From a virus (Duplodnaviria; Caudoviricetes): 64,000 bases of DNA. Below are positions 1-64,000 of the stretch, in pieces. Each line of letters starts with the position of its first letter. Positions within the stretch are counted from its first letter, which is position 1. Position numbers and translations under genes: made by a program. The notes beneath the pieces were generated by a model that was not told the origin of the DNA, made no database searches, and worked only from the letters and a program-made list of their open reading frames with translations. The DNA lies in the IMG/VR virus record IMGVR_UViG_3300006805_000023; one strand, given 5' to 3'.

Positions 1-593
1 ACGATGATCGAATTCGAGTTTGGGTTGATCAACCGGATGTCGTACTCATCCTCAGCGTCCAGAGTGAACGGAGGAAGCGACATGTCCTGGTTCATGAACT
101 TAGGAGCCTCGGTGAGGTCAACGATGGCGTTGGTGCCGAGGTTGTACAGGACTACCCTGGCTGTGGACACCGTGGCGTCACTCGATGAGGAGGACGAGGA
201 TGACCCCTCGGGGTCAATGAGGTGCAGGCTTAGGCCGACGCCGACGTAGCCCCAGCGCGAGATCCCAGCAACCGGGTTGATCCGGCCAAGGGAGATCCAG
301 TCGCCGCCCGGAAGGCGCAACGACGGCATGTTGTAGGTGACTCCCCCACGGTTCCCCAAAAAGGAGATCACGGAGCGCAGGCCGATCTCAAGGACCAAGT
401 CCCGCCTGAACAGATCTCCTTCAACCCTTTGGCGCGTGTAGGCATTGACCGGGTCTTCACCGGCGGTGACCTGCAGGGCAGCGTTCGGGTTGTTGTAGGG
501 GTCGCCAACCAAGGGGTTGACGCGTGACCAATAGCTGAGCCACAGGGCTGGTGCGTTGGTGTCGAGACGGTCGATGGGTACGGGAGAGGGCAT
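1..593 (-). CDS. Hypothetical protein, probably virion-associated; truncated at window edge
   Basis: Manual translation from ATG at 593 (MPSPVPIDRLDTNAPALW...) stays open to base 1; contains a Ser run (EGSSSSSSSDA); TACTTAT motif 5 nt upstream. Confidence 0.7.
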   Translation of the reverse strand, partial: MPSPVPIDRLDTNAPALWLSYWSRVNPLVGDPYNNPNAALQVTAGEDPVNAYTRQRVEGDLFRRDLVLEIGLRSVISFLGNRGGVTYNMPSLRLPGGDWISLGRINPVAGISRWGYVGVGLSLHLIDPEGSSSSSSSSDATVSTARVVLYNLGTNAIVDLTEAPKFMNQDMSLPPFTLDAEDEYDIRLINPNSNSII

Positions 594-636
594 GCTTTAT
601 AAGTAGTTATCGGTTCTCTCTAGGAGAACACACCCA

Positions 637-1038
637 ATGAAACTGCTATCCCTACTCGCCCTCGCTGTCATGTGCCTGACGTTCAACACGTCTTGCGCTA
701 CCAAACCCGACTCCGCCAGCCTGATCAGCGCGCTCACCCCCGCTACCATCGTCGTTGTCGCCAAGAAGCCGTCCTTGGTCGCCCCTCTCAAAGAGGTGGT
801 CGCCACGGTTCAAAAGGTGACTGCCTCCGGTACCGTCACCCCTGCAGACCTCATCGCCAACTTCACCGGAGTTCAGCGCAAGTATCCTGAGCTTCTCGTG
901 GTGATCGAGCTGGTCGGAGCCGCCTACCAGGTTGCTTACACGCCCGATGCCAACAACCTTGCCACGCTTGCCGCGATTGCCTCAGCCATCCAGAAGGGCC
1001 TGCCGCCTGACCCGGAGCCAGTCATACCGGCTCAGTAA
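637..1038 (+). CDS. Putative lipoprotein / membrane protein (133 aa)
   Basis: MK + hydrophobic stretch + lipobox-like TSC; AGGAG upstream; terminator follows. Confidence 0.6.
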   Translation: MKLLSLLALAVMCLTFNTSCATKPDSASLISALTPATIVVVAKKPSLVAPLKEVVATVQKVTASGTVTPADLIANFTGVQRKYPELLVVIELVGAAYQVAYTPDANNLATLAAIASAIQKGLPPDPEPVIPAQ

Positions 1039-1064
1039 GCGATCGTTCCAGTTTGAAGTCTGTC

Positions 1065-1093
1065 AAGGGGGAGTTTCACGACTCCCCCTTTTT
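1065..1093 (+). terminator. Rho-independent terminator
   Basis: 10-bp stem AAGGGGGAGT/ACTCCCCCTT, loop TTCACG, T-run. Confidence 0.85.
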
Positions 1094-1129
1094 GTGTCTA
1101 TGTGATTTCTGAGTGGTTGCCACACCTCC

Positions 1130-4100
1130 ATGGTTCAACCCCCAGACAAGCATCACGACCTCCGCACTTACCTCCTAGACCAGGGTATCGAGGAAGCCAA
1201 GTACTGCTCTCCTGAAGAGCTGGAGCTGCTCGACACGATGCTCCACGAGATGGCTGAGGACGGCAACAGTTCCACCTACGACAGAATGATCGAGGAGGAC
1301 TATTCGCGACCTCCTCCAGACATCCAGGAGTTTGTGGAGAGCAACCAGTACCTTGGTGAGGTGTGCCGAGGCACCGACGAGGCTCCCGGCTTGTTTCCGA
1401 AGTGGCGCGAGGTGCTCTACGAGATGTTCGACGGCTCGTCCAAGTATAAGCAGCTGATTCTGGCTGGTGGGATCGGTCTGGGCAAGTCGGAAATAGCTGG
1501 AACTCCTATTCCCGTTGACGGTAAGGGCACGGTCCCGATCGAAAAAGTGCAGGTCGGTGATGTGGTACGTGGCTTGTCTGGGCTGCGCAAGGTCACAGCC
1601 ACCCACGATGAGGGTGAGCTAGAGACCCTCAGGATTAGGACCAGGCTCAACCACCAGATTGAGTGCGGCTACGAGCGCCACAGGCTCCTAGTAATGGATT
1701 GCGCCGCTCTTACCGAAAAGTGGCAGTTTGTAAACTCGTTTGCTGGGGGCGAGGTAGTCTTGCTTTATCCAGGCAACACCTTCGGCCCTAACGAATTATC
1801 TGATCTTGACGCTTTCCTCCTCGGTCTTCAAATAGCTGAAGGTGTGCGCCAGAAGAAGGTCCGTAGGTGCTTTTATTTGTCGGTGCACCGGGATGAAGCT
1901 ATCTTCTTAACCGAGACCTTCCATTTCATACACAAAGTGCCGTCTCATGCGAGACCGAACAGCAATCTGCTAAGGGTTGACAGGTACTCAGACCTACACC
2001 GTGAGGTATCACACCAACTCTGCATCGACAAAGTAGTGCCTGACTTCATCAAAGGAGCCACTCGGCGCACTATCTGCCAGTTCCTGCGTGGTTGTTTCAG
2101 CGGAGACGGGACGGCCTTTGCGCAGAGTGTCGGATACTCGACCGCGAGCAGGCAGCTTGCGGTCGATATTCAGGAGCTACTTCTGCGTCTCGGCATGCTG
2201 ACCCGATTTGAGGAGCGTGACAGCTACAACGCTGCCAGCGGCAGGCAGGGTGCTGGCTCCAATCAGCTCTGGTTACACGGCGAAGTTTCCAAGGCGCGCT
2301 TTGTCGCAGAAATCGGCTTCTTTTACCCAGAGAAGCAAGCTGCGGCTATCCTCGCGCTTAACGGGGACAGCCGCCACAACGAGCACAAGTACGGCTTCAA
2401 GATCCCACGTGCCACCGTCGATGTCCTGATCTCGCAGCAGCCTCCCGGAACAACCGGGAAGAAACACCCTGACTACGAAAAATCGCCGAGGCGTCTGCTC
2501 AAGCGGTTGCGTTCCCAGAAGTGTACTACCAGGCTCCTACGGGAGGTCCTGGCAGCTGGTGGTGTGCTCCCGAAGCTGCTCCAGCAAGTTGCCATGGGCG
2601 AGGTCTTTTTCGACCAAATCGAGTCAGTGGAACGAAACCGGGCTCACTGTTACGACTTATCTGTCGAAACGGTCGAAGACCCGTCGTTCATCTCGGCTGG
2701 CTTTATGAGCCACAACAGCTTCATTGGCTCCATCGTGGTCCTCTACAAGCTGTGCTGTGCCTTGTGCCTGCGTCACCCGCTGTCCTACTACGGGATGTCC
2801 AAGGTGACGTCCATCAACTTCAGCTACTTCTCGATCACGCAGGCCCAGGTCAAGGGTGGTACCTTCGCGGACACCATCAACATGCTAACGGAGTCCCCGT
2901 TCTTCACGGAGAACATCAAGAATCCGAGCAGCTCCCGCAAGTACTCCAGCCGCAGCATCGGGTTTAGCCGAAACCTGCGCATTGAAGCTGGTTCCCGAAT
3001 CTACGAAGCCCTCGGTCGTAACACTCTAGTGGCTCTGGTCGATGAAATCAACTTTCGACTGGAGCGCGACGCAGCCGTGGCGGCAGCCGATTTGTTCAAC
3101 GCCATTGAAAAGCGCTATAAGTCCCGTTTCCGTCACACCAAGGATGGCATGATCATCCTGATCTCATCCGCGAAGGCCGAGAACGACTTCTTGTCCTCCC
3201 ACATCCGCAAGTCCCGCCACGACCCCACGGTCAAGATCTGCGAGTTTCCATGGTGGGAGGTGGTCGGACCGTGCCGCATGAAGTACTCAGGCCAAAAATT
3301 CTGGGTGGACATCGGGGACAACATCAGCCCAGCCGCGATCCTGCAGCCAGGCCAGGAGAAGAACCTCGCAGCCAGCCGCCTCATCCACGTGCCAGAAGAG
3401 CACCGGGAAGACTTCGAGGGAGCTGGCGGGATCGACCGTGCCATCCGCGACGTCGCCGGTGTAGCTACGGGACGTGTTGCCAAGCTGTTCCCGAACATGA
3501 TGCCGCTCATCAACTGCATCCGGGACGGCCTGCACAACCCGTTCAAGGCCGACGTTCTACCATTGTCTCTGACCTCCCTGCACCAGTTGGCCGACTGCCT
3601 CAAAACCGGCGGTCACGGCAACCAGGCAGGGGAGCAGCTGGTGCAGTTCAGGCATGGCAAGCTGCAGCCTCTACGTCACCCGACGATGCCACGCTTCCTG
3701 CACATCGACATCAGCTCGGGCGCTCAGGACAACTGCGGGATTGCAATGGTCCACCCGTTTGCCACTTCTAAGGTCGAGCGCACCTCGATGCACAACCAGA
3801 TGCGCGAAATGCTGGTGCAGCCTCTGATTGAGATCGACTTCGCGATCGGGCTCAAGCGTGAGACTCCGTCGGACCCGCTCGACTTCGGCAAGATCCGAGC
3901 TTTCATCCTGTGGCTGCGCGCCTGCGGCTTCGACATTCGAAGGATCACCTGCGACTTGCGCTCCATGTCTCAGGAAATGCGCAACATCCTCACCAAGATG
4001 GGGTTCAGGGCCGAGTACCTGTCGTGCGACAAGACCAAGGCACCCTATGAGTCGCTCCGGATCGCGGTCTTGGAAGGACGCCTCCACACCGGAGATCTGC

Positions 4101-4411
4101 CCTGCTTCTTGATGGAGATGTCCAATCTGGAGGACACTGAGGACAAGGTTGACCATCCCGCCAACTTCACGGTTGAATGGAAGCCAGCGATACCGTTCGG
4201 GATGGTCCTAGGTGGTCCGGCATCTAAGGACATCGCGGACGCCGTGGCAGGTGCCTGTTACAACTGCGTGACCGACGTCGAGGGCATGGTCGGTCTCAGC
4301 CTCCCGGATTCTCACACCGAGTACATGGAGAAGCTGCTCACAGCCTTCCCCAACCCGCTCAAAGACACCTTCGAGCTTCCGCATGAGTCAGACATCCAGG
4401 TGTTTGACTAG
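1130..4411 (+). CDS. terL: Terminase large subunit containing an intein
   Basis: Walker A GGIGLGK(S), Walker B LVDE, nuclease motifs LHIDISSG and DIADAVAG; N-terminal PxIxEF..YLG pattern. Confidence 0.85.
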   Translation: MVQPPDKHHDLRTYLLDQGIEEAKYCSPEELELLDTMLHEMAEDGNSSTYDRMIEEDYSRPPPDIQEFVESNQYLGEVCRGTDEAPGLFPKWREVLYEMFDGSSKYKQLILAGGIGLGKSEIAGTPIPVDGKGTVPIEKVQVGDVVRGLSGLRKVTATHDEGELETLRIRTRLNHQIECGYERHRLLVMDCAALTEKWQFVNSFAGGEVVLLYPGNTFGPNELSDLDAFLLGLQIAEGVRQKKVRRCFYLSVHRDEAIFLTETFHFIHKVPSHARPNSNLLRVDRYSDLHREVSHQLCIDKVVPDFIKGATRRTICQFLRGCFSGDGTAFAQSVGYSTASRQLAVDIQELLLRLGMLTRFEERDSYNAASGRQGAGSNQLWLHGEVSKARFVAEIGFFYPEKQAAAILALNGDSRHNEHKYGFKIPRATVDVLISQQPPGTTGKKHPDYEKSPRRLLKRLRSQKCTTRLLREVLAAGGVLPKLLQQVAMGEVFFDQIESVERNRAHCYDLSVETVEDPSFISAGFMSHNSFIGSIVVLYKLCCALCLRHPLSYYGMSKVTSINFSYFSITQAQVKGGTFADTINMLTESPFFTENIKNPSSSRKYSSRSIGFSRNLRIEAGSRIYEALGRNTLVALVDEINFRLERDAAVAAADLFNAIEKRYKSRFRHTKDGMIILISSAKAENDFLSSHIRKSRHDPTVKICEFPWWEVVGPCRMKYSGQKFWVDIGDNISPAAILQPGQEKNLAASRLIHVPEEHREDFEGAGGIDRAIRDVAGVATGRVAKLFPNMMPLINCIRDGLHNPFKADVLPLSLTSLHQLADCLKTGGHGNQAGEQLVQFRHGKLQPLRHPTMPRFLHIDISSGAQDNCGIAMVHPFATSKVERTSMHNQMREMLVQPLIEIDFAIGLKRETPSDPLDFGKIRAFILWLRACGFDIRRITCDLRSMSQEMRNILTKMGFRAEYLSCDKTKAPYESLRIAVLEGRLHTGDLPCFLMEMSNLEDTEDKVDHPANFTVEWKPAIPFGMVLGGPASKDIADAVAGACYNCVTDVEGMVGLSLPDSHTEYMEKLLTAFPNPLKDTFELPHESDIQVFD
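1487..2716 (+). mobile_element. Intein (410 aa) with LAGLIDADG homing endonuclease, inserted in the terminase P-loop
   Basis: Begins S-E-I-A-G-T-P after GK, ends HN followed by +1 Ser; LAGLIDADG-like blocks FLLGLQIAEG and FLRGCFSGDG; STASRQLAVDIQELLLRLG block; YDLSV block F. Confidence 0.9.
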
Positions 4412-4415
4412 GAAG

Positions 4416-4444
4416 TTGACCATCAGCCCGTCCACCAGTAAAGT
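4416..4444 (+). promoter_or_regulatory. Sigma70-like promoter
   Basis: TTGACC-17-TAAAGT, 7 nt before ATG at 4452. Confidence 0.5.
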
Positions 4445-4451
4445 TCCTGAC

Positions 4452-4745
4452 ATGGAGCCAGACCTAGACCACATCGCTGCGATCACGGAGCCAATCCTAG
4501 TAAAGGTCGTGTCGGTCGTAGCCGAGCAGTACCGCCTTGTCCTAAACGACATCCCGAAGCCACGCGTCAGGGAACTACAGCGCATGATCAGTCGCGCCGT
4601 GGCTGATAAGGACCTACTAGGGGCGGTGAACAACTCCACAACTGCTGCCATGGGCCTGGACGAGAACCTGATCGAGATGAAGCTCTACGGCATTGTGACG
4701 ACCACAATGCGCCGGTTTGTGATGAGGTTCTACATCAGCCAGTGA
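4452..4745 (+). CDS. Hypothetical protein
   Basis: ORF filling the gap between terL and the exonuclease; ATG after promoter. Confidence 0.55.
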   Translation: MEPDLDHIAAITEPILVKVVSVVAEQYRLVLNDIPKPRVRELQRMISRAVADKDLLGAVNNSTTAAMGLDENLIEMKLYGIVTTTMRRFVMRFYISQ

Positions 4746-4760
4746 TTTCTTGGCTCGACT

Positions 4761-5531
4761 ATGGATATTCTGCTGCTCGACGGGGACAACGTCTTCAGGC
4801 GTTTTTGGCACGCCAACCCACACACTGCGACAAGTAGCTGGCGCGGCCTGCTCGAAGGCTACCAGCGGCGTCTGTCGGTGCCGAAGTGCCATGTTGTCGT
4901 GGTGTTCGACGGAGAGGATACCAGAGACCACGGCGTTGAGGGCTACAAGGCTCAGCGTAAGGAGCCAGACCCGCAGATGGTGCAGGACATGCTCGAAGCC
5001 GAGCAGATTGCCAGGCCGTTTGCGCGAGTGATCAAGCAGGACGGCACTGAGGGAGACCAGGTTATGGCTGGTGTTGTCAGCTGGGCTCGCAAGAATGGTC
5101 ACAAGGTCTGGCTGGTGTCGTCCGACAAGGACATGTTGCAGCTCGTCACCGATAAGGACCCACCTGTGGTGGTGATCAGGCCGTCGATCGGTGGCTATCA
5201 GCACTATGCGGAAGCCACTGTGAACCGCTTCTTTGGGGTTAGGCCGGACCAAATCGCCTCATTCCTCACTTTGGTTGGCGACTCATCAGACAACCTCAAG
5301 GGAGTCAAGGGGATTGGCAGCAAAGGGGCTGAGTACCTGTTGTCCAAGTTCCGCAATCTGGCAGACATCTACTCCAGGCTTGATCAGGTCGATATCAAGT
5401 ACCGGCTCCTTCTGGAGGCTGCTCAAGATCTAGTGATCCCCACCTACAGGCTGGTGAAGCTGTCCCACCCCGACATCCCAATCGACACCCGGATACCGGT
5501 CGCTAAGAACCGGCTGTTTCGTCACGGTTGA
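4761..5531 (+). CDS. 5'-3' exonuclease / T4 RNase H-like flap nuclease
   Basis: LLDGDN, VVFDG, YKAQR, EGDQ, SSDKDMLQL, GDSSDNLKGVKGIG motifs. Confidence 0.9.
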   Translation: MDILLLDGDNVFRRFWHANPHTATSSWRGLLEGYQRRLSVPKCHVVVVFDGEDTRDHGVEGYKAQRKEPDPQMVQDMLEAEQIARPFARVIKQDGTEGDQVMAGVVSWARKNGHKVWLVSSDKDMLQLVTDKDPPVVVIRPSIGGYQHYAEATVNRFFGVRPDQIASFLTLVGDSSDNLKGVKGIGSKGAEYLLSKFRNLADIYSRLDQVDIKYRLLLEAAQDLVIPTYRLVKLSHPDIPIDTRIPVAKNRLFRHG

Positions 5532-6679
5532 TAGAACGGGTAGTCACAGGCGCGCTTGATCTTACGCCGACGCTCCGGCTTGCTGACTTGTGCAGCTTCT
5601 TGGTCGTAGGTGGCCTTATCGCTCTGCACTGTTACGTCGCCCTTTTTCTTGTCAAGGTGCAACAGACGCTTGGGGTTCAGCACAATATCCTGCTCGCTCT
5701 CGATCAGGACGTCCTTTTTGGAGGAGATCTCGATGTTCTCCACCGAGAACAGCTTGAGCTTCTTGTTCTTGCGGTCGAGCAGCACCGTCTGGTCGCCGTC
5801 TTTAGTGAACAGGAACACGCGCTGCTGAGTCTCGTTCACCGACACCCCGTAACCGTCCGGGGTTTGCATAGACACCTTGCCGGTCGCGTCATCCAAGACG
5901 ATCCTCTTACCGCCTGGAGTCCAGGCCTCGATGGAACCGGCGTCCACCACTCGAAGGAGGGCTCCCCGTGGCGAGGCAATCTCACACACGTTCCCGATGT
6001 CGTCAACCGTGATTTGCCAGTTACCGAAGGTATAGAGCTGCACTGCCAAATAGTCAGGGTCGGAGCTGAACGTGATGCCGCGTGCCTTGGCGGTTCCCTT
6101 TTTGGTTTGCTCCCCAATGGCAGCCTCCAAGGAGATCACGCCGCGTTCTGTGTTGAGCCAGAAGAAGTTGTCGTGGATGTCAGCCAGCACCAGGCGCTCG
6201 CGGTCCTTGCGGTCGTCCAGCTCCAGGCGTTTCTGCAGGGGCGACACCAGCACGAAGTTGTCCGGGGCGTCCTCGTCGCCACCGTCTGAATCGGACTCGC
6301 TCTTCAGATCGCCGTCCGACCGCTTCTTACCAAACAGGCTGGTCGGCCAGAACCGGTGCTTGTTGGCTCCCTTGCCGTCGATCATCGTGTCGGTGCCGGG
6401 GGCAGCTCCGAAGTACACCGGATACTCGTGATCACCGTCTTGGAACTCCACCCAGACGTCGGTGCCAACGACAGGCACCCACACCATACCGTGCTTCTTG
6501 CCGCACTCCTTACGGGGTTGCGCCCACGGCAGCTTTTTGACCGGCGTATCCTGAGAGTGGATGCCATGGACTCTCACCCTCACACGGTACAAACGTTTAG
6601 GGTCCACCCTGGCTTCGACGCGTGCCCGGTAGAGGCCGTGATAGATGCCAGCCGAGTCTGGCTGTTCGAGAAACTTCAT
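5522..6679 (-). CDS. Baseplate hub / spike protein (gp5/VgrG-like OB fold plus beta-helix repeats)
   Basis: DPKRLYRVRVRV...LPWAQP...VPVVGTDVWVEFQDGD..YPVYFG; C-terminal short beta repeats. Confidence 0.8.
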   Translation of the reverse strand: MKFLEQPDSAGIYHGLYRARVEARVDPKRLYRVRVRVHGIHSQDTPVKKLPWAQPRKECGKKHGMVWVPVVGTDVWVEFQDGDHEYPVYFGAAPGTDTMIDGKGANKHRFWPTSLFGKKRSDGDLKSESDSDGGDEDAPDNFVLVSPLQKRLELDDRKDRERLVLADIHDNFFWLNTERGVISLEAAIGEQTKKGTAKARGITFSSDPDYLAVQLYTFGNWQITVDDIGNVCEIASPRGALLRVVDAGSIEAWTPGGKRIVLDDATGKVSMQTPDGYGVSVNETQQRVFLFTKDGDQTVLLDRKNKKLKLFSVENIEISSKKDVLIESEQDIVLNPKRLLHLDKKKGDVTVQSDKATYDQEAAQVSKPERRRKIKRACDYPFYQP

Positions 6680-6686
6680 CCGTGCG

Positions 6687-6693
6687 ATACTTA
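6687..6693 (-). promoter_or_regulatory. Putative late promoter motif TAAGTAT
   Basis: TAnnTAT 7 nt upstream of hub gene ATG; recurs before many virion genes. Confidence 0.6.
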
Positions 6694-6744
6694 GGGTTGG
6701 GAGGTGGGGTTGACGACGGCCAAAATCCGTGGAAGGTTACCTGC

Positions 6745-7125
6745 ATGCAAAAAACCCAACTCAAGCAATCTCCTGTTCTCAAGCCTGCGACTCACCTCTC
6801 ACACGTGCTGGCTTGGCGCGGCACTCCGGACCGTTTCAACTTCGGCTACGCTCAAGGTGCCACGATCACATGGTCCGCAGTTAAGGGCGTCTGGGAGTTC
6901 AACTCCTACCTCAACGGTGAGAAGGCTCGTGTCTCCTACATCGAAAAGGGCGACTTCGTGTGGGAGGCCAACACGCCTCCGAACTACTTCAAGGTGGTCA
7001 ATGCGTCCAACACCATTGGCCATATGAGAAGCCTCTACGCTGAGGACGGCAAGGTCTCGAAGTGGGATGGCGAGAAGCTGGTCCCGTCCACCCTTGCGGA
7101 ACTGCTCAAGGGTACTGAGCGTTAG
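6745..7125 (+). CDS. Hypothetical protein
   Basis: ATG at 6745, 6 nt after a weak TTGACG-17-AAGGTT promoter-like site. Confidence 0.55.
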   Translation: MQKTQLKQSPVLKPATHLSHVLAWRGTPDRFNFGYAQGATITWSAVKGVWEFNSYLNGEKARVSYIEKGDFVWEANTPPNYFKVVNASNTIGHMRSLYAEDGKVSKWDGEKLVPSTLAELLKGTER

Positions 7126-7203
7126 TCTGTTGCGTTGCGTTCTTGTTCTTCCTAGCCAAGTAAAAACCAAGCACAAGACCAAGTAAAACGCAAGCAACAA
7201 GAC
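7125..7203 (+). promoter_or_regulatory. Long imperfect hairpin with CAAG repeats in SSB leader
   Basis: TGTTGC/GCAACA, TTGCGTT/AACGCAA and GTC/GAC pairings; repeated CCAAGTAAAA and CAAGCA(A)CAAGAC. Confidence 0.5.
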
Positions 7204-7216
7204 AAACACCAAGCCC

Positions 7217-8344
7217 ATGAGTTCATTCCTTAAGACTGCTATCAAGACCTCGAAGCCGAAATCCAGCGACCGCTACAAGCTTCCAGACGATAAGAAAGAC
7301 CACATCGTCCGCATCATCCCCTTCGCCGAAGGGTGCTGGTCGTTCAAAATCATCCAGCACTGGGCTCCCGACCCGACCGGCGAAAGCCAGTTCGACAAGA
7401 GCTACATCTGCCCCCGCGACCAGCCCAAGGCTTACCTCCTGAAAGAGGGCCAAGACGAGCTTCCAACTTTCAACAAGGAGTGTCCCTTCGAGCTGCGCAT
7501 CGACGAGGCCGTCGGCGAAATGGAAGGGCTCGGCGGCAAGTCCGACGAAGCCTCCAAGAAGCGCCTCCGTTTCCTGCGCTCCCTGGAATGGGCTCTCAAA
7601 GGTCAGGAGTCCTACTACATGCAGATCCTGGACCGCGAAGACCCGTCTGGTGTCCGCGACTTCTACGCGCAGCCGAAGCTGCATGACGCCATCCTCTCCG
7701 CCTACACGGACTACGCCATTGAGGCGACCGGCGTGACGGACCGCGATGCTCTGATGGAACTCAGCGACGACGAGATCCCTGACCTGTTCGATGTCCTTAA
7801 GGGACATGATATCCTGTTGCGCAAAACCCCCAAATCCACTGGTCAGGGCCACGTGTTCCACGCGCAGATCGTTGTTGCTGAGTCTCCTCTCGCCAAGACC
7901 CCAGCCGAAGTTCGCCTGCTGCAAAAGCAGCTCAAGGACCCGGTTGCCATGGTCAAGGCGCAGATCGAGGAGCAGTCCTCCGACATCGACGCAGCTCTGG
8001 AAGCAGCCGAACAGCGCGTCAAGCTCAAGCAGAACTCCAGCAAGCCCATCAAGGGCGCTGAGGTCTCCGACGATGCCCTGTTCGAAGGCCGTGGCAAGCC
8101 CGGTGGTGCTGGTCCAGCATCCCGTCCGGCCCCACGCCAGAATCGTCGCAACACCGACGACGATCTCCCGCACCTCGACCCGGTTGATAACGGCTCCGAC
8201 GCCCCTGATTTCAACGCTGGCGATGCCGACGACGACGAAGCACAGTTCACTCAGCAGGCTCCGGTCACGCCGAAGTCTACCAGTGCCTCACGCCGTCCTG
8301 GCTCCAGGATCGCCGACCAGCTCGCCGATCTCGACGCCGAGTAA
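7217..8344 (+). CDS. Single-stranded DNA-binding protein (gp32-like)
   Basis: IVRIIP, HW..YICP..CP pattern, low-complexity acidic C-terminus ending LADLDAE; adjacent to recombinase. Confidence 0.65.
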   Translation: MSSFLKTAIKTSKPKSSDRYKLPDDKKDHIVRIIPFAEGCWSFKIIQHWAPDPTGESQFDKSYICPRDQPKAYLLKEGQDELPTFNKECPFELRIDEAVGEMEGLGGKSDEASKKRLRFLRSLEWALKGQESYYMQILDREDPSGVRDFYAQPKLHDAILSAYTDYAIEATGVTDRDALMELSDDEIPDLFDVLKGHDILLRKTPKSTGQGHVFHAQIVVAESPLAKTPAEVRLLQKQLKDPVAMVKAQIEEQSSDIDAALEAAEQRVKLKQNSSKPIKGAEVSDDALFEGRGKPGGAGPASRPAPRQNRRNTDDDLPHLDPVDNGSDAPDFNAGDADDDEAQFTQQAPVTPKSTSASRRPGSRIADQLADLDAE

Positions 8345-8382
8345 TCCAGGACCTCCAACCCACATACTAACAGGAGATCCAT

Positions 8383-9621
8383 ATGGGAGACGAAAATGAT
8401 GGCGCGGTGACAGTTATCCCCCCGAAGGGGCCGCAGCAAAAGCGTGAAATGGTCGTCAAAAAGAAGACGGCACCGGACCTTGACCTCGATAGCCTGCTCA
8501 CCACAGCATGCAAGGGCAAGACCGGCGAGGACGAATCGTTCAGTGCTGTTACGATGATCGACCTGATGGCTACGCCTGAGGTCTTCGGTACCGGCATCGA
8601 ACAGCTGGACCGGATGCTCGGTGGCGGTTTTCATTGGGGTCGCATGGCGGAGTTGTTCGGACCCAACAAGTCCGGCAAGACAGAGCTGGCCCGGTTTATC
8701 TCGGCGTCGATTCTGGAAGCCGACCCCGATGTCGAGGTCTGGTATTTCGATCAGGAGTTTGCCCTCAATCCGGCGATCCTCCACAAGTATCCGTCATTGA
8801 GTCTGCGCAACGCCGCTGGTAAGCTGCGTTTCCGCCCGATCTCAGTGTCGAGTCTTGAGGAGTACTTCAAGCTGATGTACAAGGCCCTGCGCATGCTCGG
8901 CACCATCAACGAGAAGGCCATCAAAGAAGGCACTCCAACCAAGAAGATCGTGTTCGTCCTCGACTCGGTGCCAGCCCTCAAGGCCAACGCATCGGTTGAG
9001 AACGAGGAATTCGAGAAAAGCTCCCTGTTGCCGGAGCCCCGCATCTGGTCGGACCAGACCTCCAAACTGCGGCAGTACCTGGCACACGTCGGAGCCTTCG
9101 CGATCATGGTCAACCAGATCCGTGACAAGCCAGGCACCCCGTCTTACGTCGATCCGGAGAGCCCAGGCGGTCAGGCCCTCAAATTCTACGCCGACTACCG
9201 CCTTTACCTGCGGACGTCGAGCAAGTTCAGTTTCTCCAAGGGACGCTCAGTCCCGACCCGGAAGCGCAGTTCGGGCTTCTTCTCCAAAATCACGGTTCGC
9301 AAGAACAAGACCGGTCTTCCCGACCGCGAAATGGAGATGGTCATCACGTTCACGGACGCTCTCGGCAAGAAGTCGGGGATCTCGCCGGAGTGGACCCTGT
9401 TCTACTCGCTGCTGGATGCCAAGATCATCAAGTCCGCCGGTGGCAAGTTCAGGATCGCTGGTCTTGAGGAGGGCTTCACCCGCCTTGACTGGGTCAACCT
9501 CTGCGACGACCTGCTCAAGGTGGATGGCTCGGCGCTCCGGGTCGCCCTCGACACTTGGGTCGAGCGTCAGCTGTCCAACGACTCTGGAAGCGCCGGTGGC
9601 GGCGAGGAAGAAGACGAGTAA
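8383..9621 (+). CDS. RecA/UvsX-like recombinase
   Basis: TGIEQLDRMLGGG, ELFGPNKSGKT Walker A, VLDSV Walker B, NQIRDK, PGGQALKFYADYRL. Confidence 0.92.
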   Translation: MGDENDGAVTVIPPKGPQQKREMVVKKKTAPDLDLDSLLTTACKGKTGEDESFSAVTMIDLMATPEVFGTGIEQLDRMLGGGFHWGRMAELFGPNKSGKTELARFISASILEADPDVEVWYFDQEFALNPAILHKYPSLSLRNAAGKLRFRPISVSSLEEYFKLMYKALRMLGTINEKAIKEGTPTKKIVFVLDSVPALKANASVENEEFEKSSLLPEPRIWSDQTSKLRQYLAHVGAFAIMVNQIRDKPGTPSYVDPESPGGQALKFYADYRLYLRTSSKFSFSKGRSVPTRKRSSGFFSKITVRKNKTGLPDREMEMVITFTDALGKKSGISPEWTLFYSLLDAKIIKSAGGKFRIAGLEEGFTRLDWVNLCDDLLKVDGSALRVALDTWVERQLSNDSGSAGGGEEEDE

Positions 9622-9629
9622 CTGTTACC

Positions 9630-12600
9630 ATGAGTGATCCTTGGAACTGGTGCAACCCGCCGTCAGTTCCTTCCCTTGGGGAAGGGTGTCCACCTTGTTC
9701 AGGAACGGACGTCCTTCTAACCGCCAAGTATCAGCGTGACAACGCTAGCGGGTGGGGCTCAGGCCCCTCACGTTGCCTCTACCGGCTGATCTCAGCCCTC
9801 TGGCAACGCTACCACGTCCTAGGGCAAGCCAAGCCCGACTTCATCGAGAACGGGATCAGTTTCAAGGCTGGCTCCGAACTCTTCTTGAAGACCGTGGCAC
9901 TTAGAAACGGCTACGGTGAACAGCTGGCTCAGGTTCACCAGCGCATTTTGGAGGTTGGCCTGAGTTTCGCCAACCTCGATGGCACCCAGGTTACTCGACA
10001 GGACATGCTCGGATGGGGCGTCAAGGAGTCGCCCCCAAGCTACCCGGACGACTGCACGGGAGCCCTACGGGCGCTATGGAACCTGCGCTACCGCAAGGCA
10101 ACCGCCTTGCAGGTCTCTGGCGTCTTCAAATACTGCCCGTTTGATCGGAAGGGCATGGTCTCGCTCCAATGGAAGGTGCCGAGCTACATCAACTGCCGCA
10201 GGCTCGTGAATCCGCGACTGGTGTCGGCGTCGGCCACCCAAGGAACCATCACACTGTCCGGAGACGACAACTCGTTTATCCAGGTGCTGTACCGGCTCGA
10301 CCGGCCCGCCAACGCCTTTGTGCGTCAGATCAATGGAATCACACGCGTCACCCAGACCACGGGTCGCTACCTGCGCGCTTACGCCCCCAACCATTTCGAC
10401 GAGCGCCTGTATGTGGAGCGCTCTGAGCTGTCTTTCGCTACCGATGAATCAGGCAGTCTGGAGCAACAGCTTCTCACAGCCAGGCACTACATCGGGCCAC
10501 AGGCAGCCGTTACAGGGTGGAACGAGTCTCATTCCTCGGATGAGATCTCCTCCGAGGACCTCGTGCTGGCTGGGACCGACCCGGCCTTAGGCGTCCACAT
10601 CTACCCAGGGCTGAACGTCCTGATGGCTCCAGTCGATCAAGCCTATTCTGGGTTTGCGTGGCGGTTGGAGGGGAACGTAATCAAGAGGCTGGGAGAACCA
10701 GCTGACGTTACTCGGAACGTCAAGGAGGTGCCGTGGAACCGGTTGTTGTTCATGACTGACAACTCTGGGAACATGGACTTCTCGGATTTCACAAAGCCTG
10801 AATACAACGGCAAGCCCTGGAACGATCTGGACCTGATGGAGGCGGTGTTCTCCAGCTCGAACGAGCCCTTCATGACCATCGGAGGCCTCACTTACACGAA
10901 CCGAGGATCGGTGCCGTGGATGGTGCCTGGAGTCGATCAGGTGGACTTCGTGGTAGAGGGTGTGACGGTTGAGATCCCGTTTGATCAAGACGATGCCATA
11001 GGTGACGTCCCGGCGTTCGAAACTGGATTCTGGGCTCAACCGCGTCTGGTCATTATCCAGCGCTCCCCCACGGTGCGCGGATCGCTTCGAGCATGCTTTA
11101 CCGCGCCGGTTTACGAGGGCGACTCGCCGGACCCGTTGTCATGGACCGCCCGTGTTATCTGCAAGGACTCTCCGTTCAACCAGCAGGTGCAGCAAGTTGG
11201 CGGTGGAGTGCTGGTCAGCGACCTCACCTGTTTTAGCTTCGCCCTACCAGGGTTCCTGTCGGATGGCTCATTGCGGGCTGGCACCCTCAAGCTGGAGGTG
11301 CTGTTTTCGAACGGGCGCTCGTTGTCCGACTTTGTTCAGGTGTGCTCCCTCATTCCAGGCGGGGCGTTCGACCTGCCAAGCTCCAGCTCCAGCCATTCCT
11401 CGGAGTCATCACAACCGATCCCGCCGTGTCAAGAGGAGTTCGTGCGCCGGATGGTCGGTTACGAGTTTCTGAATTCAGACGCGATCGGACCTTTTGCCGA
11501 CGTTCCCCCGCCAGTCCGTGTCGTGAATGGCTCGATTCACGGGGAGGATGGCGGTGCCTTGGAGGCGTATGGGCTCGTCAACTGCCCCAGCTTCATTTTC
11601 AAGCCGCAGCGGTCTAACTGGGACTCGCGTTGGCAGCTCGCCATCTTTCACTCGTTCATCTTCCTTCGGCCAGACTTTGACGCTAGGACCTTGCCGATCG
11701 TAGGGGAGGTCAATGAGCCAGGGCCAGACCCAGGAAACCCATCCCTAGGATTCTCGTCCGTGCATTGGGACATCGAGTTTTCCAACGAGACAGGCACGTA
11801 TGGGTTCATTGACTGGGAAAAACGTCGCGGTTTCCCTTATCCAGGCGGGAGAGTGTTCTTCCAAGACTGGGAGGGTGCCAGTAACCTTTACACGAACTGG
11901 AGACTGGGAAGGACACCGGTTGTTTATCACACCACCTATTGGCCTCTTAACCTAGTGACTGAGGCTCAGATAGCTCCACTCGCCTTTTACGACGCCATGT
12001 GCGTTGACTTGGAGATCACCGATGCTGTGCCAGCCATGCCAGTGTACAACACTGATCCGTTGCTTGTCGGAGAACTGTACGCAGCCTGGAGAACCTACAA
12101 CGCAAATCCAGGGCCTTACACTGTGTACAGCCCAGTGATAGTTGACGGTCACACCCGGTCCAGGTATGACGGCCTCACTCAGGCCGGTAGAGCAGCGCGC
12201 AACTTTATCCGGGACGTGCTGGGCTTCGACATGGGCAACCTGGACTTCGGAGACGGCTTTCCAAATGGAGTCCTTGGAAACTGGTTTGCATCTGCTGTCA
12301 TCATGTGCTCTGGTAGGACGCATCCGCGCCTAGTGCAGGTTCTGGGTAACGAGGAGTTTTCGTCTGATGAACGCGAGTCATCGGGAGGCCCGGACGAGCG
12401 TTCATCAAGCTCATCGTCCAGTCAGAGCAACGCCAGTTCCTCCTCCAGCTCTCAGAGTGTCGAGTGTACCAACCAGCCGTTGGCCCCGAATCTGAGCATC
12501 TTCAACTGGATGCTCTATGAGATCACCGATCCAGTGAGAGCAAGCTGGGACCCGCGCTGGAGCCTGCATGTGGTGCACCGTCTCACGCTCAGCTCGACCG

Positions 12601-13919
12601 ACCCGACGTTCAACCCGATCGAGTGGGGCGAGAGGATCGTGGACGAAAAGCCGAACATGCACTACCAGTATGACGGACCCGGAAACGGTCTCTATCTGGC
12701 GTGGTATGCTTCGTTCCCGCTTGAGGCTGGCACCGTGCAGACTGCCGCCCTGTCGGCGTCCCGGTCTCTATTTGATCCGCAGGCACCACCGGTCCCACAA
12801 GGCAGCCCTGGACCTAATGGCCTATACGAATCGTACATCATTCAGGATGCCAGCGAGGCAGACTTCAAGTCCTTCTTCCTTGGCCTTGGAGTTGACATCG
12901 ACAACATCGACCTCAGTGGTGGCGTCGCCTCGTTGATGTGGGAGGCCTACAGCGAGGTCACTCTGGCATGTCCTGGCTGGTCTCCCTCGCTGCCGTCCGG
13001 AAGCGTTGCCCTGCAGACCTCGTCGAGTTCTTCCCTCAGCGTCCCAGAGACATCATCGTACAGCTCGGAAAGCTCTGCATCATCTGGCAGCTCTCTATCC
13101 GAGGCAAGCTCGTCATCATCGTCCAGCTCACAATCCGAGCTTAGCTCAAGCTCTTCGTCCTCCAAAAGCTCCCCCACATCAGACAGCTCGATATCCGAGT
13201 TGAGCTCGGCGTCGTCCAGTTCCTCCAGTTCCTCCTCGTCCCACAGCTCCTTGTCGGAAATCAGCTCAGCCAGCTCCCTGTCCTCCCTAAGCTCGTTGTC
13301 TGAGGCAAGCTCATCAAGTTCGTCCTCGAACTCCAGCTCCTCCTCCTCGAACTCCTCTTCGTCAAGCTCCACGGTGTGCGCCAACCAAACCCTGGCAGCG
13401 GTGTCCTCCCCCAACGGACATGCATTCAGGCATGATATCACCAACCCAGCTCTGGTTGACTGGCACCCAAGCTGGAAGTTGTCGCCGGTGTTCCTGTTTA
13501 AGTTCTCTGGGTCCTTCACCAACGCAAGCAGCGTTGTGACCTCCTACAACTGGGCATCGCGCATTCCTGGGTCTCCGCCGACCGGGTGGTCGTTTGTAGT
13601 GGTTGAAGGTGAGTTGTTCGCGACTTGGTCACGCCTGCTGACTCCGGACTTTAGCCAGACCTACCAGACGGCGGCCTTAGCCACCGTGGACGCCATGTTT
13701 GCGGCCTTGATTTCCGGATCTTCTGGATCGGATGGCAACGGCGGCTTCACGAAGTATCAGTGGGCTGCCAGTTCCACCGGAGCAAGCCGACTCGACTTCG
13801 TCACGAACACTATGGGGTTGAGCATGTCTGGTCTGAGTGGGTCAGCTCCAGGGACTTGGTTCAACGACTACAACTTCCCGGTGACGTTGTGGACCTCAAC
13901 CAACCGCTTCACCTGTTAA
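9630..13919 (+). CDS. Large (about 1429 aa) putative virion protein with poly-Ser linkers and repeated modules
   Basis: ATG at 9630 after recA stop; three Ser-rich tracts each followed by a Cys-led module. Confidence 0.7.
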   Translation: MSDPWNWCNPPSVPSLGEGCPPCSGTDVLLTAKYQRDNASGWGSGPSRCLYRLISALWQRYHVLGQAKPDFIENGISFKAGSELFLKTVALRNGYGEQLAQVHQRILEVGLSFANLDGTQVTRQDMLGWGVKESPPSYPDDCTGALRALWNLRYRKATALQVSGVFKYCPFDRKGMVSLQWKVPSYINCRRLVNPRLVSASATQGTITLSGDDNSFIQVLYRLDRPANAFVRQINGITRVTQTTGRYLRAYAPNHFDERLYVERSELSFATDESGSLEQQLLTARHYIGPQAAVTGWNESHSSDEISSEDLVLAGTDPALGVHIYPGLNVLMAPVDQAYSGFAWRLEGNVIKRLGEPADVTRNVKEVPWNRLLFMTDNSGNMDFSDFTKPEYNGKPWNDLDLMEAVFSSSNEPFMTIGGLTYTNRGSVPWMVPGVDQVDFVVEGVTVEIPFDQDDAIGDVPAFETGFWAQPRLVIIQRSPTVRGSLRACFTAPVYEGDSPDPLSWTARVICKDSPFNQQVQQVGGGVLVSDLTCFSFALPGFLSDGSLRAGTLKLEVLFSNGRSLSDFVQVCSLIPGGAFDLPSSSSSHSSESSQPIPPCQEEFVRRMVGYEFLNSDAIGPFADVPPPVRVVNGSIHGEDGGALEAYGLVNCPSFIFKPQRSNWDSRWQLAIFHSFIFLRPDFDARTLPIVGEVNEPGPDPGNPSLGFSSVHWDIEFSNETGTYGFIDWEKRRGFPYPGGRVFFQDWEGASNLYTNWRLGRTPVVYHTTYWPLNLVTEAQIAPLAFYDAMCVDLEITDAVPAMPVYNTDPLLVGELYAAWRTYNANPGPYTVYSPVIVDGHTRSRYDGLTQAGRAARNFIRDVLGFDMGNLDFGDGFPNGVLGNWFASAVIMCSGRTHPRLVQVLGNEEFSSDERESSGGPDERSSSSSSSQSNASSSSSSQSVECTNQPLAPNLSIFNWMLYEITDPVRASWDPRWSLHVVHRLTLSSTDPTFNPIEWGERIVDEKPNMHYQYDGPGNGLYLAWYASFPLEAGTVQTAALSASRSLFDPQAPPVPQGSPGPNGLYESYIIQDASEADFKSFFLGLGVDIDNIDLSGGVASLMWEAYSEVTLACPGWSPSLPSGSVALQTSSSSSLSVPETSSYSSESSASSGSSLSEASSSSSSSSQSELSSSSSSSKSSPTSDSSISELSSASSSSSSSSSSHSSLSEISSASSLSSLSSLSEASSSSSSSNSSSSSSNSSSSSSTVCANQTLAAVSSPNGHAFRHDITNPALVDWHPSWKLSPVFLFKFSGSFTNASSVVTSYNWASRIPGSPPTGWSFVVVEGELFATWSRLLTPDFSQTYQTAALATVDAMFAALISGSSGSDGNGGFTKYQWAASSTGASRLDFVTNTMGLSMSGLSGSAPGTWFNDYNFPVTLWTSTNRFTC

Positions 13920-16003
13920 GTGACGACCGGCCCCAGCTGAGAAGCCGACAGGTACTCCGTCATCAGTGAGTTGGTCTTCTCGATGCCAGAGAGAATGCGC
14001 TCAAGCAGAGTTTCCGACCTAAACTGCGAGGTGTTCGGTGAGCTGGCCTGGCTCTTGTCGTCCTGGCCCTTCCCTGGGTTGATGCCACGCTGCTTGACTT
14101 GCTGCTTGATCGCCATGGAGTCCTTCATGACTTGCTTGACTTCCATCTCCAGGCGCTGAGCCTCAGAAAACCGAGTTTCTGCTTCTCTGAGAGCTGCAGC
14201 ACTGTCTGAGGCCTGCGAAATCGCACGCTCCAGCAGGATCACCTGACCGACAGGGTTCTTTACGCCCTCCCAAACACTGCCGAGCACGCCCCTCCCCTTA
14301 GCACCGGCGATCTCCTGATCCTTCTGCTGGCCGGATTGCAGCGCCGTCGAAATGCCACCGATCGTGTACCCAGCGAGAACGGCCAGAGGGCCAGCGGCCC
14401 GCATCATTCCGCCAGCAGCAGCCGCACCACCAGTCGCGGCTGCCCCTCCAGTAGCGCCTCCAAGACCCATCAGGCTAGGCAACAGACGGCCAAGACCGCC
14501 AGCGCCTACCAGCTTAGACAACAACAGGGTGCCGCCAGCTATGGCTGCCCCTCCACCCAGATTACTTCCTATCCCGCCAACCGTCCTTGCAGTGTCTTGC
14601 AGGTCGGACCGCGAGACGTCCATCCCGATACTGTTACCGAGCTTAACCAGACGCTCCGCCATACCATCCCAGAAGGTGTTGATCTTAGCTCCGTACTGTT
14701 CGACGGCCTCACCCATGGTGCGCGTCGAGTCAAAAAACTCACGCATTTTGACCTCGCTCTTTCCGAGGTACGGATCAACGATCGACTTCCCGTCGCTGCG
14801 ATTCTCACTAAGGGCTCCCACGCGGGACGAGGCGTCCTTCATGGAGGCGTACTTTGAGATGTCCATGTCGAGCAGCTTAAGCCACTGCGAGGCCAGCTCC
14901 TGCGACCCGTAGAACCGATCTGACTGGTTCTGATTGTCGAACTGCAACTTGCCTGACTGGTTCTTACGGTACTCCTCCAGGCTGAATTGTGGGGCTTGCC
15001 TCTTCAGCATGTCCTCGACCAGAGTAGCAAGTTGCTCAGAGGCCTTTAGGTCGTTGTTCTTGGAGCGAGCCTGAAGGTTGTGAGCTGCGACCGGGTCAAT
15101 GCCGAGGACCGCAGCCGTCATAGCGTTGTCCTGCATTCCGTGGGCTCCCTCACGTGCCATCAGGTTGCCTGCATACTTCTTGAAATCGAAGCTGGCCCGT
15201 TCCATCAGGCCAGCCGTCGTGATGAGACGCTGAGCGTAAGAGAAGCGATCTTTCTTATCTTGCCTGTTGATCTCTTCGAGGTTGTTGGTCAGAACCGCAA
15301 ACGCCTTGTCACCATTGAGGCCGAACTCACTGGCTGCTTGGGCTATGGTGTTGAACAGCTTCTCGGTGGTGCCCTCATCGAACTGAAGGTCAGACAGAGC
15401 TGTCTTGAACATGGCCGCAGTCGAGGAGTCACTCATCCCAGACATGCGCTGCGACACCAAGGCAGCGTGTTCGAGGCGAGTGGCTTCCTGAGTCAGCCTG
15501 TTACGCGTGTTTGAGGCGTCGGCCAGCACATCCTCAAAGAAGCCACGTCCCATCTCGCGCACTCGGTCGCTGTGGTCCATCATGTTCCTACCGGCGGCCT
15601 TGTAGGCCGCGTCCATCCCGGCGATGATCTGAGACGCCCCCGACATCGACGTGCCGGTTAGAGCCTTAATAGCCTTTGCCTCGTCCTCAAGGGCCACCGC
15701 CCTCTGCTTGTACATTGTGAGGTTTTGCGTCGCTGCCGACATCCCACCCCTCAGCTGCTTTTGGATCTCATCATTCCAGGACACTGAGGTACGGATTATC
15801 TTGAGCAAGGAGTCAGTCAGCTTCCCAATGGCAGCTCTGGTCTTGCCGGTCCTCTCTTCATTATCCTCCAGTTCGTCGTTCAGCTCCCCCACTCCTCTGG
15901 CAGCATCGCGGCCATGACGAGCCAGAGGCGCGATGTTGTTACGAATGACCGGGGCGAGTGCCGCCAATTCGCGTCCTAGGTCTCCAATTTCAGTTACGAG
16001 CAT
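13916..16003 (-). CDS. Tape-measure-like / tail-associated protein
   Basis: Alpha-helical Ala-rich composition, Gly/Ala hydrophobic stretch near C-terminus; late motif upstream. Function inferred from composition. Confidence 0.5.
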   Translation of the reverse strand: MLVTEIGDLGRELAALAPVIRNNIAPLARHGRDAARGVGELNDELEDNEERTGKTRAAIGKLTDSLLKIIRTSVSWNDEIQKQLRGGMSAATQNLTMYKQRAVALEDEAKAIKALTGTSMSGASQIIAGMDAAYKAAGRNMMDHSDRVREMGRGFFEDVLADASNTRNRLTQEATRLEHAALVSQRMSGMSDSSTAAMFKTALSDLQFDEGTTEKLFNTIAQAASEFGLNGDKAFAVLTNNLEEINRQDKKDRFSYAQRLITTAGLMERASFDFKKYAGNLMAREGAHGMQDNAMTAAVLGIDPVAAHNLQARSKNNDLKASEQLATLVEDMLKRQAPQFSLEEYRKNQSGKLQFDNQNQSDRFYGSQELASQWLKLLDMDISKYASMKDASSRVGALSENRSDGKSIVDPYLGKSEVKMREFFDSTRTMGEAVEQYGAKINTFWDGMAERLVKLGNSIGMDVSRSDLQDTARTVGGIGSNLGGGAAIAGGTLLLSKLVGAGGLGRLLPSLMGLGGATGGAAATGGAAAAGGMMRAAGPLAVLAGYTIGGISTALQSGQQKDQEIAGAKGRGVLGSVWEGVKNPVGQVILLERAISQASDSAAALREAETRFSEAQRLEMEVKQVMKDSMAIKQQVKQRGINPGKGQDDKSQASSPNTSQFRSETLLERILSGIEKTNSLMTEYLSASQLGPVVT

Positions 16004-16007
16004 CGTT

Positions 16008-16014
16008 ATAGGTA
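16008..16014 (-). promoter_or_regulatory. Putative late promoter motif TACCTAT in a 15-bp divergent gap
   Basis: 4 nt upstream of ATG 16003. Confidence 0.55.
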
Positions 16015-16018
16015 ATGG

Positions 16019-17542
16019 GTGCTGGATCTCCCCGTGGTGTTTTTATTGGAAGCGATGAGCGATCTTACCAGTTTCACCCTCTTCAACACCCTGCAGCAGG
16101 GACTCGGCATCACCTTCTATATCGACTGGGAGTTGCACACGTTCATGCTCGGCAGTCTGGAAACTTCAACGTTCCAGGCCAGCCTGCTCCACCCAGATAC
16201 TGAAGCCTTGATCGAGAAGGGGTACCTGAGAAACGTCAAACCGATCGCTGACCAGATCGCCCCGCCGCAGCCTAAGCTGTCTCCGCTGGTGTGGGGAGGC
16301 GACTGGAAGCCAGGAGTCTGGAAGCGCGGCACTATGGTGCGTCACAACGGCGTGCTGTGGATTGCCAATCAAGACAACAGCACGGTGCCGTCCGTCATGG
16401 ACCAAACATGGGCACCAAGCGCCGGAGCCGGTGATGCAGCTGCTCACGCGGCAAGAATGGACAACCCACACGCCGTCACGGCTGACCAGACCGGCTCCAT
16501 CCAGACCAAGTCCCGTGGCGTTCCGGGTGGCGTGGCCCCGCTCGATCAGGGCGGGAAGATCGCCGCGTCTTTGCTCCCCGACCTGCTGCAGATCGCAGCC
16601 ATCCTGGAGACCTACCAACTCAGGCACCAACACAACACAGACAAGGGGCTCGATCTCGGCGGTGCCTACGAGGTGCTGGCGTCGGAGATCAAGCAACACC
16701 TTAACGACCGGACCACCAACCCGCACGCCGTCACACTATTGCAGCTCGGAGGCGTGGCAAGCACCCTCCTCGGAACTCCTGGCGGTGTGGCTACCCTCAA
16801 CGGATCTGGAAAGCTCACCGCGTCGCAGTTCCCAACGATGCGTCTGACCGATGTGTTTCTGGTTGATAGCATCGCCCAGCGCGACGCCTTGGCCTCCTCG
16901 CTCGGAGTGGGTGACACCGTGGTTGTTAAGTCCCCATACGGTGTTTACTTGTGGAACGGGGCGTCCTTCTCGACCATGACTGCTGGCATCAACGTGGTGT
17001 CGGTTAATGGTCGCACCGGCGTGATGATTGAGCTCACCTCAGACGACATGCCTGAGGGTGGAGCCAACCTTTATTTCACGAACGACAGGGTCGCGGCCTC
17101 GCCAGTCGTGGCAGCGCTCACCGCCAAAGCTCATGATCGCAACAAGGATTCGTTTCTTGATTATGGAGGCCCTACCCAAGTGTCGTCGTCCTCCCTGTAC
17201 GACCACTTGCGTTCCCAAAGCAACCCGCACCACGTCACCGCTGATCAGGCCGGAGCCCTCCCTAAGGTGATCGGATTTCGCGAGCTGAATGGCGACTATC
17301 AGGTAAACAACACTGACCTAGGCATGTGTTTGCGGTTTGTGGCCGGAGCCACGATCACCTTCGCCGCCGATCTGCAGGTCGGATTCCAGGTTACCGTCGC
17401 GTCAGTTAATGGTGCCACGTTGACCCTGCAGGACGCTGGTCTTGTTTCACGTGGAACACGTTTGAACCAGACCATGGCTGCGGCCTTCGTGTACAAGCCC
17501 GAGGCTGGAATACTGGAGGCTGTTGGGGACTTCTCGGCGTGA
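16019..17542 (+). CDS. Tail fibre-like protein with carbohydrate-binding-like motif (start may be ATG 16055)
   Basis: Three NPH(A/H)VT..Q.G repeats, GGVAPLD/GGVATLN motifs, VVSVNGRTG, WKRGTMVRHNGVLW resembling CBM5/12. Confidence 0.7.
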   Translation: MLDLPVVFLLEAMSDLTSFTLFNTLQQGLGITFYIDWELHTFMLGSLETSTFQASLLHPDTEALIEKGYLRNVKPIADQIAPPQPKLSPLVWGGDWKPGVWKRGTMVRHNGVLWIANQDNSTVPSVMDQTWAPSAGAGDAAAHAARMDNPHAVTADQTGSIQTKSRGVPGGVAPLDQGGKIAASLLPDLLQIAAILETYQLRHQHNTDKGLDLGGAYEVLASEIKQHLNDRTTNPHAVTLLQLGGVASTLLGTPGGVATLNGSGKLTASQFPTMRLTDVFLVDSIAQRDALASSLGVGDTVVVKSPYGVYLWNGASFSTMTAGINVVSVNGRTGVMIELTSDDMPEGGANLYFTNDRVAASPVVAALTAKAHDRNKDSFLDYGGPTQVSSSSLYDHLRSQSNPHHVTADQAGALPKVIGFRELNGDYQVNNTDLGMCLRFVAGATITFAADLQVGFQVTVASVNGATLTLQDAGLVSRGTRLNQTMAAAFVYKPEAGILEAVGDFSA

Positions 17543-17558
17543 TTTCTTGGTGGTTCCT

Positions 17559-17960
17559 ATGGAAATCTCCGCCTCAAACCGCCTCATCCAGCCACCCGAC
17601 ATCATCATCCCAGTCGGCAACGGCATCATCGTTAAAGACACTCAGCTGTTCTGCATCGGGAACACCTCAGCTGGTGGTATCGAAATCCCGGACGCCGCTG
17701 GCGACAAGAAATACGGCATCGGCGAAGTCGTCGCGGTCGGTCCTCGTTGCGTCGAAGTCCAGGAAGGTGATTGTGTCGTGTTCCAGATCGCCTCTGGTGC
17801 TGGCATGGACCCAATCCCGAACGGCACCAGCTACCCGACCCGCTTCAAGCTGGTCGAGACCAGCCTCTGCATCGTGTGCCGCATCCCGAAGACCAAGGTC
17901 GATGCTGAAAAGGCCAAGAAGGCCGCTGAAGCCGAAGCAGCTGCAACCGCAGCCAAGTAA
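17559..17960 (+). CDS. GroES/Cpn10-like co-chaperonin 1
   Basis: PVGNGIIVK, SAGGIEIP mobile loop, GEVVAVG, EGDCVVF. Confidence 0.8.
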   Translation: MEISASNRLIQPPDIIIPVGNGIIVKDTQLFCIGNTSAGGIEIPDAAGDKKYGIGEVVAVGPRCVEVQEGDCVVFQIASGAGMDPIPNGTSYPTRFKLVETSLCIVCRIPKTKVDAEKAKKAAEAEAAATAAK

Positions 17961-17987
17961 GGCACGCAACACGACCACCTCTCCCAC

Positions 17988-18464
17988 ATGAAGAAAATCC
18001 GCCCTCCACGTCGCTACCCAGTCATCACTGAACTTAACGGGGTCGCACCGACTCCCGACACGATTCTGGTGGCCGACACGGACAAGTTTTGCCTTGATCT
18101 GGGGGAGGAGGGTATCATGCTGCCAAACGCCCTGCGCACCGACTACGACCGCACCTTTGACATCGGTGTTGTCACTTCGGTTGGTTCAGGCATCGACGAC
18201 CTCAAACCGGGCGACGTCATCACATACCGAACATACGCAGCTTACCGGCTCCCCAACGGCCTGTTCCCGCCGTTCATGTTCAAGATCGACTACTACGCGG
18301 TGATCTGCAAGCTCGGCGAAGATCCTGATTACCTCGCCGAGGCACTCGCTGTCGAAAAACAAGAACTTGAGGCTCCTCCCGATGCCAAAAAAGAACCAGA
18401 GTCCCTCCTCATCCTCCCAGGTCAGGAAGGGTACCACCGCCCCACCGGCAAGATCGTCATCTGA
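17988..18464 (+). CDS. GroES/Cpn10-like co-chaperonin 2
   Basis: GIMLP loop, GVVTSVGSG, LKPGDVITY, VICKL. Confidence 0.7.
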   Translation: MKKIRPPRRYPVITELNGVAPTPDTILVADTDKFCLDLGEEGIMLPNALRTDYDRTFDIGVVTSVGSGIDDLKPGDVITYRTYAAYRLPNGLFPPFMFKIDYYAVICKLGEDPDYLAEALAVEKQELEAPPDAKKEPESLLILPGQEGYHRPTGKIVI

Positions 18465-18688
18465 TCCGGATCTGACCAAACGCTGGTTGCAGCTTGCTTG
18501 GCGCGACGGAGCATTCCTGAGGCTTGAGCTTCAACAGCAGCTTCTCCTGATGCTGGAGATCGACGGCCCGTCACACAACGTGACGGTGCGCAATCAAGCC
18601 CTGCAGCTCGCGTGGGACAATGGCGTGTTCCTGAAACGTGAGTTCGTTCTTCAACGAGGAGTCCTTGAATACCTCGTAAGGGCAGAAC

Positions 18689-18716
18689 TTGACAAACGTC
18701 AGGAACCTGCTATGTT
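18689..18716 (+). promoter_or_regulatory. Sigma70-like early promoter
   Basis: TTGACA-16-TATGTT with TGn extension. Confidence 0.6.
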
Positions 18717-18779
18717 GGACGCGCCTCAAGAGAACACTAAGCACAGGAAACCAAGTAAATAGCTATTTAGCCACCCCGA

Positions 18780-20627
18780 ATGAACATCACAATCGACTCC
18801 AACCTTCTCAAAGAGCTTGAAAAAGCTGGGATCAAGCACCCGCTGGTGCGGCCAGACACTGACCGTTATTCGAGCGCCGCCACATTCTCCCTCTACTCTG
18901 TGTCCCCCACTTTCCGGGAGAAGCTGCAGAAGCATCTGGCGCGCAACGCGGAAAGCTCTCGTGAGCACAACAAGCTGCTCCAGAAGATCTCCCAGTTTGA
19001 GAAGGTCTGCAAGAGCCCTCGCACCTTCAAGGCCAAGCGCCTGGACGCTCTAGAGGCAGCGCTGACCGGAATCATCATGGAATCTGGCAAGAACCGTTTC
19101 TTGTGGGACCGTGACAACGGCCTCCCGTGGCTGGTGACCGGAGTCAACTACAAGCCATGCGAACGTGACTGCCCAGCTACTGTCACCGTCAGCATGGTAG
19201 CGACCCGTTGCGGTGAAAACGCCAGCCGGTCCATCGTTTACCACCAGTCCGACATCACGGACGTGCCTGATGCGATCGTCCCAAACAAGAAGACCGCCTT
19301 GGAAATCCTCGATGAGGACGAGGACGAGGAAGGCGACATCACGCTGGTCGGCGTGCCGATCCCACAGAGCGTCCATGGCATGCTCTACGCCAAGGGTTTC
19401 ATCATGGAGACGCCGGAGCTGGTGGAGGCCTATGAAGAGCGCATGGCGCGCTGGCGTGTGGTTTACAAGGCCTCCTATGAACAGTTCCTGTTCAAGACCG
19501 AGGACTTCAGCAGCGACACCCTGGACGTCGATGACGACCGTTGGGACTGGGACTGGAAGAAGAAACAGAAGGGCATCAGCCAGGGCGTGTTCCGGGTTGT
19601 CAACGACGTACCATTCTTCAAGTCCAGGAACAAGGCCATCGTCGAGTATAAGGCCATCCCATCGCTGGCTCGCACGGTGGATGAAACGTCCACCGAAGAG
19701 TTTGATTTGGACGAGGTCGCCAATTTCCGGATTCCAGTCCACCCCTACGTTTACGTGTTCAATCTGGAGACCCACAAGCACTCGTGGGTGCTGGCCGAGC
19801 AGATGTTCGAGTACAAGTACAACAAGCATCTGGTCGAGAAACTGATCTTACCAGAGCGCTTCAAGAAGTTGGTCAACATCCTCGCTACCAACACCGACAT
19901 TCTGAGCGCTGACATTGTGGCTGGCAAGTCCGCTGGCACGATCATCATGGCGACCGGCGAGCCCGGTCTGGGCAAATCTCTGACCGCTGAGGCCACCGCT
20001 GAGGCCAAGGGCTCCATCCTTTACAAGGTGCAGTCCGATCAGCTCGGCACTGAGCCAGAGAAGATGGAGGAGCACTTCAAAGTGATCTTCGCCCGTGCTG
20101 AGCGCTGGAAGGCAGTGCTGCTGATCGACGAGTGCGACATCTATGTTCATGAGCGTGGCACCGACATTCAGCAGAACGCCATCGTGGGGACCATCCTGCG
20201 CACCTTCGAGTATTTCAACGGCCTGATGTTCCTGACGACCAACCGCGACGTCATCATTGACGACGCCGTGATTTCACGCTGCGCTGCGGTGATCCGCTAC
20301 GAGTACCCGACGGACGAGGACGCCCACAAGCTGTTCAGCATCTTTGCCGATCTGTTCGAAATGGCGCTGCCTGACAACACTCTGGCAGAGTTCCGCAAGC
20401 AGCACCCACGGCTGTCTGGGCGCTCCATCAAAAACGTGCTGCGCCTCACGGCCCGTCGCGGCGTCAAGCTGGCCACCCTGGAGGATCTGCTGCTGTCCAA
20501 GGAGTTCGTGCCATCTGGAGGCCTCGGGCAAACGCAGATCCCGCTGACCAACACGGAACTGCTCGAATTGGTCATGCAGCGTCCAGGCCTGCTGGACCTC
20601 CTGCGCCAGTGCACCAAAACGAAATGA
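18780..20627 (+). CDS. AAA+ ATPase with large N-terminal domain
   Basis: GEPGLGKS Walker A, LLIDECD Walker B, FLTTNR sensor 1, ISRC arginine finger. Confidence 0.9.
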   Translation: MNITIDSNLLKELEKAGIKHPLVRPDTDRYSSAATFSLYSVSPTFREKLQKHLARNAESSREHNKLLQKISQFEKVCKSPRTFKAKRLDALEAALTGIIMESGKNRFLWDRDNGLPWLVTGVNYKPCERDCPATVTVSMVATRCGENASRSIVYHQSDITDVPDAIVPNKKTALEILDEDEDEEGDITLVGVPIPQSVHGMLYAKGFIMETPELVEAYEERMARWRVVYKASYEQFLFKTEDFSSDTLDVDDDRWDWDWKKKQKGISQGVFRVVNDVPFFKSRNKAIVEYKAIPSLARTVDETSTEEFDLDEVANFRIPVHPYVYVFNLETHKHSWVLAEQMFEYKYNKHLVEKLILPERFKKLVNILATNTDILSADIVAGKSAGTIIMATGEPGLGKSLTAEATAEAKGSILYKVQSDQLGTEPEKMEEHFKVIFARAERWKAVLLIDECDIYVHERGTDIQQNAIVGTILRTFEYFNGLMFLTTNRDVIIDDAVISRCAAVIRYEYPTDEDAHKLFSIFADLFEMALPDNTLAEFRKQHPRLSGRSIKNVLRLTARRGVKLATLEDLLLSKEFVPSGGLGQTQIPLTNTELLELVMQRPGLLDLLRQCTKTK

Positions 20628-21397
20628 ACCCACACTTCTGCGCCGATACTCATCTGGGTCACGCCAACGTGATCAAGCATGATCCGCGCCCATTCGAGAA
20701 CATCCAGCACCACGACCGCGTGGTGCTGGACTCGTTTCGGGCTCTGCCGACTGGCAATGAGCTGTGGGTGCTCGGTGACGTCGCCTTTACAAAGCAGGCT
20801 ATGGAGGACTTCTTCGCAGCCACGTCGCACCTGCAGGTATTCCTGATCCGTGGCAACCACGACGATGCCCTCGCCTGGAAGCAACGAGCCAAGTTTCACG
20901 CAGCCTACGAGTCCCACTATGTTAAGCGCCAGCTCGGCGAGGAGACGATCAAGTTGTATCTGTCCCATTACTCTCACCGTACATGGCGCAACTCCTGCCA
21001 CGGCTCCTACCACCTGTTTGGGCATTCCCACGGGGCGTTGGAGTCGGTCGGGCGCTCGATGGACGTCGGGATCAACTGCCTCAACTACGCCCCGATCTCG
21101 CTACTCGCGGTGCACGAACGCCTTGCAACGATCGAGCCTGAAAGCCACCACGCCAAGCAGCGCGTCAGCCACCGCTTCGTCTCCCGGATGGAGAAGGAGC
21201 TGCTCGCCAACGAAGAGCGCAAGGGCGACTGGAAGGCCTGGGAACCCAACCCAGGTGAGGCCCTGGGTGAGCTGTCCGACCACGTCGGCAAGCTCAAGGC
21301 GGCGGTCGCCGAGGGCGACAAGGCCCGCGTCTCCGAGTTTACCGCCGACGTTGCCAATCTCTCGATGATGATCGACGCCCAAAGCGGGCTCCCTTGA
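20624..21397 (+). CDS. Calcineurin-like metallophosphoesterase with C-terminal MazG-like helical domain
   Basis: ADTHLGH, VLGDV, RGNHD, SHY, FGHSHG, DVG; tail ELSDHV...EFTADVANLSMM; ATGA overlap with the AAA gene. Confidence 0.8.
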   Translation: MNPHFCADTHLGHANVIKHDPRPFENIQHHDRVVLDSFRALPTGNELWVLGDVAFTKQAMEDFFAATSHLQVFLIRGNHDDALAWKQRAKFHAAYESHYVKRQLGEETIKLYLSHYSHRTWRNSCHGSYHLFGHSHGALESVGRSMDVGINCLNYAPISLLAVHERLATIEPESHHAKQRVSHRFVSRMEKELLANEERKGDWKAWEPNPGEALGELSDHVGKLKAAVAEGDKARVSEFTADVANLSMMIDAQSGLP

Positions 21398-21419
21398 CAC
21401 TCCAAGCACCCACACGCCC

Positions 21420-22100
21420 ATGAGCACCACCACGACTCCAACGCCCCACGGGGCAATCATAGCAATCGAAGGCCTGGAGGGTGTTGGGAAATCCACTCAA
21501 GTCGTCTTGCTGGCTGATGCCTTGATGCGCCTCGGCTACGACGTCAAGACGCCACGGGAGCCAGGCGGGACGGGTTTTGGCGAGGAGGTGCGTCGCATTC
21601 TGAAGAATGGGGAGTACAAGCCGGTGCCGAAGGCCGAGCTGCTCATGTTCGAGGCCAGCCGTGCTCAGTTGATCGAGTCCATGCAGGACCATTTGGAAAA
21701 GGGTGGCATCCTGATCATGGACCGGTTCATCTGGTCCACCCTAGCCTACCAAGGAGCTGGCCGTGGCCTCGATTCTGTGGATATCAGGTTCCTCAATTCC
21801 TTCGCGACGTCCGGCGTGCATCCTGACTTGGTGGTGGTGCTCGACCTCACGGTTGCGGAATCGCGTGGCCGGTTGTTCAAGCGGAACGACATCACGGACA
21901 ACTTCGAGTCCCTTGCAGATCCGTTCTTCGAGCGTGCCAGAAACTGCTTCATCGAACTGTGCGCCGAGCACTCCGGGCGCTCCATCTTGCTCGACGCCAG
22001 GCAAGAGGTGCCGGTCATCCACACGCGTATTCTGGAAAAGACAGTGTCGATGCTATCGGCCAAAGGAGTCGTCCCGTCCTCTTCCTCCTGCCAGGCCTGA
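21420..22100 (+). CDS. tmk: Thymidylate kinase
   Basis: IEGLEGVGKSTQ, REPGGT, DRFIWSTLAYQG. Confidence 0.9.
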   Translation: MSTTTTPTPHGAIIAIEGLEGVGKSTQVVLLADALMRLGYDVKTPREPGGTGFGEEVRRILKNGEYKPVPKAELLMFEASRAQLIESMQDHLEKGGILIMDRFIWSTLAYQGAGRGLDSVDIRFLNSFATSGVHPDLVVVLDLTVAESRGRLFKRNDITDNFESLADPFFERARNCFIELCAEHSGRSILLDARQEVPVIHTRILEKTVSMLSAKGVVPSSSSCQA

Positions 22101-23057
22101 TCACCCGACTGGCGTAACTGCCTGCTTGTTGTAGAGGATCATATGCCTCACACCGCTCTGAAGCGGATCTGTCACGTAAGCGTCGTAAAACTTCGCCATG
22201 TTGGCAACGAACGCGTCTGGACTGCTCTTGTAAAAGTCAGCTGATACGCTCTGGACAGCTTCAGCCATCCCCTGCCTGAACACCACGTCGATGAACGCTT
22301 TTAGGCCGCGCTTGACGTTGCCCTCGCCGTCAGCGTCCCAGTCCCACATCGTCTCTCCGACGTCAGGGGCAGCCATGACGAGAGCGCTCGTGATCCGTGC
22401 GCTAAATCTGGTCTTGTCGGAAAGAACTCGGGCACCTGGGTTGAGCCTGAACTGGTTGAGCTTGCCGTAGTAAGAGGCGTCCTCACGGTTGCTCGTCAGA
22501 TACCACCCAGGACCACGTTGATGATAGGCCTGCGACTGCCCGTCTGTGTCGGTGTTGCCAAACACTCCAGGAACATCGGTGCCACGGTACCACGGGATGC
22601 TGCTTGGGTCGAAGGCCTCAGTCAGCAAGGACTCCGCGAGAATGTCGGCCCGTTTGACCGGCGTGATCTGGACGTCGTCGGCCTCGAACACCACGCCTGG
22701 AATCTTGGTCCAGGAATAGCCGCTGCCGCGTTCGTACACGTGCGGAGGGATGTCAACCTCGAAGGCCTCACGATCGTCGTAGGCGTACAGGTAAGCGTGG
22801 TCGTCTCCGTCCTGCCCTCCCTCGGTGGTGTCGATCCCAGCGTGGGCTAGGATGCTGGCGATTTCAGACGCGATCTCGTCGCAGGCCCCGCCACCGCCGA
22901 ACTCCTCGTCCATCCCGTCTTCGTCTTGGTTCCAGGCGTCGTATACCGCTTGGGCCGCCTTCGCCATCGCCGGTGTCAGTTGTCTGATCCGGTCGTGCAA
23001 ACTAGACTGCTGGGCTCCTTGGTGGATTTCGAGCAGGGTGCGGCGAATGCTTGTCAT
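22101..23057 (-). CDS. Putative head-packaged protein with C-terminal ADP-ribosyltransferase-like domain
   Basis: ATG 23057 (MTSIRRTLLE); WYRGT...GPGWYLTS...A.YYG pattern; TAGATAT motif 12 nt upstream. Confidence 0.5.
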   Translation of the reverse strand: MTSIRRTLLEIHQGAQQSSLHDRIRQLTPAMAKAAQAVYDAWNQDEDGMDEEFGGGGACDEIASEIASILAHAGIDTTEGGQDGDDHAYLYAYDDREAFEVDIPPHVYERGSGYSWTKIPGVVFEADDVQITPVKRADILAESLLTEAFDPSSIPWYRGTDVPGVFGNTDTDGQSQAYHQRGPGWYLTSNREDASYYGKLNQFRLNPGARVLSDKTRFSARITSALVMAAPDVGETMWDWDADGEGNVKRGLKAFIDVVFRQGMAEAVQSVSADFYKSSPDAFVANMAKFYDAYVTDPLQSGVRHMILYNKQAVTPVG

Positions 23058-23079
23058 AAGGGATTTCTGATATCTAGCC

Positions 23080-24396
23080 TTGAAGTGCTCATCCTGCAAC
23101 TCCCCGTCTAAGTCGCACAAGTCTGGCAAGTGCTCCGACTGTCGCCGTGATGGTTTCAAGGAAAGGTCACTGGCGATCTGGGACGACGCGGACGCCAAGG
23201 CTGCATGGGCAAAGTCGTGTACCTTCAAGCCGCGCTCAGCGCTGAACCAGCAGGTCGAGACTCTTCTAACCCGGCTCAATATTCACTACATCACCGAACA
23301 CGTCATCGGGCCATGGTCATTCGACGTGTTTATCCCGCACTGTGGCCTCCTGATCGAGTGCCAGGGCGAGTATTGGCACACGGTGTCCCGCAAGGAGCGC
23401 GCCGACCGGGCCAAGGCCACTTACGTGGAGTCGTACACCAAGCTGCGACTCCTGGAGGTGTGGGAGGTCGAGTTTTACAAGCAGGGGAGGCTGGAGTACC
23501 TGGTCAAGCGCGCCCTCGGACTCCTGGAAGTGCCTCCGCAGAGCAGCGTTGACTTCACGAAGCTCGACTGCCGGGTGGTTGATCGCCGCGACGCCAGCCA
23601 GCTTTACGGATCATCCCATTACCTTGGATCGTGCCGTGGCCGCTGGCACTTTGGTCTTTATCTGGGCGACCTTTTGATTGGCGCTTGTTCGTTCGGTCAG
23701 TTTCAGCGTAACGAGCAGACCCTCAAATACGAAGGAGCGTCGGAGCTTACCCGGTTCTGCATCGATTCGGCTTATCAAGTCAAGAACCTGGGGTCGTGGT
23801 TCCTATCACGCTCCCTCAAGCTCATCGGGGGTACCGTCGTAACCTATGCGGACCGCACCCAGGGGCATGACGGAGCGCTGTACAAAGCCACTAACTTCAC
23901 ATTCAGTCACGAGGTACCAAGCGATTACCACTACGTCGATCCGGGTGGTTGGGTGTTGCATAAAAAGACTGTCTGGAACCGGTCGGTGTCCATGAAGATG
24001 ACCGAGGCCGAGTATGCAGCTAAGCATGAGTTGTCGAAGAAATGGGGAGCTGCCAAGCTGTGCTTCATCTTCACGGGGACGCCTGCCCGGACGCACAAGA
24101 ACAAACCGCCAGTGCTGCAGCCGCGCAAGGTAGTCAGCGAGGTTGTCGGGAAGGTGGCTCAGCCCGTCCTTGATGTTGCCTTGATTCAGCAACTCAAGCT
24201 CGGCGGGACCTCTGCGGGAGCCCTGGCAACTCAGTTTAGCGTGTCCAGGGCTATGATCTTCCACACTGTGAAGCTTAGGCTCGTTGACTGTCACGAACAC
24301 GGTAAGCTCTGGTCCAAGAAGGACTCCTGCCCGAAATGCCGTGCTGTCCAGGGCTCTAAGGCTGGTGGTAAATGGGTCAAGGACGCGATGTCTTGA
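23080..24396 (+). CDS. Fusion of a DUF559/Vsr-like PD-(D/E)xK nuclease and a Mom-like GNAT domain
   Basis: WSFDVFIP..LIECQGEYWH; HYLG...ELTRFC...TYADRTQGHDGALYKATNF; N- and C-terminal Cys clusters. TTG start uncertain. Confidence 0.65.
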   Translation: MKCSSCNSPSKSHKSGKCSDCRRDGFKERSLAIWDDADAKAAWAKSCTFKPRSALNQQVETLLTRLNIHYITEHVIGPWSFDVFIPHCGLLIECQGEYWHTVSRKERADRAKATYVESYTKLRLLEVWEVEFYKQGRLEYLVKRALGLLEVPPQSSVDFTKLDCRVVDRRDASQLYGSSHYLGSCRGRWHFGLYLGDLLIGACSFGQFQRNEQTLKYEGASELTRFCIDSAYQVKNLGSWFLSRSLKLIGGTVVTYADRTQGHDGALYKATNFTFSHEVPSDYHYVDPGGWVLHKKTVWNRSVSMKMTEAEYAAKHELSKKWGAAKLCFIFTGTPARTHKNKPPVLQPRKVVSEVVGKVAQPVLDVALIQQLKLGGTSAGALATQFSVSRAMIFHTVKLRLVDCHEHGKLWSKKDSCPKCRAVQGSKAGGKWVKDAMS

Positions 24397-24403
24397 TACA
24401 GAT

Positions 24404-24437
24404 GAGCCGGAGGTGCTCCCGAATTCACCTCCGGCTC
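24404..24437. terminator. GC hairpin between convergent genes
   Basis: 12-bp stem GAGCCGGAGGTG/CACCTCCGGCTC; no clear U-tract. Confidence 0.55.
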
Positions 24438-24504
24438 GCTGCTTATGGCCCTTGGGACCGATCCAACCTAGTTAAGTCGGTCCCATGGGAATGTGTTTCA
24501 CGGC

Positions 24505-25932
24505 TTAGCTGCCGAAGCTGGTCGGCATGTTGCTGATGCGGACCGTCGAGTAGTACTTGTTGTTGATCATCGCCTTGCCGTAGCTGGAGGCGAAACCGCG
24601 ACGGCTCATGAAGTCGTCCAGCTCGACCGTTGGGGTCGTGAAGAGCAACAGCCAAGGAGCGAAGACGTAGCCCGTGCGGACGAATTCGTTGCCCTTGTAG
24701 CCGACGAGGGTTTCGGTGACGGGGTAACGGGTGTCGCCGTAGAGGTCGAGACGACCCAGCTTGCCCATTTCGTGCGCACCTTCGATCTCGGCGTCGTCGT
24801 TCTTCGCTTCGAAACCAGCGAGGGTCTCGACGATGTTGGAAGCCTGCTGGCCGAGCAGAGCCCAGTTCGCACGAGCACGGTTGGTGCCACGGGCGATGAA
24901 GCTGGAAGCACCGACGAGGGCGTCGATGAAGGACAGCTTGTGTTCCTGGAAGCTGATGTAGCTGCCGGTCGGGATGTTCGCGGACCAGTTGAAGGTACCA
25001 GCGCCAGCCTGCTTGCGGACGTCTTCGATCAGCTGACGGTCCACTTCCCAGTGGAGGTGATTGGTCACCGCTGGAGCCAGCATCGACTCAGCGTTCACCT
25101 TGTGGAGAGCGTCGAGAGCCATTGCGGCCTCACGGGTCCAGCGAGCGCGCAGCTTGCGGGTTTCCGCACGGATCGGGCGGCTCTGGAGCTCAAGGTCCAC
25201 CTGCTGGGACTCAGGGTTGAGTTCCTGGTGGTAGTTGTAGCTCACTTCGACCGCCGTGCCATCAACTGGCAGGCCGACGTCAGAGATCGACACTTCACCG
25301 GTCGCGTAATCGACGGAGCCTTTGGCAACCGAAGCCACGTTGTACATGATGCCGTCGCCGCCATCACGATAGACCGCCGTGTCGGCGACCAGCTGCAGGG
25401 TGCCGGGGATCAGAGGGGTGTAGGCCAGGCTGCCGGAGGTGGCAGAGCTGGACACCGCACCGAGCATTTCGGAGGTGACGCGGTCGCCGGAGTCCGTGTA
25501 ACGGTCAGCGTGGCCGGTCAGCGCATCCCAGATCTTGGAGCCGCGAGGGGTGTTGCCCTTGTCCTTGCCGGTCACGAAGTTCGCGAAGAAGATCAGACCG
25601 GTTGGGCCGTCGAGTGGCTGCACCGTGAAGAGCTTCTGGGCGATCAGGTTTTCCGACATGATCGAGATCATCGGCATGGCGTACTTGTCCCAAGTGCCAA
25701 TGTTGGTGCTCGTGGTGTTTTCCACCATGCCGTTGTTGATGGCATTGCGGTAGTTTTCGAGCATGTTGGCAGCGAAAGCCTTGGTGTAGTCGTCAGGAAG
25801 GCCATCGACCATTTCCTTCCAGCCCTTGGCTTCCATGATGTTGCCTTTGGAACCGACGCCCATGGGGGTTTCGGCGAGTTTGATGCCTCGAACGAGAGTC
25901 TCGACGAGTTTGGAGTTGTCAACGTGTGTCAT
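24505..25932 (-). CDS. Major capsid protein (T4 gp23-like)
   Basis: VQPLDGPTGLIFF, IRAETRKLRARWT, EVDRQLI, GYVFAPWL, RGFASSYG patterns of gp23. Confidence 0.92.
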   Translation of the reverse strand: MTHVDNSKLVETLVRGIKLAETPMGVGSKGNIMEAKGWKEMVDGLPDDYTKAFAANMLENYRNAINNGMVENTTSTNIGTWDKYAMPMISIMSENLIAQKLFTVQPLDGPTGLIFFANFVTGKDKGNTPRGSKIWDALTGHADRYTDSGDRVTSEMLGAVSSSATSGSLAYTPLIPGTLQLVADTAVYRDGGDGIMYNVASVAKGSVDYATGEVSISDVGLPVDGTAVEVSYNYHQELNPESQQVDLELQSRPIRAETRKLRARWTREAAMALDALHKVNAESMLAPAVTNHLHWEVDRQLIEDVRKQAGAGTFNWSANIPTGSYISFQEHKLSFIDALVGASSFIARGTNRARANWALLGQQASNIVETLAGFEAKNDDAEIEGAHEMGKLGRLDLYGDTRYPVTETLVGYKGNEFVRTGYVFAPWLLLFTTPTVELDDFMSRRGFASSYGKAMINNKYYSTVRISNMPTSFGS

Positions 25933-25977
25933 TGCAGTGGGTAGCGTTTAGCTTGGGTGGGTGGTGAGTGCTTGGGG

Positions 25978-27888
25978 TTACTTCTTCTTGGGCTGAGCGC
26001 GACGAAGGGAACCGAGGAGACTGACCGACTCATTCAAGTCCTCAGCCGGAGGGGCAGGAGGAGCAGGAGGAGCCGGAGGGGTACCACCGGGTTTCGGGGC
26101 GCTCTCATTGAGCTTGGAAGCGGCGGCTTTGACAATGCGGTCCGAAGCTTCTTCAAGCTTGGTGTAGACCTTGATGCCCTCAAGTTCAGCCTTGTTGGCT
26201 TCGTAGAGTTCGGGCTTGATCTGCTTGAACAGCTGACGGCCCATCTCGGTCATGTCCTTGTTGTACTTCGTCGCGAGCTTCCGAGCGGCCTGTTCGTACA
26301 GGTCACCACCTTCACCGCGTTTGCCACGGTTACTTTCCTTGAGAGTCTTGTGTTCCTGGATCAGCGTTTCCGTGGCGGCGTTGAGGCGCTTGGTGCGGTT
26401 TTCGTTGATCTGCAGACGGCGCTGGAGCTTGGCGATGCCACGCTTGGCCTCGGGGAGGGTCGCAGGCTCGGGGATTTCTTCGAACGGCTCCTCACCGCCA
26501 GCTGCGTCATAATCGACGGGATCGGTGGCGACGCCGTCGGCGTTGGCTTCGAGTTCGTCGGCGAGTGCCAGAGCGGCTTCAGCGTCCACGCCACCTTCAG
26601 CGGAGGTGCGGAGCATGTCGGCGGCCTTGATCAGGAGGTCCGCAGTGGCGGAGCCTTCTTCGTTGCCTTCGTCTTCACCGCCAGGGGCAGGAGGAGCAGG
26701 AGGAGCGCCAGCGCCGGGGGCGGGAGGAGCAGGAGGGGCCGGAGGGGCGTCTTCTTCGTTCTCGTCGAGGCGGGTCGCGAAAGCGGTGAGGCGAGCGTTG
26801 GCGTCTTCGATGATGAGTTTGACATCCGGGTCTTCACGCATCAGGGCAGCAGCCTTGACGCGCATGGTGTCGATGGACTCAAGAAGCGCAGCCTTGTCGG
26901 AGGTCCTGAGTTTGGTGAAGTCCGTCTGGGCAAGACGGATGGCGTTGGTTTTAAGCTCGCGGGCTTCGATGAGTTTGCTCATTTCGGTGGTATTTTGCGT
27001 TGGTGTTGGGGCGGAGATTGGGGCGGGAACTGGTGCAGGAGGCGTCGGAGCGGTCTCGACGATCTTCTCTTTCGGTTTGAGAGCTGCGGCAGCTTCAGTG
27101 ATGCATCCCAGAGCGCTGGAGACTGAATCGAAGGTGCCGAAGTTGAGGGCGTCGTTGCCAGCGAACTTGAGCTTCCCGTCCTGACCTTCGATCAGAGAGA
27201 GTTTGCCGAACGCGCTGGAGACGACCGATACCAGAGTGCGGTTGATCGCGGATTCCTGGATGTCTTCTTCTGGACTTGGAAGGGTTGGAGCACGACCGGC
27301 GGCAACTTCCTGAATGTTCCTTGGGATGGCGCGCTGCACGGATGGCGTGAAGACCACGTCCCACGTTTCGAGCATGAAGTCCTCGTTGACGTCCAGGAAA
27401 CCTTCGGCCTGAGTGGTGGTGCCTGAGCCACGGCTGGAGACACCCCAGCGGACACGGGCTTCGATGAGGGACCGCAAGAGGTTACCCTGCGGCGTCGGCA
27501 GGACCTCAAGGGTGCCAAGGATGTCGCCTTCGCGCAGTTCACCCTTCGATTCGGCAATTTCAGACTCGGTGGCAAGCCAGACCTTGGTTACGACGTGGGA
27601 GGCCTCAGCCATCCTGGTCATACCGTCTTCTGGGTGCTCGATCATCCCAAGGACACCGCGCTCGGCGAGCATCTTGGAGAAGTCACTGCCGGGGGCAAGG
27701 TTCTTCTCCCAGAGCTTCTTGCCGTAGCGGCGACCGTTGAGGTTGGTCTCCACATGGTTTTGAAACACGCCAGTCGCCTGGAAAGTGGTGCGACCGGCTG
27801 CTTCGTGCAGCTGAATCGGGCCGTATTGACGGAAGCCGCTCTTTGAGAGGGACTCCTGTACTGTCTGCCATTCACTGAGTTTAATCAT
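25978..27888 (-). CDS. Prohead protease (gp21-like) fused to scaffold-like coiled-coil/Pro-rich domain
   Basis: NLNGRRY, GMIEHP, SHVV, TPQGNLL, GVSSRGSG, WDVVFTPS; start 27888 supported by TAGGTAT 7 nt upstream. Confidence 0.85.
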   Translation of the reverse strand: MIKLSEWQTVQESLSKSGFRQYGPIQLHEAAGRTTFQATGVFQNHVETNLNGRRYGKKLWEKNLAPGSDFSKMLAERGVLGMIEHPEDGMTRMAEASHVVTKVWLATESEIAESKGELREGDILGTLEVLPTPQGNLLRSLIEARVRWGVSSRGSGTTTQAEGFLDVNEDFMLETWDVVFTPSVQRAIPRNIQEVAAGRAPTLPSPEEDIQESAINRTLVSVVSSAFGKLSLIEGQDGKLKFAGNDALNFGTFDSVSSALGCITEAAAALKPKEKIVETAPTPPAPVPAPISAPTPTQNTTEMSKLIEARELKTNAIRLAQTDFTKLRTSDKAALLESIDTMRVKAAALMREDPDVKLIIEDANARLTAFATRLDENEEDAPPAPPAPPAPGAGAPPAPPAPGGEDEGNEEGSATADLLIKAADMLRTSAEGGVDAEAALALADELEANADGVATDPVDYDAAGGEEPFEEIPEPATLPEAKRGIAKLQRRLQINENRTKRLNAATETLIQEHKTLKESNRGKRGEGGDLYEQAARKLATKYNKDMTEMGRQLFKQIKPELYEANKAELEGIKVYTKLEEASDRIVKAAASKLNESAPKPGGTPPAPPAPPAPPAEDLNESVSLLGSLRRAQPKKK

Positions 27889-27895
27889 TGCTCGG

Positions 27896-27902
27896 ATACC
27901 TA
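27896..27902 (-). promoter_or_regulatory. Putative late promoter motif TAGGTAT
   Basis: Directly upstream of the protease-capsid unit. Confidence 0.6.
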
Positions 27903-27950
27903 TGACGCCCTGACCGGAGACTCGCTCTGAGTGCAACCTGATGCGCTCCG

Positions 27951-28364
27951 TTAAGCCTCGTCTGTACTGACCGGCAATGGGCGCATCGGAGACGGCGCAA
28001 CGCGTCCGGCTAACACGGACTTAGGCATGACAACTGGAGGGGCGTCTGGGAAGCCCGGTTCCAACTTGACGTAGGCCTGGCTGAAGTTCCAGATGTGTTG
28101 AAGCGACTTCTCGGCACGCTCTTTAGTAACACCGAACCTAGCCAGCTTCTGCAGCACCTGAGGGTCGTCCCCCATGATCGAGACCGTCTGACCACCATTC
28201 CACATCACCCTGAACATGGGCGACATTGGACGGCGTGTCAGTAGCACGTAACCAGGGTTTGGAACCTTCGGCACCCCGAACGGCACCTTGTAGTACTCCC
28301 GCTCTGGCAAGTCCAGAGTGTGACGCATCAGGGCGTCCTGCAGGAGATAATTCTTGAATGGCAT
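27951..28364 (-). CDS. Hypothetical protein in head module
   Basis: ORF co-oriented with head genes. Confidence 0.6.
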   Translation of the reverse strand: MPFKNYLLQDALMRHTLDLPEREYYKVPFGVPKVPNPGYVLLTRRPMSPMFRVMWNGGQTVSIMGDDPQVLQKLARFGVTKERAEKSLQHIWNFSQAYVKLEPGFPDAPPVVMPKSVLAGRVAPSPMRPLPVSTDEA

Positions 28365-28373
28365 AGCCGTAGG

Positions 28374-28997
28374 CTAGTTGAACATTGACGCCAGCAAGTC
28401 CTCAAGAGCTTGCTTGGTCGAGGACTCCGTGACCTGGACTCCCCCAAACAGCCACGTGCCAGCAGCTGCCTTGAAATCGTCCATCATAGCCCCGCTGTAC
28501 ACCGACAGCAGCGGAGTCAGGCTGAACGGCCTCTTGCCAGACACGAAGTCGGCGGTTGACGGGTGCTCAGCCAAGGGGACGCCGTGGGCGTAGCCGCCGG
28601 ACTTCACGAGAGCGTTGGTAATGTGGATGGCGACCAGACGCGAGACGGCGTCGGAAAACTTCTGATAGACAACTCGGAGCGGAACACCAGAGTTGATGTG
28701 GTGCTCGATTTGTTCGATCGTGCGAGCCCGTGGAGTAACGAGCTTGTGCTGCCAAGTCAGACGGCTGCGCGGAGTCATCCGGTCCCAATAGGCCTCAAGG
28801 AATGACTGCGTGACCAAATAATGGGAGTCCTCGCCCTTGTCGAGGCACTCCTGAGCGATGTACACGACGTTCTCGACCTTGTCGTAGTAGCTGAACCTGC
28901 CGTTGATTCCGGGCGAGATCTTGTGCGGCGATGAGAACAGGTCGCTGGCTTTGATGTGGGAACGCAGCATCCCCATATAAGTGTTGAGGTCAGACAT
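28374..28997 (-). CDS. Hypothetical protein in head module
   Basis: ATG 28997 overlaps the upstream stop (coupling). Confidence 0.6.
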   Translation of the reverse strand: MSDLNTYMGMLRSHIKASDLFSSPHKISPGINGRFSYYDKVENVVYIAQECLDKGEDSHYLVTQSFLEAYWDRMTPRSRLTWQHKLVTPRARTIEQIEHHINSGVPLRVVYQKFSDAVSRLVAIHITNALVKSGGYAHGVPLAEHPSTADFVSGKRPFSLTPLLSVYSGAMMDDFKAAAGTWLFGGVQVTESSTKQALEDLLASMFN

Positions 28998-29817
28998 AAC
29001 GGGGAGGAGTTGGAGGGGACGGTGGCCTTGGTCCGGTCGAGGTGCTGGGTTGAGTTCCAGGCGGTGCTGGCTTGCCGTCTGGCTGGTCGGACCCGATCTC
29101 CTTGGTCGGGACATCTTCGGTCCCCTGATCTGGATGATCGGGGTCAATGACCGTGGTCCTAGTGGCGTCAGACTTCACGACCTGTCGCCTTCTAGTGTTG
29201 CCGTTCTGGACTGTGATGACCGGCTCCCCCGGCTTCGGCGGTGGGTTGGTTTCGAACAGGGCCGACATCAGCCTTGGCCCAGCCTGAACGGAGTCCCTCA
29301 AGCCCAGCTTCGACGCGAGGCCCTGAACCTCACTAGGAGGCTGCTCTTCTTCCTTGCCTTTGCTTGGGGCTGCATCTTTCGAGGGGCTGGCTGTGTCTTC
29401 ATTGTCGTCGCCTTCTGGTGGAGCATCTGGGACTTCTTCTGAGTCGGGAATTTGGACGCGCAGGCGCTGCAGACCCTCGAGGGTCTGTCGCATGTACTTG
29501 GAAAGCTCCGTGTCAGCGCTTCCCAGGATGTCCTGAATCTTGGCGACCAGTCCTGGGATCTGCTGCGAGGGGTCAGTCTGGGGGTCCGGCTTGAACTGAT
29601 GCATGGCACCCACCAGAGCTTCGATAAGCAGCTTCTCTTCGCTCTCTGCCGGGAGAGCACTGCTTGACAGGGCGCGTTCGTTCAGGAACTGGGTGGCGGT
29701 AAGCCACACGTCGCTGTACGACTTGTAAGCGTCATTTTCAAGCAGGATGGCGTGCAGCCTGCTCGTGCCGCTGCTTGCCCCCTTCGTTTCACTCAACAGG
29801 CACCTAAGGAGTCTCAT
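28990..29817 (-). CDS. Putative internal head protein with Pro-rich C-terminus
   Basis: MRLLRCLLSE leader; TAGTTAT 5 nt upstream. Confidence 0.6.
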   Translation of the reverse strand: MRLLRCLLSETKGASSGTSRLHAILLENDAYKSYSDVWLTATQFLNERALSSSALPAESEEKLLIEALVGAMHQFKPDPQTDPSQQIPGLVAKIQDILGSADTELSKYMRQTLEGLQRLRVQIPDSEEVPDAPPEGDDNEDTASPSKDAAPSKGKEEEQPPSEVQGLASKLGLRDSVQAGPRLMSALFETNPPPKPGEPVITVQNGNTRRRQVVKSDATRTTVIDPDHPDQGTEDVPTKEIGSDQPDGKPAPPGTQPSTSTGPRPPSPPTPPRYV

Positions 29818-29834
29818 TGGTGATAACTAGGGGA

Positions 29835-30293
29835 TCACACTGGTGGGTGGCTTGGATAGTCGAACGGCGGGGTTTCGTCGTTGATCGTGCCGACCTTCGG
29901 ATCGGTCGGATGTAGGAACACACTGAATGCAACGGAGGCCGCCCCGCGAACCATCAAAGAGGTGACGCCATCGTTACCGGCCACGCCTGCGGCCAGGAAC
30001 TCGATGTCGGTGAACCAGTCGTCGAAGGAGACCGTGACGGACTGCTGCGGAACGACGGTGTTGATCTGGGAACTGCCGACCTTGACGCCGTCCTTCATGG
30101 AACGCAGAGTGAGTTCCACCGGCTTACGCCCGACGTTGGTCAGGTGAATCTCTGCCTTGATGCGTGGCACAGGCGTTGCTAGGGTAACACCGTTGCGGGT
30201 CAGCCCCTGCAACACGCTGTTGCCGTCTTGGGTCAGTCGAAGGAACACGCCTTCACCGGTCAAAGTCTGTAGCTGAGGAAGTGGGCTGGTCAT
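29835..30293 (-). CDS. Hypothetical beta-rich virion protein
   Basis: TAGCTAT 5 nt upstream; first gene of the minus-strand head cluster. Confidence 0.55.
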   Translation of the reverse strand: MTSPLPQLQTLTGEGVFLRLTQDGNSVLQGLTRNGVTLATPVPRIKAEIHLTNVGRKPVELTLRSMKDGVKVGSSQINTVVPQQSVTVSFDDWFTDIEFLAAGVAGNDGVTSLMVRGAASVAFSVFLHPTDPKVGTINDETPPFDYPSHPPV

Positions 30294-30332
30294 CCCGAAT
30301 AGCTACGACGAGGTTGGTTTTGCGGGGGGGAC

Positions 30333-30360
30333 TTGACAGGCGCTCCGGATGTGCTAAGTT
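30333..30360 (+). promoter_or_regulatory. Sigma70-like early promoter
   Basis: TTGACA-16-TAAGTT with TGn. Confidence 0.7.
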
Positions 30361-30395
30361 TCACCCGTCCGCTTAAACAGCACTCCCATCACACT

Positions 30396-31103
30396 ATGAT
30401 CACTGCCATCTCAATCGCCCCGACCTCCACCCCAGCCCCGACCCTCCCACCGGCTGACCTCACCATTGAGCTCTACCGGGCCGAACTCTCCAGAGACTTG
30501 GCCCTCATCGCCGAGTTCAACGGCGAGAGCGACAGCAAGCTGCGTCGCGAAATCGCCTCCAGCAACAGCCGTCGCTCCCACCTCATCATGGCACGCACCG
30601 CGATCCGCAAGTGGACTGAGAACGAGGCCCCGGCGATCCTGAAAGGCGACGTTCACATCAAGATGATCGGCGGCAAGGAAGTCGTCGATCCCTACGTCAA
30701 GCTGTCCAAGGACCTCAACCTGGACTCCCGTTTCTTCCAGATTCCGTCGGCCATCAAGGCACCGAAGGTCAAGGGGGTGACGGAGGCGCAGACCGCTGCC
30801 AGCAACATCCAGGCACGCTTCCGCAAGCTGCGCGAGGTCTCTTGCATGGACTGGCACTTCAAGCTGGAATGGATCACCGACATGACCCTGCGCATCCGCA
30901 TCGCCAAGCTGATCTGGTGGGACATGGCGAATACTCTCAAGAACCAGAACTGCGTTCTTACGGAACTGGTGAACGCTCCTATCACAACCGCTCAGGTTAT
31001 GGCCTACACGGAGGAGCAGGTCGCCTTCGAATTGTGGCGTCTGGGCTGGCCTGCAACTATGGCAGCCGACCGCGCCTTCCACGCCCAAAAACCACAGAAA
31101 TGA
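30396..31103 (+). CDS. Hypothetical early protein
   Basis: ATG 30396 downstream of early promoter; strong codon bias. Confidence 0.7.
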   Translation: MITAISIAPTSTPAPTLPPADLTIELYRAELSRDLALIAEFNGESDSKLRREIASSNSRRSHLIMARTAIRKWTENEAPAILKGDVHIKMIGGKEVVDPYVKLSKDLNLDSRFFQIPSAIKAPKVKGVTEAQTAASNIQARFRKLREVSCMDWHFKLEWITDMTLRIRIAKLIWWDMANTLKNQNCVLTELVNAPITTAQVMAYTEEQVAFELWRLGWPATMAADRAFHAQKPQK

Positions 31104-31492
31104 GAGCACCTGAAGACTCCTACCCTCTTGAGCCCGTGCCGGACGCAGAGCTTGACGACATCATCGGGCGCTTCTATCTGAAGAGGGAGGAGTTTGCGGC
31201 AGCGTTCGAGCTGTCCAAGCTCGCTGTCGCCCTCGGAGTGAACGACCGTTGTCCGTGCGGCTCTGGTCGTAAGGTCAAGAAGTGTCACGGCGGGCTCCAC
31301 GCCGAGAAGATCGAGACCCGGTTCCGCCGGTCAGAGGCAGCTCTGCGCACTTCTCCCTACGACTGGCTCAGCGCGGTTGACCCTCAGAACTACCCACCAT
31401 CTTGGCAACTCAGTCACAGCGCTACGCGGGGGTTGCTTGCCATGTCAGCCATGGCTGCCTGGAGCATGGGAGGAGGCCGCGCCCGTTGGTAG
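31100..31492 (+). CDS. SEC-C motif protein
   Basis: GVNDRCPCGSGRKVKKCHG; ATGA overlap with previous gene. Confidence 0.75.
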   Translation: MRAPEDSYPLEPVPDAELDDIIGRFYLKREEFAAAFELSKLAVALGVNDRCPCGSGRKVKKCHGGLHAEKIETRFRRSEAALRTSPYDWLSAVDPQNYPPSWQLSHSATRGLLAMSAMAAWSMGGGRARW

Positions 31493-31930
31493 TCAGGCCG
31501 CCAGTTTGTGAGCTTGACTGCGTTCCCATCTTGGGTTGAACGGCATCCCCTCAGACTCAGCCCTGCGCTCCATGGCGTCATTGTTCAAGATCCGCTGCAG
31601 CATTTCTTGGCGGCAATGTTCCAGAAACACGCTCTTGACCTTTTCCGGGCTCCCCCTCAAACACCTCACCACTGCTTTGTTGCGCATCCAATGCCAGTCC
31701 ACCAACACTCCCGGCAAACTGTGACGGGTGGCGATCACTGCCTGCTCAGTTCTCCCCTTGTCAATCGGACTGAGGCAAACGAACTCACCTTCGCGCATCA
31801 CCTCTTGATTGCAATGCTGCAGGTCGTCGCCGATCGTCACTGACCAGCCGGTAGTCCGCAAAACCTCAGGGAGTTCTGCAGCAAATAGTTCTTCAACAGG
31901 GTCTTCGTGTGGGGTCGAGTATTCTGACAT
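31493..31930 (-). CDS. Hypothetical protein
   Basis: ORF filling the gap, AT-rich upstream. Confidence 0.5.
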   Translation of the reverse strand: MSEYSTPHEDPVEELFAAELPEVLRTTGWSVTIGDDLQHCNQEVMREGEFVCLSPIDKGRTEQAVIATRHSLPGVLVDWHWMRNKAVVRCLRGSPEKVKSVFLEHCRQEMLQRILNNDAMERRAESEGMPFNPRWERSQAHKLAA

Positions 31931-31998
31931 GATAATAACTTACCCAGAAATCGGGGAGCCCCCTGATCAGTCGGTGAAACCGCCTTGTCATTCAGCAC

Positions 31999-32027
31999 TT
32001 GACAAGCGCTAAAGTCTGTGTTAGATT
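31999..32027 (+). promoter_or_regulatory. Sigma70-like early promoter
   Basis: TTGACA-17-TAGATT with TGn; ATG 5 nt later. Confidence 0.75.
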
Positions 32028-32032
32028 TCTGC

Positions 32033-32899
32033 ATGTTCAACAAATACAAGACCTCCCGTCAGCTGGAAACCCTCGCCGGTCAGATCACCGGCTCCACCCT
32101 CAAGTATCAACCAGAGAGCTATGAACCCTCCTACAAGGCTTGGTCCGACTTCTATTACACGTTCCCCGGCTGGAACACCACCGCCAGCTTCGTGAAGCGC
32201 TTCGAGAAGCTGGCGACCTTCTTCCCTCAACTGGAAGAACAACGCCCCGTGCTGGTTCAGGTGCTGGAGCTGGCAAAGCAGCTGGCCGAATTCGCGGCCT
32301 CCGAAAAGACTCGCCTCGCCGCCAAGCGCGCCAAGCTGGCTGAACCCAAGCCAGTGCTGGAGTCCGGCGTCAGGCTCGAACAGGCCGACCCCGAAGTCGT
32401 CAAGACCCTTCTGGAAGGACTCGCCTCCAACCGCGCTGCCTTCATCGAAAGCGCCCGCAACAACAAGGCCGAGCAGATCAAGGCCACCCTCGTCAAAGCT
32501 CTCGACGGCACCTTCGCCGCCAGCATCAGCGCTCACAGCAGCCTCCGCTCCCAGGTCTTTGCCGAATGGGGCCTTTACAATGACGACGCCACCTGCGAGA
32601 AGCTCGCCGCCAGACTCAGCAGCCAGAAGGTGGTGGACGGCTACCTCACCAAGGCTCAGAAGGAAGCCGAATTCGAGTTCGATTCCTACGTGATCAAGCT
32701 GGCTGGTAAAGTGACCCGCGAGGGCGCGACCAAGGTCTTGAAGGCTACCATGGTGGGCAACGTCTGGGCCGGAGTCCTCTCGGTCGAGACCGACACCAAC
32801 CACCAGACCTGGAACACTCAGTGCATCCTCAACACTTCCCCTCTGGGCAAGTTGTTCCACCAGTGGCCCACCATTCTGAAAAGCCTGACGGCCAAGTAA
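32033..32899 (+). CDS. Hypothetical early protein
   Basis: ATG 32033; strong codon bias. Confidence 0.7.
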   Translation: MFNKYKTSRQLETLAGQITGSTLKYQPESYEPSYKAWSDFYYTFPGWNTTASFVKRFEKLATFFPQLEEQRPVLVQVLELAKQLAEFAASEKTRLAAKRAKLAEPKPVLESGVRLEQADPEVVKTLLEGLASNRAAFIESARNNKAEQIKATLVKALDGTFAASISAHSSLRSQVFAEWGLYNDDATCEKLAARLSSQKVVDGYLTKAQKEAEFEFDSYVIKLAGKVTREGATKVLKATMVGNVWAGVLSVETDTNHQTWNTQCILNTSPLGKLFHQWPTILKSLTAK

Positions 32900-32908
32900 G
32901 TATGCGGC

Positions 32909-33334
32909 GTGAAGAACATCGTCGCCGCCGGAATCTGTTATTACTGCCCCTCAACCGGAAAGGTCTTGTTGGGGCAGCGCGGTGCGGACAGTGATGGGGG
33001 CTCCGGCGAGTGGGCAGCCTTCGGCGGTAAGCTCGAAGACGGCGAGACTCTGATACAATGCGCAGTCCGCGAGGTTCAGGAGGAGACCGGTTATAAGGAG
33101 TCCAAGCCGATGGCGCTCCGCCTCAACTACCGCTCGACCTGGACCCACGGCGACGTCCGGGTGGTGTTTTACTGCTTCATGCAAGCAGTGCCTGCCGAGT
33201 TTAAGCTCCCACAGCTCGACCAGACAGAGCACTCCAAAGCGGGCTGGTTCCCGGCGGACAAAATGCCAGCTGGGCTGCTCAAGCCGTTCGCCAGCAACCT
33301 CGACGTGGGAGCCCTCAAGCGCCTGAAGGTCTAG
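32909..33334 (+). CDS. Nudix hydrolase
   Basis: Canonical Nudix box GGKLEDGETLIQCAVREVQEETG. Confidence 0.9.
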   Translation: MKNIVAAGICYYCPSTGKVLLGQRGADSDGGSGEWAAFGGKLEDGETLIQCAVREVQEETGYKESKPMALRLNYRSTWTHGDVRVVFYCFMQAVPAEFKLPQLDQTEHSKAGWFPADKMPAGLLKPFASNLDVGALKRLKV

Positions 33335-33369
33335 CTTGCTGAGGCGGTCGGCCTCGATTACTTTGTGGG

Positions 33370-34494
33370 ATGACCTCCCGTTATCAGGACCCCAAAATCG
33401 CCGAGATCTTCTCGGAAGACCGCAAGTATACCCTCTGGCTCCTCATCGAGGAGGCCTTGGTTAAAGCCCTCGCTCCGGAGGATGTCAGCAGACCGTTCTC
33501 GTCCTTCATCCAGGGGCTCCAGGGTGTTAATCTGACCAGCTTCATCAACGCCTGCAAACACGAGGAGCAAGGTACCAACCACGACGTCGGGGCGTTCCTG
33601 AACGTGCTGGAAGCCAGGGCTGACGGCTGCGTTTCTACCTTCCTGCATCGCGGCTTCACATCGTCCGATGTGGTTGACACTGCGACCAGTCTGCAGATTC
33701 ATGCTGCCCTCAGGCATATCGAGTGGCTCAAACACGACTTCAAGGAGGCCATCACGAACTCTGGAGACGCCGCGTGCGTCGGCTATACCCACGGGATGCC
33801 AGCCGAGGCGATGTGCCTCAGTGCGCGCTGGCAGCGCTGTTTCAACGAGCTGCGCGACCTACCACGGATCAAGCCGCATCTGACTGGACCACTCGGAGAC
33901 GCCAAGCATCTTGACATCGACACCAGGATCGAGCTGGCACGACTTCTCGGTTTCCATAACGATGGTGGAAAAGGCAGAGCGCCAGCCCAGCCCAACTACA
34001 TGCAGTGCTCGGAGCGGTCGGACTTTGCCAGACTGGCGTCGTCCATCGCGATCAACGGGAGCGTGCTTGCCAAGATGGCGCTCGACATGCGCCTGTTAGT
34101 GTTCAAGGGCGAAATGGGACGGGAAAAGGGGCACCACGAAATGGGCTCATCCGCGATGCCTCACAAAACCAACCCAGCTGATCTCGAAAAGGTTTGTGGT
34201 CTGGCCCGTGTGTTACGCGGCAACGCCATGGTCGCCATGGAGAACATTGAGCTCTGGTTGGAGCGCGACATCAGCCACAGCTCGACCGAGCGCATGTGGC
34301 TTCCCGACTCCTTCCACCTTTACTGCCACATGTTGACCATTATGACCAAGGCCGTCGTGAACTACAAGCCGACCCACGAAATGGGAGAGGCTCTAGTTGA
34401 TAATGAGAAGGACCTGCACACCGCAGCCAACGTGGTTCTGCTGCAAAAGCAGGGGATGGGACGCCGTGCCGCTTGGCTCAAAGTCAAAGGTTAA
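33370..34494 (+). CDS. purB: Adenylosuccinate lyase (compact, 374 aa)
   Basis: TNHDV, HRGFTSSDVVDT, THG, GSSAMPHKTNP signature, ERDISHSSTER. Confidence 0.88.
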   Translation: MTSRYQDPKIAEIFSEDRKYTLWLLIEEALVKALAPEDVSRPFSSFIQGLQGVNLTSFINACKHEEQGTNHDVGAFLNVLEARADGCVSTFLHRGFTSSDVVDTATSLQIHAALRHIEWLKHDFKEAITNSGDAACVGYTHGMPAEAMCLSARWQRCFNELRDLPRIKPHLTGPLGDAKHLDIDTRIELARLLGFHNDGGKGRAPAQPNYMQCSERSDFARLASSIAINGSVLAKMALDMRLLVFKGEMGREKGHHEMGSSAMPHKTNPADLEKVCGLARVLRGNAMVAMENIELWLERDISHSSTERMWLPDSFHLYCHMLTIMTKAVVNYKPTHEMGEALVDNEKDLHTAANVVLLQKQGMGRRAAWLKVKG

Positions 34495-34979
34495 CCGACG
34501 TCTCCGGGAGGGCTCGTCGGCACTGGCTCCGGCGATCCAATGAAGTTCTCCCAAGAGGGAAATGGGAGGGAGCCAGCTGGAACGTTGGCAAGGAACCACG
34601 TCCAGCCCTCGTGCAGCCAAATCAACGTGGCCTCAACAGTTTGTTGCCCGTTGGTCTTGAACGGGGACTTGAACAGCTTCTCCAGGCTCCCTACCTCCAA
34701 ACGCAGGACCGGGACCGTCTCATACCCGAACTTCTCCTCCAGAGCGATCCGCCAGATGTTGGCGAAGTTGTCGTCCCCGTAGTACATGCAGCGTCCGGCC
34801 TCTTGCAGGGCCGGAAGTCCGGCTATCGCCAGATACTTGAAAAAGGCCAGGACCGTCGGGTAATGGAACCGTTTCCCGTACTGACCAAGCCACCCGGTGT
34901 TGTCATCCTGGACCGGCGAAGCCGTGTACAGCAGGGGCAGCGTGGTGTACGGGTTCGAGACTGGGTCAAACTGGTTCAC
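34491..34979 (-). CDS. Hypothetical protein downstream of tail tube
   Basis: Co-oriented ORF, GTG start. Confidence 0.55.
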   Translation of the reverse strand: MNQFDPVSNPYTTLPLLYTASPVQDDNTGWLGQYGKRFHYPTVLAFFKYLAIAGLPALQEAGRCMYYGDDNFANIWRIALEEKFGYETVPVLRLEVGSLEKLFKSPFKTNGQQTVEATLIWLHEGWTWFLANVPAGSLPFPSWENFIGSPEPVPTSPPGDVG

Positions 34980-34999
34980 TCAGTCGGGATTGGGAAGGC

Positions 35000-35563
35000 C
35001 TAGACGTCCAGGATCTTAGGATAGCAGATGTCGCAGGACAGCTCGACGTTGATCATCGCCGGAGCGTCGGACTCGTGGTCGAACTCGTCCGGGGTGAGCT
35101 TCTTGATGAACAGGCCACGGCAGACCCACACGCGGTTGCGGTAGGCACCAGAGTCAACGATGCCAGGGGCAGCAGCCGGGTCCATCCCAGGAGGGAGCAG
35201 CATCAGGCTGCCACGTCGCTTGTAGTCGCGAGCGCGACCGATTGCGCCGGTGGCTGGGTTGTACACCTGCCTGAACCAAGCAGCCAGGCGATCCAGCACG
35301 TCGGTGTCAAGGTAGTCGTAGAAGGAGATCGCCATGTTTTCAGCCGACTCCATGGCACCCGCATATTTGACGGGAGTGTTGAAGGCCTTGATGGCTGGGT
35401 TGGTAACGCCGATCCCTGGAGGACGCACGTTCTTAACAGACAGAACCAGCAAATCACCTCCGGTGTCGGGGATGATGAGCGCGAAGTTGGATTTGCGTTG
35501 CGGTTCGAACGCTCCGTTCTGAGCCAACAGCGAGTTCCCAGCGAAAGGTGACATGAGTGCCAT
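35000..35563 (-). CDS. Tail tube protein (T4 gp19-like)
   Basis: FEPQRKSNF, VKYAG, ISFYD, W..QVYNPATG, DYKR.G.L, W.C.GLF; TAACTAT 6 nt upstream. Confidence 0.8.
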   Translation of the reverse strand: MALMSPFAGNSLLAQNGAFEPQRKSNFALIIPDTGGDLLVLSVKNVRPPGIGVTNPAIKAFNTPVKYAGAMESAENMAISFYDYLDTDVLDRLAAWFRQVYNPATGAIGRARDYKRRGSLMLLPPGMDPAAAPGIVDSGAYRNRVWVCRGLFIKKLTPDEFDHESDAPAMINVELSCDICYPKILDV

Positions 35564-35569
35564 ACGCTG

Positions 35570-35593
35570 ATAGTTACAGACGCTTCTAAATAT
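35570..35593. promoter_or_regulatory. Divergent pair of putative late promoter motifs (TAACTAT on -, TAAATAT on +)
   Basis: Both lie in a 39-bp gap, 6 and 9 nt before their ATGs. Confidence 0.6.
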
Positions 35594-35602
35594 CTGCAGA
35601 CT

Positions 35603-36028
35603 ATGCTTCCCCACACCAAGATTCTGGTTGAGATTACTAAGCTGACACGAGCCCTGCAGGCTGACACCAACCTGTACCCAGTCACAATCATGATCAGGGC
35701 TACCCCGTCGGGAGTCTTGGAGGCTGGAGTGAAGCGCGACAATGATCAGCACGAAATGGCGCAGACGCAGCGAGCCATCCAGCACTACGTCAACAAGTTC
35801 TCCAAGGCCAGGGCCGCTGCCAATCCAGACCAGACTCTGAGGCGCAGGCGTCCGACCGGTGGTGGCTCGATTGTTCAGGTTGAGAACCCTCAGGCTGCCC
35901 TGCGCGAGCTTGCCAAGCTGATGGGAGGTGCGATGAGCGGACCCGATCGTGGCCAGCTCAGCATGAGCGTCCAAGCCAAGTCCCAAGAAGACCTGCAGCG
36001 AGTCTTCGACTCCCTGCACTCAGTATAG
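35603..36028 (+). CDS. Hypothetical protein
   Basis: ORF with late motif upstream. Confidence 0.6.
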   Translation: MLPHTKILVEITKLTRALQADTNLYPVTIMIRATPSGVLEAGVKRDNDQHEMAQTQRAIQHYVNKFSKARAAANPDQTLRRRRPTGGGSIVQVENPQAALRELAKLMGGAMSGPDRGQLSMSVQAKSQEDLQRVFDSLHSV

Positions 36029-36066
36029 GGATTGCGGTTGAGACAGGCCGCGTTTTTATTACACGA

Positions 36067-36366
36067 ATGAGACTCATTGCAATCCTCACAGAAACCGCGC
36101 CCCCGGCTCAGCAACCCTCGGTCGTCGTTGACCTGACCCGCCTCAGCCGCAGACGTGGGGCTTACTCTGGCGTGGCCGTGATCGGCGACGAGTCCAAGGA
36201 GGCTTACGGGACGGACGGCTCTGTGTCCAACATCATGGATGAACTCACCCAGAAACTGGAGAATGACCTGGGCGGTTACTTCGACGATGACGTCACTCTC
36301 CGCTGTGGCAGGAAGTACAGGGTTAGCAGGCAGGGTGAGGCTCTTGTGAGCCAGGTCATTCCTTAA
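36067..36366 (+). CDS. Small protein with head-targeting-like leader
   Basis: MRLIAILTE N-terminus. Confidence 0.55.
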   Translation: MRLIAILTETAPPAQQPSVVVDLTRLSRRRGAYSGVAVIGDESKEAYGTDGSVSNIMDELTQKLENDLGGYFDDDVTLRCGRKYRVSRQGEALVSQVIP

Positions 36367-36373
36367 TGGGGGA

Positions 36374-36402
36374 TTGACAAGCGCTAGAGTGCGTGCTAGG
36401 TT
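36374..36402 (+). promoter_or_regulatory. Sigma70-like early promoter
   Basis: TTGACA-17-TAGGTT with TGn; ATG 5 nt later. Confidence 0.75.
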
Positions 36403-36407
36403 CCTGA

Positions 36408-37325
36408 ATGAAGGAACGATTCACAGACAAGGTTTTCAAAGACGAGCAGATGAAGATGATCCGTTGGGCCGACGGCGTCCTGACCAAGTACCAGAAGGAA
36501 GGCTATTCTATGACGGTGCGTCAGCTGTTCTACGCCGCCGTCAGCATCAACTTGCTCCCGAATGTTCAGCCTGAGTACTCGAAGCTCGGGGACTTGCTGA
36601 CAGACGCCCGACTGGCTGGCTACCTCGACTGGGACGCTATCGTGGACCGTGGCCGCATGACCCGCGAGATCGACACCTACGAGTCTCCGCTCGCTATCAT
36701 GCGGCAGACGGTCAGCCGGTTTAAGACCGACAAGTGGCAGAGCCAGTCCAACTACGTGGAGGCCATGATCGAGAAGCAAGCCCTGGAAGGCGTGGTGGCT
36801 CCGGTCTGCGCTAAGCTCGAAATCCCGTTCACCTCTAATAAGGGCTACGCATCTTCGACGATCGCTTACGACGTTGCCAAACGCTTGCAGGAGCGTCGTC
36901 GGGCCGGTAAGATGGTGCACATCCTCTACGCCGGAGACCATGATCCATCTGGGCTCGACATGGGGCGCAACCTCAAGGAGCGCTTGGAGCTGCTCAGCGA
37001 CGGGACCGTTTACATCCACCGGATCGCCCTGAACCGCGACCAGATCGACCATCACCACCTCCCCGCCAACCCTGCAAAGGATAAGGACCCGCGCTATCCA
37101 GCTTATAAGGAACTCCATGGTAAGGACTCCTGGGAAATGGACGCCCTGCCCCTCGAAGAATTGGCTGGAGTCTTCACGAAGTCCGTCATGCAGCTGCGCG
37201 ACGAGCGCCTCTGGCAGCGCGACTTCCAGGCTCAGGAGGAAATGCGTGACCAGCTGCAGGCTATGCAGGAAGAGCTTGAGCCCACGAAGAAGGGTGGCGA
37301 CGACTTCAAGTTCCGCCCTCTCTGA
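36408..37325 (+). CDS. TopoVI-A/Spo11-like TOPRIM protein (DUF2399-like)
   Basis: TVRQLFY winged-helix Tyr, IEKQAL, KGYAS, YAGDHDPSG, RIALN, WEMDAL. Confidence 0.75.
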   Translation: MKERFTDKVFKDEQMKMIRWADGVLTKYQKEGYSMTVRQLFYAAVSINLLPNVQPEYSKLGDLLTDARLAGYLDWDAIVDRGRMTREIDTYESPLAIMRQTVSRFKTDKWQSQSNYVEAMIEKQALEGVVAPVCAKLEIPFTSNKGYASSTIAYDVAKRLQERRRAGKMVHILYAGDHDPSGLDMGRNLKERLELLSDGTVYIHRIALNRDQIDHHHLPANPAKDKDPRYPAYKELHGKDSWEMDALPLEELAGVFTKSVMQLRDERLWQRDFQAQEEMRDQLQAMQEELEPTKKGGDDFKFRPL

Positions 37326-37332
37326 TAAGGAC

Positions 37333-37361
37333 TTGACAAGCGCAAGATTGTGTGATAAGTT
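37333..37361 (+). promoter_or_regulatory. Sigma70-like early promoter
   Basis: TTGACA-17-TAAGTT with TGn. Confidence 0.75.
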
Positions 37362-37393
37362 TCACCCGGCTTTCTAATCACGACTCCCACAGC

Positions 37394-38287
37394 ATGAACA
37401 GCGACTCCACCGAACCCGAACTCTACGACTCCGACGATCAGGAACCCTCAAGCTCCAGCTCCGCCGGAGGCGAAGAGGCCAAGCAGAACCTCCGCAAGCT
37501 CCACGAGGTGGCTGACGGGGATGCCGCCAAGCTCGTCAAGATGCTGGTGCTGGCTCAGAACAGCAACAGCGAAGGCGAGCGCACTGCTGCCCTCAAAAAG
37601 GCCAACGAGTTTGCGATCAAGAAACAGATCGACCTCGCCAGCATCGAAATGGAAGGCCTGGGTGAGACCAAAGGTCAAGCTGGGCTCTCCAACGAGCCTT
37701 TCGTGTCCACCAAGCACAAGACCGCCAAGAAGGACTGCCGCCGTCCCCCTTGCCACAAGTTCCTGAGCTGGCTTCTGGTCCGTCACTTCCGGGTGGATAT
37801 CCTGACTCATGGCAAGTGGGCTGCCTCCACGATCACACTCATCGGACGTCAGTCGGACGTGTCCTTCGCGATCTACGCCTATGACTTTCTGGTCGAGACC
37901 TTCAACCGTCTGTGGCGCGCTTACAAACAACGCACCAGCGCCAACCCAAGCGACCGCAACGCTTACTTTTACGGCCTCTACTGCCGTCTCCACGACACAC
38001 TCGTGAAAAGCACCGAAGAGACAATCCGTCAGGAACTGGCTCAGTTCTCTGAGGAGACTAAGGCTGCTCAGAAATGGGACGTCATGGTGATCGAGGAGAA
38101 GGACCTGCTCCAGCAGGCCACCAAGGATCACCACCCGACCGTCAAGTATGTGAAAGGTCCTGACATCGGACCCATCACCGACAAGAACATCATGTATGAC
38201 GGCATGGAGGACGGTAAGAAGATCGAGATTAACCGCCCCCTTGACAAAGACAGCCAGAAAGCCGAAAAGTCCGCCCTACCAGAATGA
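37394..38287 (+). CDS. DUF2786-like domain protein
   Basis: KLVKMLVLA.NSNSEGE..AALKKA..FA.K..ID; IGRQSDV; AYFYG; YMDGMEDG-like end. Confidence 0.65.
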   Translation: MNSDSTEPELYDSDDQEPSSSSSAGGEEAKQNLRKLHEVADGDAAKLVKMLVLAQNSNSEGERTAALKKANEFAIKKQIDLASIEMEGLGETKGQAGLSNEPFVSTKHKTAKKDCRRPPCHKFLSWLLVRHFRVDILTHGKWAASTITLIGRQSDVSFAIYAYDFLVETFNRLWRAYKQRTSANPSDRNAYFYGLYCRLHDTLVKSTEETIRQELAQFSEETKAAQKWDVMVIEEKDLLQQATKDHHPTVKYVKGPDIGPITDKNIMYDGMEDGKKIEINRPLDKDSQKAEKSALPE

Positions 38288-38661
38288 TGCTCATCTTCTC
38301 CAGACCTATGACATGTGCGCTCCTCATGGCGAGCACGCACTTGTTAGCGAGGGACGGTCAGGTTCTGCTCGGAGTCGAGCTGGAATCTGACCGGGAGAAG
38401 ATGGACGCAGCCCTGAAGGCAGCGGCTATCGAGTGGGAAGATGCCAAAAATAAGGCCGCCCTGATGTGGGACAGCGACTGGCTCCCACCTGAAAACTCTC
38501 CGTGGCTGCCTGACTGGCAGTCCCTGAACGAACTTCGTCACCCGGTGTTCTTGCCGGTGTCGATGGACACTAAACATACTTTGGCACCAGCGATAAGGCG
38601 CTTCCTCCTATACGGCAGTATGGCGACAAGGGGCACGGCTGCGTACCGTGTAAAAACCTAG
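38284..38661 (+). CDS. Hypothetical protein
   Basis: ATGA overlap with previous gene. Confidence 0.5.
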   Translation: MMLIFSRPMTCALLMASTHLLARDGQVLLGVELESDREKMDAALKAAAIEWEDAKNKAALMWDSDWLPPENSPWLPDWQSLNELRHPVFLPVSMDTKHTLAPAIRRFLLYGSMATRGTAAYRVKT

Positions 38662-38674
38662 TGTATGTGCAAGA

Positions 38675-38712
38675 GCGGGAGGGCTGACAACAGTCCTCCC
38701 GCGTCTGTTTTC
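38675..38712 (+). terminator. Probable terminator hairpin
   Basis: GCGGGAGGGCTG-ACAA-CAGTCCTCCCGC then GTCTGTTTTC. Confidence 0.6.
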
Positions 38713-38724
38713 TAGATTCGTCTT

Positions 38725-40305
38725 ATGCTGCCCTCCACCTCTCCCGTCCCCTCCCCACACGATCTGGTTTACCTTGAGCTGATGCGCCGTATCCGAGCGC
38801 ACGGTGACTACCGGATGGAACGCACCGGCACTGGTGCCTATTCGTTGTTCGCCCAGCAACTGCGCTTCGACCTGACGGACGGTAGCTTCCCGCTGCTGAC
38901 TACTAAGAAGGTCCACCTGCGCTCGATCATCCACGAGCTGCTCTGGTTCCTGAAGGGCGACACCAACATCAAGTACCTCAACGACAACGGCGTGACGATC
39001 TGGGATGAATGGGCCAACCCGGACGGCGACCTAGGACCTTGTTATGGCTATCAATGGCGTCAATGGGGGGAGTGGTCCACTCAGCGTTTGGAAAAGAAGG
39101 CACCTGTCGTTAAACGTCTGGAGGATGAAATCCCGCCTTTCTGCGACTACGATGTTTCCCTCCCTGAAGCCCCGGTCATTACCGATGCTGGCAAGGACGA
39201 GCGCAACCGCGCTCTCGTAAAGGTCGTGTTTCCACGTTCCTGCTACTCGTACACGATTCGAAAGGACCACGCCGAGAGGGGAGTGCGCGACCCCTATGCA
39301 CCGTCGAAGTGCGGAGTTGGCTGTCTCGGCGAGGATGAGAGGACGCTTGGGATTCCGGAGACAGTCCTCAAAAACCTCATCGCTTGCTGGAACAAAATGA
39401 TGGAACGCTGCTACGATCCGAAGTGCAAGGAATACAGGTTCTATGGTGCCATCGGAGTCAAGGTGTGCCGTCGCTGGCTCTGCAGATCCGCCTTCCTGAG
39501 CGACGCCACCAAGCTCCCGTGGTTTGAGCAAAAGTCGAAGGATCTGGCTGGATACCAGCTAGACAAGGACCATCTGGGAGACAGCACTTATTACTCGCCG
39601 ACCACCTGCGCTTGGGTTCCTGAGTGGGTTAACTCGGCTTACGCTCATACGCAGCCCTTCGTGGCGACAGCTCCGGACGGCACAGAGTATTATCACATTT
39701 CGCCTAGCGTGTTTGGCTCGATGCATCAATTGTCGGGGCATTCGATCTGCCGTTGTTTGCGTGGTGAGAGGCCTCACCATTTCGGCTGGAAGTTCTGCCC
39801 TGTTGAGGATCGAGGTCTGCGCTTTAGCTCCCCCACTGATCAGATCAAGCAGCTGGTCGAGGGCATCGTCAAAAGCCCTTACGGGAGACGCCACATTGTG
39901 TCGGCCTGGAATGTGAAAGACTTGCCCACGATGAAGCTCCCACCCTGCCATTGCCTGTTCCAATGCTTCGTCTCCTCGAAGGGCCGCCTGAGCCTCCACC
40001 TTTACCAGCGCTCCGCTGACTACCTGCTGGGCGTCCCCTTTAACATCGCGAGCTATGCGTTGCTGCTGCTCATGCTGGCTCAGGCCACTGGGAACAAGCC
40101 AGGCGAGCTGGTCATCACGTTCGGCGACGTCCACCTCTACTCCAACCATCTGGAGCAGGCCGACCTCCAGCTGTCCCGCGCCCCGTTCGGAGCGCCTCGA
40201 ATGGAGATCGGTGACTCAAAGGACATCTTCGGTTTCAAGTATGAGGACTTCAAACTGCTGGACTACACCTCCCATGCTTCCATCAAGGCCGCCATCGCCG
40301 TTTAG
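38725..40305 (+). CDS. thyA: Thymidylate synthase with in-frame endonuclease insertion
   Basis: RTGTG, FPLLTTKKV, ELLWFLKG, IWDEW, RRHIVSAWN, LPPCH, YQRSAD..LGVPFNIASY, GDVHLYSNH. Confidence 0.93.
   Translation: MLPSTSPVPSPHDLVYLELMRRIRAHGDYRMERTGTGAYSLFAQQLRFDLTDGSFPLLTTKKVHLRSIIHELLWFLKGDTNIKYLNDNGVTIWDEWANPDGDLGPCYGYQWRQWGEWSTQRLEKKAPVVKRLEDEIPPFCDYDVSLPEAPVITDAGKDERNRALVKVVFPRSCYSYTIRKDHAERGVRDPYAPSKCGVGCLGEDERTLGIPETVLKNLIACWNKMMERCYDPKCKEYRFYGAIGVKVCRRWLCRSAFLSDATKLPWFEQKSKDLAGYQLDKDHLGDSTYYSPTTCAWVPEWVNSAYAHTQPFVATAPDGTEYYHISPSVFGSMHQLSGHSICRCLRGERPHHFGWKFCPVEDRGLRFSSPTDQIKQLVEGIVKSPYGRRHIVSAWNVKDLPTMKLPPCHCLFQCFVSSKGRLSLHLYQRSADYLLGVPFNIASYALLLLMLAQATGNKPGELVITFGDVHLYSNHLEQADLQLSRAPFGAPRMEIGDSKDIFGFKYEDFKLLDYTSHASIKAAIAV
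39067..39834 (+). mobile_element. HNH-type homing-endonuclease-like domain inserted in frame in ThyA
   Basis: WNKMMERCY...YGAIGVKVCRRW, LDKD, YSPTTCAWV..VN, C-terminal SICRCLRG..HFGWKF; about 256 aa between QWRQW and TDQI. Confidence 0.8.
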
Positions 40306-40384
40306 TCCTAATGGTGAGTTTCAAGTCTATCAAGACAACTCACAAGGCCCAGTCGTCATAGCTCAACACCCATTTCCTCCACTC

Positions 40385-41131
40385 ATGCAAGACCAAACTA
40401 CCATCCCAACTCCTGCCGACGAGCAGGGCATCGAAATCCCACAGCCAGACGGAGCTGTGTCCGTTGTCGCCGACCCCTCGGGCCGTTTCGACTTCACCCA
40501 GGACTGGACCCGCCAGTTTCGCGGCAATGATCGCAAGTTCATGCAGAAGCACATGCTGGACTTCGCGGCTAAGACGGGCAGACCCATCCGCTATCTTGAA
40601 ATCGGCGTCTTTGAAGGCCGCAGCGGCTGCCACGTTCTGGACCACTACCCGGACCTGGAGTACACCGGCATCGACCTGTGGCAGACCAGCGGTCTGTCGC
40701 CGATCTACTACCCGTCCAAGGATGACACCGCGATCGGTGCGATTGAAGAGCGCGCCCGCAAGAACCTTGCCCTCTTCGAAGCTCAGGGCCGCAAGGTCAG
40801 GACCATGAAGGGCCAGGCCACCCGCTGCGTCTCCGAACTGCTCGAAGCCGGTGAGCGCTTCGACTGGATCTACATCGACGCCGCCCACTTCGCCCTCAAC
40901 GTGGTCGCTGAGGCCGCGATCGCCTGGCAGATGTTGGAAGTCGGCGGTTTGATGCTGTTCGACGACTACAAGGACCGTGGAGCCCGCAACACCACGCTGT
41001 CTGGTGGTGAGGCGTTTCTGCAGCTCGTGAACGCAGAGCGCCTGTTCCAGAATCACCAGCTCGGCGTCATCAAGAAGTCGGAGTCCCAGACTCAGCCGCT
41101 TTATCGGGCGCAGAAGCTTGGGAGTGAATAA
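40385..41131 (+). CDS. Class I SAM-dependent methyltransferase (Methyltransf_24-like)
   Basis: YLEIGVFEGRS, FDWIYIDAAH, GGLMLFDDY. Confidence 0.85.
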   Translation: MQDQTTIPTPADEQGIEIPQPDGAVSVVADPSGRFDFTQDWTRQFRGNDRKFMQKHMLDFAAKTGRPIRYLEIGVFEGRSGCHVLDHYPDLEYTGIDLWQTSGLSPIYYPSKDDTAIGAIEERARKNLALFEAQGRKVRTMKGQATRCVSELLEAGERFDWIYIDAAHFALNVVAEAAIAWQMLEVGGLMLFDDYKDRGARNTTLSGGEAFLQLVNAERLFQNHQLGVIKKSESQTQPLYRAQKLGSE

Positions 41132-41738
41132 GCCCCTCAGCCTTCTCAACAACAGCGATAGCCGCTCCGAGCTGAGTACCAGCCAGGAGCGGCTCAACTG
41201 CTGCGATGACGTGTAGGGCCTCTCCGACCTTAGCGCTGCTCAGAGTCGGCCTAAGCTCCTCGACCTTCTTGAAGAGATCCCAGAACCAGCCCTTTGGGCC
41301 GAAGGCAGCCACTGCGTTACCCATGGTCTCGGCCTTCGAAAAACGGGTGTGGCACTGGTAGAGCCTGGTGCGGAAATGCAGGTGCACCTCCCACGGCTCC
41401 GGAGGGTTTGGCAGAGCACCGCCGAGCTGTTCCTTCAGCCACGGCGAGCCACCCGTCAGGATGTCACACAGGAAGTCATGCTCAAGGGCAGCCAGGGAGC
41501 AGGTGCCGTCCGGCATGTAGTAGAACGGGAACCCCCAGAAGATCGGCGGCACGCTGGCCTTGTCGTAGATGTAGCCCTTCGGGATCTTGTAGATCCGGCT
41601 CGGGCAGAACGCCAGAGTGAACTCGTGATCCTCCTGAAGCTCCCATTTAGGACCCTCAGAACCAGGCCAGAGAGGCCAGAACGGATCTGGATCTCGAACG
41701 GCTTCTACCCATGGGTGCTTGAATTCTGTTGTCTGCAT
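41070..41738 (-). CDS. DUF1353-like protein
   Basis: IPKGYIYDKASVP..FW...AALEHDFL; TAGGTAT 6 nt upstream. Confidence 0.65.
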   Translation of the reverse strand: MQTTEFKHPWVEAVRDPDPFWPLWPGSEGPKWELQEDHEFTLAFCPSRIYKIPKGYIYDKASVPPIFWGFPFYYMPDGTCSLAALEHDFLCDILTGGSPWLKEQLGGALPNPPEPWEVHLHFRTRLYQCHTRFSKAETMGNAVAAFGPKGWFWDLFKKVEELRPTLSSAKVGEALHVIAAVEPLLAGTQLGAAIAVVEKAEGLIHSQASAPDKAAESGTPTS

Positions 41739-41773
41739 ACCATAATACCTAACGTTGATTTCTCACTGACCCT

Positions 41774-43066
41774 ATGGCACCCGCTACAACACCACTCCCA
41801 CAAAACGTCCTCCCACCACGCGTCCTCAGCCCCGGCAAGATCGCCGCAGTCCTGGATGCTGGCTACGGCTCCTCTTCCAAAGGCCTCGTGTCGGCCTGGA
41901 TCACCAAGAACGAGCGCCCTGACTTCCTGCTCACCGCCAACGGTCGCAATTCCTCGCACACCGTGGTGGATAACTCCCTGAAGGCCTCCCGCGAGGCCAT
42001 GACACCATGCCAGCTCAAGGGCGAGTTCGTCTTCAAGGTCCTGCCGGTCGGAGCCTTCTACAACAAGTGGAAGGGCTACAACCCGATCATCTACATTGGC
42101 CCCGGTGCCGCTTTTACGGTCGAGGACCTCGTCAAGGAAATGAAGGCCTGCGAGCTGGACAAAACGCAGGTCTGGGTCCACCCGCTGGCATCGGTCGTCA
42201 CGGAGGCCGACATCGGCTATGAAAACGGCACTTGGGACTTCGACGGCAACCCACGCCCGCAGATCGACCACGACTCCGGCACCACCAAGCACGGCACCAC
42301 GGGCTCCGGCGTCGGAGCAGCTCGTGCCAAGAAGTCTCTGCGCAAAGGCAAGCAGTGGTATGATGTCTCCGACCAGCCTACGATGGGGCAGAGCGGCCTG
42401 ATGTTCGCCGACACCTTCGAAGAGGCCGTCCTGAAGCGCCTGGCTCTCGGCAAGACCGGCCTGCTGGACGGTTCTCAGGGTTACCTGCTGAGCCTCTACG
42501 GGAAGTTCTTCCCACACTGCACTTCACGCCCCGTCACCCTGGCCTCATTCTTCGCCGACATCAACCTCCCGGTCAGTGTGATCGGCAACGTCTGCGCGGT
42601 GGCCCGCACCTTCCCAATCCGGATCGCCAGCGTGCGCTATTTCCTGGACAACCAGCCCGTCACCCTCGCCGAGAAGGTCGAAGCGGAGTCGAGGGGCCTG
42701 TTCGTCAATACTGTGGACTCCAACTCCGGTGGCTGGTATCAGGACCAACGCGAGTTGACTTGGGAGCAGGTCAGCGAACAGGCCGGACGCCACATCGAGC
42801 CTCAGCTCACCAGTCTGACCAAGCTGCCACGTCGGATCGCCACGTGGTCCAAGGCCGCGATCCGCGATTTCCTGCTGCACAACGCCCCGCCGTGCGGCTG
42901 CAAGACTTACTTGTTTGTGACCTTCACGAATTATCTGAAGGGCTCCGAGATGAAGCACTGGATGCACCAGAACATCCATGAACTGGACGACGCCGTAACC
43001 GAGGTGCTACTGTCCGACTCCCCGGAGACTGACAGCGTGCTGCCACTGGTGCGGGACTTTGAGTGA
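41774..43066 (+). CDS. purZ: Divergent PurZ-type (adenylosuccinate synthetase family) ligase
   Basis: DAGYGSSSKG (Ser at the PurA catalytic Asp position), NSSHT, KVLP, DGSQG..LSL..FFPHCTSR, ARTFPIR, SGGWYQDQRELTWEQ, TSLTKLPRR, TFTNY. Confidence 0.8.
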   Translation: MAPATTPLPQNVLPPRVLSPGKIAAVLDAGYGSSSKGLVSAWITKNERPDFLLTANGRNSSHTVVDNSLKASREAMTPCQLKGEFVFKVLPVGAFYNKWKGYNPIIYIGPGAAFTVEDLVKEMKACELDKTQVWVHPLASVVTEADIGYENGTWDFDGNPRPQIDHDSGTTKHGTTGSGVGAARAKKSLRKGKQWYDVSDQPTMGQSGLMFADTFEEAVLKRLALGKTGLLDGSQGYLLSLYGKFFPHCTSRPVTLASFFADINLPVSVIGNVCAVARTFPIRIASVRYFLDNQPVTLAEKVEAESRGLFVNTVDSNSGGWYQDQRELTWEQVSEQAGRHIEPQLTSLTKLPRRIATWSKAAIRDFLLHNAPPCGCKTYLFVTFTNYLKGSEMKHWMHQNIHELDDAVTEVLLSDSPETDSVLPLVRDFE

Positions 43067-43088
43067 TCGGCGTCCCTTTTTGGTAGGA

Positions 43089-43147
43089 CGTAACAGGCTG
43101 TGCTGGGACAGGTAGGAGGCTACCTTCTCAGCACTTCCTATTTTACG
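43089..43147 (+). other. Long multi-segment RNA hairpin downstream of purZ
   Basis: CGTAA/TTACG, AGG/CCT, GTGCTGGGA/TCTCAGCAC, AGGTAG/CTACCT, loop GAGG. Confidence 0.5.
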
Positions 43148-43185
43148 GTCTGGGCCTGGAACTAAAACGGACGTCGTCATGCAGA

Positions 43186-43192
43186 TAACTAT
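43186..43192 (+). promoter_or_regulatory. Putative late promoter motif TAACTAT
   Basis: 5 nt upstream of ATG 43198. Confidence 0.6.
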
Positions 43193-43197
43193 CCAGT

Positions 43198-43464
43198 ATG
43201 CTAAAGCTTGTCGAATGCCTGACCGAAGACACCCACCCGCCACGGTTTTCCAGGGTCCAGCGAGTTGAACACGACCTCGCCTGCCCTCATTGTGGCGACA
43301 AGATGGGAGAGAAGGACTTTAGTTTCGGCTTCGATGCAACGTCCGGCATGTGGTATCACACCTGTGGTGACGGCGGCAGCAGGCGCATGATCCGCTCCAC
43401 CGAGGAGCAGGAAAAGCAGAGTGCTCAGGCTGCTGCTTACTGGTCAAAAGGAGGCTTCCGGTGA
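43198..43464 (+). CDS. Small Zn-ribbon-like protein
   Basis: CPHC...HTC; MLKLVECLTE leader. Confidence 0.6.
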   Translation: MLKLVECLTEDTHPPRFSRVQRVEHDLACPHCGDKMGEKDFSFGFDATSGMWYHTCGDGGSRRMIRSTEEQEKQSAQAAAYWSKGGFR

Positions 43465-44135
43465 AGTTTGAGAACCGACCACAGCTTGGCTACGACCGCA
43501 CCCTCCTGCAGGGAGTCAGCATCGAGGACCTGATCTCACTACCGATCGAGAAGTTCCCGACCTCCGGCCTGACAGATCTGCGCGAGACCCTGTTGATCAT
43601 TGAGGACTGCTACCGCAACATGCCAGTCCTGACCGTCAAGGAGAAGGTCGACGGCGAGGTTGACAAGGTGTATCTGGAAACGGTCGGACGTGACACTTTC
43701 ACGCGAGTGATCGACATGCCGATCTGGGTTGACCAGACCATCCCACAGACTCGACGCGAGAAGTACGGCGAGACGACGCTGCGCCCCACGACGCTATCGT
43801 TTGCCACGGTAGTGCTGGCACGCTTCAACTACTACCCACGGGCCGGTGACGTGGTGTTGTGGTGCGACCAGCTGTACGAGATCACCAGGGCCTACGTCGA
43901 TCCGCGTGACTTTTTCCATCAGACTACCTTCCCTCTTTACGTGCGCTGCGACACCAGAATCGCCAACTACGACAGCCGCGATCTTGGCAGCCATTGCGGC
44001 TCCAGCGACGCCAAGACCACCACCGCCGGAGCCCCGTCTCTGACCACTCCGAACGACCAAGGACCACTCGGGGGCACGTTCAGGTATGACAATGATGGCA
44101 ATCAGGGTCCGCTGCCTACTCTGATGTCTCCGTGA
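43461..44135 (+). CDS. Neck / head-completion protein (T4 gp14-like)
   Basis: EKYG, PRAGDVV, LYEI, FFHQ resemble the gp14 pattern. Confidence 0.5.
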   Translation: MKFENRPQLGYDRTLLQGVSIEDLISLPIEKFPTSGLTDLRETLLIIEDCYRNMPVLTVKEKVDGEVDKVYLETVGRDTFTRVIDMPIWVDQTIPQTRREKYGETTLRPTTLSFATVVLARFNYYPRAGDVVLWCDQLYEITRAYVDPRDFFHQTTFPLYVRCDTRIANYDSRDLGSHCGSSDAKTTTAGAPSLTTPNDQGPLGGTFRYDNDGNQGPLPTLMSP

Positions 44136-44138
44136 CAG

Positions 44139-44145
44139 TAGCTAT
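44139..44145 (+). promoter_or_regulatory. Putative late promoter motif TAGCTAT
   Basis: 6 nt upstream of baseplate wedge ATG. Confidence 0.6.
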
Positions 44146-44151
44146 CCTCGA

Positions 44152-46548
44152 ATGTCCACTCTGATCACCGACCTCACCCAGCGCGACTACGACGCACATG
44201 TCCTAGCCCTGATCGCACGCGCTCGGGAAACCTCACCCGGACTCTGGAACTCGTGGTTTGAGGGCGACCTTGGCAAAGTCTTGGTTGACCTGATCGCGTG
44301 GGACAACAACGTGCTCGGTCTGATCGCCGATCAGCAGGTGCGCGAAGTGTCAGTTGACACCCTGCGTTTGCGTGAGTCGATCCTCCATCACGTGAGGCTC
44401 CACGGCTACTACGTTCGCCGCAACACTCCGGCTTCTCTGCGCGTCCAGGTTCTCGCCAGTTCAGCGCCAACTGCCCCAGACGTCCTACGCATCCGCAGCG
44501 GCCAGCGTGTCAATGCTGCAGACGGGAGCGTTTGGGAAGTGTCATCCGACTTCACGGTCAACTCAGGTGAGCTCTATCCGCGCACCGTGGTAACGTCTTA
44601 CGGGGAAATCGTGGTTCCCTCAGTCAACTCCGCTGGCGCTCAAGTCAACACGACCGCTCTGGTCTGCGTCCGCAAGGGTGAGTCATTCGCCACGCTGGTC
44701 GATCTGGAGCGCAATCGCCTCCCCAGCGACACCGGATTCGGCCCCAAGGTCGCTGCTGGCATGGTGCTGCGTCTCACTTCCCAGCTGCTGGGCTCGGCGT
44801 TCGGCGACGGCCCCGACATCACCAGAGATGAATACGCGGTTCTGTCGGTCGGCGGTTTGCCAGGCGACCGGGCTACCGGCTCAGTGCTCTACCTTGACCG
44901 TCCGTGGGACTTGGATGACTGGGTCGGCAAGTGGTCCATCGAAGACCGCACCATCGTGATCTCAAACGCTGAGACGATTGTGGAGACCTTCACGCTGGAC
45001 ACCGACCCATCACTCAGGGTGAGTGCTGCCATCCAGGGCTCGTTCGGACCGATCGTTGACTCGGGGGTCGAGGCCTTCAAGCGAGCTGGTGTGCTGGGCG
45101 CTACCCTGGAGGCCGCCTTCAACGGCTCCGGAATCAGTGTGTTGGTCAATGGTGTGTTGTGGGACGAGACGGCCTCCCTGCTGCTCGAAGGCTCGGCTGC
45201 TCAGGTTTATCAGGTGGACTTCGATCAAGACGACAAGGTCACGATCACGTTCGGCGACGGCGTGCGCGGTGCTGTTCCTCCAGCTGGCACCGTCACGATT
45301 CAGTACCGGGTCGGTGGTGGCGTCAGAGGCAACATCACGCCAGGCAACTTCCAAGGGGTCGTCACCGCATCCTCCTCCTCGCCGCTGTCCAATCAGGGCG
45401 TGTCCCTGACGCTTGCCAACCCCTACACGTTCGGCAACGGTGGGCAGGAGCGCGAGGGACTGGAAGCCATCAAAGCCAACCTGCGCAACTTCATCCGGGC
45501 CAACGACCGTGGGGTGTCGGATGAGGACTACGAGTCTCTGGCTGGCAACTTCACATCTGGCGGAGGCAGGATCGCCCTGGCTCGTGCCGTTCGCCGCACC
45601 AACACAGTGCCTAGGGAGCAAAACCTGATCTGGGTGCACGCCTGGGTTAAGGGTCCGGGTGGAGCGCTGATCGCCCCTGATCTGCAGCTCAAGACCGCCC
45701 TACTTGAATACCTCAATCGCCGCAAGATGGGGACTGACGAGGTTGTGATCGTGGATGGCCAGACAGTGCCAGTCCCGTTGATCCTGCGTTACCGCTACCG
45801 CAAGGGAGTGCCTCTTTGGGAGGCTAAGGAGGCTGTGGACGGCGCTGTTGCGACGGTCATGGAAGCACAGCTCCCCGGCAGAGACCTCGATTTGTCCGAC
45901 CTCTATCTGGCAGTACGCAAGCTCAACGTCATCGAGTCCGTGGTGTTCGACCACCCGGCTGCCATCCTTGAAGCCGGACCGGATACTCTGTTCGGCAACT
46001 CCGTGGTGCGCGGCGTCATGACTCAGCTGTCGTCCCCGGCTCGCTTGGGTGACAGCTCCATCGTGGTGGCTGACTACTCGATCTTCGGAGCCGGTCAGAC
46101 CGTCATGATCTACGAGGCCAACAAGACCCCAACGGTTGCCGTGGTTGACCAGGCCGCGTCTGGCGTGGTGAGCTTCCGGAGTGGCGTTTGTCAGGCCGAA
46201 TACACGAACGCAGCCGAGGTGTACAACACCCCCTACGCAGCCTACGGGTGGAACTCAGAGCGCCCCGTCACGGTGTTCGTCCGTTACTCCTCGAACCTTG
46301 AGCCAGGAATGCTCGACCAGCCCATCAGGTTCGCTCTGGAGACCTACTTCAACCGCAGGCTTCGCCCCGGCAAGTCGCTCCGCCGGTCCGTTCTGGAGCA
46401 ACTCGTGGCACAGATTTCCGGGATCTCCGCCGTGTCGGTGTTCCTGAACCGCTACGACTCGCAGGTCGAGGAGGTCACAGTCACCACCGACGAGCAGGTA
46501 GTTATGGCGGGGCTCGTCGTCAACGGGGTCTCGCTCCAGGCAACTTGA
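44152..46548 (+). CDS. Baseplate wedge protein (T4 gp6 / baseplate J-like)
   Basis: RDYD, LVDLIA, RES, ITFGDGVRGAVPP, YRVGGGVRGN, GG.EREGLEAIK, RGVS.EDY. Confidence 0.85.
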   Translation: MSTLITDLTQRDYDAHVLALIARARETSPGLWNSWFEGDLGKVLVDLIAWDNNVLGLIADQQVREVSVDTLRLRESILHHVRLHGYYVRRNTPASLRVQVLASSAPTAPDVLRIRSGQRVNAADGSVWEVSSDFTVNSGELYPRTVVTSYGEIVVPSVNSAGAQVNTTALVCVRKGESFATLVDLERNRLPSDTGFGPKVAAGMVLRLTSQLLGSAFGDGPDITRDEYAVLSVGGLPGDRATGSVLYLDRPWDLDDWVGKWSIEDRTIVISNAETIVETFTLDTDPSLRVSAAIQGSFGPIVDSGVEAFKRAGVLGATLEAAFNGSGISVLVNGVLWDETASLLLEGSAAQVYQVDFDQDDKVTITFGDGVRGAVPPAGTVTIQYRVGGGVRGNITPGNFQGVVTASSSSPLSNQGVSLTLANPYTFGNGGQEREGLEAIKANLRNFIRANDRGVSDEDYESLAGNFTSGGGRIALARAVRRTNTVPREQNLIWVHAWVKGPGGALIAPDLQLKTALLEYLNRRKMGTDEVVIVDGQTVPVPLILRYRYRKGVPLWEAKEAVDGAVATVMEAQLPGRDLDLSDLYLAVRKLNVIESVVFDHPAAILEAGPDTLFGNSVVRGVMTQLSSPARLGDSSIVVADYSIFGAGQTVMIYEANKTPTVAVVDQAASGVVSFRSGVCQAEYTNAAEVYNTPYAAYGWNSERPVTVFVRYSSNLEPGMLDQPIRFALETYFNRRLRPGKSLRRSVLEQLVAQISGISAVSVFLNRYDSQVEEVTVTTDEQVVMAGLVVNGVSLQAT

Positions 46549-46573
46549 CAAAATCGCTAGCCCAGTTTATTTT
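46545..46573 (+). promoter_or_regulatory. Sigma70-like promoter
   Basis: TTGACA-17-TATTTT; ATG 5 nt later. Confidence 0.55.
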
Positions 46574-46578
46574 ACGAG

Positions 46579-47295
46579 ATGAGACTCCCAGACTTCGCCG
46601 AATCGCTCAAACAGAAGATCGACGCCATGGCACTGCCTGGCTGGGCCTATTCGGTGAGGTTCGACTCCAACCTGATGGACTCGGTGCACGTCCGGTTTGC
46701 CGATCAACCCAAGGAGAAGTGGCCCAACGGCATCTGGCATAACGCCAACGGTTTCCTGCTCATGATTGATGAGCGAGGCAGGCAGCGCGAGGTCGGCAGA
46801 GGCCCCTACCAGATGATCGTCAGCACCATTTCCGGACTGCCCAGAATGATCGGCAAGTCAGGCACCCTCGAACAGATCGAAAAACACATCATGAGCTACC
46901 TTAATCGCCTCAAAACTCCTCCCGCCCCAAAGCCAGTCATCACCCCGGACAAAGTGGTCGAGTCCCTGCTGGAAAGCAACGGCGTCGCCTCGTTGGATGA
47001 TGAGGCAGCAGACAACATTGACGACTATTCCGTGCTGGCTTTCACGACCAGTCCGGAGCAGACTCAGGCGGCCAAGTTGAAGGCTAAGGAACTCGGCATT
47101 GAGGCCGAGCCGTTGCAGGACCTGTTGCGTCACACCAGGAGAGAGTTCTGGAATCACATCCCGGATGAGGTGAAGACAAACAGAGAAGCGGTTCGTCTGT
47201 GCTGGACCCCAGTTTTGGGAGGTGAAGCCCTGGAACTTGAAGACGCCCTGAGAGGAATGAACATCTTCGCCGAAACCGAGTCCGTCCTCGACTAG
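46579..47295 (+). CDS. Hypothetical protein
   Basis: ORF after promoter; internal VVESLLES motif. Confidence 0.6.
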   Translation: MRLPDFAESLKQKIDAMALPGWAYSVRFDSNLMDSVHVRFADQPKEKWPNGIWHNANGFLLMIDERGRQREVGRGPYQMIVSTISGLPRMIGKSGTLEQIEKHIMSYLNRLKTPPAPKPVITPDKVVESLLESNGVASLDDEAADNIDDYSVLAFTTSPEQTQAAKLKAKELGIEAEPLQDLLRHTRREFWNHIPDEVKTNREAVRLCWTPVLGGEALELEDALRGMNIFAETESVLD

Positions 47296-47315
47296 CCATC
47301 TGATTTCTCGATTTG

Positions 47316-48755
47316 ATGACACAAGGAGCAGTCTTCTTCACGTGCGGGTCTAGCCATTGCGAGCGCCTGCTGGTAGCCATTCATTCACTTCGTCTGCAGC
47401 ACCCGCTGCTGCCGATCGCCGTAATGGCGCTGGACGACGGCAAGGCCCCTGCAGGGTTCTTCGATCACCTGCAGCAGGACAACGTGCAGGTGATTATGTT
47501 CGACCCGCAACCGGGATACAGTGCGCTGTGCCATAAGATCCGGTCGCTGCATTACGCCCCGTTCGACATCAACCTCTTCATCGACGCCGATATGGTCATC
47601 ATGGCTCCGCTCGATGAAGCCTTCAAGGTCGTCTCGGAGTCAAAGACTGTAGGCCTCGCCTTCGTGAACTTCGCGAACTGGCGCTCAGACGGCAACTCGA
47701 TCAGCAAGCGCATCCGGAGGTTTGCTGGGTTGATCGACAGCCACGCGATCGAAGCCGCAATCCAGCATGGCCCAGCCATCAACGTGGGTTCGTTCGTGTT
47801 CCGTCGTGGTCACCGCTTCCTGCAGGAGTGGGAGGACGGCACCGTGCTCGGAGCCAGGCACCGCGTGTTCATCCCCGACGAGATCTACGCGCAGGTCTCA
47901 TTGCCGCAGCTGGTCGCACTCGGCGAGGCTGTGGTACTCGGCCCTGAATGGGGTGAGTCGGTCCGTTACCCGGTCTGCAAAGAACCGAAGATCGTCCACT
48001 ACCACGGCGACAAGCATGATGGCAAGTATCCGCTGTGCGACGTCTGGCGCAAGATGCGCGACCAGAGCAAGTCCGGCAAGTTCCAGTACGCCGACAACAC
48101 TTTGGTGGTAGCGGTCGATGCAGCTTACTACAAGACCTTCTCCAAGTCTCTGGCGAACTGGCGTCAACACAACGTCATGAACGGCCTGCGCACCCTTCTG
48201 ATCCACGACGGGTCGTTGACTCAGGAGCAGATCGACCAGACCGGTTTCGAGCGTGCCGTGGTATACCAGAACCCACACACCAAGACCCAGCGCGCCCTGA
48301 TGCTCAACAGCTTCATGTTGTGCGCCCCGTTCGAGGTCGAGACCCCTTACTGGACCAAGCTCGATGCCGATTGTCAGGTTAGCCCGGAGACGCGCCTGTT
48401 TGAGTCCGCAAAATGGCGCGGCTACGACGTGGTGTCACACCGATGGGGCTACACCAAGCCAGCCGCTTGGGTCCCGACCTTGGAAGCATGGCGCAAGTCC
48501 AAAGGCGTCGGCAAGCAGTTCATCCAGGACTGGGAGTTTGACGCGCAGGCTGAGAATCGCACCTTCAGATCGGCCCGCATCCAGAGCTTTGCGTGCTTCC
48601 ACAACACCGCCTCATCCAGGGCCATGGCTGCTCCGGCGGTGGCCGACGGAGTCCTCCCGGTGCCTTCGCACGACACCTATCTGTGGTTCATGGCCGAGGC
48701 TCTCGGCTACAAGATCGAAAGGGTGAACTTGCACAAGTGGGGCTTCCGCCATTAA
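47316..48755 (+). CDS. Two-domain GT-A glycosyltransferase
   Basis: FIDAD DxD motif, IVHYHG, second WTKLDADC motif. Confidence 0.7.
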   Translation: MTQGAVFFTCGSSHCERLLVAIHSLRLQHPLLPIAVMALDDGKAPAGFFDHLQQDNVQVIMFDPQPGYSALCHKIRSLHYAPFDINLFIDADMVIMAPLDEAFKVVSESKTVGLAFVNFANWRSDGNSISKRIRRFAGLIDSHAIEAAIQHGPAINVGSFVFRRGHRFLQEWEDGTVLGARHRVFIPDEIYAQVSLPQLVALGEAVVLGPEWGESVRYPVCKEPKIVHYHGDKHDGKYPLCDVWRKMRDQSKSGKFQYADNTLVVAVDAAYYKTFSKSLANWRQHNVMNGLRTLLIHDGSLTQEQIDQTGFERAVVYQNPHTKTQRALMLNSFMLCAPFEVETPYWTKLDADCQVSPETRLFESAKWRGYDVVSHRWGYTKPAAWVPTLEAWRKSKGVGKQFIQDWEFDAQAENRTFRSARIQSFACFHNTASSRAMAAPAVADGVLPVPSHDTYLWFMAEALGYKIERVNLHKWGFRH

Positions 48756-48763
48756 GTATCCGG

Positions 48764-49036
48764 ATGCGAACCGCTGACCAGCTCGTTGAAAACCTCCTCA
48801 ACGAAGAGCCCAAAACCCCGGTGGTGGATTTTAATGACCCAGCCTTGCACGAGGCTGCAACCGAACATGGTGTTGCCCTGACACAAAGGCACGTCTCTTT
48901 GTGGAACAAGGAGGGCAACTTCGCCAAGATCCCGCTTCTGACGTCCCAGTTACTTGACTGGTTCTCAAACCATCGAAGCGCTGACTATTCGTTCGAGACC
49001 TACTTGGCAGAGGATCAGCCCGGAGAAGACGAGTAG
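48764..49036 (+). CDS. Small acidic protein with head-targeting-like leader
   Basis: MRTADQLVENLLNEE; TAAGTAT 4 nt upstream. Confidence 0.55.
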   Translation: MRTADQLVENLLNEEPKTPVVDFNDPALHEAATEHGVALTQRHVSLWNKEGNFAKIPLLTSQLLDWFSNHRSADYSFETYLAEDQPGEDE

Positions 49037-49052
49037 AGTTCTTAGACGCTGC

Positions 49053-50948
49053 ATGACGCAGCTCCTCGAACTCGAACTCTTTCAATTCTTCGCCCTTCGG
49101 CACGTAACCATACGACTTGACAATCAAGGACGTGTCCTAGTGGTCGGCCCCAACGGTGCCGGTAAAACCGCGATGCTGATCGAAGGCCCTTATTACGCCC
49201 TGTTCGGCCAATCCTTTGAGTACGGGCCGAGACCGGGTGACTCAGTGGGCAACCGGTTCCACAAGTCCTTCCTGACCCGCATCGACTTTGAGACCGCTGG
49301 TCAGACCTACCGGGTGATCCGGACTCAAGGAGTCAAGGAGTGCCAGGGGCTCAAGCTCAACCGCAACGGCCTGTTCCTGTTCAGGCAGGAGGAGCGCCAC
49401 CAGAGTCAGTGGGTTGATATGAGTCTGTCCAAGGCGGTTGACACCCAAGCGGCTATTGACCGGCTGGTAGGGATGACCGCTCTGACCTTCACGAACACCA
49501 CGACGTTCAGCTCAGACGTGCTGCGGCTGCCTGACTTCCCAGATGCAGAGAAGAAGCGCATCATCAACGACCTGCTCGGAGTCGGGAGCTGTGACACTGC
49601 CCTGAAGACCACCACCAAAATAATCGCCGACATCAACCAAGAGGTCACCCTCAAGGAGGCCTTGCATGCTGTCACCAACAACTCGGTGAAGGACGCAGTC
49701 AGGCGGGTAGCTTCTCTGGAAGAATCGGCCCTGGAGTGGCAGGAGGAACTGGAGCGCAAGGCGCAGGAGTTGGCCACCCGCAAGGAGCGCCTGGCTTCCG
49801 ACTTGAAGCTCAAGGAGGACTCACTGGCAGCCCTGACCTCAAAGACCGCCAGCGCCCGACTCTCCATCACAGAGTCCAAAGAGAAAATCATCGTGCACCG
49901 TAAGCGAATCAAGCGCTTGTCTGAGCTGTCCGACCAGTCCAAGCTGGACAAGCCTGGACTGGGCGACTCTGGCCGGATTCGCCAGAAGCTGGATGCGGCT
50001 AAGTCTGGGGCCTGTTCAGAGTGCGGCAAGCCGTTTGACGAGAAACTGGAGCCAGAGAAGCACGCCAAGCACGTCAAGGGGTTGCTCGATGAACTCGCGG
50101 CAGCCGTAGCTAAGGAGAAGCAGGAAATGGCTGACTGGAAGGTCACAGATGACGCCGTGAACAAGCGCAGGGCCAAAGAGATCTCGGATCTCGACACTGA
50201 GGAGTTGAGTCTGGAGTCAGCCAACGAAACGGTTATCAGGCTGGACCGACAGGTAGCAGAGACTGACGCTCGGATCTTTTCGCTCAAGGAGCAACTGGCG
50301 CAGGCCGACGAAGACCCGCCGGAGCAGCAGACCAACCCGCACGAGGCGCAGCTCAAGAAGGCCACCGAGGAGCTGGAGGAGTACCGCGCAAGTTCCGCCA
50401 CAACAGCAGAGCAGCTACAGGTCCTCAAGGAACGCTTGTCCAAGGAGAAGCTGTTCCAGGAGTTGTTCGGCAACCGTGGGTGCCGGGTCAACCGCCTGGA
50501 TGCTGCCCTGCCCTTCCTGAACGAGAAATGCGCCGAGGTGTCCAAGCAGCTGCAGACCGGAATCAACACCAGCTTCGTGATCCGTGGTGAGGACGAGTCC
50601 TACGCTAACACAGTGGAGGTCGTGGTGGACAACCCAATGGGGGCTGGTCAGTATCATGGCAACAGCGCTGGTGAGCGCCGTCTGGCCGACCTGATCATTC
50701 TGTTTTCGTTGCTCTCCCTTGCCACAGCGAGCCACGGGGCGATCGGTCAGGCCTTCTTCGACGAGACGTTCGAGAAGCTGTTCCCATCCATCAAGAACAA
50801 CGTCATGAAGGTCATCGGGGCCGTCAACCAGCAACGCAACTCCGTCTTCATCATCTCGCACGTAACCGAGGGACTGAGCCTGGAGCTGATCGACCAGATC
50901 TGGTCGGTAGCGAACGGGGAGATTGAGGTGGAAGACAGGCGAGGCTAG
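49053..50948 (+). CDS. SbcC/Rad50/gp46-like SMC ATPase
   Basis: GPNGAGKT, coiled coil, CSEC zinc hook, NSAGE signature, FFDE Walker B, ISH. Confidence 0.9.
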   Translation: MTQLLELELFQFFALRHVTIRLDNQGRVLVVGPNGAGKTAMLIEGPYYALFGQSFEYGPRPGDSVGNRFHKSFLTRIDFETAGQTYRVIRTQGVKECQGLKLNRNGLFLFRQEERHQSQWVDMSLSKAVDTQAAIDRLVGMTALTFTNTTTFSSDVLRLPDFPDAEKKRIINDLLGVGSCDTALKTTTKIIADINQEVTLKEALHAVTNNSVKDAVRRVASLEESALEWQEELERKAQELATRKERLASDLKLKEDSLAALTSKTASARLSITESKEKIIVHRKRIKRLSELSDQSKLDKPGLGDSGRIRQKLDAAKSGACSECGKPFDEKLEPEKHAKHVKGLLDELAAAVAKEKQEMADWKVTDDAVNKRRAKEISDLDTEELSLESANETVIRLDRQVAETDARIFSLKEQLAQADEDPPEQQTNPHEAQLKKATEELEEYRASSATTAEQLQVLKERLSKEKLFQELFGNRGCRVNRLDAALPFLNEKCAEVSKQLQTGINTSFVIRGEDESYANTVEVVVDNPMGAGQYHGNSAGERRLADLIILFSLLSLATASHGAIGQAFFDETFEKLFPSIKNNVMKVIGAVNQQRNSVFIISHVTEGLSLELIDQIWSVANGEIEVEDRRG

Positions 50949-50953
50949 TTTTC

Positions 50954-51841
50954 ATGATGGACCGAAAGATTATCATCGGGGGCCTCCCCCACCACGGCAA
51001 GACCACCATAGCAGGCATCATCGCGAGCAGGTTCGGAGTGACCTTCGCGAACACCTCGGACACCATCTACGAGCAGGTCGCCAAGGACTACGGCAAGACC
51101 GTCGAGGAGGTCCACGCGATGGATAAGGAGAAGCTGCGCCCGGAGCTGATCTTCGTGGGCGACACTCTGTGCAAGGTGCACGGCCTGGCCTATCTGACCC
51201 TGAAGCAGCTCGAAAAGCACGACGTGGTGTGCGGCGTCCGCAAGCCGCAGGAGCTGGCTCTGGTCCGGGCCGCCTATCCCAACTGCCTGTTTCTATGGGT
51301 GATCCGCCCCGGCTATCCGACGATCAAGGATAGCACCCAGCTTTCCCACAAGGACGCTGATCTGGTGATCATGAACGCGGGATCGGTCTCCGACCTGGAG
51401 TCACAGGTAACGTCTGGACTGGTCAACAACAGCCTGGGTCTGAGCCACCCCGGCAACAGCTTGTGGAACCTGCTGCACTGGTTCGCCTTCCAGCGTGACT
51501 GGAACGCACTGGAGCGCACCAACTTCATGCAGGCCTTTGAAACCCTGCTGTTCATCACCGGCAAGTCCTGCCCGTGCGCCATCGAGTTCCAGGCGATCAA
51601 GAAGGTCCTTCCGCCTCCGGCTGGGCACGACGAGTTCTGGAACTGGACTTTGCTGGTGCACGACTGGGTCAACTATAAGCGCGGCGTGCCTACCCACTGG
51701 GACTGGACCCAGGGCCATCCAGGGTTCAAGATCCTCAAGGAGGCGTTCTCATCTGGAACCGCCGAAGGCATCCTGTCCGGCACCTCTGTCCCAACCCAAC
51801 CAGCAACCGACCTCACTTACTGCGCGCCATGCTCAAAATAA
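50954..51841 (+). CDS. dNMP kinase-like P-loop domain fused to an Erv1/ALR-like sulfhydryl oxidase domain
   Basis: GGLPHHGKTT, GVRKPQE, IMNAGSVSDL; then GNSLWNLLHWFA, CPCAIEF, W..LVHDWVNYKRG, terminal CAPC. Confidence 0.65.
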   Translation: MMDRKIIIGGLPHHGKTTIAGIIASRFGVTFANTSDTIYEQVAKDYGKTVEEVHAMDKEKLRPELIFVGDTLCKVHGLAYLTLKQLEKHDVVCGVRKPQELALVRAAYPNCLFLWVIRPGYPTIKDSTQLSHKDADLVIMNAGSVSDLESQVTSGLVNNSLGLSHPGNSLWNLLHWFAFQRDWNALERTNFMQAFETLLFITGKSCPCAIEFQAIKKVLPPPAGHDEFWNWTLLVHDWVNYKRGVPTHWDWTQGHPGFKILKEAFSSGTAEGILSGTSVPTQPATDLTYCAPCSK

Positions 51842-52602
51842 CAACCAACAGCCTCAACCAGGAGCAGCTTAAGGAGCTGTTCGGAAACCACCTCGAAGTG
51901 TGCGTGTCAGTCCACAACTTTGAGCGTCGGTGGTGCTGGCAGCTGTCCAGCCTGCTCGAACAGGGAGCGCCGGTCCTGGTGACGGCAGCCTACATTATGG
52001 GCACCGGCACTCCGATGGTGTCAGAGGTGGCCGATTACTTCAACGCGATCAACCCTGGTAATCTTTACGTGCGCACCATGATGTACCCGGATCACGAGCG
52101 CTTCCAGTTTCGCGGTCTGGTTCGCACCGATCAAGTCAAGGTATCGGTCGGTAAGCGCCTGCTATTCACGGACGCTGACATGCTGGTACCCCCTGGCTGG
52201 TGTGAGGCCGCACTCAACCCTGAGTTCCCGGACCACCTTTGCTTGCACACGGGACGGTACTCCACGCTCTTGGACGAGACCAACCGGGTTGTAAATGGTC
52301 TGGAGTACCCGGTGCGCGTCGTGAGTGCCTGGGACACAGTGTCCGGAATGGAGGCTGTCAGGATGGCCGACATCGGTGCCGGATTCTGCCAGATCATCGG
52401 CGGCGACTTCATCCGCGACCGTGGCTACTACGTCAAGGAGGAGGAGAACCGCGACGGGCGCTGGGAAAAACGTGCTGTGTATCGCTCAGACAAGCAGTTC
52501 CGAGTCTCCACGGGCAAGCAGGCGGTACCACTCCCTTACATGTTCCATCTTCAACATGAGCGCGACACCACAGCAGGCTGCCACCTTACCCACCAGCGCT
52601 AA
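51829..52602 (+). CDS. GT-A (GT2-like) glycosyltransferase
   Basis: LLFTDADM DxD motif, GFCQI, FHLQH. Confidence 0.7.
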   Translation: MLKITTNSLNQEQLKELFGNHLEVCVSVHNFERRWCWQLSSLLEQGAPVLVTAAYIMGTGTPMVSEVADYFNAINPGNLYVRTMMYPDHERFQFRGLVRTDQVKVSVGKRLLFTDADMLVPPGWCEAALNPEFPDHLCLHTGRYSTLLDETNRVVNGLEYPVRVVSAWDTVSGMEAVRMADIGAGFCQIIGGDFIRDRGYYVKEEENRDGRWEKRAVYRSDKQFRVSTGKQAVPLPYMFHLQHERDTTAGCHLTHQR

Positions 52603-52897
52603 GCCGCTGGTCCTAGCCTGGACGGCACCGGCACCCCCGGATTCAACCTGCAGCTACGATCACTCCACGGCGGAGACGCTGTTTGGGCGCTTCTTGATAA
52701 CCTGGAAGGGCTGGAAGATTCTGCCCGAAAATCTGGCGTGGGGTGAGAGCCCAGGCGATCCTGGATACACGCTTGATGAGACCCCGTGGGGTGAGTTTGA
52801 GTGCAGGGGGTGGGACTCCCTAGAAGAAGTCCAGAGGTGGGCGGAGGACGAGCTGGAGCGTCGGATGCGGCTCCAGCTCGAAAAGTTCACCGCTTAG
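52556..52897 (+). CDS. Hypothetical protein
   Basis: Trp-rich ORF (YDH...ITWKGWK); start uncertain. Confidence 0.5.
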   Translation: MSATPQQAATLPTSAKPLVLAWTAPAPPDSTCSYDHSTAETLFGRFLITWKGWKILPENLAWGESPGDPGYTLDETPWGEFECRGWDSLEEVQRWAEDELERRMRLQLEKFTA

Positions 52898-53910
52898 AGG
52901 ATCGAGAGCCTGCTGGTTGACAGGTGTTCCATGACGTCCTTGCGATCCTGATCACACCACCGGCAGTCGGCCATGTTTTGAAACACCAGATCGTGCTCCT
53001 TGGCGACGTTGGTACCCAGAAGCACCGGGTTGTCAGAGTTGATGGTGACTGGGATCTGCAGGCGTGCTGCCACAACCAGGGCCGTGTTAAGCTCCTGCTT
53101 GGAGATGGTCTCAGTCCGCAGGCAGGCCGTCGGGCAGACCTCGAAAGTGACCTTGCGCAGCCGCTCCATCTCTGGCTCATTCAGCTTGATGTGAGCAAGC
53201 GATTTGAGCAGGTCCAGGCCGTGGCCGATCCGCGTAACGCCCCCGATGACGTCCAGGACGTTCAGGACGTTCATCCCAGTGTCACGTGCTTCACCGACGT
53301 GGTAGGTCAGGAACAGACCCTTTGAGTAGGCTTCGTGGAGGGGAGGCAGCATGTTCCTGGCAATCCAGTCCTTGTCGCGCTCCTGACCGGTCTCGGTCCC
53401 GCAGATGTCGAAGCCGTCGGCACCGGCCTCAATGGCAGCACGCACGGAGCCCCACAGGACCGAGACCGGTTCACGCCGGTCCGCGCACACGATCAAACGG
53501 GTCGAAATCCCGTGGCAGTCACCGGCGTCGCTGAGTCCCTGACGGGCCGCCCGGATCAGTGGCACCAGCATGTCTGGGCCACGCCGGTAGGGATCGAAGC
53601 GCATGTCGATGTGCTGCAGCTTACCGCCGGTCATCAGGTACTGGTGGACCACGGCCTCGAAGCATGAGCGCCTCACGGCGTCCGGACCCTGCTGAATGTC
53701 CTCCACCATGGCGTGAGGACCGCTCTTACGGCTCAGAAACTCATCATGAGTGGTCGTGTTGTGCTTGGTCTTGGTCATCAATTCCTCCAGTTCAATCGAG
53801 CTGAGCATGGCCAGCTTGCGCCCGGACCGGTAGGCCAGCTCCCAGAGGATGTGTGGTGGAGTTGAGCCACCGAGGTGGCAGTGAAAGTCACAGTATTTAG
53901 TTTGCTGCAT
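52894..53910 (-). CDS. Adenosine/AMP deaminase-family amidohydrolase
   Basis: DFHCHLGGS, MRFDP, GFDICG, TYHVGE, RIGHG, EVCPT, INSDNP. Confidence 0.85.
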   Translation of the reverse strand: MQQTKYCDFHCHLGGSTPPHILWELAYRSGRKLAMLSSIELEELMTKTKHNTTTHDEFLSRKSGPHAMVEDIQQGPDAVRRSCFEAVVHQYLMTGGKLQHIDMRFDPYRRGPDMLVPLIRAARQGLSDAGDCHGISTRLIVCADRREPVSVLWGSVRAAIEAGADGFDICGTETGQERDKDWIARNMLPPLHEAYSKGLFLTYHVGEARDTGMNVLNVLDVIGGVTRIGHGLDLLKSLAHIKLNEPEMERLRKVTFEVCPTACLRTETISKQELNTALVVAARLQIPVTINSDNPVLLGTNVAKEHDLVFQNMADCRWCDQDRKDVMEHLSTSRLSIL

Positions 53911-54877
53911 AGACGGTTCCAAGTTTGATGCGTTCCTCGATTTTTGTGCGGTTGACTTCGGCCAGTTTCTCCACTGTGATCCCAAGCTCGTTGGCGGTGG
54001 CTACCAGATAAAACAGCACGTCGCTAAGCTCGTCAAGCATCCGGTCTTTTGCGCGGTGGCCGAGATCACTGGCGCTGACCTGGGAGCTGTTGATACGGCG
54101 CATCACCTTTTGAACCACTCCGAGGACCTCGCCGCCTTCGCTGGCGAGCCCGGAGGTCGTGTAAACCAGTCCGGACGGGTACTGGGCTACTCGTTTGACC
54201 CAGCCCTGGTAGGCGTCGAGCTGAGCAATCATGGTGTCCTCCTCAAGGGTGAACTCCATCGTGCAGCCACGGTCCGGCGGTGGCGAGGTGCGCAGCCGCA
54301 TCCCGAAGGACACCGCCTCCTTGGCGAGGAAGGCCACCAAGTGCGTGCTGGTGAGGTCTGAGTCCTGCACAGTGAGCACTCCAGTTTCCAGCTCGACCGT
54401 GGCGGTCGGGAAGTTCTTCTGCAGCAAGATGGCGAGCTTGCCAGCTACCACCTGAAGGGACGGCCCGAATGACACCGTGGCCCCGTTCTCGAACAGAGAT
54501 GAGAGGTCTGGGCGCGTGTAGCCCTCACCCTTGATCCACTTACCAGTAGGGTCGGCCAGATGGCCGGTCTCCGGGTCGCCCTTGGTGCAGTTTGAGCGGT
54601 GCACCTCGTCCCAGGCCAGCTGCATCACCGGAGCGATGCCGAGCCGGTTGGCAAGCTGGAAGATGAACACCAGCGCGTCGATCAGACAGTCGGTCGTGTG
54701 GGTCAGGCGCTCCCGTTCCGTCGGGAGGTCCTTGGCCTCGTCCAGCTCGGTCTGCAGCTCCTCCTTGAAAAAGGCCTGGTAGGTTTGAACGACGCTGGCG
54801 TCGAAGACGGGTTTGCCTGCCAGCGGGATTCTCCACTTTTCGGCAAAGGCGCGGATGTCGGATAGTTGATTGACCAT
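53897..54877 (-). CDS. Tandem MazG-like (all-alpha NTP pyrophosphohydrolase) two-domain protein
   Basis: Domain 1 EELQTELDE..IDALV..DEVHRSN..K..GKWIK..Y..PDL; domain 2 GLASEGGEV..DELSDVLFY..N..KIEER; overlaps deaminase start by 14 nt. Confidence 0.8.
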   Translation of the reverse strand: MVNQLSDIRAFAEKWRIPLAGKPVFDASVVQTYQAFFKEELQTELDEAKDLPTERERLTHTTDCLIDALVFIFQLANRLGIAPVMQLAWDEVHRSNCTKGDPETGHLADPTGKWIKGEGYTRPDLSSLFENGATVSFGPSLQVVAGKLAILLQKNFPTATVELETGVLTVQDSDLTSTHLVAFLAKEAVSFGMRLRTSPPPDRGCTMEFTLEEDTMIAQLDAYQGWVKRVAQYPSGLVYTTSGLASEGGEVLGVVQKVMRRINSSQVSASDLGHRAKDRMLDELSDVLFYLVATANELGITVEKLAEVNRTKIEERIKLGTVYAAN

Positions 54878-54901
54878 CCACACCAGAAAGCACTATAAGC
54901 C

Positions 54902-55510
54902 TTAGTCGTCGCCAGGCGAGCTGGAGGAGTTGGACGAACTGGAGCTGGAGCTGTTCCTGGAGCTGGACGAACTGGAGTTCGAGGAGTGCGAGGACGGGCT
55001 GGAGGAACTGTCCGAACTACGGGAGCTGCTAGAGGAGTTGGAGGAGTTGGAGCTGCTGGAGGAGTTGGAGCTGCGGGACGACGGAGAACTCGAAGAGCTG
55101 TTGATGGAGCTGGTCGAGCTGCTGGATGAGCTGGAACTGCTGGACGAGTTCTGCGAGGAGCTGGAGGACTCCAGGAACCGGTAGTCAAGCACGTCTGCCT
55201 CGTGGGCGTCCTGAATGCGCTTGACGGCGTGCGTGAAGTCCTGCTCGGAGAAGATCTTGACGACCAGCTGGCCGTTGCCCTGGGTCGTGACCAGCTCGAA
55301 CTTCGTGAGAGAGGTGAGCTCAATCAGCTGCTCCGCCCTGGCACCCAGGGAGATGCTCTGAGACACGGTCCCGTTGGGGAGACGCACGTCCAGGTTGATG
55401 AGCGAGCTTGACTTGGAGGTCAGAGTCAGCTTGAAGTCAGCTGCGACGGTGGACAGGACGCGCAGCAGCACGTCTGGAGTTGCTTCGATCTGGAGGGTGG
55501 CGCGTTTCAT
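54902..55510 (-). CDS. Protein with about 85-residue Ser-rich C-terminal tail
   Basis: Globular N-terminal part then SSSSQNSSSS... to the end. Confidence 0.7.
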   Translation of the reverse strand: MKRATLQIEATPDVLLRVLSTVAADFKLTLTSKSSSLINLDVRLPNGTVSQSISLGARAEQLIELTSLTKFELVTTQGNGQLVVKIFSEQDFTHAVKRIQDAHEADVLDYRFLESSSSSQNSSSSSSSSSSSTSSINSSSSSPSSRSSNSSSSSNSSNSSSSSRSSDSSSSPSSHSSNSSSSSSRNSSSSSSSNSSSSPGDD

Positions 55511-55522
55511 GAAAGAGAGGAG

Positions 55523-56311
55523 GTGTTAGAGTCTGGCCAGCTTGGAGGAGGCGGCAGCCGCCAGACGCCTGGCTTCTTCATTGCTCGGGGCATGCCCGCC
55601 ACCGCCGTGGCGCTTCTGCTCCTTCTGGTTCTTCTTCCGGCGAGCTTCGGCAAGGTTCCTCGCCATGATGTTGACGTCGCCTTCACCGGCGTCCAGAGGG
55701 ACGAAGCCGGATTCGTTGAGGGGTCCGGGAGCTGGGCCTCCGGCGAGACTGCCCATGTTGAGCATCGCCATGGCACGGGACTCAGCGGTGCTCTGTGGCA
55801 TCGGTGCTGGCTGCGGAGCCGGAGTGGGAGCTGGAGCCGTTTGAGAAGGAGCTGGGGCTGGCGCGGGGGCAGGAGCTGCCGGTGGAGCCTGCACCCCGAT
55901 CACACGCTGCGCTTCGGAGGTCGAGATCGGGGAGCTGTGTCCTGGAGTAAGGTCGGGAGCCACCAAGGCCAGAGCGGCTGGCAGCATGCCGTTTTCGTAT
56001 TCGGCCTGGCTCTGGTTTTGCAGCTGCTGCTCGCCGCCTGAACCGCCACCACCTTCGTCCGGGTCGATCTCAAGGCCAAGGGCCGAGGCGTCACCAGTCG
56101 TGAACTGACCTTGAACGAACACACCACTGGAGGACCTCTCACTGAGGAGCCTCTTCAGAGCAGCGGTTTCCTGCGGACCAAGGGTGAGATAACCGTTGGA
56201 CTCCATGACGAGCTTGCGCACCCGGCTGACGTTTGCGCGCTCGTCCAAGGGAGGGGTCCTCGATGAGGAAGGGGCGCTGGTACCGAGAAGGGTGTTGAGG
56301 AGGAAGCTCAT
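55523..56311 (-). CDS. Pro/Ala-rich hypothetical protein
   Basis: TAGTTAT 8 nt upstream; LVMES and LNES motifs. Confidence 0.6.
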
Positions 56312-56384
56312 AGGCGTGGATAACTAACCAGCACGACGCAAGTGCCTCACATAGCTAAGGCTCGGTGTGTCCGGAGCGCACCCA

Positions 56385-56413
56385 TTGACAAGCGGCAGAT
56401 CCTGGTATAAAGT
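56385..56413 (+). promoter_or_regulatory. Sigma70-like early promoter
   Basis: TTGACA-17-TAAAGT; ATG 5 nt later. Confidence 0.7.
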
Positions 56414-56418
56414 TGAAC

Positions 56419-56706
56419 ATGTCCCCGCTTCGCCCTATCAATCAAACCTTCAAGTCAGCGGCATCTCAGCACCGCCGTTACGTCTGGCGTGCCATCACGG
56501 CCAAACTGGCGTCGTTCTTCGTCGCCTCCATCCCGGCCCTGCTGTTCCCAGTGGCTCTCGTGACCCAGGTGGAGGACAAGCAGTCCACCCTGGTTCTCAC
56601 GTTCTCCCTGCTGGTGTCGATTGCCAGCCTGCTGGCTCAAGCCAAGCTGTTCCGCTTCCTGATCGACCTCACCCTGAAAAACAACCCCGATGAAAGCCCT
56701 CTCTAA
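56419..56706 (+). CDS. Small two-TM membrane protein
   Basis: Two hydrophobic stretches. Confidence 0.6.
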   Translation: MSPLRPINQTFKSAASQHRRYVWRAITAKLASFFVASIPALLFPVALVTQVEDKQSTLVLTFSLLVSIASLLAQAKLFRFLIDLTLKNNPDESPL

Positions 56707-57097
56707 CTCCCAACTCACCCGTTCCGGCTGGTATTACTTCGAGCCCACCGTCAACGCAGTAGGAAACCGCTCCCGCTTTGTTCACATTGAGGACGACTGC
56801 CTGGATGAACTCAAAAACGGCTGGCCGAAGTCCTCTCGCGGCTCCTACTATGGCCCGGTCAGCATCTTCGATCTCAAAGACGAGCACAAGACCACCGGCC
56901 TGACCGAGTGGGTCGAGCCCACCCAAGCCCAGCGTGCTGTCATGATCTACCAGGACACTGCCACCGGCGAGTACTCGTGCTACCCAGCTCTCGGAGAACT
57001 GCCCCGCGAGCCAAGCGTCGAGGCAGTGGATGGCCCAACTTGGATCGCCAGCACCCTTAACCGGCTCCGTAAAGCACTACCGAAGGCACTCGCATGA
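56690..57097 (+). CDS. Hypothetical protein
   Basis: Overlapping operon ORF. Confidence 0.6.
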   Translation: MKALSNSQLTRSGWYYFEPTVNAVGNRSRFVHIEDDCLDELKNGWPKSSRGSYYGPVSIFDLKDEHKTTGLTEWVEPTQAQRAVMIYQDTATGEYSCYPALGELPREPSVEAVDGPTWIASTLNRLRKALPKALA

Positions 57098-57447
57098 ACA
57101 ACCTCACCGCGCTACTCAAGACCGTCGAGCTTGATGAAAGCCACTTCTCCGACTGGGGTACTGGGGAGTCCGGTTACCTCCAGCTGTCCGATGTCGAGGA
57201 GCTGCTCCAGAAGCTCATCGTCGAAAACTCCTGCGTCGGCAAGCATGGTAAGCACGAACTCGTCAGCATCTTCAGCCAGAACGACGGCCCGGATGGTGTC
57301 TCCAAAGAAGTGCGCTGGTGCAGCCGCTGTGGCGCGGTCGTGATTGATCGCGACGACGGTAGCCGCACCTTCCCAGGTGCAGCTATGAAAATGCGCCACT
57401 CCACATTGTCCCAAGCCGTCCACAACCTCACCCAGATCGCCCCATGA
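57094..57447 (+). CDS. Hypothetical protein with Cys/His motif
   Basis: C.GKHGKH...WCSRCG; ATGA overlaps. Confidence 0.6.
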   Translation: MNNLTALLKTVELDESHFSDWGTGESGYLQLSDVEELLQKLIVENSCVGKHGKHELVSIFSQNDGPDGVSKEVRWCSRCGAVVIDRDDGSRTFPGAAMKMRHSTLSQAVHNLTQIAP

Positions 57448-58040
57448 AAACCGCCCTGCTTGTCTCCCTCTCGCTGCTTCTCGCCTCATGCTGCTACGAC
57501 TCAGCACAGCTCACCGTTTCGACCGGACCCAGCTACCGCAACCCGCTGCTGTGGAACCGCCCCAACCTGACGTGGGCAGTTGACTATTCGACGGTGCCGG
57601 TCGGGTTGTCTGGGCGGTGCGGCCTGGACGGGGCGGTGCAGGAGTGCTTGCGTCCGTGGGAGTCCTCTGGCGTGTTCCGCTTCACCCAGGCCACACAGGG
57701 CGTCCGGCCCGACATCAGGATCGGCTTCCGTGATCTCGGCTGCAACAACGACCACGCCGGTCGGGCCGGGTTTCCGTGGACTGCTGATCGCGGCCAGATC
57801 TGGCTCAACTCCCAGCAAAACTGGAGCACCGGCTGGTCGTTGACGGCCTGCCAGCTGGGCGACTGGCTGCCGCATGAAGTCGGCCACTCTCTGGGCCTGC
57901 TGCACACCAGCTCGTGCAGCTCTTGCATGCAAGAGCATGGACCCTATGGGAAACCGACCCACCACGACCTGCAGACGCTCCGCCGCGTCTATGCGCCAAC
58001 GACCGTGGTGCACCCGGTGTTTGGGCCGTTGGTCCGTTAA
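57444..58040 (+). CDS. Matrixin/M10-like zinc metallopeptidase lipoprotein
   Basis: Lipobox LLASC; HEVGHSLGLLH..M zinc motif; DIRIGF. Confidence 0.85.
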   Translation: MKTALLVSLSLLLASCCYDSAQLTVSTGPSYRNPLLWNRPNLTWAVDYSTVPVGLSGRCGLDGAVQECLRPWESSGVFRFTQATQGVRPDIRIGFRDLGCNNDHAGRAGFPWTADRGQIWLNSQQNWSTGWSLTACQLGDWLPHEVGHSLGLLHTSSCSSCMQEHGPYGKPTHHDLQTLRRVYAPTTVVHPVFGPLVR

Positions 58041-58054
58041 GCTGAATCCAGGCA

Positions 58055-58083
58055 TTGCGCGGAGGGTCCACGCAGTTTACTTT
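58055..58083 (+). promoter_or_regulatory. Sigma70-like promoter
   Basis: TTGCGC-17-TACTTT. Confidence 0.45.
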
Positions 58084-58115
58084 ATAACCGTCATAACGGC
58101 TATAACAACCATAAC
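58084..58115 (+). repeat. Four ATAAC direct repeats at 9-nt period
   Basis: ATAAC at 58084, 58093, 58102, 58111. Confidence 0.8.
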
Positions 58116-58125
58116 GAACACCATC

Positions 58126-58275
58126 ATGAACCGACCCGAAAACCAAGGATGTGACCCTGGCAACCTCGTGCACAAACTCATCTGCTTCTCCGTGCTGCTG
58201 ATCCCACTCGCGGCAGTGCTCGAAAACAAGTCTGGGCAGTTCGCTGCCTTCCTGCGCATCTTCGTCCCCTACTGA
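58126..58275 (+). CDS. Small hydrophobic peptide (49 aa)
   Basis: ATG after repeats; one hydrophobic segment. Confidence 0.45.
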   Translation: MNRPENQGCDPGNLVHKLICFSVLLIPLAAVLENKSGQFAAFLRIFVPY

Positions 58276-58278
58276 ACC

Positions 58279-59421
58279 ATGAAAACCCTCGTCATCCTGT
58301 CCACCATTATCGGCATCGCCATCGGCGTGGGTTCCGCCTGCGCAGCCCCGACCCCTCACGTGACCGCCACGTGGGGAGGAGACTATGTTAAGCTCATCGA
58401 GATCAAGACCGGCAAGACCTGGCTTGAGTCCTACGACGACTTTTTCGCCAAGTGCGGCAAGCACAAGCCGTCTGAGCTTGGCGTGAAGGTCATGGGGCGT
58501 CTGCCAAGCTGGTATAAAGGGAGAGGGTCACAGCCACCCAAGACACGCGGCCTGAAACCAGCCCCTCCAGAAGAGCCGGTTGTCGCACCCCTCATTGAAT
58601 CAGGCAGCAACCCGGTCAACCCACTACTGCCTGACATCGCACCAAAGACAATCGGCTTGCTCGATGCCTTCAAGTCGATGATAACCGGTGCCGAGCCGGA
58701 GTTCACCATGGGTGAGGACCAGCGCCAGCGAATCGTCCCAGAGACGGAAGGCTACACCTTGATCCCAGGAATGGAGAAGCCAGCCGCCCGCACCAGAGGG
58801 CTTAAGAAGGAGCCGGAGCCAAGCATCTCCGACAGGGTTGTCGCAACAATCGACGGCGTGAAGGTTTACTCGCTCCTGACCGAGGACCCGGCACCAAGCA
58901 CGGAGCCAGCCAGAAAGTCAGGAGTCATTGCCGGTAACGCCGTCACGATCACCCCAACCTACGACGTGAGGTATCCGGCTGTCGTCACCCCCTACGCACT
59001 CGATGCCCTGTTCAAAGGCGAACTGGCGGGGATGGGCGAGGTCTTCATCCGCGAGGCCAAGAAGAACAACATCTGCCCACTGTTCCTGGCTGGCGTAGCA
59101 ATGCACGAGTCCGACTCTGGCAAGAGCTACCTGTGCCGCAACAACAAAAACGCCTTCGGCTCCTACGACTCCAAGCACAAGGTGTATCGGTCGTTCCCGA
59201 ACATTGAGGCTTCCATCGCCTTCACGGCCTCTCAGCTCAACAGCAGCCTTTACGTGCTCAACAAGAAGAAGATGTGCCACACCATCAGGCAGATTCATGA
59301 TGTTTACTGCCCGATCGGAGCTGGCAACGACCCCAAGAAGGTCAACAAGTTCTGGTCGAGCGGCGTCGTTTACCACATGCAGCGCTTTCTTGGACCCACC
59401 GTTTACGTAGCCTCCAACTGA
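58279..59421 (+). CDS. Secreted protein with C-terminal glucosaminidase/lysozyme-like domain
   Basis: Signal peptide; F..EAKKNNI.PLFLAGVAMHES..G....NAFG; YCP.GA.NDP..VN.FW. Confidence 0.7.
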   Translation: MKTLVILSTIIGIAIGVGSACAAPTPHVTATWGGDYVKLIEIKTGKTWLESYDDFFAKCGKHKPSELGVKVMGRLPSWYKGRGSQPPKTRGLKPAPPEEPVVAPLIESGSNPVNPLLPDIAPKTIGLLDAFKSMITGAEPEFTMGEDQRQRIVPETEGYTLIPGMEKPAARTRGLKKEPEPSISDRVVATIDGVKVYSLLTEDPAPSTEPARKSGVIAGNAVTITPTYDVRYPAVVTPYALDALFKGELAGMGEVFIREAKKNNICPLFLAGVAMHESDSGKSYLCRNNKNAFGSYDSKHKVYRSFPNIEASIAFTASQLNSSLYVLNKKKMCHTIRQIHDVYCPIGAGNDPKKVNKFWSSGVVYHMQRFLGPTVYVASN

Positions 59422-59425
59422 CTCA

Positions 59426-60196
59426 ATGAACATCATCACACACCACCCCATGACAACCAGCGAAGCCTGGGGCGTCGGAATCGCCATCGCACTGTTTATC
59501 ATCGGCTTCGCCTTCTTCCTGATGTGGGTTCACACCCGCCCGGTTTCGAACGACCGCCCCAAGACGCCTAAGGAGCCCAGCGTGCAACCGGACCTTGTCG
59601 GGGAGCGCTTCTGGAGCCACGAGGAGCGAGACGACCTCCTGCATCTGGTGGAGCGGCTGCACCGCGTCTCCGGGGAGGTCCTGGAGGGACTGAAGACTGA
59701 CTCTGAGGCCGACTGCGGTCATCTCATCCTGGAGCTACTGCCCCGGATTGCCTGGCAGACCGGCGAGCGCTACATCAAGATCATCGAGGGTGAGGCGTCG
59801 CAGAATCTTGGGATCTGGTATCAGGCCCAAGACGGGAGATGGTTCAAAGACCTCGAAATGGTGCGTCGTCCGAGGTGCGTCTCAATGCTGGGACGCCGTA
59901 TCATGACGATCAACGACGACCATGAGCGGCTGCAGCTCAACGCCGGTCCGTTCGACCTTCGCTGGGACAAAATCGCCTGGAAGCCAATGGAGACGCTGCC
60001 CGACAACACCTGGGTGGTCCTGCGGCACGAGGGCGCAGACGGCGACGAAATGCTGGTCACCGGCTACATGCTCGACGGCGTGCGCCACACGGTGACGGTC
60101 TATAACGGCTACGCGAATGGTGGGGTTGATCACGACGACTTCAAGGCCTACGGTTACTACCTTGCATGGGCACCATTGCTCGTTAATAACCTCTAG
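59426..60196 (+). CDS. Hypothetical membrane-anchored protein
   Basis: N-terminal TM segment. Confidence 0.6.
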   Translation: MNIITHHPMTTSEAWGVGIAIALFIIGFAFFLMWVHTRPVSNDRPKTPKEPSVQPDLVGERFWSHEERDDLLHLVERLHRVSGEVLEGLKTDSEADCGHLILELLPRIAWQTGERYIKIIEGEASQNLGIWYQAQDGRWFKDLEMVRRPRCVSMLGRRIMTINDDHERLQLNAGPFDLRWDKIAWKPMETLPDNTWVVLRHEGADGDEMLVTGYMLDGVRHTVTVYNGYANGGVDHDDFKAYGYYLAWAPLLVNNL

Positions 60197-60200
60197 CCTC

Positions 60201-61034
60201 ATGAAATTCCGCACCGAAAACAGCAAACACGACAGGCGCGTCAACCGTGCCTTCAACCTCGCCTGCCAGATCGTAGCCCGTGCCGCCATTGGCTTGGAAT
60301 GTGAGTCCAAACACGCCCTGCGCGCTCAGATCCGCGAGCGCCTTGGCCTGGACGTGTTCACCAAAAAGGATGACCCAAGAATCCTCGGAGACAGACGCGC
60401 CACCGGCGACGCTGCCCACCTTCTGGGACTCAGCAGGTGGTGGCAGAAAGATGAAGAGCTGCTGTTTCTGAACAGCCCCGTGGTCGGCTTATGCTGCCGT
60501 TGGCTGGAACGATCTGGAGGCAGCGTGGACATGTTTGAACTCCCATTCATCACCAAGCGCGACGTCAAAATCGGGCGCATTCGGTACCAGCTCGGCATCA
60601 CTCGCTTAGAGGACAACCTGATCGCTGGGTGCGTCTTTCAAGGAAAGGACGAAACGTGGTTCTTTGCTGGCAAGGAGAGATTGTACCAGTTCGGCGTCTT
60701 TATGAACGAGGCCACCATCCGGAAGGTCCTGGCTGAACATCACCAAAACATCGTGAGCGTTAACCCAACCTCGTCTCCCCTGACCAAGGAAGCAGCCGAG
60801 TACGTGTCAAAGCTCACCAGAAAAAGCCACCTGCGCTATCCCTGCATCAGGTCCCGCAAGTTCCTGGTCAGCGCCACGATCATCAACCGCGAGCTGCTCA
60901 GTCCAGCCGATCTCGCGAGCCTGGAACCAGCTGTCGCCAAGCTTAACGAGTGGGCAGAGGGATGGGCGGCCAAAAACGGCTTCTTCGAGCATGAGAACTT
61001 CAATGACCTGATCCGCCGCACCTTCGGAGAATGA
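60201..61034 (+). CDS. Hypothetical protein
   Basis: ATG 60201; operon position. Confidence 0.6.
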   Translation: MKFRTENSKHDRRVNRAFNLACQIVARAAIGLECESKHALRAQIRERLGLDVFTKKDDPRILGDRRATGDAAHLLGLSRWWQKDEELLFLNSPVVGLCCRWLERSGGSVDMFELPFITKRDVKIGRIRYQLGITRLEDNLIAGCVFQGKDETWFFAGKERLYQFGVFMNEATIRKVLAEHHQNIVSVNPTSSPLTKEAAEYVSKLTRKSHLRYPCIRSRKFLVSATIINRELLSPADLASLEPAVAKLNEWAEGWAAKNGFFEHENFNDLIRRTFGE

Positions 61035-61460
61035 AAAAGGTGAACGCCCTTGGTCTGTGCCGGATTCTGCGGACGCATCTGGCTTTTAGCTCAGTGCACG
61101 CAGACGTCCTGCAGGACAGGCCGTTCTACCCCACTCACGACGTCACAATCGACCAGCTGCTCGAAGGAGTGATTGCTGGCAACGGGGTGCTCCGCTTTGA
61201 CGCGGAGCACCCTAGCTCTTCTCATGAACGCAACGACCCTAAGCCATAAGCTCCAAGACCGCTATTTCGGCACCGCCGGAAAGGCCTTTCCAGTATCGCC
61301 CTCAGACCATGAGCTGCGTGCCGTGGTCGGACGGACCGAACCTGTTGCCAGGTCACGCCGCGCCCATCTGTGGCAGCTCGGAGCCAGGAGGCTCAGAGAA
61401 GCCGGACGGTTAAACCAGGCGCTTGTGCCAGGCCAGAACCCGCGCTAGGTTGTGGCCCTT

Positions 61461-62237
61461 ATGGAACCCACACCGCCTACCCCACCATGTCAGTGCTGCC
61501 CTCAGCCCAGCCTCGGCAGCTCTCTGATCGTCATCAACCACGCCGGTTCGCTCTCCCAGGAAGAGATCGCCGCCATCATCAGCAATGAGGTCTCTTCGCT
61601 GTCCGTCAGCATCGAGCGCGCTCTGCGTGCTGCCAACTACCGCAAGGAGAGCCGTCTCGCCATTGAGCGCTACGACCGTGAGCTGGGTCGCTGGTATTCC
61701 GGCCAGCGCCGTTACGCCAGAGACCACGCCCCCACCTTCATGGCAGCCCTGCTCACTCATCCTGATCCTGCAAGCACCGCCATCGAGAAGGCCAACGAGC
61801 TGTATCTGGCCCTCCATCCGAAGCCGCACGCCCCCTTCCCCGACATGGAAGCCGCACGCCGCGAATACAGCAACAACCTGCAGGCAACCGCCGGTGAAGA
61901 GGACCTCGGTCCTGAAGCTCTCGCGGCAGCGGAGGCAGCGATCGCCGCCGACCCTGAGCGCAAGGCCTTCTTGCTGCGCATGAAGGAGAGCGGAGTCAAC
62001 CTTCGCGAGCGCGTCTCCCGACTGCGCACCGCAGGGACTGGTGCCAAGGTCGCCGATCTGGCTGGATCGTCCGGAGGTGGCGACCCGGCTGCCACACTCA
62101 GCGACGCCCCTGTCGCCGCCGCTGCTCCCGCTCCTGGCTCCCAGGAATCGCTTGAGTCACCGCCGACTCCGGCCCCAGGCCCTCAGGACGCCCTGCCTGC
62201 TGACGCCAATGACTCCAGCTCCTGCAGCACCGACTAA
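61461..62237 (+). CDS. Hypothetical protein with low-complexity C-terminus
   Basis: ORF preceding convergent hairpin. Confidence 0.6.
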   Translation: MEPTPPTPPCQCCPQPSLGSSLIVINHAGSLSQEEIAAIISNEVSSLSVSIERALRAANYRKESRLAIERYDRELGRWYSGQRRYARDHAPTFMAALLTHPDPASTAIEKANELYLALHPKPHAPFPDMEAARREYSNNLQATAGEEDLGPEALAAAEAAIAADPERKAFLLRMKESGVNLRERVSRLRTAGTGAKVADLAGSSGGGDPAATLSDAPVAAAAPAPGSQESLESPPTPAPGPQDALPADANDSSSCSTD

Positions 62238-62255
62238 ACGAGCTGACTGAATGAA

Positions 62256-62285
62256 TCGGGCCGGAGGGATGACCCTCCGGCCCGA
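62256..62285. terminator. 13-bp GC hairpin between convergent genes
   Basis: TCGGGCCGGAGGG-ATGA-CCCTCCGGCCCGA. Confidence 0.7.
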
Positions 62286-62290
62286 ACTGT

Positions 62291-62587
62291 TTACAGGACG
62301 TAAACGACGACCTCGTAGCTGCCAGAATCCAGGCGCTCGATGACGACATGCCCGTACTTGCTGGTCGCCTTGCCTTTGAGGCTCTGGAGCGGAAAGTGTG
62401 ACTCCTTCTTCTGACCGTAGTTGATGCCGCCGTACTGGTACTTCTCGTGCCAGTCCTCAGCGGGGACGGCCTTGTAGCCGACCAGCTCTTGATCGGCCAA
62501 CTCGATCGCCTTTCCAAGCGTCGGCTGGTTGCCGCGCAGACGCACGACGTTGATTGCCTGAGTGATCGGAGTGGTTACGGAGGTCAT
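62291..62587 (-). CDS. Hypothetical protein
   Basis: ATG 62587 overlapping the upstream stop. Confidence 0.6.
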   Translation of the reverse strand: MTSVTTPITQAINVVRLRGNQPTLGKAIELADQELVGYKAVPAEDWHEKYQYGGINYGQKKESHFPLQSLKGKATSKYGHVVIERLDSGSYEVVVYVL

Positions 62588-62790
62588 TTGGCTGTGGTGA
62601 TACGTAGGGAAGCAAGGAAACGGCACGCTGCGTAAGTCCAGCGTGCCAGAGCATCAAGGGAACGAGTCAGGAACGGACGCCCCGTGGTGTGCAGGAACGC
62701 CACGGCTGGGGCAGCGGACAGAGCCAGGAGGACGATGGTTGGGTCGTTCAAACGGAGCCCAGAGGAGGTGATTTCGAGAGCAGATCGCAT
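62584..62790 (-). CDS. Small hypothetical protein
   Basis: ATG 7 nt after minus-strand promoter; ATGA overlap with next gene. Confidence 0.45.
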   Translation of the reverse strand: MRSALEITSSGLRLNDPTIVLLALSAAPAVAFLHTTGRPFLTRSLDALARWTYAACRFLASLRITTAK

Positions 62791-62797
62791 AGTAGGC

Positions 62798-62826
62798 AAC
62801 ATAACCCTCAACAGTCACTTTGACAA
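62798..62826 (-). promoter_or_regulatory. Sigma70-like promoter, divergent
   Basis: TTGTCA-17-TATGTT on the minus strand. Confidence 0.55.
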
Positions 62827-62834
62827 GGTAGGAC

Positions 62835-62863
62835 TTGACAAACACTAGAGTGTGTGCTAAGTT
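62835..62863 (+). promoter_or_regulatory. Sigma70-like early promoter
   Basis: TTGACA-17-TAAGTT with TGn. Confidence 0.75.
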
Positions 62864-62874
62864 CCGCCCTGCTT

Positions 62875-63507
62875 ATGAAACTCGACCCTACCACATTCGC
62901 CCTCGTCTCCACCTACAGCCCTGACTACATCACCAGCGGTGAGTTCCAGGGCGACGACAACGACCTCGCCGTCGTGGTCAGCAACGCCTGCAACAAAATG
63001 GCCGACGCCGGTTACGCCGACCTCGCCTTCAAGACCTTTTTGGACTGCACGCCCCGCAACTGCCTGCCCCCGATTGAATTCGTTAGCAACATCAAGGTTG
63101 ACTACGATGAGCGCGCTGCAAAGCATGTGAACCCAGACATCGTGGACTTCTTGGTGAGCGGCGACATCTTCGGAACGACCGCCACCACTCCGGGTGCCGT
63201 CAGCTGGGTGGTGGAGAACAGCCATCCAGGAATCGTCAACCAAGAAGCCGATGAAGCTCGGATGGCTGCCGCTGCTGTGGTGCGCGCCTGGATGAAGGGC
63301 GAGATCATGCTGAGCCGCGACGGCGGCAAGGTGCGCGCCCTGCCGAACAACAGCCTGAACCGCGAGTCGGCCCTGCTGAGCAACTCCAAGGCCGTCACCT
63401 TCCTGATGCTGGTTCTCACACGCGACATTGAGCTCGATCAAGGCCGCGTCTCGCCAGCCCGCCACGAAGCTTATAAATCCCTGTTTAGCCTGATGAACGG
63501 CAAGTGA
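62875..63507 (+). CDS. Hypothetical early protein
   Basis: ATG 62875 after promoter. Confidence 0.65.
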   Translation: MKLDPTTFALVSTYSPDYITSGEFQGDDNDLAVVVSNACNKMADAGYADLAFKTFLDCTPRNCLPPIEFVSNIKVDYDERAAKHVNPDIVDFLVSGDIFGTTATTPGAVSWVVENSHPGIVNQEADEARMAAAAVVRAWMKGEIMLSRDGGKVRALPNNSLNRESALLSNSKAVTFLMLVLTRDIELDQGRVSPARHEAYKSLFSLMNGK

Positions 63508-63575
63508 AGGGTCGGTATTGACCAGAGGTTATTTCTAACTTTCTTTAACAACCTCACTCATCCCCTTTCCCACAC

Positions 63576-64000
63576 ATGTGCTACCACGACCGCTCCACCA
63601 CTCCTTCCACGCCACGACTCATCAAGAACATGGGGCATGACCTGGAGGGAGCGCGGGCTCTGGCACGCCTCCTCAACACGCCGGGTGAAGCTCTGGCACG
63701 CCATCGCGAGTGGCATGTTGTCTCGACGGGAGGCGGCCAATATCAGGTAGCAGCGGTTCCGATGGTGGAGCTGCTCGAAAAGATCCAACGCCGCACCACC
63801 CCGCTGTCGGACGACCACCAGCAGTTTCTGCTGGCCGTCATGTGGGTCGTGCAGCACTCAGACTCAGGGCTTTCTCCTAACAAAACTATGGCCAACTACA
63901 TCTTCCGCCTTCCTTCCAAAAGCGATGTCCAAAGTACCCTACCACTCCGCGAAGCCCTCAAGAAAACGCCGCAAGCGTGGCAACGCGTCGGGCGCTCACG
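63576..64000 (+). CDS. Hypothetical protein, truncated at window edge
   Basis: Manual translation from ATG 63576 (MCYHDRSTT...) open to the end. Confidence 0.5.
   Translation, partial: MCYHDRSTTPSTPRLIKNMGHDLEGARALARLLNTPGEALARHREWHVVSTGGGQYQVAAVPMVELLEKIQRRTTPLSDDHQQFLLAVMWVVQHSDSGLSPNKTMANYIFRLPSKSDVQSTLPLREALKKTPQAWQRVGRS

Follow-up and report, generated by a model that had tools for sequence, protein, structure and literature searches.

Background

What does a MazG-type pyrophosphohydrolase achieve when its gene runs straight into that of an adenosine deaminase (ADA)-like enzyme, in a phage that also encodes a PurZ-type synthetase? Phages that use 2-aminoadenine (Z) for adenine must keep dATP from their own polymerase, and three solutions to this problem have already been described: the DatZ triphosphohydrolase, the MazZ/DUF550/DutZ pyrophosphatases and the dAMP glycosidase DmtZ. 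The gene pair discussed here lies in 64,000 nucleotides of the 218-kb genome of an uncultured Caudoviricetes phage (IMG/VR record IMGVR_UViG_3300006805_000023), and we call this whole stretch the window. We believe the pair could be the branch of a Z-genome pathway that excludes adenine, in which the MazG-type protein would take dATP to dAMP and the deaminase would take dAMP to dIMP. We give this explanation an even chance of being right.

The coupled gene pair

The MazG-type gene starts with the ATG at 54877, an alternative GTG upstream at 54883 being possible, and its TAA stop occupies 53897-53899. The ATG of the deaminase (53910-53908) lies within ...GTC TAT GCA GCA AAC TAA. The first-pass annotation had reported that the two genes overlap by 14 nt, and reading both minus-strand frames from the sequence gives exactly that number. 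Table 1 collects the features of the pair and of the genes that bear on it.

Table 1. Location of the gene pair, its domains and key codons, and related genes in the window
Feature	Coordinates	Strand	Basis
MazG-type two-domain pyrophosphohydrolase P0178, 326 aa	53897..54877	-	ORF and translation
N-terminal PRA-PH/HisE-like all-alpha pyrophosphohydrolase domain, aa 1-135	54473..54877	-	PHROG 671, structure matches
Middle region, aa 136-213, predicted small alpha/beta domain	54239..54472	-	AF2 beta-alpha-beta pattern
C-terminal MazG-like domain, aa 214-326	53897..54238	-	Pfam MazG/MazG-like, PHROG 229
Overlap of MazG stop with deaminase start, 14 nt; translational-coupling signature	53897..53910	-	sequence
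Deaminase of ADA fold P0001, 338 aa	52894..53910	-	PF00962, AF2 model, tree
Gly14 codon, place of ADA Asp19 (ribose 5'-OH/3'-OH ligand)	53869..53871	-	alignments
Arg109-Arg110 codons, beta2-loop basic pair, proposed phosphate ligands	53581..53586	-	alignments A4, A6
Asn294 codon, place of ADA Asp296	53029..53031	-	alignments; same change as TaqCad1 Asn549
P-loop kinase-like protein	50954..51841	+	below-cut-off Pfam: weak dNMP-kinase and Erv1 matches
Divergent PurZ-type synthetase, 430 aa, P-loop GSSSKG	41774..43066	+	PF00709, 1.2e-11
PurB-type lyase (Lyase_1)	33370..34494	+	PF00206, 1.8e-17
NUDIX hydrolase, directly upstream of PurB-type lyase	32909..33334	+	PF00293, 3.3e-20

This geometry, with the ATG inside TAT-GC and the stop 14 nt on, is identical in three further phage lineages (L011, L001 and L003). 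Synonymous sites between these lineages and the window are saturated or nearly so, and since the overlap has been retained despite this, its geometry is not due to chance. Comparison of the window with L011 gives a dN/dS of 0.07 for the deaminase and 0.20 for the MazG-type gene. The pair and its overlap are conserved in four phage lineages and are under purifying selection.

Members of the deaminase clade are also found outside the PurZ-linked records, on the phage-like contigs L005, L006, L012 and L013; since they occur there as well, the role of the deaminase may be more general. Neither the 327-aa ORF nearby on L006 nor the upstream ORF on L005 is a MazG relative. A single-protein query against IMG/VR returned no match.

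The 2-aminoadenine context

The first-pass annotation had placed the pair in a Z-genome setting, and both the PurZ-type and PurB-type genes of the window and the wider recurrence of ADA-family genes with this PurZ type agree with it. The best PDB matches of the synthetase are phiVC8 PurZ entries (3.3e-25), with S-2L PurZ (7ODX) at 3.2e-20. The Ser of its GSSSKG P-loop stands at what we take to be the place of PurA Asp13. With this Ser, and with known PurZ as its nearest relatives, the synthetase is of PurZ type. The P-loop kinase-like gene is retained beside the pair in L001, L002 and L011, and tblastn gives it 72-100% identity in related loci. The window also encodes a Mom-family protein, a family of adenine N6 modification.

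Starting from the deaminase, three large viral records were reached, and all three have this divergent PurZ type. Starting from the PurZ type, five large records were reached; every one has a PF00962 gene, and in one of the five a guanylate-kinase gene overlaps that of the deaminase. On an archaeal contig a clade member without Asp19 adjoins PurA-PurB. Flavobacterium phage MaF61, which is in culture, encodes the divergent PurZ type and the lyase without any ADA-family gene; the divergent-PurZ pathway can therefore do without the deaminase. Among cultured PurZ-carrying phages, 0 of 75 have the deaminase. Neither HD_3 nor PF04447 (DatZ and MazZ) matched in the scanned ORFs of the 64-kb window, and nothing rose above the cut-off in three related genomes, two related genomes giving weak sub-threshold HD matches. 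Judging from the PurZ and PurB genes, phages with the divergent PurZ, this one included, may carry Z in their DNA.

It had also been suggested that the pair supplies deoxyinosine nucleotides for the phage's DNA. A related idea is that it manipulates a defence system that senses adenine or inosine nucleotides, such as Kongming with its dITP signal. Either order of the two steps would yield a deoxyinosine nucleotide, genomes with dI do exist in the Campylobacter Fletcherviruses (PMC13091555), and dAMP is the precursor and dITP the signal of Kongming (bioRxiv 10.1101/2024.12.20.629578). Against this, cultured phages, those of Campylobacter included, have no detectable relative of P0001 except for two Enterococcus records, which leaves the dI genome without support. 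The MazG step would give a monophosphate while incorporation needs a triphosphate, production of dIMP would feed Kongming signalling rather than starve it, and the association with PurZ indicates Z. We regard these ideas as the least probable of those considered here.

An ADA-family clade without Asp19

P0001 belongs to the A_deaminase family (PF00962, 96.3 bits with a cut-off of 27) and falls short of the equivalog for canonical Add (TIGR01430, 101.9 bits with a cut-off of 216.55). Its AF2 model has a pLDDT of 96.3, and Foldseek matches it to 1ADD, 6N91 and 3IAR at TM 0.76-0.80 and probability 1.00. Residues were mapped through HMMER alignments to 6N91 and 1NDV together with further alignments. 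H10, H12, H204, E207, H230 and D293, the metal and catalytic residues, align with their ADA counterparts and do not vary; in mouse ADA numbering this set is the HxH motif, His214, Glu217, His238 and Asp295.

The first-pass annotation had described an altered active site around these intact motifs, and the alignments confirm the three changes: Gly14, Asn294 and Cys263, with Ala262-Cys263 aligning with the Ser-Asn of bacterial CPTSN. It read too much into two of them. CPTAC is not diagnostic, as mammalian ADA has CPWSS there, and Asp296 to Asn is not diagnostic when taken alone, as it is common in relatives of the ADA clade that keep Asp19 (the TDNR type). Among the three substitutions the loss of Asp19 alone is informative.

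Gly at the place of Asp19 is invariant in 51 clade members, and the tree splits the clade of P0001 from the canonical Asp/Glu enzymes with 99% support, the phage clade falling within a 'Gly/Asn' subclade. Judged from alignments and tree, the loss of Asp19 can be taken to define a deep, previously uncharacterised clade of the ADA family. The clade has a basic pair in the beta2 loop, Lys or Arg followed by an invariant Arg (R110 in alignments A4 and A6), and its viral relatives retain the motif RF(N/D)PxxR(N). The Arg109-Arg110 loop would correspond to Thr98/Lys100 of AtMAPDA.

The name of the Pfam family, and the automatic naming of relatives as 'adenosine deaminase', would suit ordinary salvage of adenosine, deoxyadenosine or adenine by an auxiliary metabolic gene, with the link to MazG a matter of gene packing. 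The frequency of Asp296 to Asn among Asp19-bearing relatives would fit this too. We consider salvage improbable. The score lies far under the equivalog cut-off, the ribose-binding Asp19 is missing from the whole clade, TaqCad1 with the same changes has nearly no activity on adenosine (PMC12669630), and the MazG overlap has been kept in four lineages. The database name is probably wrong for the members of this clade.

What then would the enzyme act on? Asp19 excludes phosphorylated substrates and is absent from AMP deaminases (PMC13733733), and its loss is a published hallmark of ADA-fold enzymes that act on nucleotides (PMC13733733, PMC12669630, PMC6451127). It is lost in every nucleotide-acting relative that we compared: AMP deaminase, MAPDA, Cad1 and DeaR. 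AtMAPDA holds the phosphate with the residue equivalent to Asp19 and with Thr98/Lys100 of the beta2 loop (PMC6451127). TaqCad1, which has Gly264 and Asn549, deaminates ATP and has no or almost no activity on adenosine, and its N549D mutation abolishes ATP deamination (PMC12669630). The earlier claim that the phage enzyme takes a phosphorylated nucleotide draws its support from this comparison, above all from the loss of Asp19. The substrate of P0001 is likely phosphorylated, and the enzyme would have a phosphate pocket.

The MazG-type partner

P0178 belongs to the MazG/all-alpha NTP pyrophosphohydrolase superfamily, scoring above the cut-offs of PF12643 (32.7 bits, cut-off 27) and PF03819 (26.8 bits, cut-off 22) and carrying the ExxE...ExxD signature. 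The description 'double MazG' was correct, with PHROG 671 matching residues 5-132 (8.8e-17) and PHROG 229 matching residues 215-322 (5.3e-19), where Pfam MazG/MazG-like is also above cut-offs. This architecture was found in only 5 clusters among 5.8 billion proteins.

The N-terminal domain matches PRA-PH clusters in an Atlas structure search (TM 0.81-0.83) and, weakly, PDB 3NL9; its acidic residues E39, E40, E44, E56, D63, D67, D90 and E91 are invariant in alignment A5. The metal-binding pairs of the C-terminal domain, ExxE (E247, E250) and ExxD (E283, D286), are invariant as well, and this domain has weak matches to YpjD, RS21-C6 and dCTPase chains. The middle region matches no family in Pfam or PHROG and is the sole section of the AF2 model with a pLDDT of about 80; the model as a whole, built on a five-sequence alignment, has a pLDDT of 52 and is too poor for a fold search. 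PF04447 (MazZ/DUF550) does not match P0178 at E up to 1, and solved MazZ chains have no detectable sequence match to it.

Which step comes first?

We propose that the coupled genes would form a two-step module that irreversibly clears deoxyadenine nucleotides from the pool of the infected cell. In the first step one or both MazG-type domains, judging from their family, would split dATP to dAMP and pyrophosphate, and they would probably also take dGTP to dGMP, the substrate of PurZ. In the second step the ADA-fold enzyme, its Zn/His/Glu/Asp machinery intact, would convert dAMP to dIMP, as active-site comparison and context suggest. The change of Asp19 to Gly would make space for the 5'-phosphate, and Lys/Arg109-Arg110 would be positioned as phosphate ligands. 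Deamination would block host adenylate kinase from remaking dATP from dAMP, including the dAMP that comes from degraded host DNA. The coupling of dATP to dAMP with the destruction of the product, as the first-pass annotation had imagined it, has a published precedent in DutZ-DmtZ of PurZ phages (PMC12884076).

Several findings count against this explanation, among them the PurZ phage MaF61, the clade members on other phage-like contigs and the weak HD matches in related genomes. Asn at the place of Asp296, together with Gly at that of Asp19, is exactly the pair of ATP-only Cad1; a triphosphate may therefore serve as substrate, and the two steps could run in either order. In the reverse order the deaminase would turn dATP into dITP, as Cad1/RdrB do on ATP/dATP, and the MazG-type protein would then take dITP to dIMP and bar it from incorporation. 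Non-canonical dNTPs are commonly cleared by MazG-family enzymes, which counts for the reverse order. So does the position of the phage clade inside the 'Gly/Asn' subclade, and both changes are needed for TaqCad1 to deaminate ATP (PMC12669630). Both orders would turn dATP into dIMP overall and serve one biological purpose.

We nevertheless find the reverse order, which is the main rival of our explanation, unlikely. There is no specific kinship with Cad1, since even a profile made from the clade alone scores canonical ADA chains at 184 bits and Cad1 chains at 86-107, the order being the same for P0020. The place of Asp296 is taken by Gly, not Asn, in the PurZ-linked relatives of other large phages. 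An enzyme that took ATP as well would be self-damaging (Cad1 and RADAR arrest growth), and dITP is a polymerase substrate, hence a mutagen would be created. The published phage precedent works at the level of dAMP (PMC12884076).

Comparison with known systems

A system with the logic of our explanation is DutZ-DmtZ of the PurZ0 phages Wayne and Ghobes, in which a pyrophosphatase that takes dATP/dGTP to dAMP/dGMP is fused or adjacent to an enzyme that irreversibly destroys dAMP, DmtZ being a dAMP-specific glycosidase (PMC12884076). The two-step logic, the tight genetic coupling and the presence of PurZ are shared. The enzymes are not, since DutZ has a trimeric dUTPase fold and DmtZ is an NDT-family N-glycosidase, in contrast to the all-alpha MazG domains and the ADA-fold deaminase here; the base is removed there, whereas here it would be deaminated to dIMP. 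DatZ and MazZ of cyanophage S-2L and vibriophage phiVC8 (PMC8065100, PMC8342488) serve the purpose that we propose, removal of dATP and supply of dGMP for PurZ, and MazZ too is an enzyme of the MazG superfamily. The window differs in that no HD-domain DatZ or PF04447/DUF550 match was found in its scanned ORFs, and P0178 differs from MazZ in having two pyrophosphatase domains and a middle domain.

Cad1/CAAD, a CRISPR-associated ATP deaminase (PMC11645235, PMC12669630, PMC12993439), shares with P0001 the ADA fold and the changes Asp19 to Gly and Asp296 to Asn; in Cad1 the deamination of a nucleotide instead of adenosine depends on these changes. P0001 is, unlike these defence enzymes, a stand-alone protein of 338 aa that is encoded by a phage and lacks a CARF domain or cOA control. 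TaqCAAD, tested on both, uses ATP and not dATP (PMC11645235, PMC12669630, PMC12993439). A PADLOC CARF_ADA match that might suggest kinship with Cad1 covers model positions 261-553 only and was set aside, since that library contains no other ADA model.

KomA of the Kongming system is an ADA-family enzyme that prefers dAMP and produces dIMP (bioRxiv 10.1101/2024.12.20.629578), the activity that we propose for P0001; we compared KomA by its description. It is the sole biochemically shown ADA-fold dAMP deaminase that we found in the literature. KomA differs in serving host defence, encoded together with KomB and KomC in one operon, and its product feeds an immune signal. The ORFs that flank the phage pair are phage genes, and no KomB (HAM1-like) or KomC (SIR2) domain was found among them.

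MAPDA/ADAL (PMC6451127; PDB 6IJN, 8QCH) has the ADA fold and takes a nucleoside 5'-monophosphate, and the two places at which it binds phosphate, the Asp19 equivalent and the beta2 loop, are the two that differ in the phage enzyme. An enzyme of this kind might act as a sanitiser, clearing N6-methyl-dAMP set free from methylated DNA of the host, or some other modified adenine nucleotide, instead of bulk dAMP. The changed Asp19 place of MAPDA/ADAL (PMC6451127), the PDB ADAL chains among the matches of P0001 and the Mom-family gene of the window would all suit such a role. We think it quite improbable, a little more so than salvage. In MAPDA the Asp19 place is occupied by Asn rather than Gly, and Asp296 is retained; MAPDA is a eukaryotic housekeeping enzyme that needs the N6-methyl group, and P0001 has no specific sequence affinity to ADAL. 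A sanitiser would also leave the coupling to a dNTP pyrophosphatase and the association with PurZ unexplained. The dCTPase (gp56) of phage T4 and its dCMP-modifying enzymes follow the same logic of base exclusion that we propose for the phage pair, with a dNTP taken to dNMP and the dNMP then converted; the base is a pyrimidine there and the enzymes are unrelated.

Significance

A wider reading can be built on these observations. The Asp19-less branch of the ADA family could prove to be a large and so far unrecognised family whose members, in large phages and archaea, deaminate (deoxy)adenine nucleotides, and in PurZ myoviruses it could form part of a route that converts A to Z. By this route host-derived dAMP would become dIMP, which host IMP dehydrogenase and GMP synthase, working on deoxy substrates, would carry on to dGMP. 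PurZ and PurB would then take dGMP to dZMP, and the adenine of degraded host DNA would be rebuilt as 2-aminoadenine. The archaeal clade member beside PurA and PurB may be a sign that all three enzymes, deaminase, synthetase and lyase, were recruited as a group. We offer this wider reading tentatively and believe it is unlikely to hold as a whole, more so than the reverse order of steps.

Whatever its reach, a deep clade of the ADA family has been delimited by two marks, a missing Asp19 and an arginine that does not vary. The pair probably destroys deoxyadenine nucleotides by deamination, and this route is not known to have been described for phages with 2-aminoadenine enzymes. If our explanation is true, a dAMP- or dATP-specific deaminase with its pyrophosphatase would be a useful tool for making Z-substituted DNA in vivo. 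The deaminase would be the first case in which a purine-nucleotide deaminase is ascribed to a phage's metabolism of its own DNA precursors, and a fourth, chemically distinct solution to dATP exclusion. PurZ-type purine rewriting, so far a matter of small sipho- and podoviruses, would then extend to T4-like phages of 125-260 kb.

An overlapping gene pair in a T4-like phage

The window comes from an uncultured T4-like phage. Among its genes are those for a gp23-type capsid protein, a prohead protease and baseplate J, and the longest contig of its parent genome is 218 kb. The first-pass annotation described a MazG gene overlapping the start of a deaminase gene by 14 nt, and this is confirmed. The deaminase ATG lies within the MazG codons TAT GCA and the MazG TAA follows 14 nt further on. 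The pair occurs at four other loci: a JGI contig with the same sequence as the window (L002), an NCBI metagenome-assembly contig (L011) and two Logan contigs (L001 and L003). In the last three the deaminase is 51-93% and the MazG protein 64-78% identical to those of the window, and the junction geometry, GTnTATGC...TAA, is unchanged. Synonymous sites in the window-related pairs are at or near saturation, and in the closest pair the deaminase has a dN/dS of 0.07 and MazG one of 0.20. Since the junction has been kept despite this saturation and with such low ratios, the gene pair is real and its overlap is conserved.

The pair may be co-transcribed with the gene directly upstream, whose product has a C-terminal tail, some 80 residues long, that is nearly all Ser, plus Asn, Pro and Arg. 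The adjoining kinase-like gene is kept beside the pair in L001, L002 and L011; its weak P-loop/dNMP-kinase matches are N-terminal and a weak Erv1/Alr match is C-terminal.

Features discussed in the text
Feature	Sequence	Coordinates	Strand	Remarks
1093-aa ORF	window	1130-4411	+	LAGLIDADG domain, weak intein-splicing matches
Mom-family protein, 438 aa	window	23080-24396	+	PF25680, 1.1e-16
Thymidylate synthase ORF, 526 aa	window	38725-40305	+	ThyA match in two stretches
PurZ-type synthetase, 430 aa	window	41774-43066	+	Ser in P-loop
P-loop kinase-like protein, 295 aa	window	50954-51841	+	weak matches; adjoins pair
ADA-family deaminase, 338 aa	window	53910-52894	-	ORF
MazG-type protein, 326 aa	window	54877-53897	-	ORF; alternative upstream GTG at 54883 possible
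ORF directly upstream of MazG gene	window	54902-55510	-	18-nt gap
P0015 locus with Acb1/2H-phosphoesterase-like gene	L005	2257-2823
Guanylate-kinase-family gene	L018	10965-11525		PF00625, 1.9e-19
ADA-family gene of another type, at in-frame TAG	L046	about 2410-2430	-	NTDDP kept
PurA, PurB, 217-aa ORF, ADA-family gene	L007	2665-7083		in a row
Divergent PurZ type and lyase	MaF61	118051-119394 and 129735-131090		PurZ type annotated 'putative adenosuccinate synthetase'

The earlier reading of a double MazG protein holds, with family matches for each of two pyrophosphatase domains. Residues 5-132 match PHROG 671 (8.8e-17) and PRA-PH/HisE-type models in the ESM Atlas (TM up to 0.83). Residues 215-322 match PHROG 229 (5.3e-19) and, over cut-off, both Pfam MazG-like and MazG; they carry ExxE and ExxD acidic pairs that are invariant in all five known homologues. 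The segment of about 80 residues between them is predicted to form a small alpha/beta domain. The protein matches neither PF04447 (the MazZ/DUF550 family) nor the solved MazZ chains, and its two-domain architecture occurs in only five clusters among 5.8 billion proteins.

The deaminase and its altered active site

The window deaminase belongs to Pfam A_deaminase (96 bits), at less than half the adenosine-deaminase equivalog cut-off. Its predicted model, from an alignment of 111 sequences, has a pLDDT of 96 and a TM of 0.76-0.80 to ADA structures. Alignments bear out both the retained metal and catalytic motifs (H10, H12, H204, E207, H230 and D293) and the altered active site, with Gly14 for Asp19, Asn294 for Asp296 and Ala-Cys for the Ser-Asn of bacterial CPTSN; all three altered states are conserved within the phage clade. 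Not all of these changes are informative. The CPTSN place carries no weight because mammalian ADA itself has Ser-Ser there, and Asn at the Asp296 place is not diagnostic alone because it is frequent in Asp19-bearing relatives of the canonical ADA clade (the TDNR group).

Exhaustive searching across 1.84 billion representatives returned 664 relatives. In a tree of 138 of these, a 99%-supported branch parts 66 proteins lacking Asp19 (Gly in 58, Ser in 7, Ala in 1) from 72 with Asp or Glu at that place, mostly canonical. Arg110 is invariant in the Asp19-less clade and is preceded by Lys or Arg. The phage deaminases and a 41%-identical relative (P0015, on contig L005) form a 99% clade within a Gly/Asn subclade; L005 is probably also from a phage because it carries an Acb1/2H-phosphoesterase-like gene. 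Derivation of the Asp19-less clade from Cad1 was considered and rejected, as even a profile built from the clade alone scores canonical ADAs above Cad1 chains.

Published enzymes bear on the substrate. Mouse ADA uses Asp19 to hydrogen-bond the 5'- and 3'-hydroxyls (PMC12669630). The DeaR paper states that Asp19 keeps out phosphorylated substrates and is absent from AMP deaminases (PMC13733733). TaqCad1 has Gly264 and Asn549 at the Asp19 and Asp296 places, deaminates ATP and hardly adenosine, and loses its ATP activity on Asn549 to Asp substitution (PMC12669630); in a second study this enzyme acted strictly on ATP (PMC12993439). The window deaminase shares this Gly and Asn. Arabidopsis MAPDA binds the 5'-phosphate through Asn17, its Asp19 equivalent, and through two beta2-loop residues, Thr98 and Lys100 (PMC6451127); by the alignments, this loop would correspond to the one bearing Arg109-Arg110 in the window deaminase. 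KomA is an ADA-family enzyme able to prefer dAMP (bioRxiv 10.1101/2024.12.20.629578). The loss of Asp19, the invariant Arg110 and these enzymes together make a phosphorylated adenine nucleotide the likely substrate, as the first-pass annotation proposed; the sequence is compatible with either one phosphate or three.

Co-occurrence with a divergent PurZ type

The best solved relatives of the window synthetase are PurZ of phiVC8 (3.3e-25) and of S-2L (3.2e-20). The window also has a Lyase_1/PurB-type gene, immediately preceded by a NUDIX gene, and thymidylate kinase and thymidylate synthase genes, the latter interrupted between its ThyA stretches by an I-HmuI/NUMOD-like endonuclease segment that looks like an in-frame homing-endonuclease-type element. 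In phage Mu, the Mom family is that of the enzyme that modifies adenine at N6, and its gene here sits in a phage that probably replaces adenine. DpoZ of the known Z phages is of family A. No HD-domain or PF04447 protein was found among the scanned ORFs of the 64-kb window (genome 218 kb).

Co-occurrence was checked in IMG/VR both ways. Starting from the deaminase clade gave eight loci, three of them in large records: two that are 100% complete, at 167 and 150 kb, and one of 125 kb that is 83% complete. All three encode a full-length homologue of the window PurZ type (28-33% identity, E 1e-44 to 1e-52) and a MazG-like gene, and two a PurB type. One of the three, L018 (UViG_3300031918_000005), a complete 167-kb phage genome, has PurZ-type, PurB-type and MazG genes and an Asp19-less deaminase whose 3' end is overlapped by a guanylate-kinase-family gene; the known pathway relies on an enzyme of this class to phosphorylate dZMP (bioRxiv 10.1101/2025.10.22.683976).

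Starting from the synthetase gave ten loci, and every one of the five records of at least 125 kb has a PF00962 gene over cut-off, Asp19-less in four and of another type in one. The other type is seen in L046 (UViG_3300023202_000383, 256.5 kb), with an in-frame TAG right after HxHL, at the Asp19 place, then LGGS. The TAG, at the position that determines specificity, could be recoded or suppressed, or the gene could be broken. In three of the genomes from these searches HD_3 and PF04447 have no match above cut-off, with weak sub-threshold HD matches. On L007 (a contig of Logan SRR28211866), which is cellular and archaeal-looking with archaeal RNA polymerase genes nearby, a short PurA (338 aa) stands in a row with PurB and an ADA-family gene of the Asp19-less kind; the row may represent a purine-nucleotide-cycle cluster, from which the phage gene set could have come.

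Some observations speak against the link being strict. Flavobacterium phage MaF61 (PQ858689.1, 167.8 kb, complete), which is cultured, has the divergent PurZ type and a lyase and no ADA-family gene in its genome, some Asp19-less clade members lie on short phage-like contigs outside the PurZ check, and the window-type deaminase is found in 0 of 75 cultured PurZ-carrying phages. MaF61 came from Finnish lake water, and PMC13269007, where the phage is described, discusses neither these genes nor DNA modification; it is a ready experimental handle on the divergent PurZ type.

A proposed two-step sink for deoxyadenine nucleotides

The best-supported reading of the pair is a two-step sink for deoxyadenine nucleotides, in which we infer all of the substrates. 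The MazG domains would convert dATP to dAMP, and probably also dGTP to the monophosphate, feeding PurZ. The deaminase would then convert dAMP to dIMP, which would keep adenylate kinase from rebuilding dATP. PurZ0 phages use DutZ, of dUTPase fold, and DmtZ, a dAMP glycosidase; one phage has the two fused, another has them side by side (PMC12884076). The enzymes differ from MazG and a deaminase, but the logic is alike; it is credible because DutZ-DmtZ does likewise, and the window pair would be a case of convergence.

The reverse order, with the deaminase acting on dATP before MazG, stays a serious rival because the window deaminase carries the exact Cad1 signature. However, it would make dITP, a mutagen, and the PurZ-linked relatives in other phages lack the Cad1-like Asn. 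We prefer dAMP for these two reasons, and also because, in a T4-like phage that degrades host DNA, adenine arrives mainly as dAMP and because action on the monophosphate spares ATP. The suggestion that the pair supplies deoxyinosine for the phage genome finds no support: the Fletcherviruses, which have such a genome (PMC13091555), have no relative of the deaminase, and the pyrophosphatase step yields a monophosphate.

A deaminase is absent from two recent surveys of Z-pathway enzymes, and full-text literature searches for a dAMP or dATP deaminase turned up RADAR and a review and nothing else. Adenine exclusion in PurZ phages is known; what would be new is the enzyme pair carrying it out. The pathway would also gain large myoviruses as a new host class, with Z in their DNA putative.
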